DNA from: Monocercomonoides exilis PA203 | Lineage: Eukaryota > Protista > Preaxostyla | Direction: 5' to 3' | Length of the DNA stretch: 64,000 nucleotides | NCBI GenBank assembly: GCA_001643675.2 | Contig: LSRY02000038.1 | Location: forward strand, 434,001 to 498,000 | Shown here: piece by piece, positions 1-64,000 of the stretch | Layout of the letters: each line of letters starts with the position of its first letter | How positions within the stretch are numbered: position 1 is the stretch's first letter | Position numbers and translations under genes: made by a program | The notes under the pieces: model-generated | Seen by the model: the letters and a program-made list of their open reading frames with translations, nothing else | Database searches by the model: none | Told to the model about the DNA's origin: nothing

Positions 1-3000
1 CTCCTCTTCACCTTCGTCATTTTCATCTGAATTCTCTTCATTATTCTCTTCATCTTCATCTTTCTCTTTCCTCTCATTTCTCTCTCTCTTTCTTTCTCCT
101 TCTTCATCTCTTCCTCTTTCTCCTTTCATTCTCTTCATTCTCAACAACCAGCTATCTCTCACATCTAACAGTATTTCTAAGCATTGTTCCAACGAAGATA
201 CTCGAAAATGCGTTTTAGCTACAGATTCAATCATACTTTTCTCCATTTTTCTTTCCATTTCATCAGAATTCGAACTTTTTTGTCCATTTTTTCCAACATT
301 TTCTTCATCTTCTTCCACACTTCTATATTCTTCTCTAACCATTCCACTTTTTTCTTTCTTCATCTTCCTCTTCCTCTTTATCATTTTCACTATTCGTTTT
401 CTTTCTCTCAAACTCTCTTTTTCTCTTGCCATGACCATCACAACATGTCCCATTAGAACATCAGCACATTCAGCAATTAGTGATGCTTTTGCTTTATTCA
501 GCTCTGAACCTCCTCCATTTCTATTTATTGATTCCTTTTCTTTATTTTTTTCTTTTCCATCGATTTCTTCATTTTCTTCATCATTCGCATCATCATTTCC
601 TTCTTCATTCTCTTTCTTCATCGCCCTTTCCTTTTCTCTTCCATTACCTCCTTCTTCCACTTCTTCTCTCTCAAAACCTAATTCTTCTTCCGTCGCATGC
701 GTAAGGAAAGCAGTTGTTTCAGTTAAAAGAGACCAGAGCTGAGATCGGATCAGAGTGAAAATTTGAAGAGGAAAGGAAAGGTCAGATGGAGGAGAAGAAG
801 GAGAACTAGTCGAAGACAACATTGCAAGCTTCTTTTGCATTGCATTCTGGTCTTTGAAAAGCGCAACGAAAGACCAGTTTTCATCAAATGGATTTAATAA
901 CAGTTGCTTTGAGGGGTAATTCAAGTTCCATTCACAATTTTGTTGCAAAGATTGATTGATAGATTGTTCAAAACCATCTTCATTGAAATTAAAATCATTA
1001 TCATTTTCTGTCTCTTCTTTATCTTCTTCATTATCCATTTCTTTTCTTCTTCCTGTTTCAATATCCTTCTTTCCATATCCTTCTTCAGCTTTGCCACATT
1101 GAAAGAACCTTTCACCATCAAACAATGGAAAATGAACAAAATAAAATAGCAACAACAGAAAATGATGAAGAGGCTGCTTTAGCATCGCAGAACTCATCAA
1201 ATACATTGAATTTAGGTTAAAAGATGATGTAGAAGAGGCAAACGCTCCTCTCTCCACAAGTTTCCTTTGATCTCTTTCTCTTTTCAGTTTTTCTGTCAAT
1301 TCCTTCATAATGGAAGAAGCAGAAGCAGAAGCAGATGGCGATGAGGATGATGATATATTCGACTCATTCCACAAACACCATTCATTCCACTCGAATTTTT
1401 TTGTTGTTGGAAAAAGAGAAAGAGGAGAAGAGGAATTTATTGAAGAATAGGAAGAAGAAGAAGAAGAGGAAGAAAGCAATGAAGAGGAAGAGAATGCACT
1501 CTTTGTACTTGACACACAATCATCAAAAGAAACATAGATGAGAGAAGAAGAAGGACCAGGTGTGCGGAGGAGAGTAAAATGGAACTGCAGAGGAGAAAGA
1601 AGAAGATGAAGGAAGGAAGAAAAAGTGGTGGTGATGAATGAAGAGAAATGAGAGTATTTGGAATATATGTCTGGATGTTTTAGTGCTATTTGTGAAGTTG
1701 AAAATGAAGAAGAAGAAGTTGATGATGATGATGATGATGATGAAGATGACGAAGAGGAGGAGGAAGAAGAACTTGGACAAGAAGAAGACATTACAGAAGA
1801 AGGAAAATACAATGGAACACTTCCCGCAACGTTTAATAAGAGAGCGGAAAACTGGATCAAATAAAAATACAAGAGCGATTTGGAATGTGGATCTGAAAGC
1901 AAGACTCGATTTAGCCTATTGAGGAGAGAAGAAGACAGAGAAGGAGATTCAGAAATGTGCTGTGAGAGGAGAAGGTGAAGTGTGGAAGAAGAAGAAGAAG
2001 ATGATGATGATGGCAATGATGAGATATTTGAGGATGAAGATGAAATGTTTTGTGTTGTGAGGCTGTTTGAAAATGACAATAAGTGATTTGAAGTGAACGG
2101 AACAAGATTCTTTAAATGAGAAAAATAATTTGTAGAAACAACAGAATTAAAATGAGAAGAAGGAGAAAAAGAAGAAATATCAGCTAAAAATGGTACAATG
2201 TTCCAACAAACATCTAAAACGAGTTCATTTAGAATAACAAAAGTTGCATCAATTGCACAGCATCTCACAAACCAATCAGGATGAAGAAGAGATTTCCTGA
2301 TGATTAAGTCTTCCTTGTTGAACAAGGAAAGAGAAAGACGAAGAAATGGGAGAAGAAGAAGAAGGAAGGAATGAGAAAGAGAAGGAAGGAGAAAAGGAAG
2401 AGATTCGAGGATCGTGTGCAAAGAAGAAGAAAAAGATGACGAGGAAGAGGAAGAGGAGGAAGAGGAAGTTGATGATGACAAAGAAGGAGATAAAAGAGAA
2501 TAATTAACAGCAGACGGAGCTAATGAGGACGGAGCTGTCGAAACAGATGCGACTACAACAAGAGAAGAAGGAGGAAGCAGAGGAGGCAGCGACAAACGCA
2601 GAACATGATTGAATGAACTCGCACATGAAAGGTGAAATGAATGAAAAGGTGACAATTTTGACACGAAATGATACGATTTGAAAGAAGAAAATGGCAATAC
2701 ACAAGACAGAGATGACATATATTCATTTTGGATCATCTGAAGATAAGCAATGCCTGCTTCCTCGCTCATCCCAATGCAACTGAAATATCTCCTCCAGTTC
2801 TCAATGTTGTGTCTCATTATCACTTTTTCACCGATTGTTTTGTTGAAATCTTTCTGTGAATGTGTCATTGAACTTGATGTGCTCTCAGCTGATTGAAAAT
2901 TTGAATCGAAACAATCCGTTCCAGATAAACAGGGCAACTCTGAATAATTCTTGTGAATTCGACTTTTCATTTTCTCTCCTCTCCTCCTTCTTTTTCTCCT

Positions 3001-5966
3001 CATTCTCCTCATCTTCTTTTCTCTCTCTTCCTCTCCTCCTTCTCCCCTGTCTCCTTCATCTTCTCTTCCCTCTTCTCTCCAAATAACAGACTCTTCATCC
3101 CACCCTCCTCTCTCATCCTCCGCATTCCTCAATCCCATCACATTCTCCAACATTCCTACTTCTCCTCCACCCAGCGCCCATTCAAGCACCCACTCCACTG
3201 CCACGCACACACTCCTGTTTGCACAGGAACCATTCATCAGCGTGTCTGCCAGGAACTGCAAGATCGAAGAGCGGGAATGCGGATGAGAGAGAAAGAGCCA
3301 GGAAAGCGCAATACAGGCAGAAAGAAAGGGAGGAAGTACAACAGCTCGGAGGAGAGGGAGAAGGAAAGGCAGAGGGTCGAATACGGGGGTAGTGGAGGAG
3401 AACGAGCGACTTTGCACAATAAAAGAATGAGATGAGGAGGATGAGGAGGAGGAAGATGAGGAGGAAGATGAGGAGGAAGATGAGGAGGAAGATGAGGAGG
3501 AAGATGAGGAGGAAGATGAGGAAGAAGAGGAGGAAGAAGTATTCAAAACTTCCAGCCTCTCAGCAAATGGTACATACTTTGCATTCTCCCTCGCTGCAGC
3601 TTCCATCCCCATCATCACCATCTTCCCAGCTGCAAAGGCCTCTCCAATTCTCTTCACAGCTTCGCTCACAAACAACGCAAGCATCCTCTCTTTCTTCCCT
3701 GCTTTTCCACTGAAGTTGCTTCCACTGCCACCACCAGCAATGCTGCTATTTCCAGAGCCATTGAGGCACTTGCTCATGCTCGCTGCACTATTACAACTAG
3801 ATTTTTCGCTCCCGCCAGAAAATGAATGGGCAGAGAGATAGTTCAGATAGAGAAGGAAAGTAGGGGTTGACTCGAGCAATATGCGCTGCATGAGGAGACA
3901 GAGAGGCTGAGATATCACGTCCCACTCGCGGCATCGAGCGATGAGGAGGAAGAAAGATAGCTTGACGTTGGGGATCGAAGGAGGAGGAGAAGCTGAAGAA
4001 GAAGATGATCGAGTTCTTTGATTCGAAGTGCGACTATCTTGAACAATTGATTGTGAATCGTCGGAATGAATACTCAGATTGCTTTCATCATTTTCATTAT
4101 CATTATTATTATCATCTTCAACTTCAGTTTGCTCTTCTCTTTCTTCTAAAACGCCTTTCTTTCCATTCTTCTTCGTGATATAGCGATATTCTTCTCGGAT
4201 TGTTTCCAAAAGACATTCTTTTTCTGGCTGGGGCATTTCTAATATATAAAAAAAACATAAGTGTTGAGAAAAAAAATAAATAAAAACAATTAATATTTAA
4301 TGTTTAAAAGAAAAAAGCAATTTAATAATCATAATCATAATAATAATAAAAATTACAAAGTCAAAAATAAAAATTCTGCAAAAAAAAAAAAAAAAAGAAG
4401 AAGTTTAAAAAAAAAGAATTCTTTTTTTAAAAAAATTGGGGAAAAAAATATTTCCAAAATATTGAACAAATTATTATTTTTCAAAAATTTCTTCGCAACA
4501 CACCGTATATCATCGCGTCCCTCATCTTCTCCTCTTCCCCTTCGCCCAGCATCCCTCTGAACACCTCAAACACATCCTCTTTGAAGAATGCGTTCTGCGC
4601 CATTGTCAGCAGCAGCGCCAGTGAAAACGGGGTGCGCAGTGATCTTTCAGAGGAAACCAGCTGAAGAGCTGCTGAAGCCAAGCGGTGGTGAGTCAAAGTG
4701 ACTGTCTGGAAATGAAGGAGCGTTGTTGCTTCCATCTGGTAGATGTGATGGATGGAGGCCTCCTCTTGGATCAGAGACGAGGAAACGGAACTGAGAAGGA
4801 TAATAAAGTTGTGAAAATAATATCATTGAACAAATTGTGATGCGATTAACAAATATATAGTAAAAATTTAATACATGACAGATATTTTTTTTAAAAAAAA
4901 AAAATATAAAAATAAAAGGAAATAGAAGAAAAAAGAAATGGTTAAAAAAATAAAAACAGTGAATGATAACATTCGATAAAGTTTTTCAAAATTATTCTAA
5001 AAATTAATAAAAAAATTCCATTTTTGAATCAAACTCTTGTGCACTTTCATGTTTCGCTCTTGCTTCCAAAAGCGAGAGAAAAGAAATAGTTTCACTCAGA
5101 ATGAGTTCAGTACATCCATTTGACGAGAGAAGAAATAGCTGATAAAACAACGAAGGGAGGCTGTGCACATCAAGTTGCTGCTGTGCGGAGAGAAGCCTGA
5201 AAGTGTTCGAAAAATTTGAATAAATAAATGAATTCAAAGAATTCATAAATTATTCAACAGTCAAGCATAAAGAATAGAAGGCGTATAAAAATAAATAAAT
5301 AAATAAATAACAAACGAAAATGCCCATATGCACAACGTTCGAAGTTGTGCTTGATCAACTGTCATTTCTCGAAATGATGTCACAAACGCAATCATGGCAT
5401 GAACAGATAAAGATCTCAATGAGCAGATTTCTTTGATAATCTTCATTTGAAATTCCGCTCCAGTAAGAAAAGTTCCTAAAAATTTGCACAAAAATAAAAA
5501 ATCAATTATGAAACAAAATTAAACGAACCATCAACTTCAATCCTCCGCGCATCTTCACAAAATGCTAAAATTTGCGGCAATATTGAAAGCAATCCAGTTT
5601 GCGAACGTTGGGTTGAATTTTTCATTGAAGAAACAATGTAGACCGCAAAGAATGACAAGACATTCAAAGAAAATGAATAAAGATGTGATTGGAGAAAAGA
5701 AATAATTTCCTGCGCTATTTTTGGTTTGTCTGAGCAAAAATAAACATGTGCAAAATCCAACCAATAAATACAGAACAATTATTTATCAAAAAGAAAATAA
5801 ATAATAACATTTTTTAGAAAAAGTGATTAAACAGCAAACCCTCAAACTGCCCAGATATAAAGGCATCGCAAACAGTTGACAATAATAATTCTTTTTCAGT
5901 ATTATTGAAACAATTTTGTAGCTCTTTTTTAAAACTTTGTAAATTAAAATTTATAACATTCATCCA
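1..5966 (-). CDS. FANCI: Fanconi anemia group I protein (FANCI) homologue, multi-exon, 3' end beyond the window, with large low-complexity insertions
   Basis: Exon peptides match recalled FANCI segments: TGAEFQMKIIKEICSL, LDVHSLPSLFYQLFLLSSNG (cf. LQEIPPLVYQLLVLSSKG), EATTLLHF..TPFSLALLLTM (cf. EGTIILHI..SPFSIALLLSV). A long exon begins at 4238 after an AG acceptor and was open wherever checked toward position 1; it contains LLPFLRLSLSLFNKEDLIIRKSLLHPDWFVRCCAI (cf. [23 protein letters not shown]). The ORF track misses it because no stop lies inside the window. The start codon is uncertain (about 5900-6100). Confidence 0.85.
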
Positions 5967-6375
5967 TAAATTAATTTATTATGGCGCATTTGTTTTTATT
6001 ATCTTGCTTTTTTTTTTCTTAATTGCAAATTCGTTCAAAAATATACAACAAATACAACTAATGTCAAAATGGTCTTTCTTGAAGAAAATCCATCTTCAAC
6101 AAATTTTATAAATTGAAATCGAAAACAATTGTTAAATCCATCATTGATTTGGTTGGATTTCTGATAAATTGAGTTGAACTTTCTTAAAAAAGATGTGATG
6201 TGAGTGAAACAAAATAAATCAATTATCTTCCAATTGAAGGATTTTTTATGGATTCACAATCATACATTAAATATAAACGAGTTTATTAATATTCAGTTTT
6301 CATAAAAAAATTTCCTTTTTCGAAATGAGATAAAAAGAAAATAAATATTCAAAAATTTTATTTGTAAGTTTAAGT

Positions 6376-8912
6376 TCAATCAGTGCTTTTCGGTTGCTTG
6401 TCATTTTTTGTTAATTCAACCTTTCGATTTTTCCTTTTCGTTCTCTTCATTAATTCCATTGTCTCTCTCCTTTTCAATTTGAACACACTATTCAAAACAG
6501 AAAACGTTTCTTTACTGAGCAAAGGTGTCAAAACCATTTTTGACGCCACCAGTTCTGCTCCTTGTTTGCGGGCAGCGTGCAAACCAAACAAAAACGCCAT
6601 CATTGGAGGAATATCTGATTGCATATGTGACAATTGCTTTGATTTTTGAGCTTCACAATCACTTAACAGACACGCAACCAACAAAGGACCAGGTGAAAGT
6701 TGGGAGACCTCTGGCTGGAAGAAATCAGGAATGGAAAGAGAAACTGTGCGCGTTTTTGATTTTGGATGAGGAGGAAGAGAAGAGGGAGTTGAATGGGAAA
6801 TGCTTATCTTATTTATTTCTTTTCCCTGCTTTTCATTTTTCACTTTCCTTTCATCCTTTTCATTCCTTTCTTTATTTGATTTCTCTTCTTCTTCCGTCTT
6901 TTCATCACCACCATCTTCAATTTGATAATAATCGTTCATCCATTTGAACAGAGCGGATGCATCAGAACAAAAAACCGTTCTATTCAGAAGCAAGCTTTTT
7001 CTGAAGCTGGTTTCTCTTCCATTTTCCTCTTCTCCATGTTTCTCTCTTTTCTCTTCTTTCTCTTCTTTCTCTTCTTTTTCCTTTCTACTTCTTGTCTTTT
7101 TCGCTTTCCTCTGTTTCGCATCCAATTTGGAAGCTTCCTGCTTTGCAAGAAGAACTGCCGAGCGAAGGAACAATTCTGCCAGCAATGTTGTTGATGCCTG
7201 AGACACAAGAGGAAACGGATGTGTTGTTGAAGAAGAAGAGGAGGAAGAAGAAGAGGAGAAGGAAGAATAAGAAGAAGAAGAAGAAGAACATATCATTTCA
7301 TGTGGCACATTTTGTTCAAAAAAAGGAATGCCTGCAGATATTACAGATAGAGAAGAGCGAAGAGGTTGAGAAGAGGATGATGATGATGTTGATGATGGTG
7401 ATGATGGCGAAGAAGAAGAAGAAGATGATGATGATGATGAAGTAGTGTTTGAGCGAAGTGATGATTTTTTATCAAGAAATGAAATTTCTTTTTCTTTTGT
7501 TTGTTTTGTTGATGTTTTCAATGAATCATTCGAAGCAGAAACAGAAGAAATGCTTGATGAAAGTGCACAAGTCAGGAAGTGTTCTGCTTCTTCGCTTGCA
7601 AAATAGAACTTGAATGGAGTCTGCTTTGATGAAATGAATGAGGAAGAAGCGTGCTGAAGAGAAGGAGGAGGAGCAAACTGAGAATATGGAACGGATGAGG
7701 AGGAGGAGGAAGAAGAAGAAGAAGAGAAAGAACGCGAAGAATAACTGGAAGACGCAGAATGCAATCTGAATTTCTTCAGTTTCTGTTCTCTTTCAATGCC
7801 TTCAACTGCTTTCACCAAAGAAAAAGGAAGCGAAATCTGCGAAAAGGGAAAATCTGAGCGCAAATTGAATGACGACTGGAAAGAGTCAGTGATCGAATAG
7901 CGAAAGAGAGAAGACAAGGACTCAGAAAGAGAAGGGACGAAGAAAGAGGCAAAGGAAGAAGAAAGCAAATGAGGGAAAGAAACAGGGCGACTGATGAGAA
8001 GAGAAGGGGGGAGAGAAAGGGGAAAAGATGTGTGGATATCACCAAGCTCAACATGCTTCGTGATTTGGAATTGACTTGAATTCTGGATTTGTCTTTGTTT
8101 CTTTGCCTCCTTCTTCTCCATTTGTGCTTCGTTTGCTCTTTGAAATTTGCCTTTTTTGTTTGTTTTTATTTCATTCACATTGCTTTTCTTTCCTTTCGCG
8201 TTGCTCTTCTCTTCTTTTTTTTCTGTTTCATTCAATTGCTCTTTCACCTTTTCTGCTTCTTTTGCTTCTTTCAGCACTTCCCAGCTCCACTTCTTCCTCA
8301 AAACAGCAATGAAAAACCCGCCTGTGTTCTGTAAATGAGGATAAATTCGCATACACCGCTCAAGATGAAGAGAAGAAGAAGAAGAAGAAGAAGAAGAAGA
8401 AGAGGAAGAGGAAGAGGAAGAAGAAGAGGAAGAAGAATTTGAAGAAGAAGAAGAAGAAGGTCTCAATGAATTTATCTGTGGCTGGGGAGGAGGAAACATC
8501 GAAGGCAGAATTTGAGGATGAGACACATCTATTTGCTGATGAAGTGGAACAGAAGGAATTTTAGGTTTGTTTATTTGTTCTGACAATTCTCCTCCTTTCA
8601 GATTGCTTTTTCTGTCCTTTTTGTGAGAAAATCTATTTCTTTTCCCGCTTTTTCTTTCATCTTCTTCTTCTATTTCATCATCATCTTCATTCATTTCGTT
8701 TTCTTCATTTTCGCTTTCCTCTTCATCTTCTTTTTCTTCCATTGATTCATCGTCATCATCTTCTTCTTCATTCTCTTTCTTTCCCTTCTTTCCCTTTTCC
8801 TTTTCATTGCTGCTTTTCTCTTGTTTTGCATTTGTTCTCATTTGAGGCAGAAGACGCAGCTCATGCGGAATCTCAGATGGATTACTCAACCAAATCCATT
8901 CATTTTCAAATG

Positions 8913-8943
<31 letters not shown>

Positions 8944-11586
8944 TTCCAATCCTTCCTCTTCATGTTGTTTTCCTGTTGTTTCTTTCTGTTTTTCATTGTC
9001 ATTTTCTCTTTTTCCTTTTTCCTTTCCTTTCCTTCCTTTCTTTTCATCTTTCTCTTTCTCTTTCTCCTCTTCTTCCTCTTCACTCTCAACATCAATCTTT
9101 CTTCTTTTCTTTCTCGAACAAGTTTCTTCTTTTTCCTCATCCTCTTCCTCTTCATCTTTCTCCTCTTCATCTTCCTCTTCATCATCATCTTCTTCCTCCT
9201 CCTCCTCCTTTTTCTTTTCATCTTTTTCTTTTTGCTTTCTCAACATTTCCTTTCTTGCTTGTCTTTCTCTTATTTTCTGTTTGATTAGCAGTTTTCTAAG
9301 CTTCTTTTTCTCATTCTTTGTGAGCGAAACACCTGACTCTTTCATTTTCAGAAGAGAAGAAGAAGAAGAAGAATTCATATTTGAAGAAGCATTGCTTGTT
9401 AAAGTTGTTTCTTCATCGCTTTCACAAGTTTCATTTCCTTTTTTCTTTGAAATTTTCCTCTTTTTCTCAAATTTTTCTTCTTCCTCTTCTTCTTCCTCTT
9501 CTTCCTCTTCTTCCTCATCTCTTTTATCCTTCTTTTCTTCTTCTTTATTTCCTCTCATTTCTGACCGAAACTCTCTTTTTATCAGCACTTTCCAGCTGTT
9601 CAACCCAGGTGACGTGCGAAGATGAGGCAAAACACACTCAGTTTCGCTCAAAATCGTGTCTTTGTTTGATTCCTTTTTTTGTTTCTCTTTTAATTGAATT
9701 TCATCTTTTTGTTTTTCTTTGACTTCATTTTCTTCATTTTCATCTTCTTTTTCTTTTCTATCTTTCCCTTTTTCTTTCTTCTTTTCATTCTCATTCTTCT
9801 TCTTCTCCTTATCCTCCTTATCCTTTTCCTCCTTTTTCTTTTCTTTCTCTTTTTCCTTCTCCTCCTTCTCTTTCTCTTTCTCCTTCTCCTTCTCCTTCTC
9901 CTTCTCCTTCTCCTTCTCCTTCTCCTTCTCTTTCATTATCTCTCTCCCAGCCACATCAACCAACTCCACTCTTCCTTTCCACTTCTTCAGCACTGCACTT
10001 ACAACTGCCTCGTCTTCAATGGGAGACAAAGAGCAGGTGGAATAGACGCAGATGCCTCCTTCATTCAGCAAATGAAGTGCTGACAATTGAAAAGAAATTA
10101 GAAAGGAAAAAAAAAAAAAATGAACAAGAAAATGTAAAAACAATAAGAATATCATAAAAAGAAAATTACAAAAACATTAAAAGATTTTATTTGAAGTTAT
10201 TAAAAATTATTAAATAAATTTATTTCTCAAATCCATAAAAGAAAACAAGAAATAATCAAAAACAGAATAAAAATTAAGATAAAAATTAAAATAAAAATAA
10301 AAATTAAAAACAACATAATCATCAAGAAAATTCACCACATTTGCAATTTTTTCATTATCACTTTCTTCTCATCATTCACACCTCTATCCAAAATGCCCAT
10401 TTGCAGAGGATGCAGAAGAAGCGAATCAAAAGGCGAGTAGCTCCTCCAAATTGAAGGTGTCTTTCTGACTGTTCCATCACCAGAGCATGGAACGTCACAC
10501 AGAATACGATCAAAAAGGAATGTGCTCGTTGAACTATATATGAAAAAAGTGTTTAAATTATATTGCAAAAAGAAATGAGAAAAAGATTTTCATTAAGTAT
10601 GCAATACAAGCAAGAAAGTTTTGTTAACAAATAAATTTGTTGAAAATTAAATATTAACAATCATTAAGCAAAGACAAAAAACAAAAAAATTTCAAACCTT
10701 GAATCATCTTTCAGCAAAGGAAATTTCAAAGCATTGTGATTTGTAATAATCAAATTGGGTGAATTGAACGCGCCCAACTGCTTTGCCAGCACGAAGCATC
10801 TTTTCTTTGAAACATCATTGGCAACGATGCACCCTCTCGAAGGGGGCATCAGCTGTTCGTGTGCACTTTCTGCAGCAAATGGTCTGGCGGTGCTGAAAAG
10901 CGAGGCTCTTGACGCAAAAAACGGAAGTCGTGGCAGATGCGCTTGCATTGCTCCTATAATTTGGCTTGTTTTGCTTCCAGGAGATGCGCATAGATCGAGC
11001 ACACGATGATGTGGTAATACATCCAAAAAGAATGTTGGAAGCATGCTAACTTCTTCTTGCCGAGTGATAACAGCTGTTTGTGCAAATTGAGTCAGCATAT
11101 CTTTCAGTTCAATTCGAGCGTCTTTTTGAGGCGAGGATGTTATTTTTCTGTTTCGAAGTGAATTTTTGGATAATTGAATTTGCCATCCACATCCCTCACT
11201 TCCTGGATACCAACCCATTCGCTTCATCGAGGTCTTATCGTTGCTATTTGCAATCGAATTTAAGGTTTGTTGGATACACGCGACAATAGTGTTTTGAGTG
11301 TCCCGTGTTAGTTGAAGAGAATTGTGAACAAAATTTGGAGCAGCCGGATTGACGCGAAAGGTAATTGGCAAAGGCGTTTTCATATGAGAAACAAACAAAC
11401 TCCATTCCTCTTTTGGAACTATTGACTTTAAAAATAAAATTAAAACTTCCTTTTGAACATAAATGAGGAAATAATAAAAACCTGATAAACGCTCTCGTAA
11501 AGAGTTGTTGCTTTTTCTTTTTCAAATTTCTCTGCTTTAAAATCTGTGTTCAAGCGTTTTGAAACAACTTTCCTTTGCTCACTCAT
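6376..11586 (-). CDS. NSUN2: tRNA (cytosine-C5)-methyltransferase NSUN2/Trm4 (RsmB/NOP2 family), multi-exon, inflated by poly-E/K and poly-S
   Basis: Motifs [74 protein letters not shown] and [22 protein letters not shown] are spread over exons at about 11400-10698, 10533-10380 and 10082-6376, joined by GT..AG introns. The 5' exon and start at 11586 are tentative. Confidence 0.92.
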
Positions 11587-11859
11587 CAATCAAAAATGAT
11601 AAAGCAAAAAAATTGTTGATCAGAAAGATCAATAATTCTAATTTTAATTTTATTTGAAATGAATACGAAAAACCTCTCCAAAAGAGAAACAACCAATTGA
11701 CATTTCACTGGACAGAAAAATTAAAAGATGAAATTTCAAATATACAGGTCAAAATTTGAATATTTATTAGGCAAAGCTTCTGAGAAAGATATTTGCGCCA
11801 AAATCGAATTTATTCAACAAGGAAATTGTAAAAATAATAATTTTTTTTTCCCTCCCTGT

Positions 11860-17390
<5,531 letters not shown>

Positions 17391-17683
17391 TTGACATTAC
17401 CCATAATTATTTGAAAATCGTTGAACTATTTTTTTATAAATTCAATGGATATCTCTCTTGTCAATATAATTTTTTTTTCAAATTGATTTTATACATTAGA
17501 AAAATTTTCAACCCAATATAAAAGTCTTCTTGCGATCGTGTTTTTTGTTCTTTCTTCAAGTGAGAAGACATAAATCGCGATGTTTGTCTTTTGTTATTTG
17601 GTTTTGAATATAAAAAAACATTGTAAAATTAAATAGTGATATTTTATTCAGATTGCTAAATTTTCTGAAAATCAATTCATAAC

Positions 17684-19130
17684 ATGCAAACAAAGGTTAA
17701 GAGTCAGAGCCCCAAATCGTCAACTATATGCCCTAAAGCGCTTTCCTCTTCTCCGTATTTGCCTTCAAAATCGTCACGTCCTTTAAAGCCAAAAGTTGCA
17801 ACGCCTGCGAGTATTTCAACAGTCGCAAAACCAAAATTAAATACTTCTTCTCCATCAAAGCAGCCAAAATCTAAAGTTTCCGTCAAAGCTCCAATGGAAA
17901 AGCATATCAAAGATAATGGTTTTTCCAAAGATCCTTGCAATGGTTCATCTCACAGCTCTTCAAGTGACATTAAGACAACATTGCAAGAAAAATCTTCTCA
18001 TAACGATGCTCAGACTTCATCTTCCATTTCACAAAAATCGGAACCTTCAAAGGTTTTGCCAGAAGATGAACTCCATGACGCCATTGGAGAAGAGGCACCA
18101 GTTGAAAAGAAGTCTCAGACATATGTTCGACAAAGGAGAAGCGCTATCATTTCACATTCAACAAGCGTTTCAAAAGAACCCACTGAAATAGAAAGTGTTC
18201 CAAAAAGTGAAGAAGTGAAAGCGAAGCTTCGCCAAATCACAAAAATTAATTTCCTTTTTTCAAGATTGGATGATGTTCAGAAAGAAACGATAATAGGTTG
18301 GTTTTTATTTATTTGTGAATTTTTTTAATTTCATAATGATTATTAAATTTTTGTGATATCTACATATTTTTATATTCGTAATTATTATTATTATTATTAT
18401 TATTATGATGATTTCAATAGATTCAATGTTTGAAGTGCGCAAAAGTGCAGGCGAAGACATCATCAAGCAGTTTGATGAAGGAGACAACTTCTATGTGATC
18501 GGCAAAGGAGAAGTGGATGTGCTGATAGCAGCAGACAAGACCTCAACCCCAGTGAAAGTCGGGCATTTATCCGACGGAGACGCATTCGGAGAAATAGCGC
18601 TGATGCAGAACTGCCCGCGCACAGCGACGATCCGGGCGACAAGCGACTGTGTTTTGTGGGCCATTACGCGAGGCACGTACCGCCAGGTGATGATGCAGAC
18701 GGTGCTGAAGAGGCGGGCGAAGTACCAGGAGTTCTTTGCGCAGGTACCACTTTTCGGATCGCTGACAGACTACGAGCGGCACCAGCTGTGCGATGCAGTG
18801 GTGCCGCAGGAGTGCAGCGCAGGGAAAGTGGTTGTGGAGGAAGGGGAGAGTGGGTCTGTGTTCTACATCATCGAAAGCGGGGAGGTGGCGGTGCTGAGGA
18901 AGATGGAAGCTGATAAGGAGCCGGTGGAGGTGTCGAGGCTGACGAGTCCGATGTATTTTGGAGAGGTGGCTCTGCTGTCGAAGGAGAGCAAGCGCATGGC
19001 CACGATCAGAACTGTGAGCGACTGCAAGTTCCTGACTCTGGATAAAAAGACTTTTATGAGGCTGCTTGGACCAATTGAGCCGATATTGAAGAGGAACATG
19101 GAGCAGTATCATTTAATGTTGGGAGATTAA
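17684..19130 (+). CDS. PKAR: cAMP-dependent protein kinase regulatory subunit (two cNMP-binding domains); intron 18297-18420
   Basis: Inhibitory site RRSAI, then VPKSEE..LRQITKINFLFSRLD. CNB-A: IIKQFDEGDNFYVI..FGEIALMQNCPRTATI. CNB-B: EGESGSVFYIIESG..FGEVALL..RMATI, followed by FMRLLGP. The GT..AG splice joins ETII-D-SMFE in frame; stop is TAA. Confidence 0.93.
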
Positions 19131-19941
19131 ATTTTTAAAAGAATAATAAACAGATTTATTGCAATTGTGATATTTGTTTATAAAAATAATTTTGATAATA
19201 TTATTCATTGAAAATAGGAATAAATATTTTTTATTGATTGGTGAAAAATTCACCAAAAATTATTCAAAGTCGAAAAACATTCAATCGAAATCGAAATTAT
19301 AATTAAAAAAAATCAATGTTTTATAAAGTGAATTCAGACGAATAAAATATAAGTCTATTTTTAGAAAATTTTTATTCTCAATTTTTTTAAAATTGTTTTT
19401 TGCGAATTTTGAAAATCTCGAAACATAATCAACTCTGAAACAAACTCGAAACAAAATAATTAAATTTTGTTTCATTGAAAAAGAAATGATGTTTTTTTGT
19501 ATTCAAGAATACGAAAGAAAAAAGAGAATTCTAAAAAAAATCATTCCACAAAAAAAGGGTTTCAAAAACATGACAATTTTTTGGCAAATTTTCTGAAAAG
19601 CAGTGTGCTTTTATTTAAGATGAAATATTGATAAATCAGAACTCTTTTCTGATTCCAATTTTGCAATCGTTCAAAAGGAAATGCAAAAAATATCGAAAAA
19701 GAAATGAAAAATCATTTAAACAACAAATATCATTGATTATTCAACAACGAGAATATTTTTTTGACTTTTATTGATTTTTGTCAACCTTTTGATAATTAGA
19801 ATTTTCTTGAAATCTCAACTTTGTTTCAAAGTTTTTGGATTTTGTATATTTTTAGGTGTTTTTCTTTTTTATTTGCAATTAAAATATTAGTCTTTTTTTA
19901 AACGAAAAACATTGCATATGGCTTATCCTTTTAAAAATGGC

Positions 19942-21347
19942 GGTAGAGGGTAACAACACACCACAATCCAAAACCTATATATTTTAGCAGATAATTACTT
20001 CTTATTCATTTACAAAAAAGAATTATAATATGAAACCTCCGGGTTTGTGAGAAATTAAATTTTTAATTTTTGGGAAAATATCCACTTTTTATAGGATGGA
20101 TCATATTTGATCGCATTGATGTCTCACATTCCGGATCGCAAATCAAATATTTTTCAAAAAACGAAACTGTTCCAAGATAATGAAGCTACGTGGAATTGGT
20201 TAATGAGATTTATGCCATTCGCAGTGAACAAAAGATGCCCTAAGTGCAGGAAAAATTTCTCCATAGAAGCTCGAGATAATTGCAGTAATTACAGGTGCTA
20301 CAGATGTGGAAAATACTGCTCACTGTTAGGATTGACTCCTTTGAAAAAATCAAAAATACCTATAGAGAAAATAATGATGATATTTCTGTGTTTCTGGATC
20401 AACATAGAAATATATCAGTTCAGCTTGCTCACTGATGTTTCAAGACAAACTGTAGGTGGGTTTTATTCAATTGGAAGAGCATGCATGGCTGATTACGGTT
20501 CAACATCTTTCGAAAAGCTTGGTGGCCCGGGAATAATTATTGAAATGGATGAAGCAATTCTTCGAAAAAGAAAGTTTCGAAAAGGAAGAAGAAAGAAACA
20601 GATATGGTTATTCGGAATGATAGAAAGAAAGCATGATGGAAAGAAAGGGAAATGTTTGATTGTGAGAGTGAAAAACAGAAAAAAAGAGACATTAATACCA
20701 ATAATCAAAAGAAACACGATTCCAGGATCAACTATTTACTCGGATGAGTGGAAAGCCTACAGCTCATTATCATCCTTAGGTTATGATCATCACACTGTTT
20801 GTCACAAATACAATTTTGTGGATCCAGAAAGTGGCATTTGCACAAATTTGATTGAAAGCACTTGGTCAAGCTTTCGAAAATCTCTTCCTAGAAATGGAAT
20901 TAAAGAAAAATACATTGATGACTTTGTGACTAGCTTTGTTGGAAAAAGATCAGAAACACTTGAATTTGAAGATTTCATTCAAAATATTGAATGTTTAAAA
21001 ACCCTTGAATCATTAAAAAGAAATAGATGAAACTGAAGAAGATGAAACCGAAGAATCTGATGAAAGTGATGTGCCAGTTTTAAATGAAAATGATGAAGAA
21101 ACTGAAGATGAATCTGATTCTTTAGGAGCGGGCGATGGAGCAGATGCATCCGAGTATGAATTGTGACTTATTTATTTTTTCATTCACATTTTGACCCAAA
21201 ACAAATATTGTTCTGTGAAATATTTTTGTTTTGTTTTCTTCAAAACCTGGAGTTGGTAGTTACCAAAAATGCTATAAAATAAAGAATATAAACATGTGGA
21301 ACACAATTAAAATGAATTTGGGTTGTGGTGTATTGTTACCTTCTGCC
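19942..21347 (+). mobile_element. Merlin (IS1016/IS1595-like) DNA transposon, full length
   Basis: 31-bp imperfect TIRs GGTAGAGGGTAACAACACACCACAATCCAAA / GGCAGAAGGTAACAATACACCACAACCCAAA (27/31 match). Perfect 8-bp TSD AAAATGGC at 19934-19941 and 21348-21355. Confidence 0.93.
20107..21030 (+). CDS. Merlin/IS1595-family DDE transposase with an N-terminal Zn ribbon
   Basis: CPKC..CYRC zinc ribbon, GGPGIIIEMDEA, RKFRKGR, WLFGMIER, PGSTIYSDEWKAY, HHTVCHKYNFVDP..TNLIESTW. Confidence 0.92.
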   Translation: MIALMSHIPDRKSNIFQKTKLFQDNEATWNWLMRFMPFAVNKRCPKCRKNFSIEARDNCSNYRCYRCGKYCSLLGLTPLKKSKIPIEKIMMIFLCFWINIEIYQFSLLTDVSRQTVGGFYSIGRACMADYGSTSFEKLGGPGIIIEMDEAILRKRKFRKGRRKKQIWLFGMIERKHDGKKGKCLIVRVKNRKKETLIPIIKRNTIPGSTIYSDEWKAYSSLSSLGYDHHTVCHKYNFVDPESGICTNLIESTWSSFRKSLPRNGIKEKYIDDFVTSFVGKRSETLEFEDFIQNIECLKTLESLKRNR

Positions 21348-21362
21348 AAAATGGCACTTTAT

Positions 21363-21510
21363 TTCGAGTTTTGATAAAAGTCATATTCTCAATGGGATTT
21401 TCAGAAAAAATGAGGTGCAATAGGAACGGATGAAGTTTGTGACATTCCTATTGCAAAATCAAATTTAGGTCAAAATCACATTGAGAATATTATTCAAATC
21501 AAAACTCAAA
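21363..21510. repeat. Imperfect ~145-bp hairpin (probable small MITE)
   Basis: Nested inverted segments GAGTTTTGAT/ATCAAAACTC, ATATTCTCAATG/CATTGAGAATAT and TGCAATAGGAA/TTCCTATTGCA. Confidence 0.65.
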
Positions 21511-22559
21511 CGAAAGAAAATTTGCAAAAATGATCAGCCACATTTTGTTTTTCATTTTTTTTAAATTTTTTTTATTTTTAATTTAATTTTTAATTTTTAC
21601 GATTTATTTAATTGTTTTTTTCATTCACGTCAAAATTCAATAAACATTTAAGAGTGTTTGAATAATTTTCGAAAAAGATTATATTCTTCATGAAATATTT
21701 AAATGTAACAAAACAGAAATATTTACCAGTGCAAATTGATTTAAAAATATTCAATAATAACACAAATTTGATTTGTCTCTTCAATTGTTTGAAAAAATCA
21801 ATAAGTTTCATTCCTTCTTCAATTAAAGAAGACACTTTTCCAACTCAATATCTTTTTCATAACTTTGAGTATTAGAAACATCAAAAATTTCAGAAGAGCA
21901 AAGGTGACAGAAAATAAGAACTGGCCTTTCAATATTAACTATTATGAGAAGAAGTTTAGAATTTCATCCTTCAAACTGAAAGAAAAGAGAAAGCTATGAG
22001 TGAATGATATCTTTAAAAAAGTGTTCTATTTGAAAGTTGTTATTCAAAAAATAAATTTTCTAAGAATTTCTTTTTCCAAATATTGTTTTCCCTTCATTTT
22101 TCATTCTTTTTCATTATTCATAAATAATTCATTAATTTTTGGACAACAACGTTGGACTTGCCATTTTATCAAAAGAAGAAACAGTTTGGAACAAAATTCA
22201 ATTTTTTTTCCAATTAACGCTTGCATCGTATTATGTTCAACCCATATTTTGTGTATTCGTTAACCATCCAAAAAAAAGCTTTTCACATTTCATATTTTAA
22301 TGATCATTTCATTAATTGTTCAATAAACAAAACAGATAACAAACCTTGAAAATAATTCTTTATTTTTCTTTGATTTATTAATGTTAATTAAATAATGGTG
22401 TAAATAAAGGTTCGCTAAGTTTCCTGACAAAATATTAAAAATGAAAAATACGAATAAAAAAAATTTGCAAATACCAATGTGTTCACATTTATTGAATTCA
22501 GTTTGACACGATTTTTGTCACTCAAAAATCAGCTTTTAATAAATAGGTATCATGAAAAA

Positions 22560-23500
22560 GAATAAAGCAGAAATACCATCGCAAGAATAAAAAAACTTCA
22601 AGAGAATCCGTATCAAAATACATTAACACAAAAAAAACTTATTTCACAAAAAATTTTTTATTCAAATTTGTGAGTCCAACATTTCCAACAAGAAAAAACA
22701 GACATATCATCGAGAAAGCACTGAAAGAAAAACTTAAACATCGAGCAACAAAAATTCCAAAGTTGACTGCGTTTCATTGTGGTTTAACAACTGCTCGACC
22801 ACCATTACGTAATGAACCATCAAGTGCCCAATTCGAAAAAACAAACCACTTGAAACAAATTTCACAATCCAACAGAGAAAGGTCTTTGCTGAACACCATG
22901 AATGATATGAAAATAAATGGAAACACATTTGTTTTGCTGACGAAAAAAATTCCAGATCAATGGCCCAGATCGCAGAAGGATGACCTGGGCTTTGTTGAAT
23001 GATCCTGTTTCATTCGATCACCAAAGTCTGAACACAATGCATAAATGAACGGAATGGGGAGCAGTTGGTATGCATTTCAAGAGTGAATTGTTTTTTTTTG
23101 AAAATTCAATTAATATTGTTGATTATGTGAATATTTTGTAGCACACTCTGAAACCTCAAGCTGATTCAAAATGAACTTTTTGCTAGAGGTTCAAACATGA
23201 TAACGCACTTTTTCATAAATCAAAGCAAATGAAAATACACTGTGAAGACAATCGAATTCACACCATTCCATGGCCACCGTACTCTCCAGATCGAAATCCT
23301 ATCGAAAATTTATAGAAAATGTTAAACAACAGAGTTTTTGAAGATGGAGTTCCAAAAACATCCAAAACAGAATTTTAAGATAGTCTCACATTTAATTGGA
23401 AAAAAATACCTCAATTCATGATAAATAATACAAGTATGTCAATGAACGATTGATTATCTGAAGCGATAAAAGCAAAAGGAAGTTACACAAAGTTTTAAAT
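22560..23500 (+). pseudogene. Decayed Tc1 (IS630-Tc1-mariner, DD34E) transposase
   Basis: HICFADEK at ~22924; HDNALFHKS...WPPYSPDRNPIENL* at ~23196-23315 with exactly 34 residues between D and E; the conserved W codon is mutated to TAG; frameshifts present. Boundaries are approximate. Confidence 0.85.
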
Positions 23501-23873
23501 TGTGTTTCAAAAAATTTGTTTTCTTTTATAAAAAAATAAACTTTTTTGATGGCTGTGACTTTTTGGTACATTTTTTTATTATTATGGAACTATTTATCAT
23601 TTTATTTAGTTCACAAAAGAAAAATGAAACAATTTCAATCATGCTTTTGTTAGTTTATTATCAAATAAACGTTTATTCAAAAAGAAAAATCGTAATACTT
23701 TTCAACAAAAGATAAGAAAAACAAAAAATGAAAAGGTCGGAAAGTTATTGTTGGCACCGTATAACATTTTGAGAAAAGGAAAAAAAGTGTAAGAAAATTC
23801 AAAATACTGAAAATAGCAATCAAGAAAAAAGCTACATAATTTGTAATTACTGAACAGCAAAAAAAAAATAATA

Positions 23874-23920
<47 letters not shown>

Positions 23921-24025
23921 ATGCATATTAACATATTGTTTCCTGAAAGGAGAGAGTTTCTCGTTTGCTATTTCAATATCTATCAAATCCAATGTTTGCA
24001 ACTATTTTCTTCATCCAACTGATTC

Positions 24026-26012
24026 TTATCTGCGCAAATAAAACTCAATATTTTTTGCTCCTGAAACTTTTTTGGGTCCAGTTGGCTTCTTTATCTTGTC
24101 CAACCGAAGCACCTTTACGGATGCTCCATTAGCATGTATCATAATCTAGGTTTTAAACGGAACACATACATATGTACAAAAAATTACTTCAACCTCTTTC
24201 GAATTTATAATAAAAAAAAGAGAAACCTGAAATTGAACGCATTTCGGAACCTTTGAAATAAGAACGGGTTGCTTTTTTCGATTAACAAAGAATGATGCTG
24301 TTTTTTTCTTTGTGTTAACCTCACATGCCACTTGTGATCCCTTTGAATTCCATTCACTGGTCAACTTCTGTCCATCTCCCATGCCTCCATTTAGAGTCGA
24401 GAGAATTCCATCTGAATCCAATGTAACACATTGAATTTGGGAATGACTCTCACTTCCCACTGGGGCTGCAAATGGATTTGTTGAGGCAAACGGATTCGCA
24501 CTCGAAGCGAATGCAAATGGATTAGAGGGTGCAAATGGATTTGTCGAAGCAAATGGGTTCGATGTTGCATGAATAGAAGAATGCCCCTTCATCTTCTTCG
24601 GCTTCTTCTGCTTCTTTGGCTTCAGCGACGAATCGCGCTTCTTGATAGCGTTCTTCATGTCGCTTTTGTATATTCTCAGAAGGCTATATCCTCTCAACTC
24701 GAACGTCTCTTTCAAAAGCAGATCCACCCGCCAGATGCCCTTGCTGAACGGATTGCCCAAACAAATGGGAATGACTGATGCTCTATTCACTCGAATGAGC
24801 CGCTCCTTCTGCAACAGTTGTATCCCTTCATCAATAGTCGGATCATACCCAGATGTCTCTTCAGAAAGAAAATGAAGAGGTCCTCTCATTTCTGTAAAAA
24901 ATAAACAATGAAAAATGAAATGTTTCAAAATTTGAAAATAATATTTGCAATAAATATTGGATGCAATAATAACAAAAAATCAAAATAAAAACAAAGAATG
25001 CAAACTTCCTTTCACAGGCTTTTTGTTTTCCTTATATCCTTCTTTTCCTTTCCCTCCTTCAGATGAAGAAGAAGATGCAGAAGAAGAGCAAGAGGAATCA
25101 GAGTCGCTTTCATCAGAGCTACTCTCATCGGATCTGCTCTCATCTTTTGAGTCTTCTGATTCGTCTCCTTTTTCAGATTCGCACTCTCCCTTGCTCTTCT
25201 TTCCTCGTTTTTGAATTCCACCTTTCAGCGCTTGATCTTTTTCACCAAAAGCATTTTTTGGAAATTCAGTGAAGCCATCTTCTTCACCTAAACGGCTCCA
25301 AATATTTGATGATGGAGCCCCATCGAATGTAGAAAATGCTGCAGAAAATGATTTAGTTGATGAAATTTCATCCAGCAAATTCTCATCCGCTTGAAGCCCA
25401 GAAGAAGAAATTGGCTTCGGCTCTGCTGCTGAACTTTCAAAGCACTGCACACAATTTGGCAACCCAACAGAAATCTCTGAACTGCACATTGGAGCAAATG
25501 AATGCAAGCAGCTTTTTGAAGGAATGGCTTGGTGAGCGAGAAAAGAATTAACCTTGTCAATTTCTGATGCACTTGCTGTTTTCGAAGATAAATGAGATGG
25601 AAAGGACAATTTCTCATTTGTCAAGCTTTGTATTGTTTTTTCTCCAAAACCAAAAAATTCTCCGTCTGCATTCTTTGACGGGGTACTCGAAGCTATACAT
25701 AAAAAATGTTTTGGTATTTCAATTTGAAAATTGAAAACGCAATTTTGATAACAAACAGTTCTCAGCAACAACTTCCTTAGCAATTCTGGATGCATCACTT
25801 CCACTCATTCCATATTCTTCCTTGAGAATGTTCCTTATGTCTTCTTCCACTTCCCCACGCACAATCCCTCGAAGAAGCAAAGCTGTTTCTTTCATCAATG
25901 CAAAAAATCTTTCTTTGATTTCCTCACTTGTAACAGAAATATTCAGTCCCAATTCACTCAAAGTTTCATCTCTAGACAATTTGAAACTTCCAGACAATCC
26001 TAAAGAACTCAT
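24026..26012 (-). CDS. Hypothetical 4-exon protein with an acidic/Ser linker and a C-terminal SPRY-like beta domain carrying five NPF motifs
   Basis: ORFs 25719-26012, 24980-25804 and 24146-24928 can be joined by GT..AG introns; the last exon 24145-24026 ends in TAA. SKGIWRVDL and VACEVNTKKKTASFFVNRKKQP resemble SPRY strands. Contains SNPFASTNPFAPSNPFAFASSANPFASTNPF. Confidence 0.65.
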
Positions 26013-27564
26013 TATACACTTTTATTCAAATGAACATGATCTATACCATATGTGCTTTTATTCCTTCGGTTTCAACTTTATCAAATCTGTTCATTTATCA
26101 TCATCGTGAAAAGATCATTCACTAACAAAATAAAAACTCGGAAAGAGCAGAAGATCGGCGTGACTTAAAATCGAAAAGAAAAACATTCATTCAATGCGAT
26201 AATCATGCGACATGCTTTTCAAAAGATTAATAATAACTATATTTAGGAATGAAGAGAACCAATTGAATATTTATAAATATAACACGGAAAAAAAGAAACC
26301 CAAAATGTTAACCTTTAAAATTATTTTGTTGCATTTTGGACACTGTTCCTGCAATTATGAAAAAATCAGTGATTTGTTCCTAACTTTTTTTGCTATCGTG
26401 TGATTTCAATTCTGACATTCCAGTGCAAAATAAAGCATAGAAATATTGAAAAGTCGAGAAAAAACTTTGAAAGTGCTGTGTAGAACAAAATTCATAAAGC
26501 AAAAGATTTCGTCCCATTTGGACTATTCACAACTCCAAAATCGTCTTTGGATGAAACTCCACTGAAAATCATGATATTGCATCCTGTTTTTATGCATTTG
26601 ACGGAAATAATTCAATTTTTCCTATTTATTTCTGAGTTATTAAATGGAACAAAAAAATAATGAATTTTCAAAAACATATTTTCGTAGGAAATTGATTTGT
26701 TTTGTTTTCACTTCACAATTTTCAAATTTGATGTATTAATTAAATGCAACCCATGAATAAATGCGAATTTGATTTTTATAGCAATTCATTTCAAAATAAT
26801 GAAGATATTTATGAACCCCTGTTTTTTTCTTAAACCAAATTTTAAAAAAACTCTAGCCTCTTCAAATAACACGTCTTGGAGAGAACAATGGAGGAGAGGA
26901 AGAGCAGCGAAGAAGGAGAAATAAAAAGACATCAAGAGAAACAGACAAAACGATTTGGAGCAAACTTAGCCTTCAAACAAAATCATAGGAGTAAAACGGA
27001 AGTGTTGAAAGAGAAGCGATTTTGGAAGAGATGGAGCAAAAGTTTGAGAAGAAGATAATCGCAAGCACAAGGTCAAGAAGAAAGTGCACAGAGGAACAGA
27101 CAGCAAATGAGCAGAGTCAATTTTCCTGTAATATGGAATTGAATGAGAATATTCAAAAGGACGATCCAATGAAAGATAAGGACGAGCTTATCATTCGAAA
27201 AAGTTCCCAGACAAGAAGAGAGTCTATAGCTTCAAGCAAATAACAAATTGAACTGAAAATGGGAACAAGGAACAGTTTCTGACTACTTATTATTTCTCAA
27301 TACGAAAAAAAAAAATAAAATTTCTATCAAAATTTTCATTTCAACAAATATAAACAATGAAACAGTGCTGATTCTTAAAAATGATTGGTCAAATAGAATT
27401 GTCAATTCTTCAAAATTAAATACGGTTTTTGAAGTGTTTCCATTTCAATTAATAAAGTAAAAACGAAGTTTAACGAACATAGAGTTGAAATATGATACCA
27501 GTTGTATATTGTGAGCCAACTCACAAATCAAGAAATTTTTATGTAATTCTATTTCAAAATTTAT

Positions 27565-30500
27565 TTAAGAAATAAGTCCATAGAACGATGAGAAAGGAGA
27601 TATTTCCAAATATCGATCAACAAGAGCTTCAAGTATTGACACAAAAGTCGAATCACAGTTGAATTCCTGATAAAAGTAACACATAAAATGATGTTTGAAA
27701 GAATTTGGAGATTAAAAAAAATGTGTGCAAACTTTAATCAAATGTATAATAACTGTGTTTATCTGAGGATGAACGAATGAAGAAGAGAATTTGTTTGAAA
27801 GTTGCATTTCTACAAATCTTTTCATTTTTTCTTCGAATTTCTCTTCTGATTCATCTTTCTGTTCTGCAAACGTGGCCCAACAAAGCATCGCGATCTGGTT
27901 TTTTCATAAAAAAAAATGAAAATAACATAAAAAACAAACAAACAAATAGAAAAACATAAATCATGAATTTATAAACATTTATTCTGAATAAACCATTCAC
28001 AACATTTTTTAAAAAGTATTCAATATCCATTTTTTTTTTAGACAAATAAAGTTTTCAACAAAACCTCTCAATATACACACCTTCAACACATCGTCCACTA
28101 AAGGTGAGCTAATAAACATCAACTCTTTCAATTCACTCCTTCTCCATGCTTCTTCAGATTCTCTCTGTTCTTTTAACACATCACCCAGAACATTTCTCAA
28201 TTGCATATGAACAGAATTAGAAATACACAGACAGCTTTGTTTTGTTCCCTTTGAAGCAATAAACTGCTTCAAAACTCTTGACGATACAACCGACAAGCGA
28301 TGGCCATCAAATGAATCTCCAACTCCATTCACCTCCTTTTCTCCTTCTGCTGCTCCTTCATTTTCTCCTTCCTTTTCCTCCTCCTGGTCCTCTTCTTCTT
28401 CAGCTTTACCGGCGTCTTCAGATTCTTCTTCTCTTTCTTTTTCTTTATTATCTTCATCTTCCTTTTCTCTTTCTCCTTCCGTTTCTTTCCCATTCTTCTT
28501 TCTTGATCCCAATATTGTTTCACAATCATTTGTAATGCTGCCCTCTTTAGTATTTCTTTCATCTCTCTCTAACTTTTCAGAAGCTTCATCGTCATTTCGC
28601 TTCTCTTTTCCTTTTTTCTCGCTGTCAAACGAATACCATGAAATATTAGCACAAGCTAAGTGCATCAAATGAATAGACCATTCTCTGTGAAGATATTGCA
28701 AATGAGCAGAGCCAAAGAGTGAAGAGCAAAAGAACATCAGCATTTCTAACACAACTGGAGCTGAAGGCAGACAATTCAGGCAAAACTCTGCAACACCCGA
28801 CGATTCTGTGAATATAAAATTGGAAACTTTATTATCTGTGTTACCACTTGAATCACAAGATTTGCTCCAAAACTGAATGAATGAAGAAGAAACATCAGGT
28901 GGCATCAGAGAAAGCGAAGAAATAATTCTTTCTTCATTCAAAGAATCTGCATTTTCTTTCATCACTGCAAACTGTTGTTCAGACATTTGGCGAAGATGCC
29001 TCTTCCACGTGTTCAAGAATTGAATGGATAAAACAGATGCCATATTCACCACTTCGTCTTCTCCATGAACAAGACATAATGACAAGAGGAATATTAGTCG
29101 AGGAAGAATGCATTGAATACTGATAATGCTTTCTGTTGAACTCTCTTTTGCACAAACAAACTTCTTCTCACCTTTATCATTTTCATCTAATCCATCTTCT
29201 GTAAGCGTTTCTTCGAATTCAATTGAATTATCCTTTCCCTCGTCCTCCTTCTTTCTTGACAATTCAAAGAGCCACAGAAAATGCCTTGAAAGAAGTCCTG
29301 ACACACTTAAACTTCGCATTGCTGATAATATAAGTGAGACAGAAATAGAACTTGTTGGAAGCTGTTCTGATGAAGTCACAATGATTGGATCCATATTTTG
29401 TTGTGAAGAAGAAATCGATGACGATGATGATGATGAAGAAAACGATGAGTAAGAAGGCTTCAAACAAGATGGAATGATTAATGATGATAGTGTATTCACA
29501 TAATCGCACATTATAGATGTGTATGAAGAATTCATTGATCCACTATCTCTAATTTCGCATTCTTTCATTCTTTCATTTTTCTCTTCTAATGAGAGCAACA
29601 TACCATTAACCAAATGTCCCATCAGCATCAAGCAATCGCCTTTCACACAATCTGATTGGTTAATCTCACGTTGGCATTCTAATTGGAAATTGTTTTTGTG
29701 CTGCATTGATTTAGAAGAAGATGAGGATGATGATAGAAGAAGAGATGAAACCAGTGATCCATTAAGAATTATTGAGATGTCAGTCAACTTTCCGTTCTGC
29801 TGGCTGAATTTGAACTGTCTGCAGAGTGAATTCCACAGCTGATGATGCTCAATGAATGGGGTGAGAACAGATAATCTCGAGGATGACAAAGAAAATGAAG
29901 ACAAAGACAGCAAAGAAACTATTTTGATGCACCAGCTTAGAAGCTTTTGATGCTCCAGGCGAGAAAATGGAAAGTCAAATAATTCCTTTGCAATTGTTTC
30001 TGATGCAGTTGTGAAAGTCGATCTATTGCCCATCGAAAATGACAAAGAAGAAGAAGAAGAAAGAGTTGGTAACTGTCTTTCAAAATGGCATAATTGTTGA
30101 TTAGGAAATACAATGAAGCATATTGCATTGAACAGCCGATTGTTTTCCACAAAAATCTCAGAAAGAGAAGAGAAAAGTTCGGAAAATGACTTCACTTGAG
30201 CTATTTCTTTACATTTCTGTCCGTTTTCATTCCCTTCATAGCATTTTTCTCCCACTTTTTCATCAATACAACCGCATTCAACTTGATTCAAATGCAAATT
30301 CTCCTGTTCACCAAACATGAAGCTTCTTTTCGAACAGAACTTACTGTTTGTTATTCTTTTTCTTAATCCCACATCTTCCTTTAAGCACTGGAAGCAATGA
30401 AGAAACTGATGGCACTCTTTAATAATGGAAATGGCAGCTGGTAAGCGACACTCTACAATACGTGAAAGAACAAAGCGATCAAAATGAGCGAATGAATCGG

Positions 30501-33500
30501 TTTCAATCGAGCGACTGTGAAACTTCTCCAATGAGAAGCAGACAAAGAGTCTGCGATAAGAAAGAAGAGTTTGAATGCGAGATTGGATGAATGAGGAAGA
30601 AGGAGAATTCATTTCATGAATAGAAGCATGGCATTGCTTTGGATTTGTGTCAGAAACAGAATCAGAAGCAGAGACATGCATTTGAAGTGGAAGAAGACTT
30701 GCGAGCGAAAGATGAATTAGTCTGAGCATCAGACGAGGAGCAGAAGTCGACACAGAAGAAAGAAGAGACAAACAGGAAGACACTCTCACAGAGATTGTGC
30801 TGTTCATTGCTTTATTCTGAATGGCAGAAGAGTCAAATGACTCTGAAGATGAAGTGGATGAAGAGAAAGAGAAATCACTCGATAGAAATGAAGACATGCT
30901 TGGAACAAGCAACAAAATTCTTGTGAGATTTATAAGATCATCAATAAATGAATCAGGAGGAAGAACAAAGTTTGAATGAGAACCAGTTTTTGGCGGATAA
31001 TTTGTTTTCTTTGAAGTTGTTGATGAAATGGAAGAAGAAGAAGAAGATGACAACACTTTCAATTCTTTCATTCTGTTAGCATAAGAAGACCCAAACGAAG
31101 CAACAACATCCTCAGTCTGATACACACAAAGAAAACAGCATAAAAGAGTGTGGATGACTGGAGGAGGAGTGAAGAATGGATTGAGCAGATATCTTCGTTT
31201 GGATAGAAGAGAAAAGATGACAGAGAACAAGGAAGATGATGAAGAAAAAGATAATTTATTTTGCTCCATCTCATTTGTATTCATTTTTACCTCTTCAACC
31301 AGCTCAGTGCGAAGTTGCGCTTTGTGCAGTTTGCATAATTCGAGTATTTGAACAAATACACCATGGATGGCATTGAAACTAACTTTGCATTCTTTTTGCA
31401 TTTCCTCTCTTTCTCTTTTTCCTTCAATCGCTTCATCACTTGGGATTGAATTGATCAAAGCAATCAGAAACTCCTTTAGCCATTCAGATCGACAGAGCGA
31501 AGCAATTGCTCTTCCCCCAAGAATCCTCATGCGATAATCAGAGAGAGAACAGATGTATCGGGAAAGAGAGACAAGCAAATGAAGAAGATGAACGGAAGAA
31601 GAGGAAGAGGAAGAGGAAGAGGGAGAGGAAGAAGATGATGACTCATCCGGTGTGAGATGAGAAAGAAGAACAAATGAGGCAGAAATAGCAGTTTGCGACA
31701 GATTTGCTGATGTCTGTGAAATGTGAGAATGTTCAGTTGAAGAAGATGAAGAACATTGCTTTTGATGGAGTTGTCGAATGGAATCCGAAAGTTTTGAGAA
31801 ATATGAATGGTAAGAAGAATAAGTCAAAGTGTTATTTGATTGCTTATTCAAACTCATTTCTTCTTTCTCATCTTCTTCTATTTCAATAAACGGAATGATT
31901 GACGTCAGAAAGTGAGCAAATGAAGGACACTGCTTGAATAAAAAGGCAGAAGCAGATTTTGTATTAAGGTGCGACACAACCTCACGAGTTGAAGAACGAA
32001 TGCTTAAAAGAGAAGAAGACGAAGAAGACAACATCCGATTTGACAAATTAGCCTGAGTCAAAAACGGAGAAAGAACAGCTTTTTGCATAACTTCTACAAC
32101 AGAAGACGATATTTTCGGTGAGAAATTAATATCCTCAGTGAATATGCCTGCCAATGCATATTCTGAACTTTTCTTTTTCATCTTCAAAATTGTTTCTTTC
32201 CCCTCCTCCTCTTCTTCTTCCATCATCATCTTTCTCACCATCCTCTCCTCTTTCATCCTCTTCATTTCTCTGGCTTTTGCTTCTCCTTTGCTTTCCTTGT
32301 TCATGCCCACTGCTCTGTACAGACACACAGCAAAGCAATAAGAACTTGCATTTTGAACTTCCCAGTTCATTGCCGACTGCAGCCGAAGCAAAAAGGACAG
32401 CAAAAACGGAAGATGGCGCACAGCAGAGGCTGAGCAGAAGGCATCACGTGTGAGAAATGCAAGGATGTTTAGCGAATGGAGCAGGGATGGTATGTCTCTT
32501 CCTGTGGGCTGTGAAGATGAAGCATTGGCAATTTGATCAGAAGATGGAGTTGTTTTTTCTTTCTCTTCCTTTCTCTCTTTGCCCTCTTCTCTCAGAATCT
32601 CATTCCCAATCCTCCTCACAGCATCTACACACAATGAAACACACCTTTCTCCAACAGCACTTCTTCCTTTAACGCCTTCACATCTGATCAGAGTAGACAA
32701 AACATGAGGCAGACCAGAAGAACGGCGGAGTGGAGAGAAAGATTCAGGAAGCAGACGAAGAAGAAGAGGAAGAAAAGAAGAAGATGGCAATGTTGAAGAC
32801 TTTGCTGCTGCTGCTGCTGCTGTTTGACACAAACATTTCTCTTCTTCTTCTTTTCCTTTGTTTCCTTTTTGTTCTCTTCTTCCAAGCGCCACAATCATCA
32901 CAGCCTCTGCTGCTTCGCTCATCATCATCCTTGTTGTCTCTGTTCCTCTATCAACCATTGAGTGAACCAACCGGAAGAGAAGCAGAGAGACTTTGTTCAC
33001 AATTCCGATATGCCTTGTGGAAAGGATGGAAGAGAGAAGGAGAGAGAGGATGATGCACAGCTGATTGTAGAGAGGCGATAGAAGAGAAGAAGAATTCGAA
33101 GAAGAAGAAGAAATAGCAGGAAACGTATTTGCAATTGTTGTTGCAAGCTCTCCAGTCAAACTCTTGTTGCTTCCAACAATTCGCATCAAATCCAAAAGTG
33201 TCAAACTTCTTCTCTCTCCTCCTCCTTCTTCTGCTTTCACATTCTCTTTTCCTTCTCTTTCTATTTCTTTTTCTTCATTTCCCTCTTCAACCCACGTATT
33301 GCAATCTCCTTTTGCTGCACTTTTTGCCTCTTCATTTGCTTTTCCTTTGCCTCTTTTTCTTCCTCCAACCATTCCACGCTGCGCTTTCTCGTTCCTCATT
33401 CCTGGGCGAAGTGGATAGTTGCTGTGTGCATCTCTTTTAGCTTGCTGCGATGAAGCTGAAAAAGTGGAAGCAAAAGATGACTGAGATGAAGATGAAGATG

Positions 33501-36500
33501 ACGATGACGATTGACAAAATGGTAAAATGTGAAGTGGAATGAGATGTGTTAATGAAGTAGAAGATGGTATTGATGACAAATTGGATAACGTGAAGAGAAG
33601 AGGAGGAGGAAGCAAAACAGATAAAGATGAAGTTCCATCGTTTTTCGCTTCAAATTCCATTTTTCTTCCATTATTAGCTTTTTCTTCTCTTTCTTCTCTT
33701 TCTTCATCTTCTCCTTCCTTCAGAATACTCACCAACATCTCTCCAGCAACACTCAGCATCGAACAGCTCTCTTTCACAATACCCCACACCGCAATTGACT
33801 CATACGATCGAGGGAATGAAGAAGGCTGAGGAAGAATCAAAGAAGAAGAGCACGAGGAAGAAGAAGAGGAAAGCGATGATTTCTTGATAATTTCAATCTT
33901 TTCTTCTTCTTCTTCTTTTCCTTCAATTTTTTCATTTTCCTTCAAACAAATCGAATTTTCTTTCTTCGTCTTCTCTCTCACCTCCTTTTCGAATGCTGCA
34001 TAATCGTTTCCATTCATTGCATCAGATGGGAAAAGCGCGTCAAACGGAAGCGAAAGATGGAAATGGAGTGAACAGCCAGCGCTGTTTGTGTTGGTGATTT
34101 GAGGAAGCGAAGAAGAAAGAAACGAAACGGAGGTGTTGTAGATGAAGTTGAAGCGAAGCAAAAACTCGTCGTAGGAAAGCTTTGGAATGAGTAGAGAAAG
34201 AGAGGAGAGGAGAATGAGCCCGTAGGAGAAGAAGGCAGAGGAACCAACAAGAAGACGAAGCGATGAAGAAGAAGAAGAAGAAGAAGAAGAAGTTGTTTGT
34301 TTATCATTCGCTTCTTTCTGAACAAATTGTGGTGTGAAAGAAAGCAAATAAGACATGAATTGGGATTTCGGTGAAAGAGAAGGAAAATTAAAGAAGATAA
34401 GCGGATGAAAAGACAGGTTCCTTGATTTAATCGAATTATCTTGCACATCTGCTTCTTTTTTAATATTTGAGTGTGTTTCGAATGAGTATATTGGAGGAGA
34501 TAACAGAAGAGAAGAAGGAAGAGAAATATTTTGATGTGAAACAATGAATGCAGAAGACAGAGAAGAAGAAGAAGAAGAAGAAGAAGATGATGATGATGAT
34601 GATGATGAAATAAATTCAGAAGAATGTTTTTCTTGAATAAAATGCGGTTCGTACAGAATATTTCTTGACTTTAGCAGATAACTCCTTTTGTTCCATTCTT
34701 CCTCCATGAAATCTCCATCATTTCCTTCTTTTCCTTCTTTTCCTTCTTCTCCCTCATTTTCATTTCTCCCCTCCTTCTTTTCTTCTCTGCCCCACTCATT
34801 CACACACAGCTCCACCATCCATCTCCACAGGCAAACACACAGAAAGTCAAACAGAAACAGCATATTTCTGTCAAACAAGGTTTGTATGATGCTCATCAGC
34901 AGGATGGGGGGAGAAGAGGCAGAGGAGGAAGAGGAAGAGGTGATGTTGAACGGAGAGGTTGGGTCAGCAGCATTCACAGCCATGGAAAAATACAGAGACA
35001 GGAGATGAGAAGGAAGATGGGAGAACAAGTGGAACTCGTGGGATATGAAGGGAGGAAGATGATGGGATGAAGATGGAAGAAGAGAAAGAGAAAGAGAAAG
35101 AGATGGAGAAGAAGAAGAAGAAGAAGAAGAAGAAGAAGAAGAAGAAGAAGAAGAAGAAGAAGAAGATGTTGATGAAAGAGAATTGCATGCAGATTCTGTT
35201 TGAACATCTTCCTTTCTGGTCAATTCATCGCTTCTTCCATCATCTCCATCTTTCTCTTCCTTTCTTCTTTCTCTCTCTCCGATTTCCTTCAATGCATTCA
35301 GCCCATTTCTTGTCCTCAGCAACTTCACCAGAACATCTCTTGTAAGCAGCCGGATGCTGTCAAACGGGTCAGAAAGCATCGAAAAGAGAAGAAGAAGGGA
35401 AGATGGCGAAATACACAGAGAAACACGAATGGATGGGAACAAAGCCGCCTTTGATGACTGATTCTGTTTATTGTTTTGTTGATTTTGGGGTTTTGTTGCA
35501 TTTTTCTTCTTCTCATTCATTGGTTTGTTTGCTTTTTCTTCTACTTCTTCTCTTTCTTTTTCTTTTTCTCTTTCTTTCTCCTTCTCCTTCTCTATTTCTG
35601 CTTCTTCTTCTTCCTCTTGAGTAGCTGAAAAACACTCAATTATGTCTCTTATTCCCTGCAAAAGCACAATTTTCTGTCTGAAAGGGAGGCTTGGAAGGAG
35701 AGAGAACAAAAACTGATTGAAAAGACGCTGCACAAAGAAGAAGAAATACAAAGGAAGAGGAGTAAATTGGGGAAGAGGAAGAAGAGAAGAAGAAGATGAA
35801 GTTTGCGATAAATGTGCTTCTTTTGAAAGAGCAGATGAAAATTGCTGAGGAAACTTCGAAGGAAATGAGAGTGGCAAACTTGAAACTGATGCAAAAAGCG
35901 AAGGAAGAACGCATTTCTTCAGCAAGTTTCGAATTTCAATGGAATTTTGTTGCCTTTTTGCAATTTCTTCTTTGTTTTCATCTGAATTTTGTGTGTTTCT
36001 ATTTGAAAAGTTCGAAACTTGTGAAAATATGACGGCTTTTCTGACAAATTCATTCAGCATTGAGCAAACATCATCAAATGTTATCACTGAAGGAAGCATT
36101 TTCGTTAGAATCTCTTCTTCTTCCTCTTTATCTTTTCTTTTGATTTCTTCTTCTTCTTCATCCTCTTCCTTCCTCTTCCTCCCCTCATCTTTCACCCACA
36201 TCTCTCTTTCCGCCCACATCTTCCTCTGCTCCTCTCTCTTGTTCCTCCTCCCCCTCCCTTTCACCCCCACCCCTCGCCCCATCCTCTCCATCAGCATCCG
36301 CATCAAAACAGCTCCTTCCTCTCTGATCTTCACACTTCTTGAACCTACAAGCACATGAGAAGAGAAGAAGAAACTAGAGGCAAAAAGAAGAAATATGGGG
36401 GATGGGAAAGAGACTGGGGAAAGATGGAAGAATAAAAGGGAAGAGGCAAAGGAATGCAGCGTGGAGAGAGAAGAAGAGAGAGAAGAGGCGATGAGGCGGA

Positions 36501-37380
36501 GAAGAAGAGAAGGAGTCAGATTGAGCTGATGAAGCACAGCGAATGACGGGAACTTGTCTAAGGTGACTAAATTGGAGTTGTAGAACACGGATTCTTCTGA
36601 ATCTTCGTTGTGGGATTGAGAAACTTCGATTAAATTGTAGAAAAAGATGTCGAGATGATGAATTGTGAATGGAGGGTGTGAGGGGCAAAGAAGAGAACAA
36701 GCAGAAACAGAAGAAGAAGAAGAAGAAGAAGAAGAAGAAGAAGAAGAAGAAGAAGAAGATGATGATGATGATGAAGCTAAACTAATAGAATCTGTATTTC
36801 TTTCTTCTTTTTCTTCTTCATCAGAAATGAGAATGTTTGATGAAAATTCTTTTGTTTCTAATCCAATCAGTTTGTGAATAGAAGAGAAAATCTGTCTGTT
36901 TGTTTGAATTTCTGGCTTTATTGATTCATTTTGTGGGTTTTGTGAATGTTTTGTGGGAAGATTATTCATAGAGGATGAGGAAGAAGATGAAGAATTTGAA
37001 GAAGTTGTAGAGGAAACAGAAGAATTAAAGGAAGAAGAAGAAGAAGAAACAGAAGAATTACATTGTAACATTCCTTCTTCTTCTCTTTCTTTTTCTTCTT
37101 CTTCTTTTTCTTCTTTTTCTTTCTCTTCTTCTTCTTCTTTCTTCTTCTTCTTCCTCAATTCTTCCCTTTTGTTCTCCAAAAACAAAGAATTCTTGCAATT
37201 TATGTGATACCCACAATAAACTCTTTCGACGTCGTCTGAGAAGGGGAATATTCCTTGTTTGTGGGCAGAGGAGAGAAGTGAGAGGAGAATTTGAGTGTGG
37301 AGAGTGGAATAGGAAGGAGAAGGAGAAGGAGAAGGAGAAGAAGAGGGAGAGGGAGATGAGAAAATTACGGTTCTTGTTGG

Positions 37381-37413
<33 letters not shown>

Positions 37414-40400
37414 AGAAGAAGAAGATGATGATGATGATGATGAAGTTTTATTTGAAGAAGGAGAAGAGGAAGATAAGGAAGAAGAAGAAGATGATGATGC
37501 GAATGTTGAAAAAACAAGATAATTGAAAATGTTTTCTTTTCTATCAAGTTTGCATCCTTTCTTGTTTGAAGAAGAATTAAAAGAAGAAGAAGAAGAAGAA
37601 GAAGAAGAAGAAGAAGAAGAAGAAGAAGAAGAAGAAGAAGAAGAAAATTTATGATTCCAAAGAAGAAGAATTTTGCACAGAACAGAAAATGACTCAGGAT
37701 CAGCTGAAACAAAGAGAGGGATAACTTTGTTGAGAAGAGAAGAGAAAATCGAAGAAGAAGAAGAAATTGAAGAAGAAGAAGAAGAAGAAGATGATGATGA
37801 TGATGAATAATGACTCAGTTTATTTGATTGTGTTAAAGAAAATATTGGTTTTATTTCTTTTTCTTTTTCTTTTCCTTTTTCATCTTTTTCTTTTTTCTTT
37901 ATCTCTTTTTCTTCTCCTCTTTCTTCTTCTCCTTTTCCTTTTCCTCTTTCTCCTTCTCCTCTTTCTTCATTTCCTCTTTCTTCTTCTTCCTCTTCTTCTT
38001 CTTCTTCTTCATTATCATCATAATTTCCGCATTCATTCTCTGTCTCATATGATGAATGAAGCATTTCAATCAGAGAATATCCAAACCACATCCTCCACAG
38101 AAGAGTTTTCAGTTCTTGTTTGTCATAAATACAACTGTTATTATTATTATTACGATTATATTCGTCTTCTTTTTCTTCTTTATTTTCTATTTCTTTATTT
38201 TCTTCTTTATTTTCTTTATTTTCTATTTCTTCTTTATTTTCTTCTTCTTCTTTATTTTCTTTCTCTTTTTCTTTCTCTTCTTCTTCTTCCATTCTTTCTT
38301 CTCTTTCTTCTATCATTCTCTCTGCTTCCCTCTCAAATCCTCTGTTTTCCTTCATTTTCACCACAAATTCCTTCAAAACGGGCGAAACGAATGGAAAAAG
38401 CGAGGCATCGGCTGTGAACGAGAGGAGGTGGAGGAGAAGATGAGAGGAAGGGAGAGAAGAAAGGAAAGAAGAAGAAGAAGAAAGAGAAGAAGAAGACGTT
38501 GATGATGATGATGATGATGATGGTGATGGTGATGTAATTTCTTCTGTTCTTTCTTGTTTCAACAATCTTTTTTCTTTCTCTTCTCCTCTTTCTTCTTCTC
38601 TTTCTCCTTCTCCTTCTCCTTCTTCTTCTCCCTTTCTCCTCCCTCCACATATCCTCTCATATTCTTCATTCATCTTCTCTGCCCCTATCTCATTCATTAT
38701 CACTGAAAATGCAATGTATCTTGCTCTTTGATGAGGAGGAATCTCAAAAGCTGACGAAATTAGCTCCCTCAAAAAGGAAGAAGAGGAAGAAGAGGAAGAG
38801 GAAGAAGAGGAAGAGGAAGAAGAGGAAGAGGAAGAAGAGGAAGAAGAAGAAGAGGAAGAAGAAGAAGAAGATGATGATGATGAAATTATATTGGATTTTT
38901 TAATATTTTCTATGTTTTCTTCTTTCTCCTTTCCTTCTCTTTCTCTCTCTCCTTCTCTTTCTCTCTCTCCTTCTCTTTCTCTCTCTCCTTCTCTTTCTTC
39001 TCTTTCTTTCTTCTCCCTCCGCTCTCTTCGATACTGTGCCTGTATCACAGCAATGATCAGTTCTTTTGCTCTGTCTACAACAGTCGTCTGCGAATGGTCG
39101 ATGAGAAACAAAGAGACAGAGAGAAAATTGCGAAATGGGATGAGGGAGTGGAGCGAGAGGAGAGGTGGGAGAGAAGCAAGAGAAGAAGAAGAAGAAGAAG
39201 AAGAAGAAGAAGAAGATGATGATGATACAGATGTTGATGAAATTTCTAGGTTTTCCTCTTTTTCTCCTTCTCTTTTATTTTCTTTTTCCTTTTCTTTTTC
39301 TTTTTCTTTTTCTTCTTCTTCTTCTTCCTCTTCCTCCTCCTCCTCCTCCTTCCTCCTCTTCTCCTTCTCTTCCTCCACATCTAATTGTTGCTCTGTTTCC
39401 ATCAAATCAATCAGAGATTGAAGAGCTGTCAGACAAGAAGGAAAAGAAGAGGCAGAAGAAGAGGCGACAGAAGATAAATACTCCACAAGAAGAGAGAAAG
39501 GGCAAATTAATGAAGAAGAAGAAGAAGATGTTGAAACAGAAAAAGAAGTTGAAGAAGAATTAATATCTTCATGCAATTTATTAAAACTCCCTTCTTTCCC
39601 TTTGCGATTCTCTTCTTTTCCCTCTTCTTTTCCTTCTTCACTCAGCAAGCAGTCCACAAAATACCTCGCTCTATCTTCTCCTTCGTAATTCTCCGCTTTC
39701 TTCATTGAAATCTTCCATTTCTCATTGAAAGGGCGAAGAGAATAAGAGAACAAGGCGATGGGCTGCAGGAAAGCAGCAGCCAGAGAGACAGAAGAGAGGC
39801 AAGGGAGACACTGGACAAGGGAGATGAAGTGGAGGAGATGGGAGGAGAGAGAAGGAGAAGGAGAAGGAGAAGGAGAAGGAGAAGGAGAAGAGGAAGAGGA
39901 AGAGGAAGAGGAAGAGGAAGAAGAAGAAGTTGTTGTTATTGTTGATGATGATATTGAAGAAGAAGAAGAAGATGATGATGAAGATGAATTAACATCAGAA
40001 CTCTTCAATTGCCCAAAACCTGAACTGTTAACATCTCCCTCGTTTGCTCTTTCCGCCTGGTTTTGGTACGCCAAATCCCACAAAGCAAAGCAGAAGAGAC
40101 AGAAATAGTCTTCTTCCAGCCTCTCTGCAACCGAAAATGGAGGTTTATTGTTCCATTTCTTTTCTTTTCTCTCCTTCTTCTCTTTCTTTTCCTTCTCTTT
40201 CTCCTTCCTCTCTCCATCGCTTTGCATTTGCTTTCCACCAGCACTCAATGCAGCAACCTCCTGAATATGGAACACAGAAAGAAGCAGGGCAATAATCCTT
40301 GATCCAGTCGTTATCACAGAGCGCCCGTAGGTCTGCTGCAGGCAGAGGGCAAACAGCGACCGCAGGAAGCGAAGGAGCACATGTTCTGCTTCGCTTGGTT

Positions 40401-41130
40401 CTGTGCTGAGCCACTGGTGGTGCGTCCTCAGTTCCCCTTCGTCAGTGAAAAGAAGAGGCAATAAAACGAATTCGCTTCTGAACAGATTCTCAGCCTTTGG
40501 AGAAAGTTGCATATGTTCCAGGTGATTAACGCTAAGCATAGGCAATAATGAAGACGCAGATAACGTGCAAATTTGGCACAAAGAAAAACAAATCCGAACA
40601 GATACTTGCATTTGGTTCACAGTATCTTCAGATTGAGGTGCTAGATCCTCTTTGAATAGAACGCTGATACCATATTTCTCTGCTCCATGCATGTTAAACT
40701 TGGAAAAGATTGTTGAATCAAAGAATTTCAGAAACTGTTCGAAGTGCTTGGCTAAATAAATGAAAGATGGTGTAAAGTTCGTAAGTACGACAAAAAGATT
40801 GAGAATTTTTGGTATATTCAGCAATAAGTTATCCGCATTTTCATTCTTTGTTTCCATAGCAGTACTTTTCACAGGTAAAATCTTTATTATTGCGTTTATG
40901 AATGAATTAAAAAGAAAACTTTTTGAATCATTCATAAGTGTTCTCATCAACACATATTGCTTTGAAGAAGGTGCCCTAATAAATATATCTATCAATTTTT
41001 TTATGTCTGTCTTATGAACTTCTTCTTCAGAAAGTTGTTTGGATTCTTTAATATCTTTTAAGCATTTAACAAAAGAATTCACAATGTTCTCGTCAGATCC
41101 TCTTATTTCTCTTGAACTCATATGTTGCAT
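27565..41130 (-). CDS. THADA: THADA/Trm732 homologue (tRNA C32 2'-O-methyltransferase regulator, DUF2428/ARM), ~4,450 aa; first exon ~13 kb plus two short 3' exons
   Basis: DUF2428-type motifs WGIVKESCSML, LSTRHIGIV, RRSSGLP (cf. RRSAGLP) and HSLNILAFLTRD..NWEVQNASSYCFAVCLYRAVG (cf. HALNILRALFRD..WAVRNSSTLLFSALITRIFG), plus NAIHGVFVQI. Phase-0 introns after ..VLK (~28081) and ..HLIK (~27732) extend the ORF to a TAA at 27565. Confidence 0.85.
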
Positions 41131-41729
41131 TTCAGAATTAAAAAACTTTAACGCTGTAATATATTACGTATCTCTCAGAAATAAAAAGATTTTCAGAAAT
41201 GAAGGAAAACAATAACTTATTGTGGGATATCACCCATATATTTTTTGGAGAAGACTTGATATTTGGGGCAAAATTTTTGCAATTATGAAAAAAACTGAGA
41301 ATTGTTCCAAACTTTTTCTACAATCATTTCATTATAAATCAACCGAAACAATGTGAATAATTACAGAAAAATTCAAAAATTGAGAAAAATATTTGTTAGA
41401 GAAGAATGGAACAAAATTCATAATGCAAAAAATTTTGCCACATTTGTCAAATAAAACTGATTTGAATGTGTTGTGATATTTGACTTATTGAAAAAGAGAA
41501 AATCATTATTTTGAAATTATTTCAAAAGACTGATTTGATTAACTTGACATACGAAAAAAGTTATCAATCATATGAAAAATGAAAATTTAACAATGAAATG
41601 ATCGAAAAAAAGCAAATATATAACAATGAAATTCTACTCAACAACATTAACGCTAATATATATATATATTGTGATTATTATGATTAATGAATGAATAAAT
41701 TGATAAATAAATAATTATCCAAATAAATA

Positions 41730-42704
41730 CACCAAAAATTATTCAAAATCGAAAAACTTTCAACCAAAGTCGAAAAACTTTCAAACGAAATCGAAAATTA
41801 TTATTCAAAGTTGGAAAACTTTCATTCAAAGTCGAAAATTATTATTCAAAGTCGAAAAAGTTTCATTCAAAGTCGAAAATTACACCAAAAATAATTCAAA
41901 GTCGAAAAACTTTCAATCGAAATCGAAAAACTTTCAAACAAAGTCGAAAGTTCGAAAAACTTCAAATTTTCAAAAAGATGACAAAAATTTATTTAAGTCA
42001 AAAAACATTGTTTTTGTTGAAAAATCAATTGCATTTGTAATGATAATAATTTTTCATCTTTTTTCCGGTGTTTTTCTTTGCTTTCTTTTGACCAATTACG
42101 AATATAAAATTATGAGAGAAATTCTGACATATTTTTATCTCATTTCAGTTGAAAGCACTATTCTTCACAGAAAATTTACTTTAGAAAATTTTTATTTTTT
42201 TTCCTATTTTATGTAGAATAAAGAACACATTATTGACTCTCTTATTTAATGTTTTTTCATCACAAACGACTCATTTCTTATTGAAGGAAACAAATGTTCT
42301 AAGATGTGTTTTGAGTTGATTTTTGAATTAATTTTGGTTCGAAATCTTCAAAATTTGCAGAAATCGACAACACAAACATTGCTGATAATATTTCCAAAAA
42401 CAAAAGAATATTTTCATCTTTTGTGGAATACTTTTTATTTAACGTTTATTTTTTTTGTGAAATTTTCGACTTTGTTTGAAAGTTTTTCGATTTTGATTGA
42501 AAGTTTTTCGACTTTGAATTATTTTTGGTGTAATTTTCGACTTTGAATGAAACTTTTTCGACTTCGAATGAAAACTTTCGACTTTGAATGAAAGTTTTCC
42601 AACTTTGAATAATAATTTTCGATTTCGTTTGAAAGTTTTTCGACTTTGGTTGAAAGTTTTTCGATTTTGATTGAAAGTTTTTCGACTTTGAATTATTTTT
42701 GGTG
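41730..42704. mobile_element. Non-autonomous foldback-type element; TIRs of ~220-250 bp built from ~21-bp tandem repeats; TA-flanked
   Basis: TA|CACCAAAAATTATTCAAAATCGAAAAACTTT... and ...TTCGACTTTGAATTATTTTTGGTG|TA. Repeated TCAAAGTCGAAAA units are inverted between the two ends. No ORF inside. Confidence 0.85.
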
Positions 42705-42796
42705 TATTTATCACAAATTAAATTTCAATAACCAATAAATATCCTTTTGACAAAACATTTCAAAGAATTAATAAACTTTCATGAATTTATCTCATT

Positions 42797-42828
<32 letters not shown>

Positions 42829-43644
42829 ATATTAATTTTTTTTTTTTTGGAAAAATGAATAATTATTCAAAGCGAAGGAATTCATATTTGACAAAATTTT
42901 AGGTTTTATGAATTTTGTTTCACACTTCACTTTTAAAAATATTTCTCAATTTTTAAAGTATTCAGTATTTTTTTTGTATAGAAATAAAAATTTTGAATTG
43001 ATATTAAAGCAGAAAAAGTTTGGAACTAACCTCAATTTTTTTTTAATTGCAAAATTTTTGTCTTATAAGCTTATTTATTACAAATACAGTTTATTAATAT
43101 TCGGAGCAAATGGATTTTTGAACAGATTACACACATTTTATTATCGTTGAAACTCATTTTGTCTGTATATTTTTACAAACATTAACTTTTAAAAAAGCAG
43201 AATGAAGGTTTTCAAAATGAAAAGATTAATCCTGGATGATTTGAATTCAAATTTGTCTTTTGGTCAGTCACTGACTTGACAAGAAATTTTATTCTTCTTG
43301 AACTTTGTATTTATTAAACGCAATGTTAAACACGTTATGTTTTTTTGGAATCGTTAACCTGTTTTTGAAATAAAAATAAATGTTCATATTTGAGAAGAAC
43401 TTCTTTTTTTTTTGAATTTTGTTCCACTCTTAACTTTCAATTTTTTTTTTTCGTTTTTGTATTTTTCAATGTTTTTTTGAAATAAGAATGAAAAACTTTT
43501 TATGAAAAGGTTTTTAAAAAAATTAGGAAAAAATTGTTATTATTTTCATAAATAACAGAATATTGCCCCGTTTTTTGATTTTTGCAAGAAAAAAAACTTA
43601 TCTTTGTACAGCGTAGTATTTGAATTTCAAATGATTCAATAATT

Positions 43645-43913
43645 GGGACAAAATATTGCACTTCATGCTTTTTTATCGAAAAATTATGCACGTTTTATTG
43701 ACTTTTTGAGATCAATAAACACAACAAAAATGGGTCCATTTTTTTAACATTTGTGAAATGTTGGAGAACTTTTCACTTTGATTACAATGATGCCTGTTTT
43801 CGGATCTGTAAATCAAATTTATTTTGAAATCTGAGAAAGTGAAATGAATTTGTGAGCGAAGTAGTTTTAACATGCTTTGTGCAAAAAAAGCTTGAAAGTC
43901 CGTATTTTCCCCC
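43645..43913 (+). mobile_element. 268-bp MITE family (Sola-like), copy 1
   Basis: AATT|GGGACAAAATAT...TATTTTCCCCC|AATT; homologous to the copies at 48.8, 53.6, 56.0, 56.2 and 57.4 kb. Confidence 0.85.
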
Positions 43914-43943
43914 AATTCATTATGACCTGATTCGATTCTTCAT

Positions 43944-46900
43944 TCAGTGAAGCTCATTTATTCTTTTTTCCATTTCTCTTTTCTGAAATGGAAGAATAAA
44001 ACTCGGACTTGTTAAACCATTAAAATGGAACTTCAAATTCATCTGTCTGTATCCTCCTGGATTCCTTGGGTTTTCTGTATTATCAGAAACATATGGATTT
44101 GAAACCAATATTTCTGGATTGATTGGGAACAATCCAGTCGACCTGAATGCGTTCTCCTTGTGCAGCAGTGATGTTGCCGTATTTTCTGAATCAATTGCAC
44201 ACTCAACGATTAATTTTCTTCTGTCAGCGGTTTTCATTTTTTGTCTGTCATTGTGCTCATCCACCCATTTAATTTTTCTACTCCTAATCAGCTTTCTGAA
44301 TGCGTTTCGAAGAGGACAAGCAATTCCAACATCAAAAGGTTGCATTATGTGAGTCAAATTACCAGGCAGAGTGAAAACGAAAATATGATGCTGTTCAAAC
44401 ATAATCAACACTGAAGGGCAAAGGCGAGATGGATGACTATCAAGAATGAAAAAAACAGGAGAATTGAGTGGAATAACTCCAAGCGACCTGCAAATTGTGT
44501 CCATGAGCAGAAATGAACAGCATAACAATGGAAAGCATTTCTGTCCATTCATCCAGATGCATTTACGTGGATTATTCAAGAACATGGTTTTCTTGTAATC
44601 CAATAATTCAGAAGGAACTGTTTTCAAGGCAAAAAAATGATAAATGGCGGAGGAGCTATGCAAGATGGTCCAATGGTGGTCATTATTGATATATGATTAT
44701 TTGAGTTATCTTCTGTGAAAGCATGTGCTCTTTTGGCTTCGGTTGGCACGATTAATTTATGGGAAGAGCAAAAATCATCATTCCATTCGTCTGCGAAAGA
44801 TATATTAAATTTGTTTTCAGATGGCTTGAAATCTTTGTTGAACATTAAATTGAACCACGCTCTGATGTTTGACGCGAATGCTGAGTTCAATTTGACTGGG
44901 GTTCTTTCAGAATAAGAGAAAACTTCATAATTGAACTTTAAAATGAATCCGGACACATATGCTTGAGAATGTGGATCAAGTTGTTAATCAAAATGCTTGA
45001 TAACAGGACTAAGTCCAAAGTGAAGAGACATCTTGAATGATTTCAGATTTTGCCTTTGTATTTCCGAATAAGTAATTTCTCTTAATTCTTGAGTTGTTAT
45101 TCCATCATGTTGTTGATATTTTTCATGAACAATATTCAGCACCTTTTCCTCACCCTCGAAGTTAAGTAAACATGGCTTTGTGTGAATTTCCTTGGCATAG
45201 GTTCAAACGCGTTCCTTTTGCAATTTGCGTTTTTAAACACTCAAATTATAACGAATTAATAGATAATAATTATTCAAAAACTTTTTATGGACCGATTTTT
45301 CGAAAAAAATTTTTCTTGTTGAAAAAAATGACTTTTGAAAAATGACCCATAAAAACATGAATTTCAATAAAATTTATTCAAATTTAAAAGAAAACGTGAT
45401 TTTCACACATCCAATGTGCTTTTATAATAATATAAATTTATTTTATTAATTAATTTTCATCAAAAAAAATATAAATCATAAATAAAAAATTTAATTAAAT
45501 ATCTTTGATCTAACCCACAATAAAATTTTTAATATCTGGAAAATTTGAATATGCTGTTTAAGTTAAAATAGAACCTAAAAGTATGTTGTTCGTTCACTTT
45601 TATATGTTAATATAAGTATATTATTATATGCTAACTTGTATAATGTTGAAAACAGATTTAATTATCAGTGACACAAACACATGCATTTTCACTTCCATGT
45701 TGTTAAGCTGAAAGATTAAAATTTCAAAATTGGTTGCAATGGAACGCAAAAGGTATTATATGATTCATAATATCAAATAAATATTCATTTTCTTTTTTCC
45801 TTTCAAATATTTTCTTTTCCTTTGATATGTTAATGTATTTTTTTATTAGACTCGATCATAGCATGCTTAAATAAATCAATGTTGCAAAATTAAACATTAC
45901 TTACACAAAATGGCTCAATATTGAGAAATAAAAACATATACTAAATAAAAGTTTGGTTTTTTTTACCATAAAGAAAAGAATTGTTTGAATTTGATTTATT
46001 TTACTCTAACAGTGAATTAGATGTTGTAATATGCGGAAGTGAAGAAGAACCATGCCAAATGATGTGTAAATGGATGGAAAATATGAAAATGGGAAATGAA
46101 ATGAGAATAATTCAGATTGATAAACCAAATCAATCTAATTTTTCATTTTTTTTTTAAAGACATAAAAATGACAAACTTTTATTTAGTATATGTTTTTATT
46201 TCTCAATATTGAGCCATTTTGTGTAAGTAATGTTTAATTTTGCAACATTGATTTATTTAAGCATGCTATGATCGAGTCTAATAAAAAAATACATTAACAT
46301 ATCAAAGGAAAAGAAAATATTTGAAAGGAAAAAAGAAAATGAATATTTATTTGATATTATGAATCATATAATACCTTTTGCGTTCCATTGCAACCAATTT
46401 TGAAATTTTAATCTTTCAGCTTAACAACATGGAAGTGAAAATGCATGTGTTTGTGTCACTGATAATTAAATCTGTTTTCAACATTATACAAGTTAGCATA
46501 TAATAATATACTTATATTAACATATAAAAGTGAACGAACAACATACTTTTAGGTTCTATTTTAACTTAAACAGCATATTCAAATTTTCCAGATATTAAAA
46601 ATTTTATTGTGGGTTAGATCAAAGATATTTAATTAAATTTTTTATTTATGATTTATATTTTTTTTGATGAAAATTAATTAATAAAATAAATTTATATTAT
46701 TATAAAAGCACATTGGATGTGTGAAAATCACGTTTTCTTTTAAATTTGAATAAATTTTATTGAAATTCATGTTTTTATGGGTCATTTTTCAAAAGTCATT
46801 TTTTTCAACAAGAAAAATTTTTTTCGAAAAATCGGTCCATAAAAAGTTTTTGAATAATTATTATCTATTAATTCGTTATAATTTGAGTGTTTAAAAACGC

Positions 46901-47100
46901 AAATTGCAAAAGGAACGCGTTTGAACCTATGCCATTTCCTTTTCGTTCCAAGTTTGTCCGGCACAATAATATCCAACATCGCTAGGAAAATTTTGGATCG
47001 TAATGTGAACGCTTCTGACGAAAAACAAATCTTCAATAGAAAAGCATCAAAAGCAACAATAACTTTGTCGTTTTATGAATTAGCGTTTTGAACTTCAAAT
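43944..47100 (-). pseudogene. pogo/Fot1-like (DDE_1, DD35D) transposase, frameshifted and interrupted by the long-TIR element
   Basis: SFADE, ISIMTTIGPS..PPPFIIF and FILDSHPSR..TLPGNLTHIMQPFDVG (35 residues between the Ds). An HTH-like segment KPCLLNFEGEEKVL lies near 45180, and the reading frame appears to continue beyond 46941. The 5' limit is approximate. Confidence 0.82.
45194..46933. mobile_element. 1,740-bp non-coding element with 762-bp inverted arms and an 8-bp TSD
   Basis: Arms 45194-45955 and 46172-46933 are reverse complements (no mismatch in spot checks), separated by a 216-bp spacer. Termini GGCATAGG..CCTATGCC. TSD ATTTCCTT at 45186-45193 and 46934-46941. Confidence 0.93.
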
Positions 47101-48804
47101 GTGAGTTTTTCGTCTCGAAATTTATGCTCTCGTGATATTTTTTCAATCTTTGTATCTTTTTAATAAAAAAATAATGAACAATCAGAAGCTGATATATGAC
47201 CAAAATAGACCACTTAGGATTAAAAAAATGTTTTGGTAAAAAACCCTCCATCCATTTCAAACATGAAACACATATCTATTTGTGATTCTTTTTTATTGGC
47301 ATGTTATGAAAAAAATTTTACCTACTGAAGTTTATTTTTTTCTTTTCATTTTAGTTTTACATGTTGAATTTCGAATCTTTGACAACAATATTTGTCAGTT
47401 CATAACAAACTTCTTATTATAACATTAAAATTTCGGAACGAATAATTAAACATTTCATTTTTTAATCAAAAATGATATTTCTAATCAATGAATTAAAGAA
47501 AGTTATTTATTCTTTGGCAATCTTTCAGATACAGAATCATTATATCTTATAGGTTTGTTTGATTTTTCATTTGGGTAATTATTTTTGACTCCATGTTTTT
47601 TATATCAAAATTTTCTGTTGTGTAATTCACTAACAATACAGAAAAATAAACACAGAAAATTTATATTTCCTTTCAAAGATAATTTTTTCGCATGTTCACA
47701 TTAACAAATATTATCATTTCAAACAGTTGTCATTATTATTATAATTATTATAATAATAATAATTATTATTATTATTTTGAATGAATTATTCCTCTCTAAA
47801 AAAAAAAAAAAACTTTTAAATATAAGTACCCCGAATAAAGTCATGATTTCAAAAATGATTCACCACATCTTTTTCTTAATATGAACAGAAACATTTGCAA
47901 ACAAAACAGTTGCGATGTATTAAGCATTCGTAATAAAATTGTCTTGAAAATGACAAACAACCTTTGATAAAGCAACACAACAAAAAATGAGTGAAATTTT
48001 AAATAATCACCCAAAAACATATAAATATAATCATATATTCCAAACAATTCGTATTTACCATAAATCAGATATTTTCCACGGGAAAAATATGCATGGTCTT
48101 TTCATTATAGAAAATGCAACACACAAAAGTTAAAGTTAGCAGAAGAATATCCAGAATAAAAGAGTTTGATTATCATTTGAAATCAAATGTTTTATATTAC
48201 AATTCATTGTAATACTTTTCCTTTTTGCATTAAAAAAATACAGTTGATGTGAAGCCATAATTAGTCAAACTGAAAAACATATTTCAATTTGAACTTTAGC
48301 GATTATCAAAGATACGAAAATTGAGGTTTTGCATGCAGAAAATCAATGAAACTTTCGATGTGTGAGTCAGATGAAGATAAATGAAAAATGAAACTACCAT
48401 AGATCGCTTATGCTTAACGTAATATGGGTCTTGGGAGATGTGTTCTTCTTCTAATGATGTTTGAAAATTCCAATTTCCTGAATTTTTTTTTGTCTGACTC
48501 ATTCATATCAAATTGTGAAAATTCATTGTTGTCTTCACAATAAATTTGAAAACGGTTGCGAATCCTCAAATAATATCAAACATTACAGATTCGTTGGATT
48601 TATTTGTTAAAGTTTGAGGGTCATCGACAGAATAACGAGTAATGTGATTCATTTTTGTTTAAATCTTTCTTAAGCTTCAGAACAAATAAATGTGAGCAAT
48701 GACGAAGCATCCAATCACACATATTGCAAAACAATCTTATTTCCTTGTTTGGCCTCGAAACAATAACTCACACAATAGATATGTGCAAAAAGGGTTATGC
48801 AAAT

Positions 48805-49072
48805 GGGAAAAAATATTTTGCTTCAAGCATTTTCATTGATAAATTATGCACTTATCATTGACTTTTTAAGACGAAAAAACTCAATAAAAATGGAACCATT
48901 TTTTGACATTCGTGAAATGTTGGATAACTTTATGTTTATTTTTCTACGATGCCTGTTCACGGATATGAAAATTAGATTTATTTCGAAATCTGAAAAAGGG
49001 AAATAAAGTTATGAGTGAAGCAATTTTTCAATTCTTTGTGCATAAAAAGCTTGAAAGACCATATTTTCACCC
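48805..49072 (+). mobile_element. 268-bp MITE family (Sola-like), copy 2
   Basis: AAAT|GGGAAAAAATAT...ATATTTTCACCC|AAAT, a non-palindromic 4-bp TSD. Confidence 0.85.
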
Positions 49073-49279
49073 AAATGGAATAATTTTCAAAAGCGATAAT
49101 CAACTTTGAAGAAAAGGGAGCATGTGAATTGAGGAAATGACTATCTGACTTATTTAACAGTTTCTGATACGAGTAAAACATTTAATTTTGTAAAAATTTC
49201 AATAAGCGCTGAAACAGTATTATCAAAACTTATCTTCTCTTTTCCTTCTTCCCTTCCTCTTTATTTCGCCATAATATCA

Positions 49280-49600
49280 ATATTTTGCACATGTGTGATT
49301 ATTTTTGAAATCATAACTTTTTTGGGGTGTTTAATTTATCTTTTTCTTTTGAAAATTGATAGAAAATTATCATTTTCATATTTTTTGAATTGAAATTGTG
49401 ACAAAATCAAACGTTTTAGTTCAAAAAAAGATTAAAATATCTTTTGCATTCTTTTTCCATTTTCTGTGTTTTTTTGTTGATATTCAAGAGAAATTTTCAA
49501 ACCGAATTTTTAGTATGAAAAAATATGTATCCAAAAATAATCACCCACATCGAAAATATCTTTTCTCCAAATTAAAGAAATATATGTCGTCGTTATAAAA
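49280..49600 (+). repeat. Dispersed repeat, homologous to 62740-63040 (inverted) and in part to 59350-59420
   Basis: Shared TGAAAAAAT..CCAAAAATAATCACCCA and AAAAAAGTTATGATTTC.AA segments. Boundaries are approximate. Confidence 0.55.
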
Positions 49601-51179
49601 TGCAACACACTTTTGAAAATGAGTTTCCAAAAATATTATCACACTCTTCACCAGCTCAACCAGCGAGCCAGTCACAGCCATTGTCACATTTTTTGTCTGA
49701 AACTCACATGTCCGCTCTCGTAAATCAGCAATTATATTATGTTATCTGCACGTATGGTTGGCAATTATTCTTTGATGAAATTTTAAATTTTTTCTACATT
49801 TTCTTCATATTTTTCCACCTAATCATCTTAGACTAATACGTAACAACGTTATTCTTCACATCCGCATGTGAAGAAACTACTCAAGTTCTTTTCTTATCAC
49901 ATTCTCGTTTTTCTCCTTTTAATTATTCTCCTATATTTATTGTTCTGCTTCATCTTGTTCTCCTTTCCATTCATCTCGTCCATCATTTTCATTCTGTCGA
50001 TCTTCACATATTTCCTATTCTTCGAATGCTTCTTCCTCTTTTTTGATCGCTAATACTATTGCGATTTTTCGAATTTTCAAAGCAACAAATAAAACAGCAA
50101 AAGTCAGTCAGTTTTGCTTTATCAACAAATTCGCTTGTGTCACATATCCTTTTCTCTCTTTCACAGCCATTCAAACAATTCCAATATCTGTTATGAAGTT
50201 ATTTGAACACAAAAACAAATACATTTAATAATGCTGATAATAAAACACCTGAAAAGTTAGACATTTTGATCGAATTTTGATTCTTTTCATTTCTTAAACG
50301 AGGATTTTTTCGAAAAGATAATAAGATAGAAACGCAAATATGAGTTCATGAATAGCAGAAGTTTGGAAATAAAGAAAAAGCAAGAGAGAAAGAAAAAGTG
50401 AAAGAAAGAGAAAAAAAAAGGAAAAGCAACAGGAGATAAAGAAAAAGAAGATGGAAAAGATTCGGAACAGGAAGAGGAAACATCAATGAAGATAAAAAAA
50501 AATTAAAACAGAAAAGTTAACAAGCGACAAAGATATTCAGAAAACATTGAGAGATGCACAAAGCTGTGGAGAAGACAGAACACAAGGCAAACAGGATATG
50601 TTGGAAGTTATAACAACGCTTAGAACAGTTTCACGGAACAGAAGCGAGATTTGAGTGAAAAAAGAAAGAAATACAACACATATTCTCCTTCTCGTTAACT
50701 TCCATCACAAATATTGCTTTCGGTTCCCTCTTTCAGATGTTCTTCTTTTTATTTGCTCATTGATATTAACGCTTCTCAAGAACTCTTTTTTGAAATGAAA
50801 TTAATCAGCAAAAATATTGATTGATGGTTTTAGAGAAAATCAAAAAAATAAACCGTTGATTTGTTGTAATTTTTTAAATAAAAATAGAATGTGTTGTGAA
50901 ATGAAAAACCTTTTGTTAAAAGGCTAAATAGTTTAAAGAACATTTAAAGCCTCTAAAGATAATGAATTCCTTATGTCACCAGAGATCCTTTTCATCCTTG
51001 AAAAGATACGTTACCAGCTTGCTTTGCTGCATGGAGACGATACAAATGAAAAACATAAGTTTGAGGAAATTGAATGTTCACTTCCTTTCTTTGCGATCAA
51101 TATAGAGAACTTTTGTGTGCTGTATCCAAATATGAAACTCGATATTTCTTTCAAATAATCGAAAAACAGCTTGAAACAT

Positions 51180-53528
51180 TAATCCTTGATCTCTTTTGAT
51201 TGATTTGACAAAATTGTCACAACGAATCTGTCAACACTTTGTCCAACTCGTGGGCCCAAACAAGAAGATTTGGAACACATCACATCAAAACAAACTTCTT
51301 TCTCATTTTCTGTTTTAAGCTGGGAAATTGAACTAATCCTCCAGTTTAAAAACAGCACCTCCACTTCATCTGCAACACATTCTATTTCATCGGTTCCGTC
51401 TTACGTTGCATCTTCAAGTGAGTTATGAAAATTATCTTTGAAAACAAGATTTTGAGAAGATGTCAAACATACAAAAAAAATACTATCAAAAGAAGAATTG
51501 GAGGAGGAAGTGGGAGAATGAATTGAAGAAGACTCATTCATCGTTTTATCTTTTTTCTTATCACTTTGTTTGAAGGATCCAGTCATAATAAATTTGTCAT
51601 CTTCTGAATAATCTTCTGCCAATCAAAAGCCAAACAAGTCCTCTTCACTAGATTCAATTTCGCTTTCGTCGTTTTTGCCTTCCTTTTTAGAAGCTTCAAT
51701 GTTTTCAAATTCTGAACGATAGAAATTTGACACTTTGATGATTATGCTGTGAATTTCTTCTTTAATTTCAATTGATTGATAACCTTCATCTTCCTTGATG
51801 CTATTTCTTATCATATTTGTCATAGGAACACAATTGTCCTTTATTTTATGTAGTTCACATGACACATCGTTCAATGCATCAAAAAGACAATCATTTGTTA
51901 AAGAATAACAAACTGATTGATGTGGTTGTTCTGTTAGAATTTGAGATGAAGGATTAGAAGCGCAAATGATAGGTGAACGTGTGAATGATGAATATTCCGA
52001 AGCTGAAGAGGATTGTTGAAATGAGATTAATTGCTTTGGCTCTGAATACAACGCTGTGCTAGAAATAGATTTTTCTGCTTCAAAAAAAGAAATTGAAAAT
52101 TTATTTCGAATGAAATTTTGAAGTCCTGTTGGAGACAACACATACGATAACGATTTTAACACCTGTTTTTCCTGTTAACATGTATTTATGAAATAGGAGT
52201 ATAAAATTTGTCGAAACATTTTTCCATTTTGTGTTTTTCATGAAAGAAAGATTTTTGATTTCATGCAACAAATCGAAAACATTCAGCACATTTGGAAAGA
52301 CATTTCCCATTTTTGTTTTTTCATTCTCCATTTCTAAATGAAACTTTTGAAATGGAAAAAGAAGAAGTTCTGTCATCATATTGTTTCAAATTTGATCGAG
52401 TTGAATTTGTTTTTCATAAAATATCTTTTCTCTGTTTTTTCTAATTAAGATTCAAATAGAATACAAGCACAGTTATCTCGTTTGAATAAATGTCGGACAT
52501 TTTCGTTTCAAGGATTTTTTCACAGAAGTAGTGCTGGCATTTTTGGAAAATTCAATAATAATTGTTTTCTGGTTCTTCAGAAAAGGAATTTCAGAAAACG
52601 CGTTTTCAACAACCAAATACAGCAAATGATTCATACAGTTAATGAAAAATGAAGCAGCCTTTAAATTTACAATAACAAACTTTTCATTATTTTCCATTGG
52701 AATTGAAATACTAACAAATGCTTTCTTTTAAGGACTCAATCCATCCAAACAAAAACAGCGAGCACGCGCATTAATCAGTGACATTTCACGATTTACTGTC
52801 CAAGCTTGTTTTCTGTACTGCTTTACATTATTGCAGATCGGATATGCTTTCCAAAACACTGAGGATGCATTTGGAGCCAATTGAGCTATCGTGATAACTA
52901 TGCACTTCTGATTTCCAACAATACATGAATCCAACGAAACACACACACCCGTTCCCCTAAGTGATGCGTCACGCTTCAATTTTGCAATTTCAATAGCCTC
53001 AATAACCATTCTTCGTATTGTCTTTCTTGCAAGGAACTGGAAAATTTTGGACAGAGACATTCCTGGTTTCATTTGAGATAAACGAATTTAGGATCTTACG
53101 AAATTATTAAATTTTTTTGAAGACGCTGATAAGAAAGATATGTTGCAATGGCTTATTATTTTCGTAAACAAAGTCTGTTAATTGGTGGATATGCTCTGAC
53201 TCAGTGTTCTTTCTTTTCTCTCCATCATGCGATCGATTTTTTGTGGAGCTTTCTGCCCTCTGAAAGAAAAAATAATGCGATTTTCTAAACTGTGACAATG
53301 ATGATTTCTTATTGCAACGTAACTGCTACGACCACTTGTTCCACATATTTCATTTCCCCGAACATTTGGGCATAAATATTGTTTATGATATTCTTTTGTT
53401 GGAGAGCCATCAATGTTTGAAGGAAAAAATGATATCCATATTTGATTATTGATGACCTCAAAAGATATTCTTGTTAAATATTCATTGTTTTTCTTTGCGT
53501 GCTTGTGAACTTTTTTTTCAATAATCAA
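51180..53528 (-). pseudogene. Decayed hAT-like transposase
   Basis: N-terminal YLCP..IC..NHHCH (BED-like Zn finger), VCVSLDS (first D), CFCLDG (second D), INCMNHLLYLVV (CxxH motif) and CPTFIQTR* (TRW motif broken); fragmented over several ORFs. Confidence 0.7.
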
Positions 53529-53629
53529 AGCTTAAAAATATTAAAAATTTTATATCATCTAACTTTCTCCTCTTTAAAATTATTCCACTTGCTCCAGCTT
53601 TTGAAAACAACATTCGTGATTGATCAATT

Positions 53630-53898
53630 GGAGGAAAATACGGACTTTCAAGCTTTTTATGCACAAAGTTTGAAAAAATTGTTTCACTTATATCATTTTT
53701 AAACTAAAATAGATATCAAAATAAATTTGATTTTCATATCCGTAAACAGGTATCGTTGAAATCAAAACATAAAGTTTTCCAACATTTCATGAATGTCAAT
53801 AAATGGATCAATTTTTGTTGTGTTCTTTGATCTCAAAAAGTCAATGAAAAGAGCATATTTTTTTAAATGAAATGACTTGAAGCAAAATCTTTTGAATC
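53630..53898 (-). mobile_element. 268-bp MITE family, copy 3 (one end decayed)
   Basis: AATT|GGAGGAAAATACGGACTTTCAAGC...; reverse-orientation homologue of copy 1. Confidence 0.75.
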
Positions 53899-54269
53899 AT
53901 ATGTCAAAATTTTTTTGAAAAATTCCTTTTATTTTATTTTCAAATCGATCAAAAATTTTATATTTTGATAAAATTTCTGTTTCCACTCACGAATCTTCTA
54001 TGGAAAGTGTGAAGTTGCATTATCCAGAAATAGATTCCATATTAGAGGGTTTTGTTGAATGTTAACATTTATTTGAGCAAAATATTTTTTATCTTTTTTG
54101 TTTGAAAATTAAACAATAGCGACTTTTCAAAAAGAATTACCCATATGAAAATTATTACTTAAAGAAAAGTTGACCCTGAAAAAAAATGAGCACGCTTCAA
54201 TTTTTTTATAGAAATGTTTTAAATATGTTCCATTTTTTTACAAATCATATGTCATAACATCAGCAAGTT

Positions 54270-55400
54270 TGAATTTAAAAAAAATAAGCTTTCCACAATT
54301 TAAGAAAATATTTGCAAGCGAAAAAGAAACATTGGAATGGATGTTGACAACCGGACAAATGGATTCTTTTACAAAATACACCAGTGATTGTTCCAATGTT
54401 TGTGAATTGAAAGTGGAAGAAACTCCCAGTCGATGAAAGTGTTAACATTGTGAGAAACAATGATCCATGCGAAAAAACACGTTTTTTGAGGATTTCAAAT
54501 TGAAAACAAATCATTTTTTGTTGATTCCGTTAAGTTTCTGGCTCCATTAGGAAGTTAATCAAACATCTTTGATGTGTGAAATCGATATGCATATTGTCAA
54601 ATTTTGTTATTCAGCAATAAGAAGGAAATTATTAACTATCTTAACACGAAATCAGCAACAAATTGGAGGAATTAGTGGGGTTGTTGATATTGACGAATCA
54701 TTTTGGCGCAGAAGAAAATATAATCGAGGTTCAATGATGAATTGAATAATTTTTTGTTAATATTTTTTCCATATAATAGGGAAACAAAAAAAGTTGATTT
54801 GACTGTTTTGTGCGATTGAAAGAAAATAACTGATAGAAAACACAAAAAGGTTCAATATTTTGTTAAAACAGAGCAAAATATGTTTTCGTCCCACTCATTC
54901 GTTTTATAATAAAACCTTTAATGACAATTGCATTGAATAACTGAAGCACCTTCAAAAAATAGAACCAACTCATCAAATTTGTTTGACTATCAACCATTCT
55001 CAAGGTTTTATTGATGAAGACAGAGAAACAGCAAATTAAATAGCAGGAGCATGGGAACACATTTTCGGTTCAATGCCAAAAACAGGAGCTTTTTATTGAA
55101 ACTTGGAGGAAATCAAATAAATATTAATTATTTTTATGCATTGTGAATTTATATTTGACAGACTATTAAGCAACTTTTATAAATACAGAGAATCAGAATA
55201 TTTGGTAGAGTTTGAAAAATATACAAACCCCGAAGAATCAAAAGATGAGACAGTATCAATGGATTCTGACACCGACGAAAGCACAATAATTATGCAGTTT
55301 GATACACAAAGTGTTAGCAATAGTGAAAATTCAACAGAAAAAACAGAAACATTTGAATAAATCTCCAACATAATCTTTAAAACATTTCGCAAATATTTTC
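54270..55400 (+). pseudogene. Decayed Merlin/IS1595-like transposase
   Basis: About 54660-54730 translates to KLGGISGVVDIDESFWRRRKYNRG (cf. KLGGPGIIIEMDEAILRKRKFRKG); acidic tail at 55200-55360; many stops. Boundaries are approximate. Confidence 0.7.
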
Positions 55401-56044
55401 GAAAATAGAACTGAACAAACAAATCTATCACCGTTTTATTTTTAATAATGGGTAAAAAACATATTTGAACCAGGATCTCCTCCATTAACCAAAATGAAAC
55501 ATATTAGTCTCAATTTTTTTTTGAAAAATTATTATTGTTGAATTTTCGAATTAAACATAAAAATTCATATTTTGATCATATTTTTTTTCCCATTTATGTA
55601 ACTTCGCAAAAATGGAAATAATAACACTTTCAAGGTTTTGTTGACATGATAGCAAAATTTGGTGGATGAGAACAGAAATTTGATCAAAATGTGAAATTTT
55701 TGTATTTTTAGAAAATCATTCAAAAGGAACTTTTGAAATAAAAATTTATACATTTACAAATTTTATTTTAATTGTATTGAACTTAAGAAGAAATTTATAA
55801 ATTTTATTTTTGAAAATCTGTTTGTTTATGTATTTTTCTTGTGAAACAAATCCGTTTATTTTTTAGAGATATAACTTCTTTTTTCTATGTGATAAATAAA
55901 TCTGACTTTTTGATATTTTCGGTAATTTGCCCTTTATGGTTGTAAAAAAAGCTTTCATTTTTTTGAGAACAATGTCAACAGCCGCTTTTAATAATATTTT
56001 TCATTGAACACTGGGGCGTCTAACAAAAAACTTTTTTTATATTT

Positions 56045-56584
56045 GGGACAAAATATTTCACTTCAGGCATTTTCATTGAAAAATTATGAACATTTCATTG
56101 AATATTTTATATCAAAAAACACAATAAAAATGGGTCCATTTTTTGACTTTCGTGGAATGTTGGCAAACTTTTTGTTTCGATTTCAACGATTCCTGTTTAC
56201 GGATATGCAAGTCAAATTTGTTTTGAAATCTGGGGGAAAATACGGACTTTCAAGCTTTTTTTGCACAAAGCATGAAAAAATTGTATTTCTTATAACATTA
56301 CTAAACTTTCTCAGATTTCAAAATAAATTTGATTTTCATATTTGAAAACATGCATCGTTGAAATCAAAACAATTTGTTTTCCAACATTTCACGAATGTCA
56401 AAAAATGGACCCATTTTTATTTTGTTTTTTGATCTCAAAAAGTCATTGAAAAGTGCATAATTCTTCAATGAAAATGCCTGAAGTCAAATATTTTGTCCCA
56501 TCTGATAAAGTTATAAAATGTTATGAGGGAAACTATTTTTTCATGCGTTGTGCATAAAAAGCTTGAAAGTTCATATTTTTCCCC
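56045..56584 (+). mobile_element. 268-bp MITE family, copy 4 (outer; interrupted by copy 5)
   Basis: ATTT|GGGACAAAATAT...ATTTTTCCCC|ATTT. The 540-bp span minus the 268-bp insert and 4-bp TSD equals 268 bp. Confidence 0.88.
56232..56499 (-). mobile_element. 268-bp MITE family, copy 5 (nested, inverted)
   Basis: ATCT|GGGGGAAAATAC...ATATTTTGTCCC|ATCT. Confidence 0.88.
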
Positions 56585-56974
56585 ATTTTTGTTATTCTTT
56601 TTGCAGAGTAACAAATGTTTCATTTCAAACTTATCAGAAAAATGACATTTTTTCAAACTATTCTTTTAATCGAATTTTCAAATAGAACCCTCAAACAAAC
56701 TGTGAAGGTAAAAATCCCAATAATCACTGATTAGCACAATGGTCATATTTGACAGATCGATTACAAGAATTCATGAAAATTACATCTTTTTAAGTTGAAC
56801 TTGAATATAATACATTTGCGATTTTTCGAAAAGAATACACCATCTATTAATTAAGAATGCAATATAAAGTATTTTTTTCATTGAAATTCTTTTTGCATAA
56901 CAATAACTTTTACTTTGCACTTAAGAATAAAAATTCTTTGGAGAGAGATAAAATTAATTCGTGAGAACGAAAGA

Positions 56975-57424
56975 CAGTCTAAACCGGATATAATCACGTC
57001 GTATATAATCACATTCGTTTATTGCCACATTTTTCGATGCACCGACATTTTTTGCTTGTTTTTCATTCATTTTTCATCGCATATAATCACAGGGATGAAA
57101 ATATATAATCACATTTAAAATAATAATGGGTGATTTTTTCAATGAAAAATCGGTTTTTTGATCAAAAATTTGAATTTTTTGATTTTTCAAAAATGTGCTC
57201 AAATAAGTCAAAATAATATGTATTTGTGACAAAATTTGTTTAGCAAGTGAAAAATGCGTTTATATGAAAAAATTTTCAAAAATTAAAAGTTTCACCCAAA
57301 TTTAATTAATTTATTAATTAATATTTATTTATTTCTGTGTTAGGAAGCATCGTATATTATCACAATCGGATATAGTCACAAAAAGTTTTGCAAAAGCCGA
57401 TGTGATTATATCCGATTTGGACTG
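56975..57424. mobile_element. Tc1/mariner-type MITE (CAGT..ACTG), copy A
   Basis: CAGTCTAAACCGGATATAATCAC...GTGATTATATCCGATTTGGACTG|TA with subterminal ATATAATCAC repeats; homologous to 58207-58634. Confidence 0.85.
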
Positions 57425-57436
57425 TATTTCTAACAT

Positions 57437-57704
57437 GTGGCTAATTATTAATGTTCAAACTTTTTCATTGAATAATCATACACTGTTAATTAACTTTTCG
57501 TGAATTGAAATTATTTTCTAAATTGGTTCATTTCATGAAATCCATGTGAAGTCACAAAACAACATGTTATAATATCAATGAAGTTTGTTTACGGATATTC
57601 AAATCAGATTTCCATTGACTTTTGAAATAATATTATAAAGTTATGATCGGTTTTAATATTTAACACGAAGTGTAAAAAAAGCTTGATAATCCATATTTCT
57701 CCCC
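57437..57704 (+). mobile_element. 268-bp MITE family, copy 6 (old, degenerate)
   Basis: GTTTACGGATAT..GCTTGA..CCATATTTCTCCCC|AATT; the left half is only weakly similar. Confidence 0.55.
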
Positions 57705-58030
57705 AATTAATTTTTTGGAAAAATATTTCCTTGAAGTTGAAAAAGAAATTGGAAAATTTAGACTGTCAAATTGTGAAATTACAAAAACACCGAGAAACAA
57801 AACATGGAACAATTGTTCTTTCCAATTAAAATTTTGAAAATGTTTATATAAGTAATTATTTTCGAAAACATATTTTTTCTATCAATGATTTCGGTCTGAA
57901 TATTTGTTTTGAATCCTTTCAAATGAACACAAAAGAGTGACAACTCCTATTTAAATCATATCTCTCTTTCTTTTTCATCAAATATTGGCTTTTGAAACAA
58001 TTGAAATGATTATTATATTTCAACAATATA

Positions 58031-59321
58031 CACCAAAAATAATTTTATTTCGAAAAAAATAATTCAAAATCGAAAATAAATAATTCGAATTCGGAAATTA
58101 ATAATTCAATTTCGTAATTTATTAATTCGATTTCGAAAAAGAATAATTCAATTTCGAAAATGAATACTTCAATTTCGAAATTCATTAAAAACCGAAAATA
58201 TAAATACAGTTCAAACCGGAAATAATCACGTCGAACATAATCAACATCGTTTATTGTTACATTTTTCGATGCACCGACATTTTTTGCTGGTTTTACATTG
58301 ATTTCTCATCGCATTTAATCACAGGGCAGAAAATATATAATCACGTTTTTTATTATTGTGCGTGATTTTTTCATTGAAAAATCGATTTTTTGATTATTCA
58401 AAATTATGTTAAATAAGTCCAAATAATATGCATTTATGCAAAAAATTATTTTTTCTATTGAAAAATGTGTTTTAATGAAGAATTTCCAAAAATAAAATTA
58501 TCGACACAAAATTGATTATTTCAAAAATTATTTTTTATTTTTTTCTGTGTTAAGCTTCATCGTGTATAATCACAATCGGATATAGTCACAAAATGTAGTG
58601 CAAAAACCGATGTGATTATATCCGAATTAGACTGTATATCTCGAGAATGGATTTCAGAAAATTTCAAGTTGTTTTTTAATTAATCAAATATAATTGCTCA
58701 AATAACATATTTTTTTACATAAATATGAATCAAATCAATTTTTTGAATTTTTTTTTTATTTTCGAAAATCATCACTGAAATGATTGAAATTTCAAAAAAA
58801 TTCGTTCTATTGAATAACAAAATAAATATTGATAAAATTTAATCACGATTATTGAAAAAGAAAAAAAAAAAAGAATTTTATAACCAATAGAAAAATTATT
58901 TTATCTTCTGTTAAAATATCAAAATCATCAATTTTTTATATGAAAATGAATTCATTTTTTTTCAAATAAACTTCACTCAATAATACTTCATTCAAAATGA
59001 ATGAAAATTATTTGAAGAAAATGCATAATTTTTCAAATATTGATAATCAAAATTTGCTGATGAGATAAAAATTTAAAGAATTAAAAACCCCAAACACAAG
59101 TTTTTCATTCCACAAAACAAAAAAATTCACGTTTCGAAATTGAATTATTTTTTTTCGATTTTGAATTATTAATTCCGAAATCGAATTATTTTTTTTCGAA
59201 TACGAATTATTAATTCCAAATTTGAATTATTCTTTTTCGAAACTGAAATATTAATTACGAAATTGAATTATTTTTTTTTGATTTTGAATTATTTTTATTC
59301 GAAATAGAATTATTTTTGGTG
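58031..59321. mobile_element. Foldback-type element (CACCAAAAA termini, ~21-bp-repeat TIRs), second member; carries a nested MITE
   Basis: TA|CACCAAAAATAAT..(TCGAAAA..ATAATTC)n and inverted (GAATTAT..TTCGA)n..TTTTTGGTG|TA. Confidence 0.82.
58207..58634. mobile_element. Tc1/mariner-type MITE (CAGT..ACTG), copy B, nested in the foldback element
   Basis: TA|CAGTTCAAACCGGAAATAATCAC...GTGATTATATCCGAATTAGACTG|TA. Confidence 0.87.
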
Positions 59322-59519
59322 TATTTATTGTTTTTGATATTGAATTATCATAATAATAATCACCCCTAAAAAAGATATGATTTCAAATATGATCATCCAT
59401 ATCATTGTGTTTTTCTAAATGTCAAGCGAATGATCATCCTCGAAAAAAATGTATTTCTTTCAAGACTTTCATTAGAAGTTGTTGGATAATTTTCATGGAT
59501 TTCTTACACTCTTGTTGAT

Positions 59520-60853
59520 GAAACTTGCTTGCCAAAAAAGAATTGCCATATGTTCGATTTGTACCCGATTTCGAAAGAAGGTTTTCTCGCAGAGTGTCAG
59601 GTCGAAGAAATTTCTCAATCATTGTGAATTATTAATGTGAACTTTTGTAACACTCAATCATTGTTCGATTCAAGAAAATATATGATCCCATATAGAATTT
59701 TTAAAATTCTGCATGGAATTCAATGTTAGATCGTCCAACAAGTGTTTCAAAATAATAAAAGCACTTCATTTCCTTGATACGCCAATGCAATTCTTCGTTT
59801 TTGTCGTCATCATCTTAAGAAATGAATTCGTTTGTTGGATCATTGACCAAAGCTGGACAAAGCAACCCTTCGCTATCATCAACATCAATTTTCCCGTATT
59901 TGACTCGAAAGAAAATCGCACACATGGTTCTTATTGAAAAATCCAGAGTTGTGAAGGAAAAATAATCGGTAATACAAAACAGTGGGGTGTGTGCAATGCT
60001 TGTTGGCACTTCTGTCTGCAAATGTTAGATCATCGTTGTTGCAGTATCAAAACTATCCGTTGATAGAAAGCCACTATTTTTGGGACTATTTCAACCTTGC
60101 GGAACTGTCAATGAGTTCGATTTCCTTATTAACAACCTGATAAATGAATTCAGCAGATTTCACTCAATTATCAGATGTTTTTGCACAGAAGGGTTTTTAA
60201 CTCAAATTGGAGCAATCGAGAATTTATCAATACAAGTGAGCAATGAAAAGACACCTGTTGAAAATCATCCGACATTTATTTTCTTTCATGTTTATTGTTG
60301 TAATCACTTGACAAATTTGGTTATCACCAATTTGTTTTTTAAGATTACATTTCTTTGAGATCTCAAAACAAGAATGCAACATTTTTCTCAAAAAGCCCGT
60401 ACTCAGACATCGATAACATTCTCAAGAAACACGCCCAAACATTTATCACCATAAGATAAAATTCATTGAATGAGACAGCTTCTTTCATTTGAAAGATAAA
60501 TGGAATAATCAGTAACGAACATTTTATTGACACGGATAGCCTTGTGGATATCATCAAGGCAGAAGTGTTCTTATTCCCTTTTCATTTGCTTCATATGAAT
60601 TTTGAAAATGACAACACCAAGTTGAGTCAAGTTTTTCCTGTTTTGTTAAGAGCTTTTGAGTTTTTTTTTCTATATTTTAAATATGGAGCAATTCAAAGAA
60701 GAAAAATGGAGAAACTCAATTGCTAGCTCGCTGATGTTCGAAAATATTTATATTTTATTTTTTGTCTTATTTATAGATACACTTGGTGAGTATATTGAAC
60801 TCGGTTATTACTCTTCATCAACTCAGTTTTTGAATTTTCGAAAACTGAAATGA
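59520..60853 (+). pseudogene. Second decayed hAT-like transposase, related to 51180-53528
   Basis: CFCTEG, HVYCCNHLTNLVI (CxxH) and LHMNFENDNTKLSQVFPVLL (cf. FHLEMENEKTKMGNVFPNVL); many stops. Confidence 0.65.
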
Positions 60854-61024
60854 TATAAATAAATTTCAACACAAATTTTTTGTTAAAAAAAAAGTTTAGA
60901 CAAAAAATAAATATTTTTTTTACGAATTCTTGAATATTAAGATCAACTGAATCATTGTTATATTATCTTTTTGAGCATAGTTTTTTTATAAAAAGGAATT
61001 GTTATATATATATATATATATATA

Positions 61025-61263
61025 GGTGATTCTTTTTGAAAAGTTACAAATGTTTAATTTATAAATAAATCAAAAATTTCATATTTCATAAAAATTTGGT
61101 TAAACTCACAAATCTTCTCAAGAATGTTTGAAATAAAATTATCAAGAAATAGATTCGATTTAAGTCAAGTTTGATATTTGTTGGTAAAATGTCTAGCAAA
61201 ATATAAAATCTTTAAGATTTATTTGAAAATTACACATTTGTGACTTTTCAAAAAGAATCATTC
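61025..61263. mobile_element. Small MITE with ~45-bp TIRs flanked by (TA)n
   Basis: TGATTCTTTTTGAAAAGTTACAAATGTTTAATTT versus AAATTACACATTTGTGACTTTTCAAAAAGAATCA; (TA)n runs on both sides. Confidence 0.75.
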
Positions 61264-63116
61264 ATATATATAGATATATAGGGAAATAAATTTTTTCGAA
61301 AAGTTTTTTTGTTGATTCAAAATTGGATAAGAAGTGATTTTTTTCATCAAATTTTTCTGTTTTGAAAAGAAGATAATGATTGAAGTTTGATTAATTGATT
61401 ATTTAAAAGATAATATTGTATTTCAAAATGTTCTTTTATCCGTCACGATATTGATTATGAAATGAAAAGATACTAATTGTGATAAAAAATTAGGAAAATA
61501 TTTGACAAAAATTTTAAAGAAAATTTACAATAAATAATATTTTGGGAAACAAAATACACAAAAATTTGAAAAAGGAACGAATTATCTCTCAATGAAGTTT
61601 CTTTGCAACATTTAATAAAGTAAATCGAAGTGAAATTATTAGAAAATATAAGAGATCAACTCTTTTTATTGATATCTTTCATTTCAATAATCCGTTCAAT
61701 AACTTTCGATTCTTTATATTAATACTGATGAATCATTTTCGTTAAAGGTGGAAACACAATCAAAAAAAGGATGCAGCATTATTAACAATATTCAATGAAA
61801 CTTTTTAAACATTCAAAAAACAGCATAACCCAGTTTTGATTTGTGCATTTGTGTCGATTGTTTTTCATTTGTTTGGCGTATTTCCACGTTATTAATAGGA
61901 TTTTCTTTTATTTATTAACTCTTTTTGTGATTTCGAATTTTTTTTTTTCAAAATGAAATCAAATATTTCAATATCTGGAAAAAACAAACTTTGCACATAT
62001 TTTTTTTTCTTCTGTCAATATCCCTTTCCATCAATTTGAACTCACGTAATTTTATTTTCGAATTAAGATATCATTTAATTTTCATTCAACAAATGGAATC
62101 ATTTTTTTTTTTATATCATGATAAGGGTGATAATTTTTGATGTCATATTTTTTCTTTCTAAATTTTCTGTTTGAAAAATTTTCTTCAATACGACTTTTGA
62201 ACACAGAAAAATGAGAAGACCTATTAAAAATATCAACATGTTTATTTAAGCTATATCATTCGAATAAAAAACAATAATTATAATTTTTGCATATGTATTC
62301 AAAATTTGTGTCAATGATAAACAACGTTTGAAAAATGAACATCCCGAAAAAAAAAAAAAATGATTTAAATTTTTATCACCCACAGATTTTGTAATTTTTA
62401 TTTGGGTGATTTCAAAGAATAATTTTTCATCAATCAAATAATAATATAGGTTAAAAAAATGAGCTTTGAACATTTTCAAGTTTTGTGCTGAATACAAAAA
62501 AAAGCTGTTTTCAGTCAACATTTTCAAAAAATCTTCTTTGGTATTGGTTTTTCAGTTATATTGCTATTTTTATAAAATATTTCTTTTCCATTTTAGTATT
62601 CATTTTTTTATTCTTATTTAAACCATAAATCTTCTGAGAAAAATAAAAAGTCTTTCAGAGAAACCAAAAAAATGAACTGCTCTTTTGATGAAGTTAGTTC
62701 AGAAATTTTCTGATAAACAATAATAAAATATCTCAATAAGGAAATGTTGAACTTATGAAAGATTGGATTATTATTTGGGTGATTATTTTTGGCATCAGAT
62801 TTTTTCATTCAAAAATTTCGATTCGAAAATCTCACTTGAATATTAACAAAAGAATTGTGAAAAGTGAAAATGCTTGTTTAAGATATTTTCATCTTTTGTT
62901 CTGTTGAAACATTTGTTTTTGAAATGGCTTTGATGAAATTTTTCATAAAAATTCGAAAACACTTCACAATGACAAACAACATGTGAAAATTCTTTATACC
63001 GAAAAAAGTTATGATTTCGAATATATTCACACATTTCTCTAGCAAAATTGTTCGAAGTGTATTTTTCAAAATATTATGTGAATAAATTGAATGTTTGATT
63101 GAATCACTTATGAATT

Positions 63117-63157
<41 letters not shown>

Positions 63158-64000
63158 TAAATTTTAATTTTCATGAAAAACAAAAAATCTTTCATGTATA
63201 AATGATTCCAATATTTTTCCTGAAAACTGTGTTTTACAACTTGTGAGGTTAAAAAATGGTTTGCACAATTATTCAACAACAAAAATATATATCAGAAGAA
63301 TTTTTTGTGAAAATTAAAAACAAGATTGCGCAATCAATATATATTGATCCAATTCAAAAATGACATTTCAAAGATATTAACTCCGACTATTTGAACAATT
63401 TTTTTTTTAACAATTCTTTATTTTCTCTTTCATGAAAACGAAAGTTAAAAGGCAATTTTTTATCAATTAAAAACATAAGCGATTATTCTCTCCACTTTGT
63501 ACATTACCCATGTTGAATTAAACAATATCTTAATGTGAGATGGACCTCCAGGAGAGATATTTTCGAGTATGATTTCTCATTCCAGTTCTGAATTTTCCCA
63601 ACAGATTCCTGGAGCTTCAGAAGCAAAAGAAAGCCATGGCGAGGACAGTTTGCTGTTAGAAAAAAGCTTTTAAACAATATTTCTCTGAGATCCGGATTGC
63701 AGCTTATATGATATGGACTTACCAGAAAGATATTTAGAATATCTTAATATTGATTTGAAGGAAGATGATTCAAGTTCATTTCTGACAAAGGCTCCTCATT
63801 CAGCTTCGAGAATTGAAAATTGGATGAACTGTGTATTAGATAAAGCAGTGCGAGCACATTGAAGCATTTCTGTATCCAACCAAAAAAATGCTGCTTTTCA
63901 CACACGCGAAATTGAAAGAAAAAGATGACGAAAAAGGATCAATTGCAGATGCAATTTTATTTGCTTCAAAAGCGCTGAAGGAAGCAAGATCTGTAAGAAT

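Follow-up and report, generated by a model that had tools for sequence, protein, structure and literature searches.

The palindrome at positions 45194–46933 of the 64,000-nucleotide stretch of Monocercomonoides exilis PA203 DNA analyzed here (contig 34, 434001–498000; hereafter the window) raises the questions of whether it is a genuine insertion or a product of assembly, to which group of mobile elements it belongs, and how its two arms come to be identical. The element has a length of 1740 bp. From either end inward it is identical to its reverse complement over exactly 762 bases, which leaves a spacer of 216 bp, and comparison of the sequence with its reverse complement shows the arm and spacer lengths given in the preliminary description to be exact. 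A repeat search returns arms of 771 nt with 200 nt between them, because the next 8 bases add only 3 mismatches. The ends of the element read GGCATAGG...CCTATGCC, both starting GGCATAGGTTCAAACGCG.. (GGCA..TGCC), and an exact 8-bp duplication, ATTTCCTT, occupies 45186–45193 and 46934–46941; the GG..CC termini and the 8-bp target-site duplication (TSD) noted earlier can thus be read directly, with ATTTCCTT on both sides. Polishing of a palindrome during assembly could have made the arm identity of 100% a slight overestimate. Tandem arrays detected in the arms by TRF are four in number and weak, with ~2 to 2.6 copies and lengths below 40 bp. The window element has no transposase gene and no long open reading frame (ORF), so that the earlier statement that it contains no ORF holds for long frames and needs amending only for a 32-codon stump in the centre, at 46059–46157. 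The centre consists, in order, of Y-type native sequence adjoining the left arm, the start of a cargo gene, a founding junction, and X-type sequence of the right arm, the types X and Y being two haplotypes described below; the cargo stump loses its homology at the founding junction and then reaches a stop. The features of the locus are as follows.

43944–45193, minus strand: host sequence downstream of the interruption, part of a decayed gene for a pogo-like transposase (DDE_1, PF03184, E 5e-08)
45186–45193, no strand: left TSD copy, ATTTCCTT, the target being single in at least 11 paralogous empty sites
45194–45955, plus strand: left arm (the "long" one) of 762 bp, joined without a break to the native 5' region of the family
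45194–45353: outer ~160 bp of the left arm, the part best kept across the family according to the between-element conservation profile
45956–46171, plus strand: non-palindromic centre, 216 bp, from alignment of all foldback centres with X- and Y-type full units
46059–46157, plus strand: 32-codon stump (MMCKWMENM...) of a cargo ORF of ~1100 aa
46117–46122, plus strand: founding fold-back junction, from ..CAGATTGA to the inverted arm, from the centre alignments
46172–46933, minus strand: right arm, 762 bp, exact reverse complement of the left arm
46934–46941, no strand: right TSD copy, ATTTCCTT
46942–47100, minus strand: upstream part of the interrupted pogo-like frame, homologous to paralogous host copies

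The interrupted host gene is decayed by stops and frameshifts, and its Pfam match to DDE_1 (PF03184, pogo/Tigger type) spans 43947–44663 with an E value of 5e-08. Removal of the element together with one TSD copy rejoins the minus-strand frame (..AGQTWNEKEIHTKPCLLNFEGEE..). Empty sites were sought by comparing 500 bp of each flank, each with its copy of ATTTCCTT, with the whole genome, and in at least 11 paralogues of the host element the two flank matches share exactly 8 bp, which means that the target is there once and uninterrupted. The window element is a genuine insertion into a dead pogo-like gene accompanied by an 8-bp duplication, and the DDE_1 match and the empty paralogous sites bear out the earlier proposal that it had split a pogo-like transposase whose frame is restored by its removal. 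The alternative is a false palindrome, generated by a chimeric long read or by an error in polishing. It deserves consideration because long-read libraries are known to give perfect palindromes as artefacts, but it leaves unexplained the exact 8-bp TSD and the rejoinable host frame, six further copies of this build, located elsewhere and mostly flanked by TSDs of their own, and two other foldbacks with clearly unlike arms, which no artefact would give. The single target in at least 11 uninterrupted paralogues together with the six similarly built copies elsewhere identifies an insertion and in effect excludes an assembly fold-back, which is regarded here as extremely improbable. For annotation, the case cautions against dismissing long perfect palindromes of this genome as errors of assembly, since they are real mobile DNA.

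The 82.3-Mb assembly, comprising 101 contigs, was searched for relatives of the element. With up to 3 mismatches allowed, the genome contains 56 occurrences of the terminal 22-mer and 0 of the reversed control, and copy types were sorted by BLAST using one arm and the centre as query. Seven copies of 1737–2000 bp are foldbacks, namely the window copy and those on contigs 10, 1, 11, 80, 13, and 22. About 16 copies of 2.9–5.4 kb carry as cargo an ORF of ~1100 aa starting MM.KWMENME.., and in these one end matches query bases 1 to ~927 and the other only 1 to ~450–567. Giant palindromic copies of 10.8, 16, and 20 kb have arms of 4.4–6.6 kb at 99.8% identity. Among the 25 copies whose ends were read, 15 are flanked by perfect and 3 by near-perfect 8-bp TSDs, and 7 have no recognizable TSD; the duplicated octamers are AT-rich and have no consensus. 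The element is thus a member of a family of at least 25 copies that share the same termini and mostly have 8-bp TSDs. Residues 186–1022 of the cargo ORF are 60–82% identical to stretches of many host open frames of 2,700–3,000 aa, whereas residues 1–185 match only transposon copies in the genome search, and a Pfam search with the ~1100-aa ORF found no family. On the basis solely of the identity across residues 186–1022, the cargo ORF appears to be partly derived from a giant host gene family.

The Merlin superfamily consists of the eukaryotic relatives of bacterial IS1595/IS1016 and is characterized by TSDs of 8 (or 9) bp. All described Merlins start with GG, and in Monocercomonoides sp. PA203 they form seven families with terminal inverted repeats (TIRs) of 23–29 bp, 8-bp TSDs, and GG termini (PMC8101967). 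The ordinary Merlins found in the present assembly are 1.4–1.9 kb long, start GGCA or GGTA, and are flanked by 8-bp TSDs; one of them lies in the window at 19942–21347, in line with the earlier remark that the TIR of a local Merlin begins GGCA. The window element itself has an 8-bp TSD and 5'-GG TIRs, and relatives with the same ends encode a DDE transposase of IS1595 type. The main one among these relatives is a copy of 10.77 kb on contig 13 that has the family termini, its own TSD (CGAATATT), and 4.4-kb arms at 99.84% identity, and whose 1.9-kb centre contains a 487-aa open frame with a match to DDE_Tnp_IS1595 (PF12762, E 1.7e-21). When this frame is aligned with eight ordinary Merlin transposases of the genome, the DE, SD.W, and IE..W motifs of the DDE triad are kept, and its N-terminal CxxC..CxxC finger also aligns with theirs. 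A search of the contig 13 copy for separate Merlin TIRs flanking its central transposase gene found none, indicating that this gene is not an ordinary Merlin nested in a larger element. A second copy, on contig 16, is collinear with that on contig 13 across a 6.3-kb unit of arm, cargo, and transposase, at an identity of 89%, and a third transposase, 82% identical, lies between two inverted cargo ORFs at 1.37 Mb of contig 16, in a giant copy that, like the host receptor genes, was placed by coordinates only. The same position of the transposase in three copies, and its divergence in parallel with the arms, indicate that it is the family's own, although in principle the Merlin gene of the giant copies could be an old passenger.

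The ORFs of the copies that were compared with Pfam contain no hAT or MULE transposase domain, and DDE_Tnp_IS1595 is the sole transposase domain among them; the other Pfam results in the submitted family ORFs are one D5-like helicase and one kinase fragment. Autonomous copies encoding a MULE or hAT transposase, which the preliminary description had named as the finding that would speak against a Merlin link, are absent from the copies examined, and its cautious assignment of a long-TIR, non-autonomous element as possibly an unusual Merlin derivative is strengthened by the fact that the same termini and arms bound the 10.77-kb copy with its intact-looking IS1595/Merlin DDE transposase. The genome search that it had proposed, for the termini, their TSD lengths, and any copies carrying a transposase, has thus returned 56 termini, mostly 8-bp TSDs, and a transposase of IS1595 type.

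MULEs are characterized by TSDs of 9–11 bp, and hAT elements by 8-bp TSDs, short TIRs, and a transposase with BED and dimerization domains. Membership in hAT fits the 8-bp TSD but was rejected because the submitted ORFs contain no hAT transposase, and membership among the MULEs because the TSDs are consistently 8 bp rather than 9–11 bp and the submitted ORFs gave no MULE domain. MITEs are usually shorter than ~800 bp, have a high copy number, and lack coding capacity; the window element is likewise non-coding, but at 1740 bp and with only seven foldback copies it is not placed among them. An apparent autonomous copy on contig 38 is in fact a short Merlin of the ordinary kind (TIR GGCATTAGTCGATTAG..), lodged within an arm fragment. 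That the family might nevertheless belong to another superfamily with 8-bp TSDs (hAT, or an atypical MULE or P element), the Merlin genes of the giant copies being passengers, is suggested by the 8-bp TSDs that hAT elements also make and by the long TIRs typical of some MULEs and of Galileo in the P superfamily. This assignment is nonetheless highly improbable, since the termini start with GG as in all described Merlins (PMC8101967) and resemble the GGCA.. TIRs of the local ones, since DDE_Tnp_IS1595 is the only transposase domain in the ORFs submitted to Pfam, and since the contig 13 transposase gene, which has no TIRs of its own, has diverged along with the arms across three copies.

The window element retains the family termini and ~0.9 kb of the family 5' end, joined to an inverted copy of that stretch. 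The 5' region exists among full units as two haplotypes, X and Y. All seven foldbacks share one junction, at which the cargo sequence ..CAGATTGA passes into the reverse complement of an X-type arm at about base 835, with a microhomology of ~5 bp (TTGAA in the less altered copies) that is present in both partners. A single junction with 5-bp microhomology in all seven copies shows that they go back to a single founding event. The founder thus consisted of an X-type 5' end of ~925 bp followed by its own initial ~835 bp repeated in inverted orientation, with a loop of ~90 nt. It probably arose when repair or replication switched templates or copied a folded-back strand, a single microhomology junction being the expected signature of such events.

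The identity of the arms extends beyond the foldbacks to the family as a whole. Comparison of the outer 440 bp gives a median identity of 99.8% between the two ends of a single element, with 12 of 25 elements at 100%, as against a median of 86.8% between different elements, and the nearest relative of an arm is its own partner in 44 of 50 cases. Over their length, the arms within one element are usually identical, whereas different elements differ by 5–20%. Conservation between elements is 93–98% for bases 1–160 (85% in the bin 41–60) and 76–86% further in. The superior conservation of the outer ~160 bp makes this the likely functional end and probably the end that the transposase binds.

Global alignments of the foldback arms reveal how these similarities are distributed. 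The foldbacks on contigs 11, 13, 22, and 80 are X/X, with arms identical to ~800–817 bp, and the contig 80 copy has a MITE-like insertion of 259 bp in one arm only. The nearest relatives of the window copy are those on contig 10 and contig 1, at 99.5% and 98.6% in the outer 440 bp, and in both of these the long arm is of type Y and the other arm of type X from base 556 inward, a difference of 18%. Their unlike arms are most simply explained by a Y-type relative having overwritten one arm. Both arms of the window element, by comparison, are of X type at 28 of 29 diagnostic sites in 562–650 and of Y type at 24 of 27 in 657–753, the switch from X to Y falling between bases 650 and 657. The window arms are therefore two-block mosaics of two haplotypes that the nearest relatives keep on separate arms. 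The spacer is 216 bp rather than ~90 bp because a mismatch of Y type on one side with X type on the other remains. The presence of the identical X and Y mosaic in both arms requires transfer between the arms in both directions. Judging from the haplotype pattern, the mosaic may have arisen in any of three ways: through two tracts of conversion, through patchy repair of mismatches in a snapped-back heteroduplex, or through one conversion combined with a crossover. A single crossover between the arms, which flips the centre, was rejected as the source, since it gives the X and Y blocks of the long arm but not those of the other, and conversion is still needed.

An element that had simply folded back recently, or had jumped from a master copy with perfect arms, would have identical arms through youth and with no homogenization. 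The TSD of the window copy is perfect, and the 99.5% identity of its nearest relative in the outer 440 bp indicates that the insertion is recent, in agreement with this explanation. However, the foldbacks share a founding junction and yet differ by up to ~14%, while 5 of the 7 keep perfect or near-perfect arms; the TIRs of the longer copies behave in the same way; and the arms of the nearest relatives are 18% apart in their inner third, so that a window mosaic of both requires exchange between arms. Youth as the only cause of arm identity is for these reasons unlikely. The preliminary description had left the choice between a very young and an arm-homogenized element; the family-wide arm identity and the mosaic give better support to homogenization, and the insertion also looks recent.

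Alternatively, arm identity could be reset by transposition itself, for example through a single-strand or hairpin intermediate in which one arm is re-synthesized from the other. Such a process would suit the strikingly common arm identity in the family and the recurrence of its palindromes at 1.7, 10.8, 16, and 20 kb. It is very unlikely all the same, given that the copies on contigs 10 and 1 carry the same unlike arms at two loci, that the contig 80 copy retains its 259-bp insertion in one arm only, and that the chemistry of DDE cut-and-paste transposition offers no reason for it. The contig 10 and contig 1 copies lie at different loci, both flanked by a TSD or near-TSD, and nonetheless have the same unlike arms, indicating that the element moved without its arms being reset. 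Near-identical pairs on contigs 1 and 91, considered for evidence of conversion in place, have unrelated flanks.

Taken together, the element is best explained as a non-autonomous foldback derivative of a family of Merlin elements (IS1595-like DDE) whose arms are homogenized in place, a reading to which a probability of roughly 0.85 is assigned. Its copies would be moved in trans by the Merlin transposase of the family acting on the conserved outer ~160 bp, and their arms would be homogenized where they lie, either by gene conversion between arms or through repair of mismatches after the strand has snapped back into a hairpin or cruciform, and probably not by transposition itself. Merlin is among the least studied cut-and-paste superfamilies, and the literature consulted gives its ends lengths of tens to a few hundred bases; a literature search yielded no account of Merlins with kilobase arms or in foldback form. 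The family described here shows Merlin running with arms of 0.76 to several kilobases, and shows that such elements can carry host-derived genes and can also shed all but their arms to become foldbacks. Its copies record the founding of a palindrome at one microhomology junction, its erosion by an outside haplotype on one arm, and its restoration by copying from arm to arm, a record that bears on the formation and maintenance of palindromes in general.

The preliminary description had suggested that the palindrome could extrude a cruciform or give a 760-bp dsRNA hairpin feeding RNA silencing. The central 1 kb, folded as RNA, is predicted to form one uninterrupted stem with an energy of -641 kcal/mol and a z-score of -73, and the genome contains at least four genes with Piwi domains and one frame of 1200 aa with two RNase III domains. 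The predicted stem and the presence of Argonaute- and Dicer-like genes make a route from hairpin to small RNAs possible, as a minority possibility. More specifically, the foldback may be a natural "killer" locus that silences its own family through hairpin RNA, a suggestion that is put forward tentatively and is doubtful at present. Read-through from the pogo remnant, or a family promoter borne on the arms, would yield a perfect hairpin RNA of ~760 bp that would match all members of the family across their ends and 5' region, and from which Dicer-like and Argonaute proteins would make small RNAs silencing the giant gene-carrying Merlins. If this were the case, homogenization of the arms would keep the silencing trigger perfect. 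In maize, the Mu family is silenced by hairpin RNA from Mu killer, a partial inverted duplication of MuDR. The window element is similar in that it duplicates, in inverted orientation, the 5' end of an autonomous element and could give a long hairpin RNA matching every member of the family, a likeness that serves as a lead only.

Elements with very long inverted arms are known from other systems. The arms of Drosophila Foldback (FB) are built of tandem sub-repeats and its TSDs are 9 bp long, and Tc4 of Caenorhabditis elegans duplicates a TNA target and groups with pogo-like elements. The foldbacks of the present family resemble FB and Tc4 in having very long inverted arms, a short loop, and mostly non-coding copies that depend on rarer coding versions, but the window element differs from both in its 8-bp TSD and in the Merlin transposase of its relatives. 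Gene conversion between the arms of large palindromes is also known, from the human Y chromosome and from the inverted repeats of plastids. As in those cases, the arms of one palindrome are near-identical while independent copies diverge; here, however, the process takes place inside a mobile element, on a scale of 0.4–6.6 kb, and in many copies at once.

The present family has in common with the Merlin superfamily its 5'-GG TIRs, its 8-bp TSDs without a clear target consensus, and the DDE_Tnp_IS1595 transposase with an N-terminal CxxC..CxxC finger encoded by its transposase-bearing relatives. Merlin TIRs measure 23–29 bp in the Monocercomonoides families, and the maximum quoted for the superfamily is 462 bp (PMC8101967). 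Unlike published Merlins, the family has arms of 762 bp in the foldback and of 4.4–6.6 kb in the giant copies, and a large cargo ORF that comes partly from a host gene family. In its behavior it is closest to Galileo of Drosophila, a member of the P superfamily, in which "2T" copies consist of two long TIRs and a short spacer, and in which the TIRs vary in length and grow by recruiting internal sequence in inverted orientation, with chimeric copies and exchange between copies (PMC3573991). In both cases a canonical cut-and-paste family has given rise to non-autonomous derivatives resembling foldbacks. The two differ in that Galileo has 7-bp TSDs, a P-type transposase, and tandem repeats in its TIRs, whereas the window arms contain no substantial ones according to TRF. 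Membership of the window element in a Foldback or Galileo type was rejected because its TSD is 8 bp, not 9 or 7, and its arms are not built of tandem repeats. A foldback Merlin parallels the lesson that Galileo provided for the P superfamily.

The family considered here, Merlin (IS1595-like DDE) transposons that share termini with the 1740-bp foldback of the window, includes giant palindromic copies and pairs of copies in opposite orientation, listed here with the ordinary Merlin element of the window.

Family copies and an ordinary Merlin element
contig 16, 997450-1017897: 20-kb palindrome, arms of at least 6.6 kb
contig 59, 411965-427696: 16-kb palindromic family copy, arms of 6.4 kb, 99.86% identity
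contig 32, 1051969-1060448: 8.5-kb family copy, TSD GATAATAA
contig 1, 817245-822642 and 847013-852408: pair of family copies, near-identical, opposite orientation
contig 91, 1434072-1438329 and 1485393-1489650: pair of family copies, near-identical, opposite orientation
window, 19942-21347: ordinary Merlin, 1406 bp, TIRs GGTAGAGGGTAAC.. and GGCAGAAGGTAAC.., 8-bp TSD AAAATGGC

Each arm of the contig 16 palindrome carries a family arm, cargo ORF and Merlin transposase gene in a row, and the 6.1-kb centre contains a second Merlin transposase, only 49% identical, together with a protein-kinase-like fragment. The contig 59 copy has no TSD. What is left of the family's Merlin gene in its arms is decayed, and the protein encoded in its centre (2.9 kb) is not a transposase but a D5-like primase-helicase of 485 aa (DUF5906/VapE, E 4e-17). 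A 1.7-kb stretch inside the contig 32 copy is duplicated in inverted orientation (99.7% identity). The copy also has long acidic repeat ORFs, along with a Merlin DDE ORF of 301 aa that may or may not be the family's own transposase.

The 12-base flanks of the contig 49 family copy (550012-554300) are mutual reverse complements rather than direct repeats, and the copy therefore seems to lie at the centre of a larger palindrome. Members of the contig 1 and contig 91 pairs measure 4.3-5.4 kb each and are spaced 30-50 kb apart; in both pairs only one member is flanked by a TSD, which is perfect.

The foldback on contig 80 (locus bases 461-2460) bears, in one arm only, a 259-bp MITE-like insertion at element base 521, with ends ..GTGTGATTATTTTTGA / TCAAAAATAATCACCC. 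Because sequence sharing its GGGTGATTATTTTTGA end also interrupts the contig 49 unit, the insertion may belong to a GGG..CCC MITE family. On contig 38 (locus bases 1065-2449), a terminal piece of one family arm holds, about 135 bp in, a nested ordinary Merlin that is short and decayed (TIR GGCATTAGTCGATTAGATCGACACCC).

The local Merlin invoked in the preliminary description is the 1406-bp element of the window, which contains a 311-aa open transposase frame.

With regard to the idea that foldback hairpin RNA could feed silencing of the family, RNA-interference machinery appears to be present: genome-wide (contigs 28, 47, 8 and 22) there are at least four Piwi-domain genes, together with a single open frame of 1200 aa that contains two RNase III domains.
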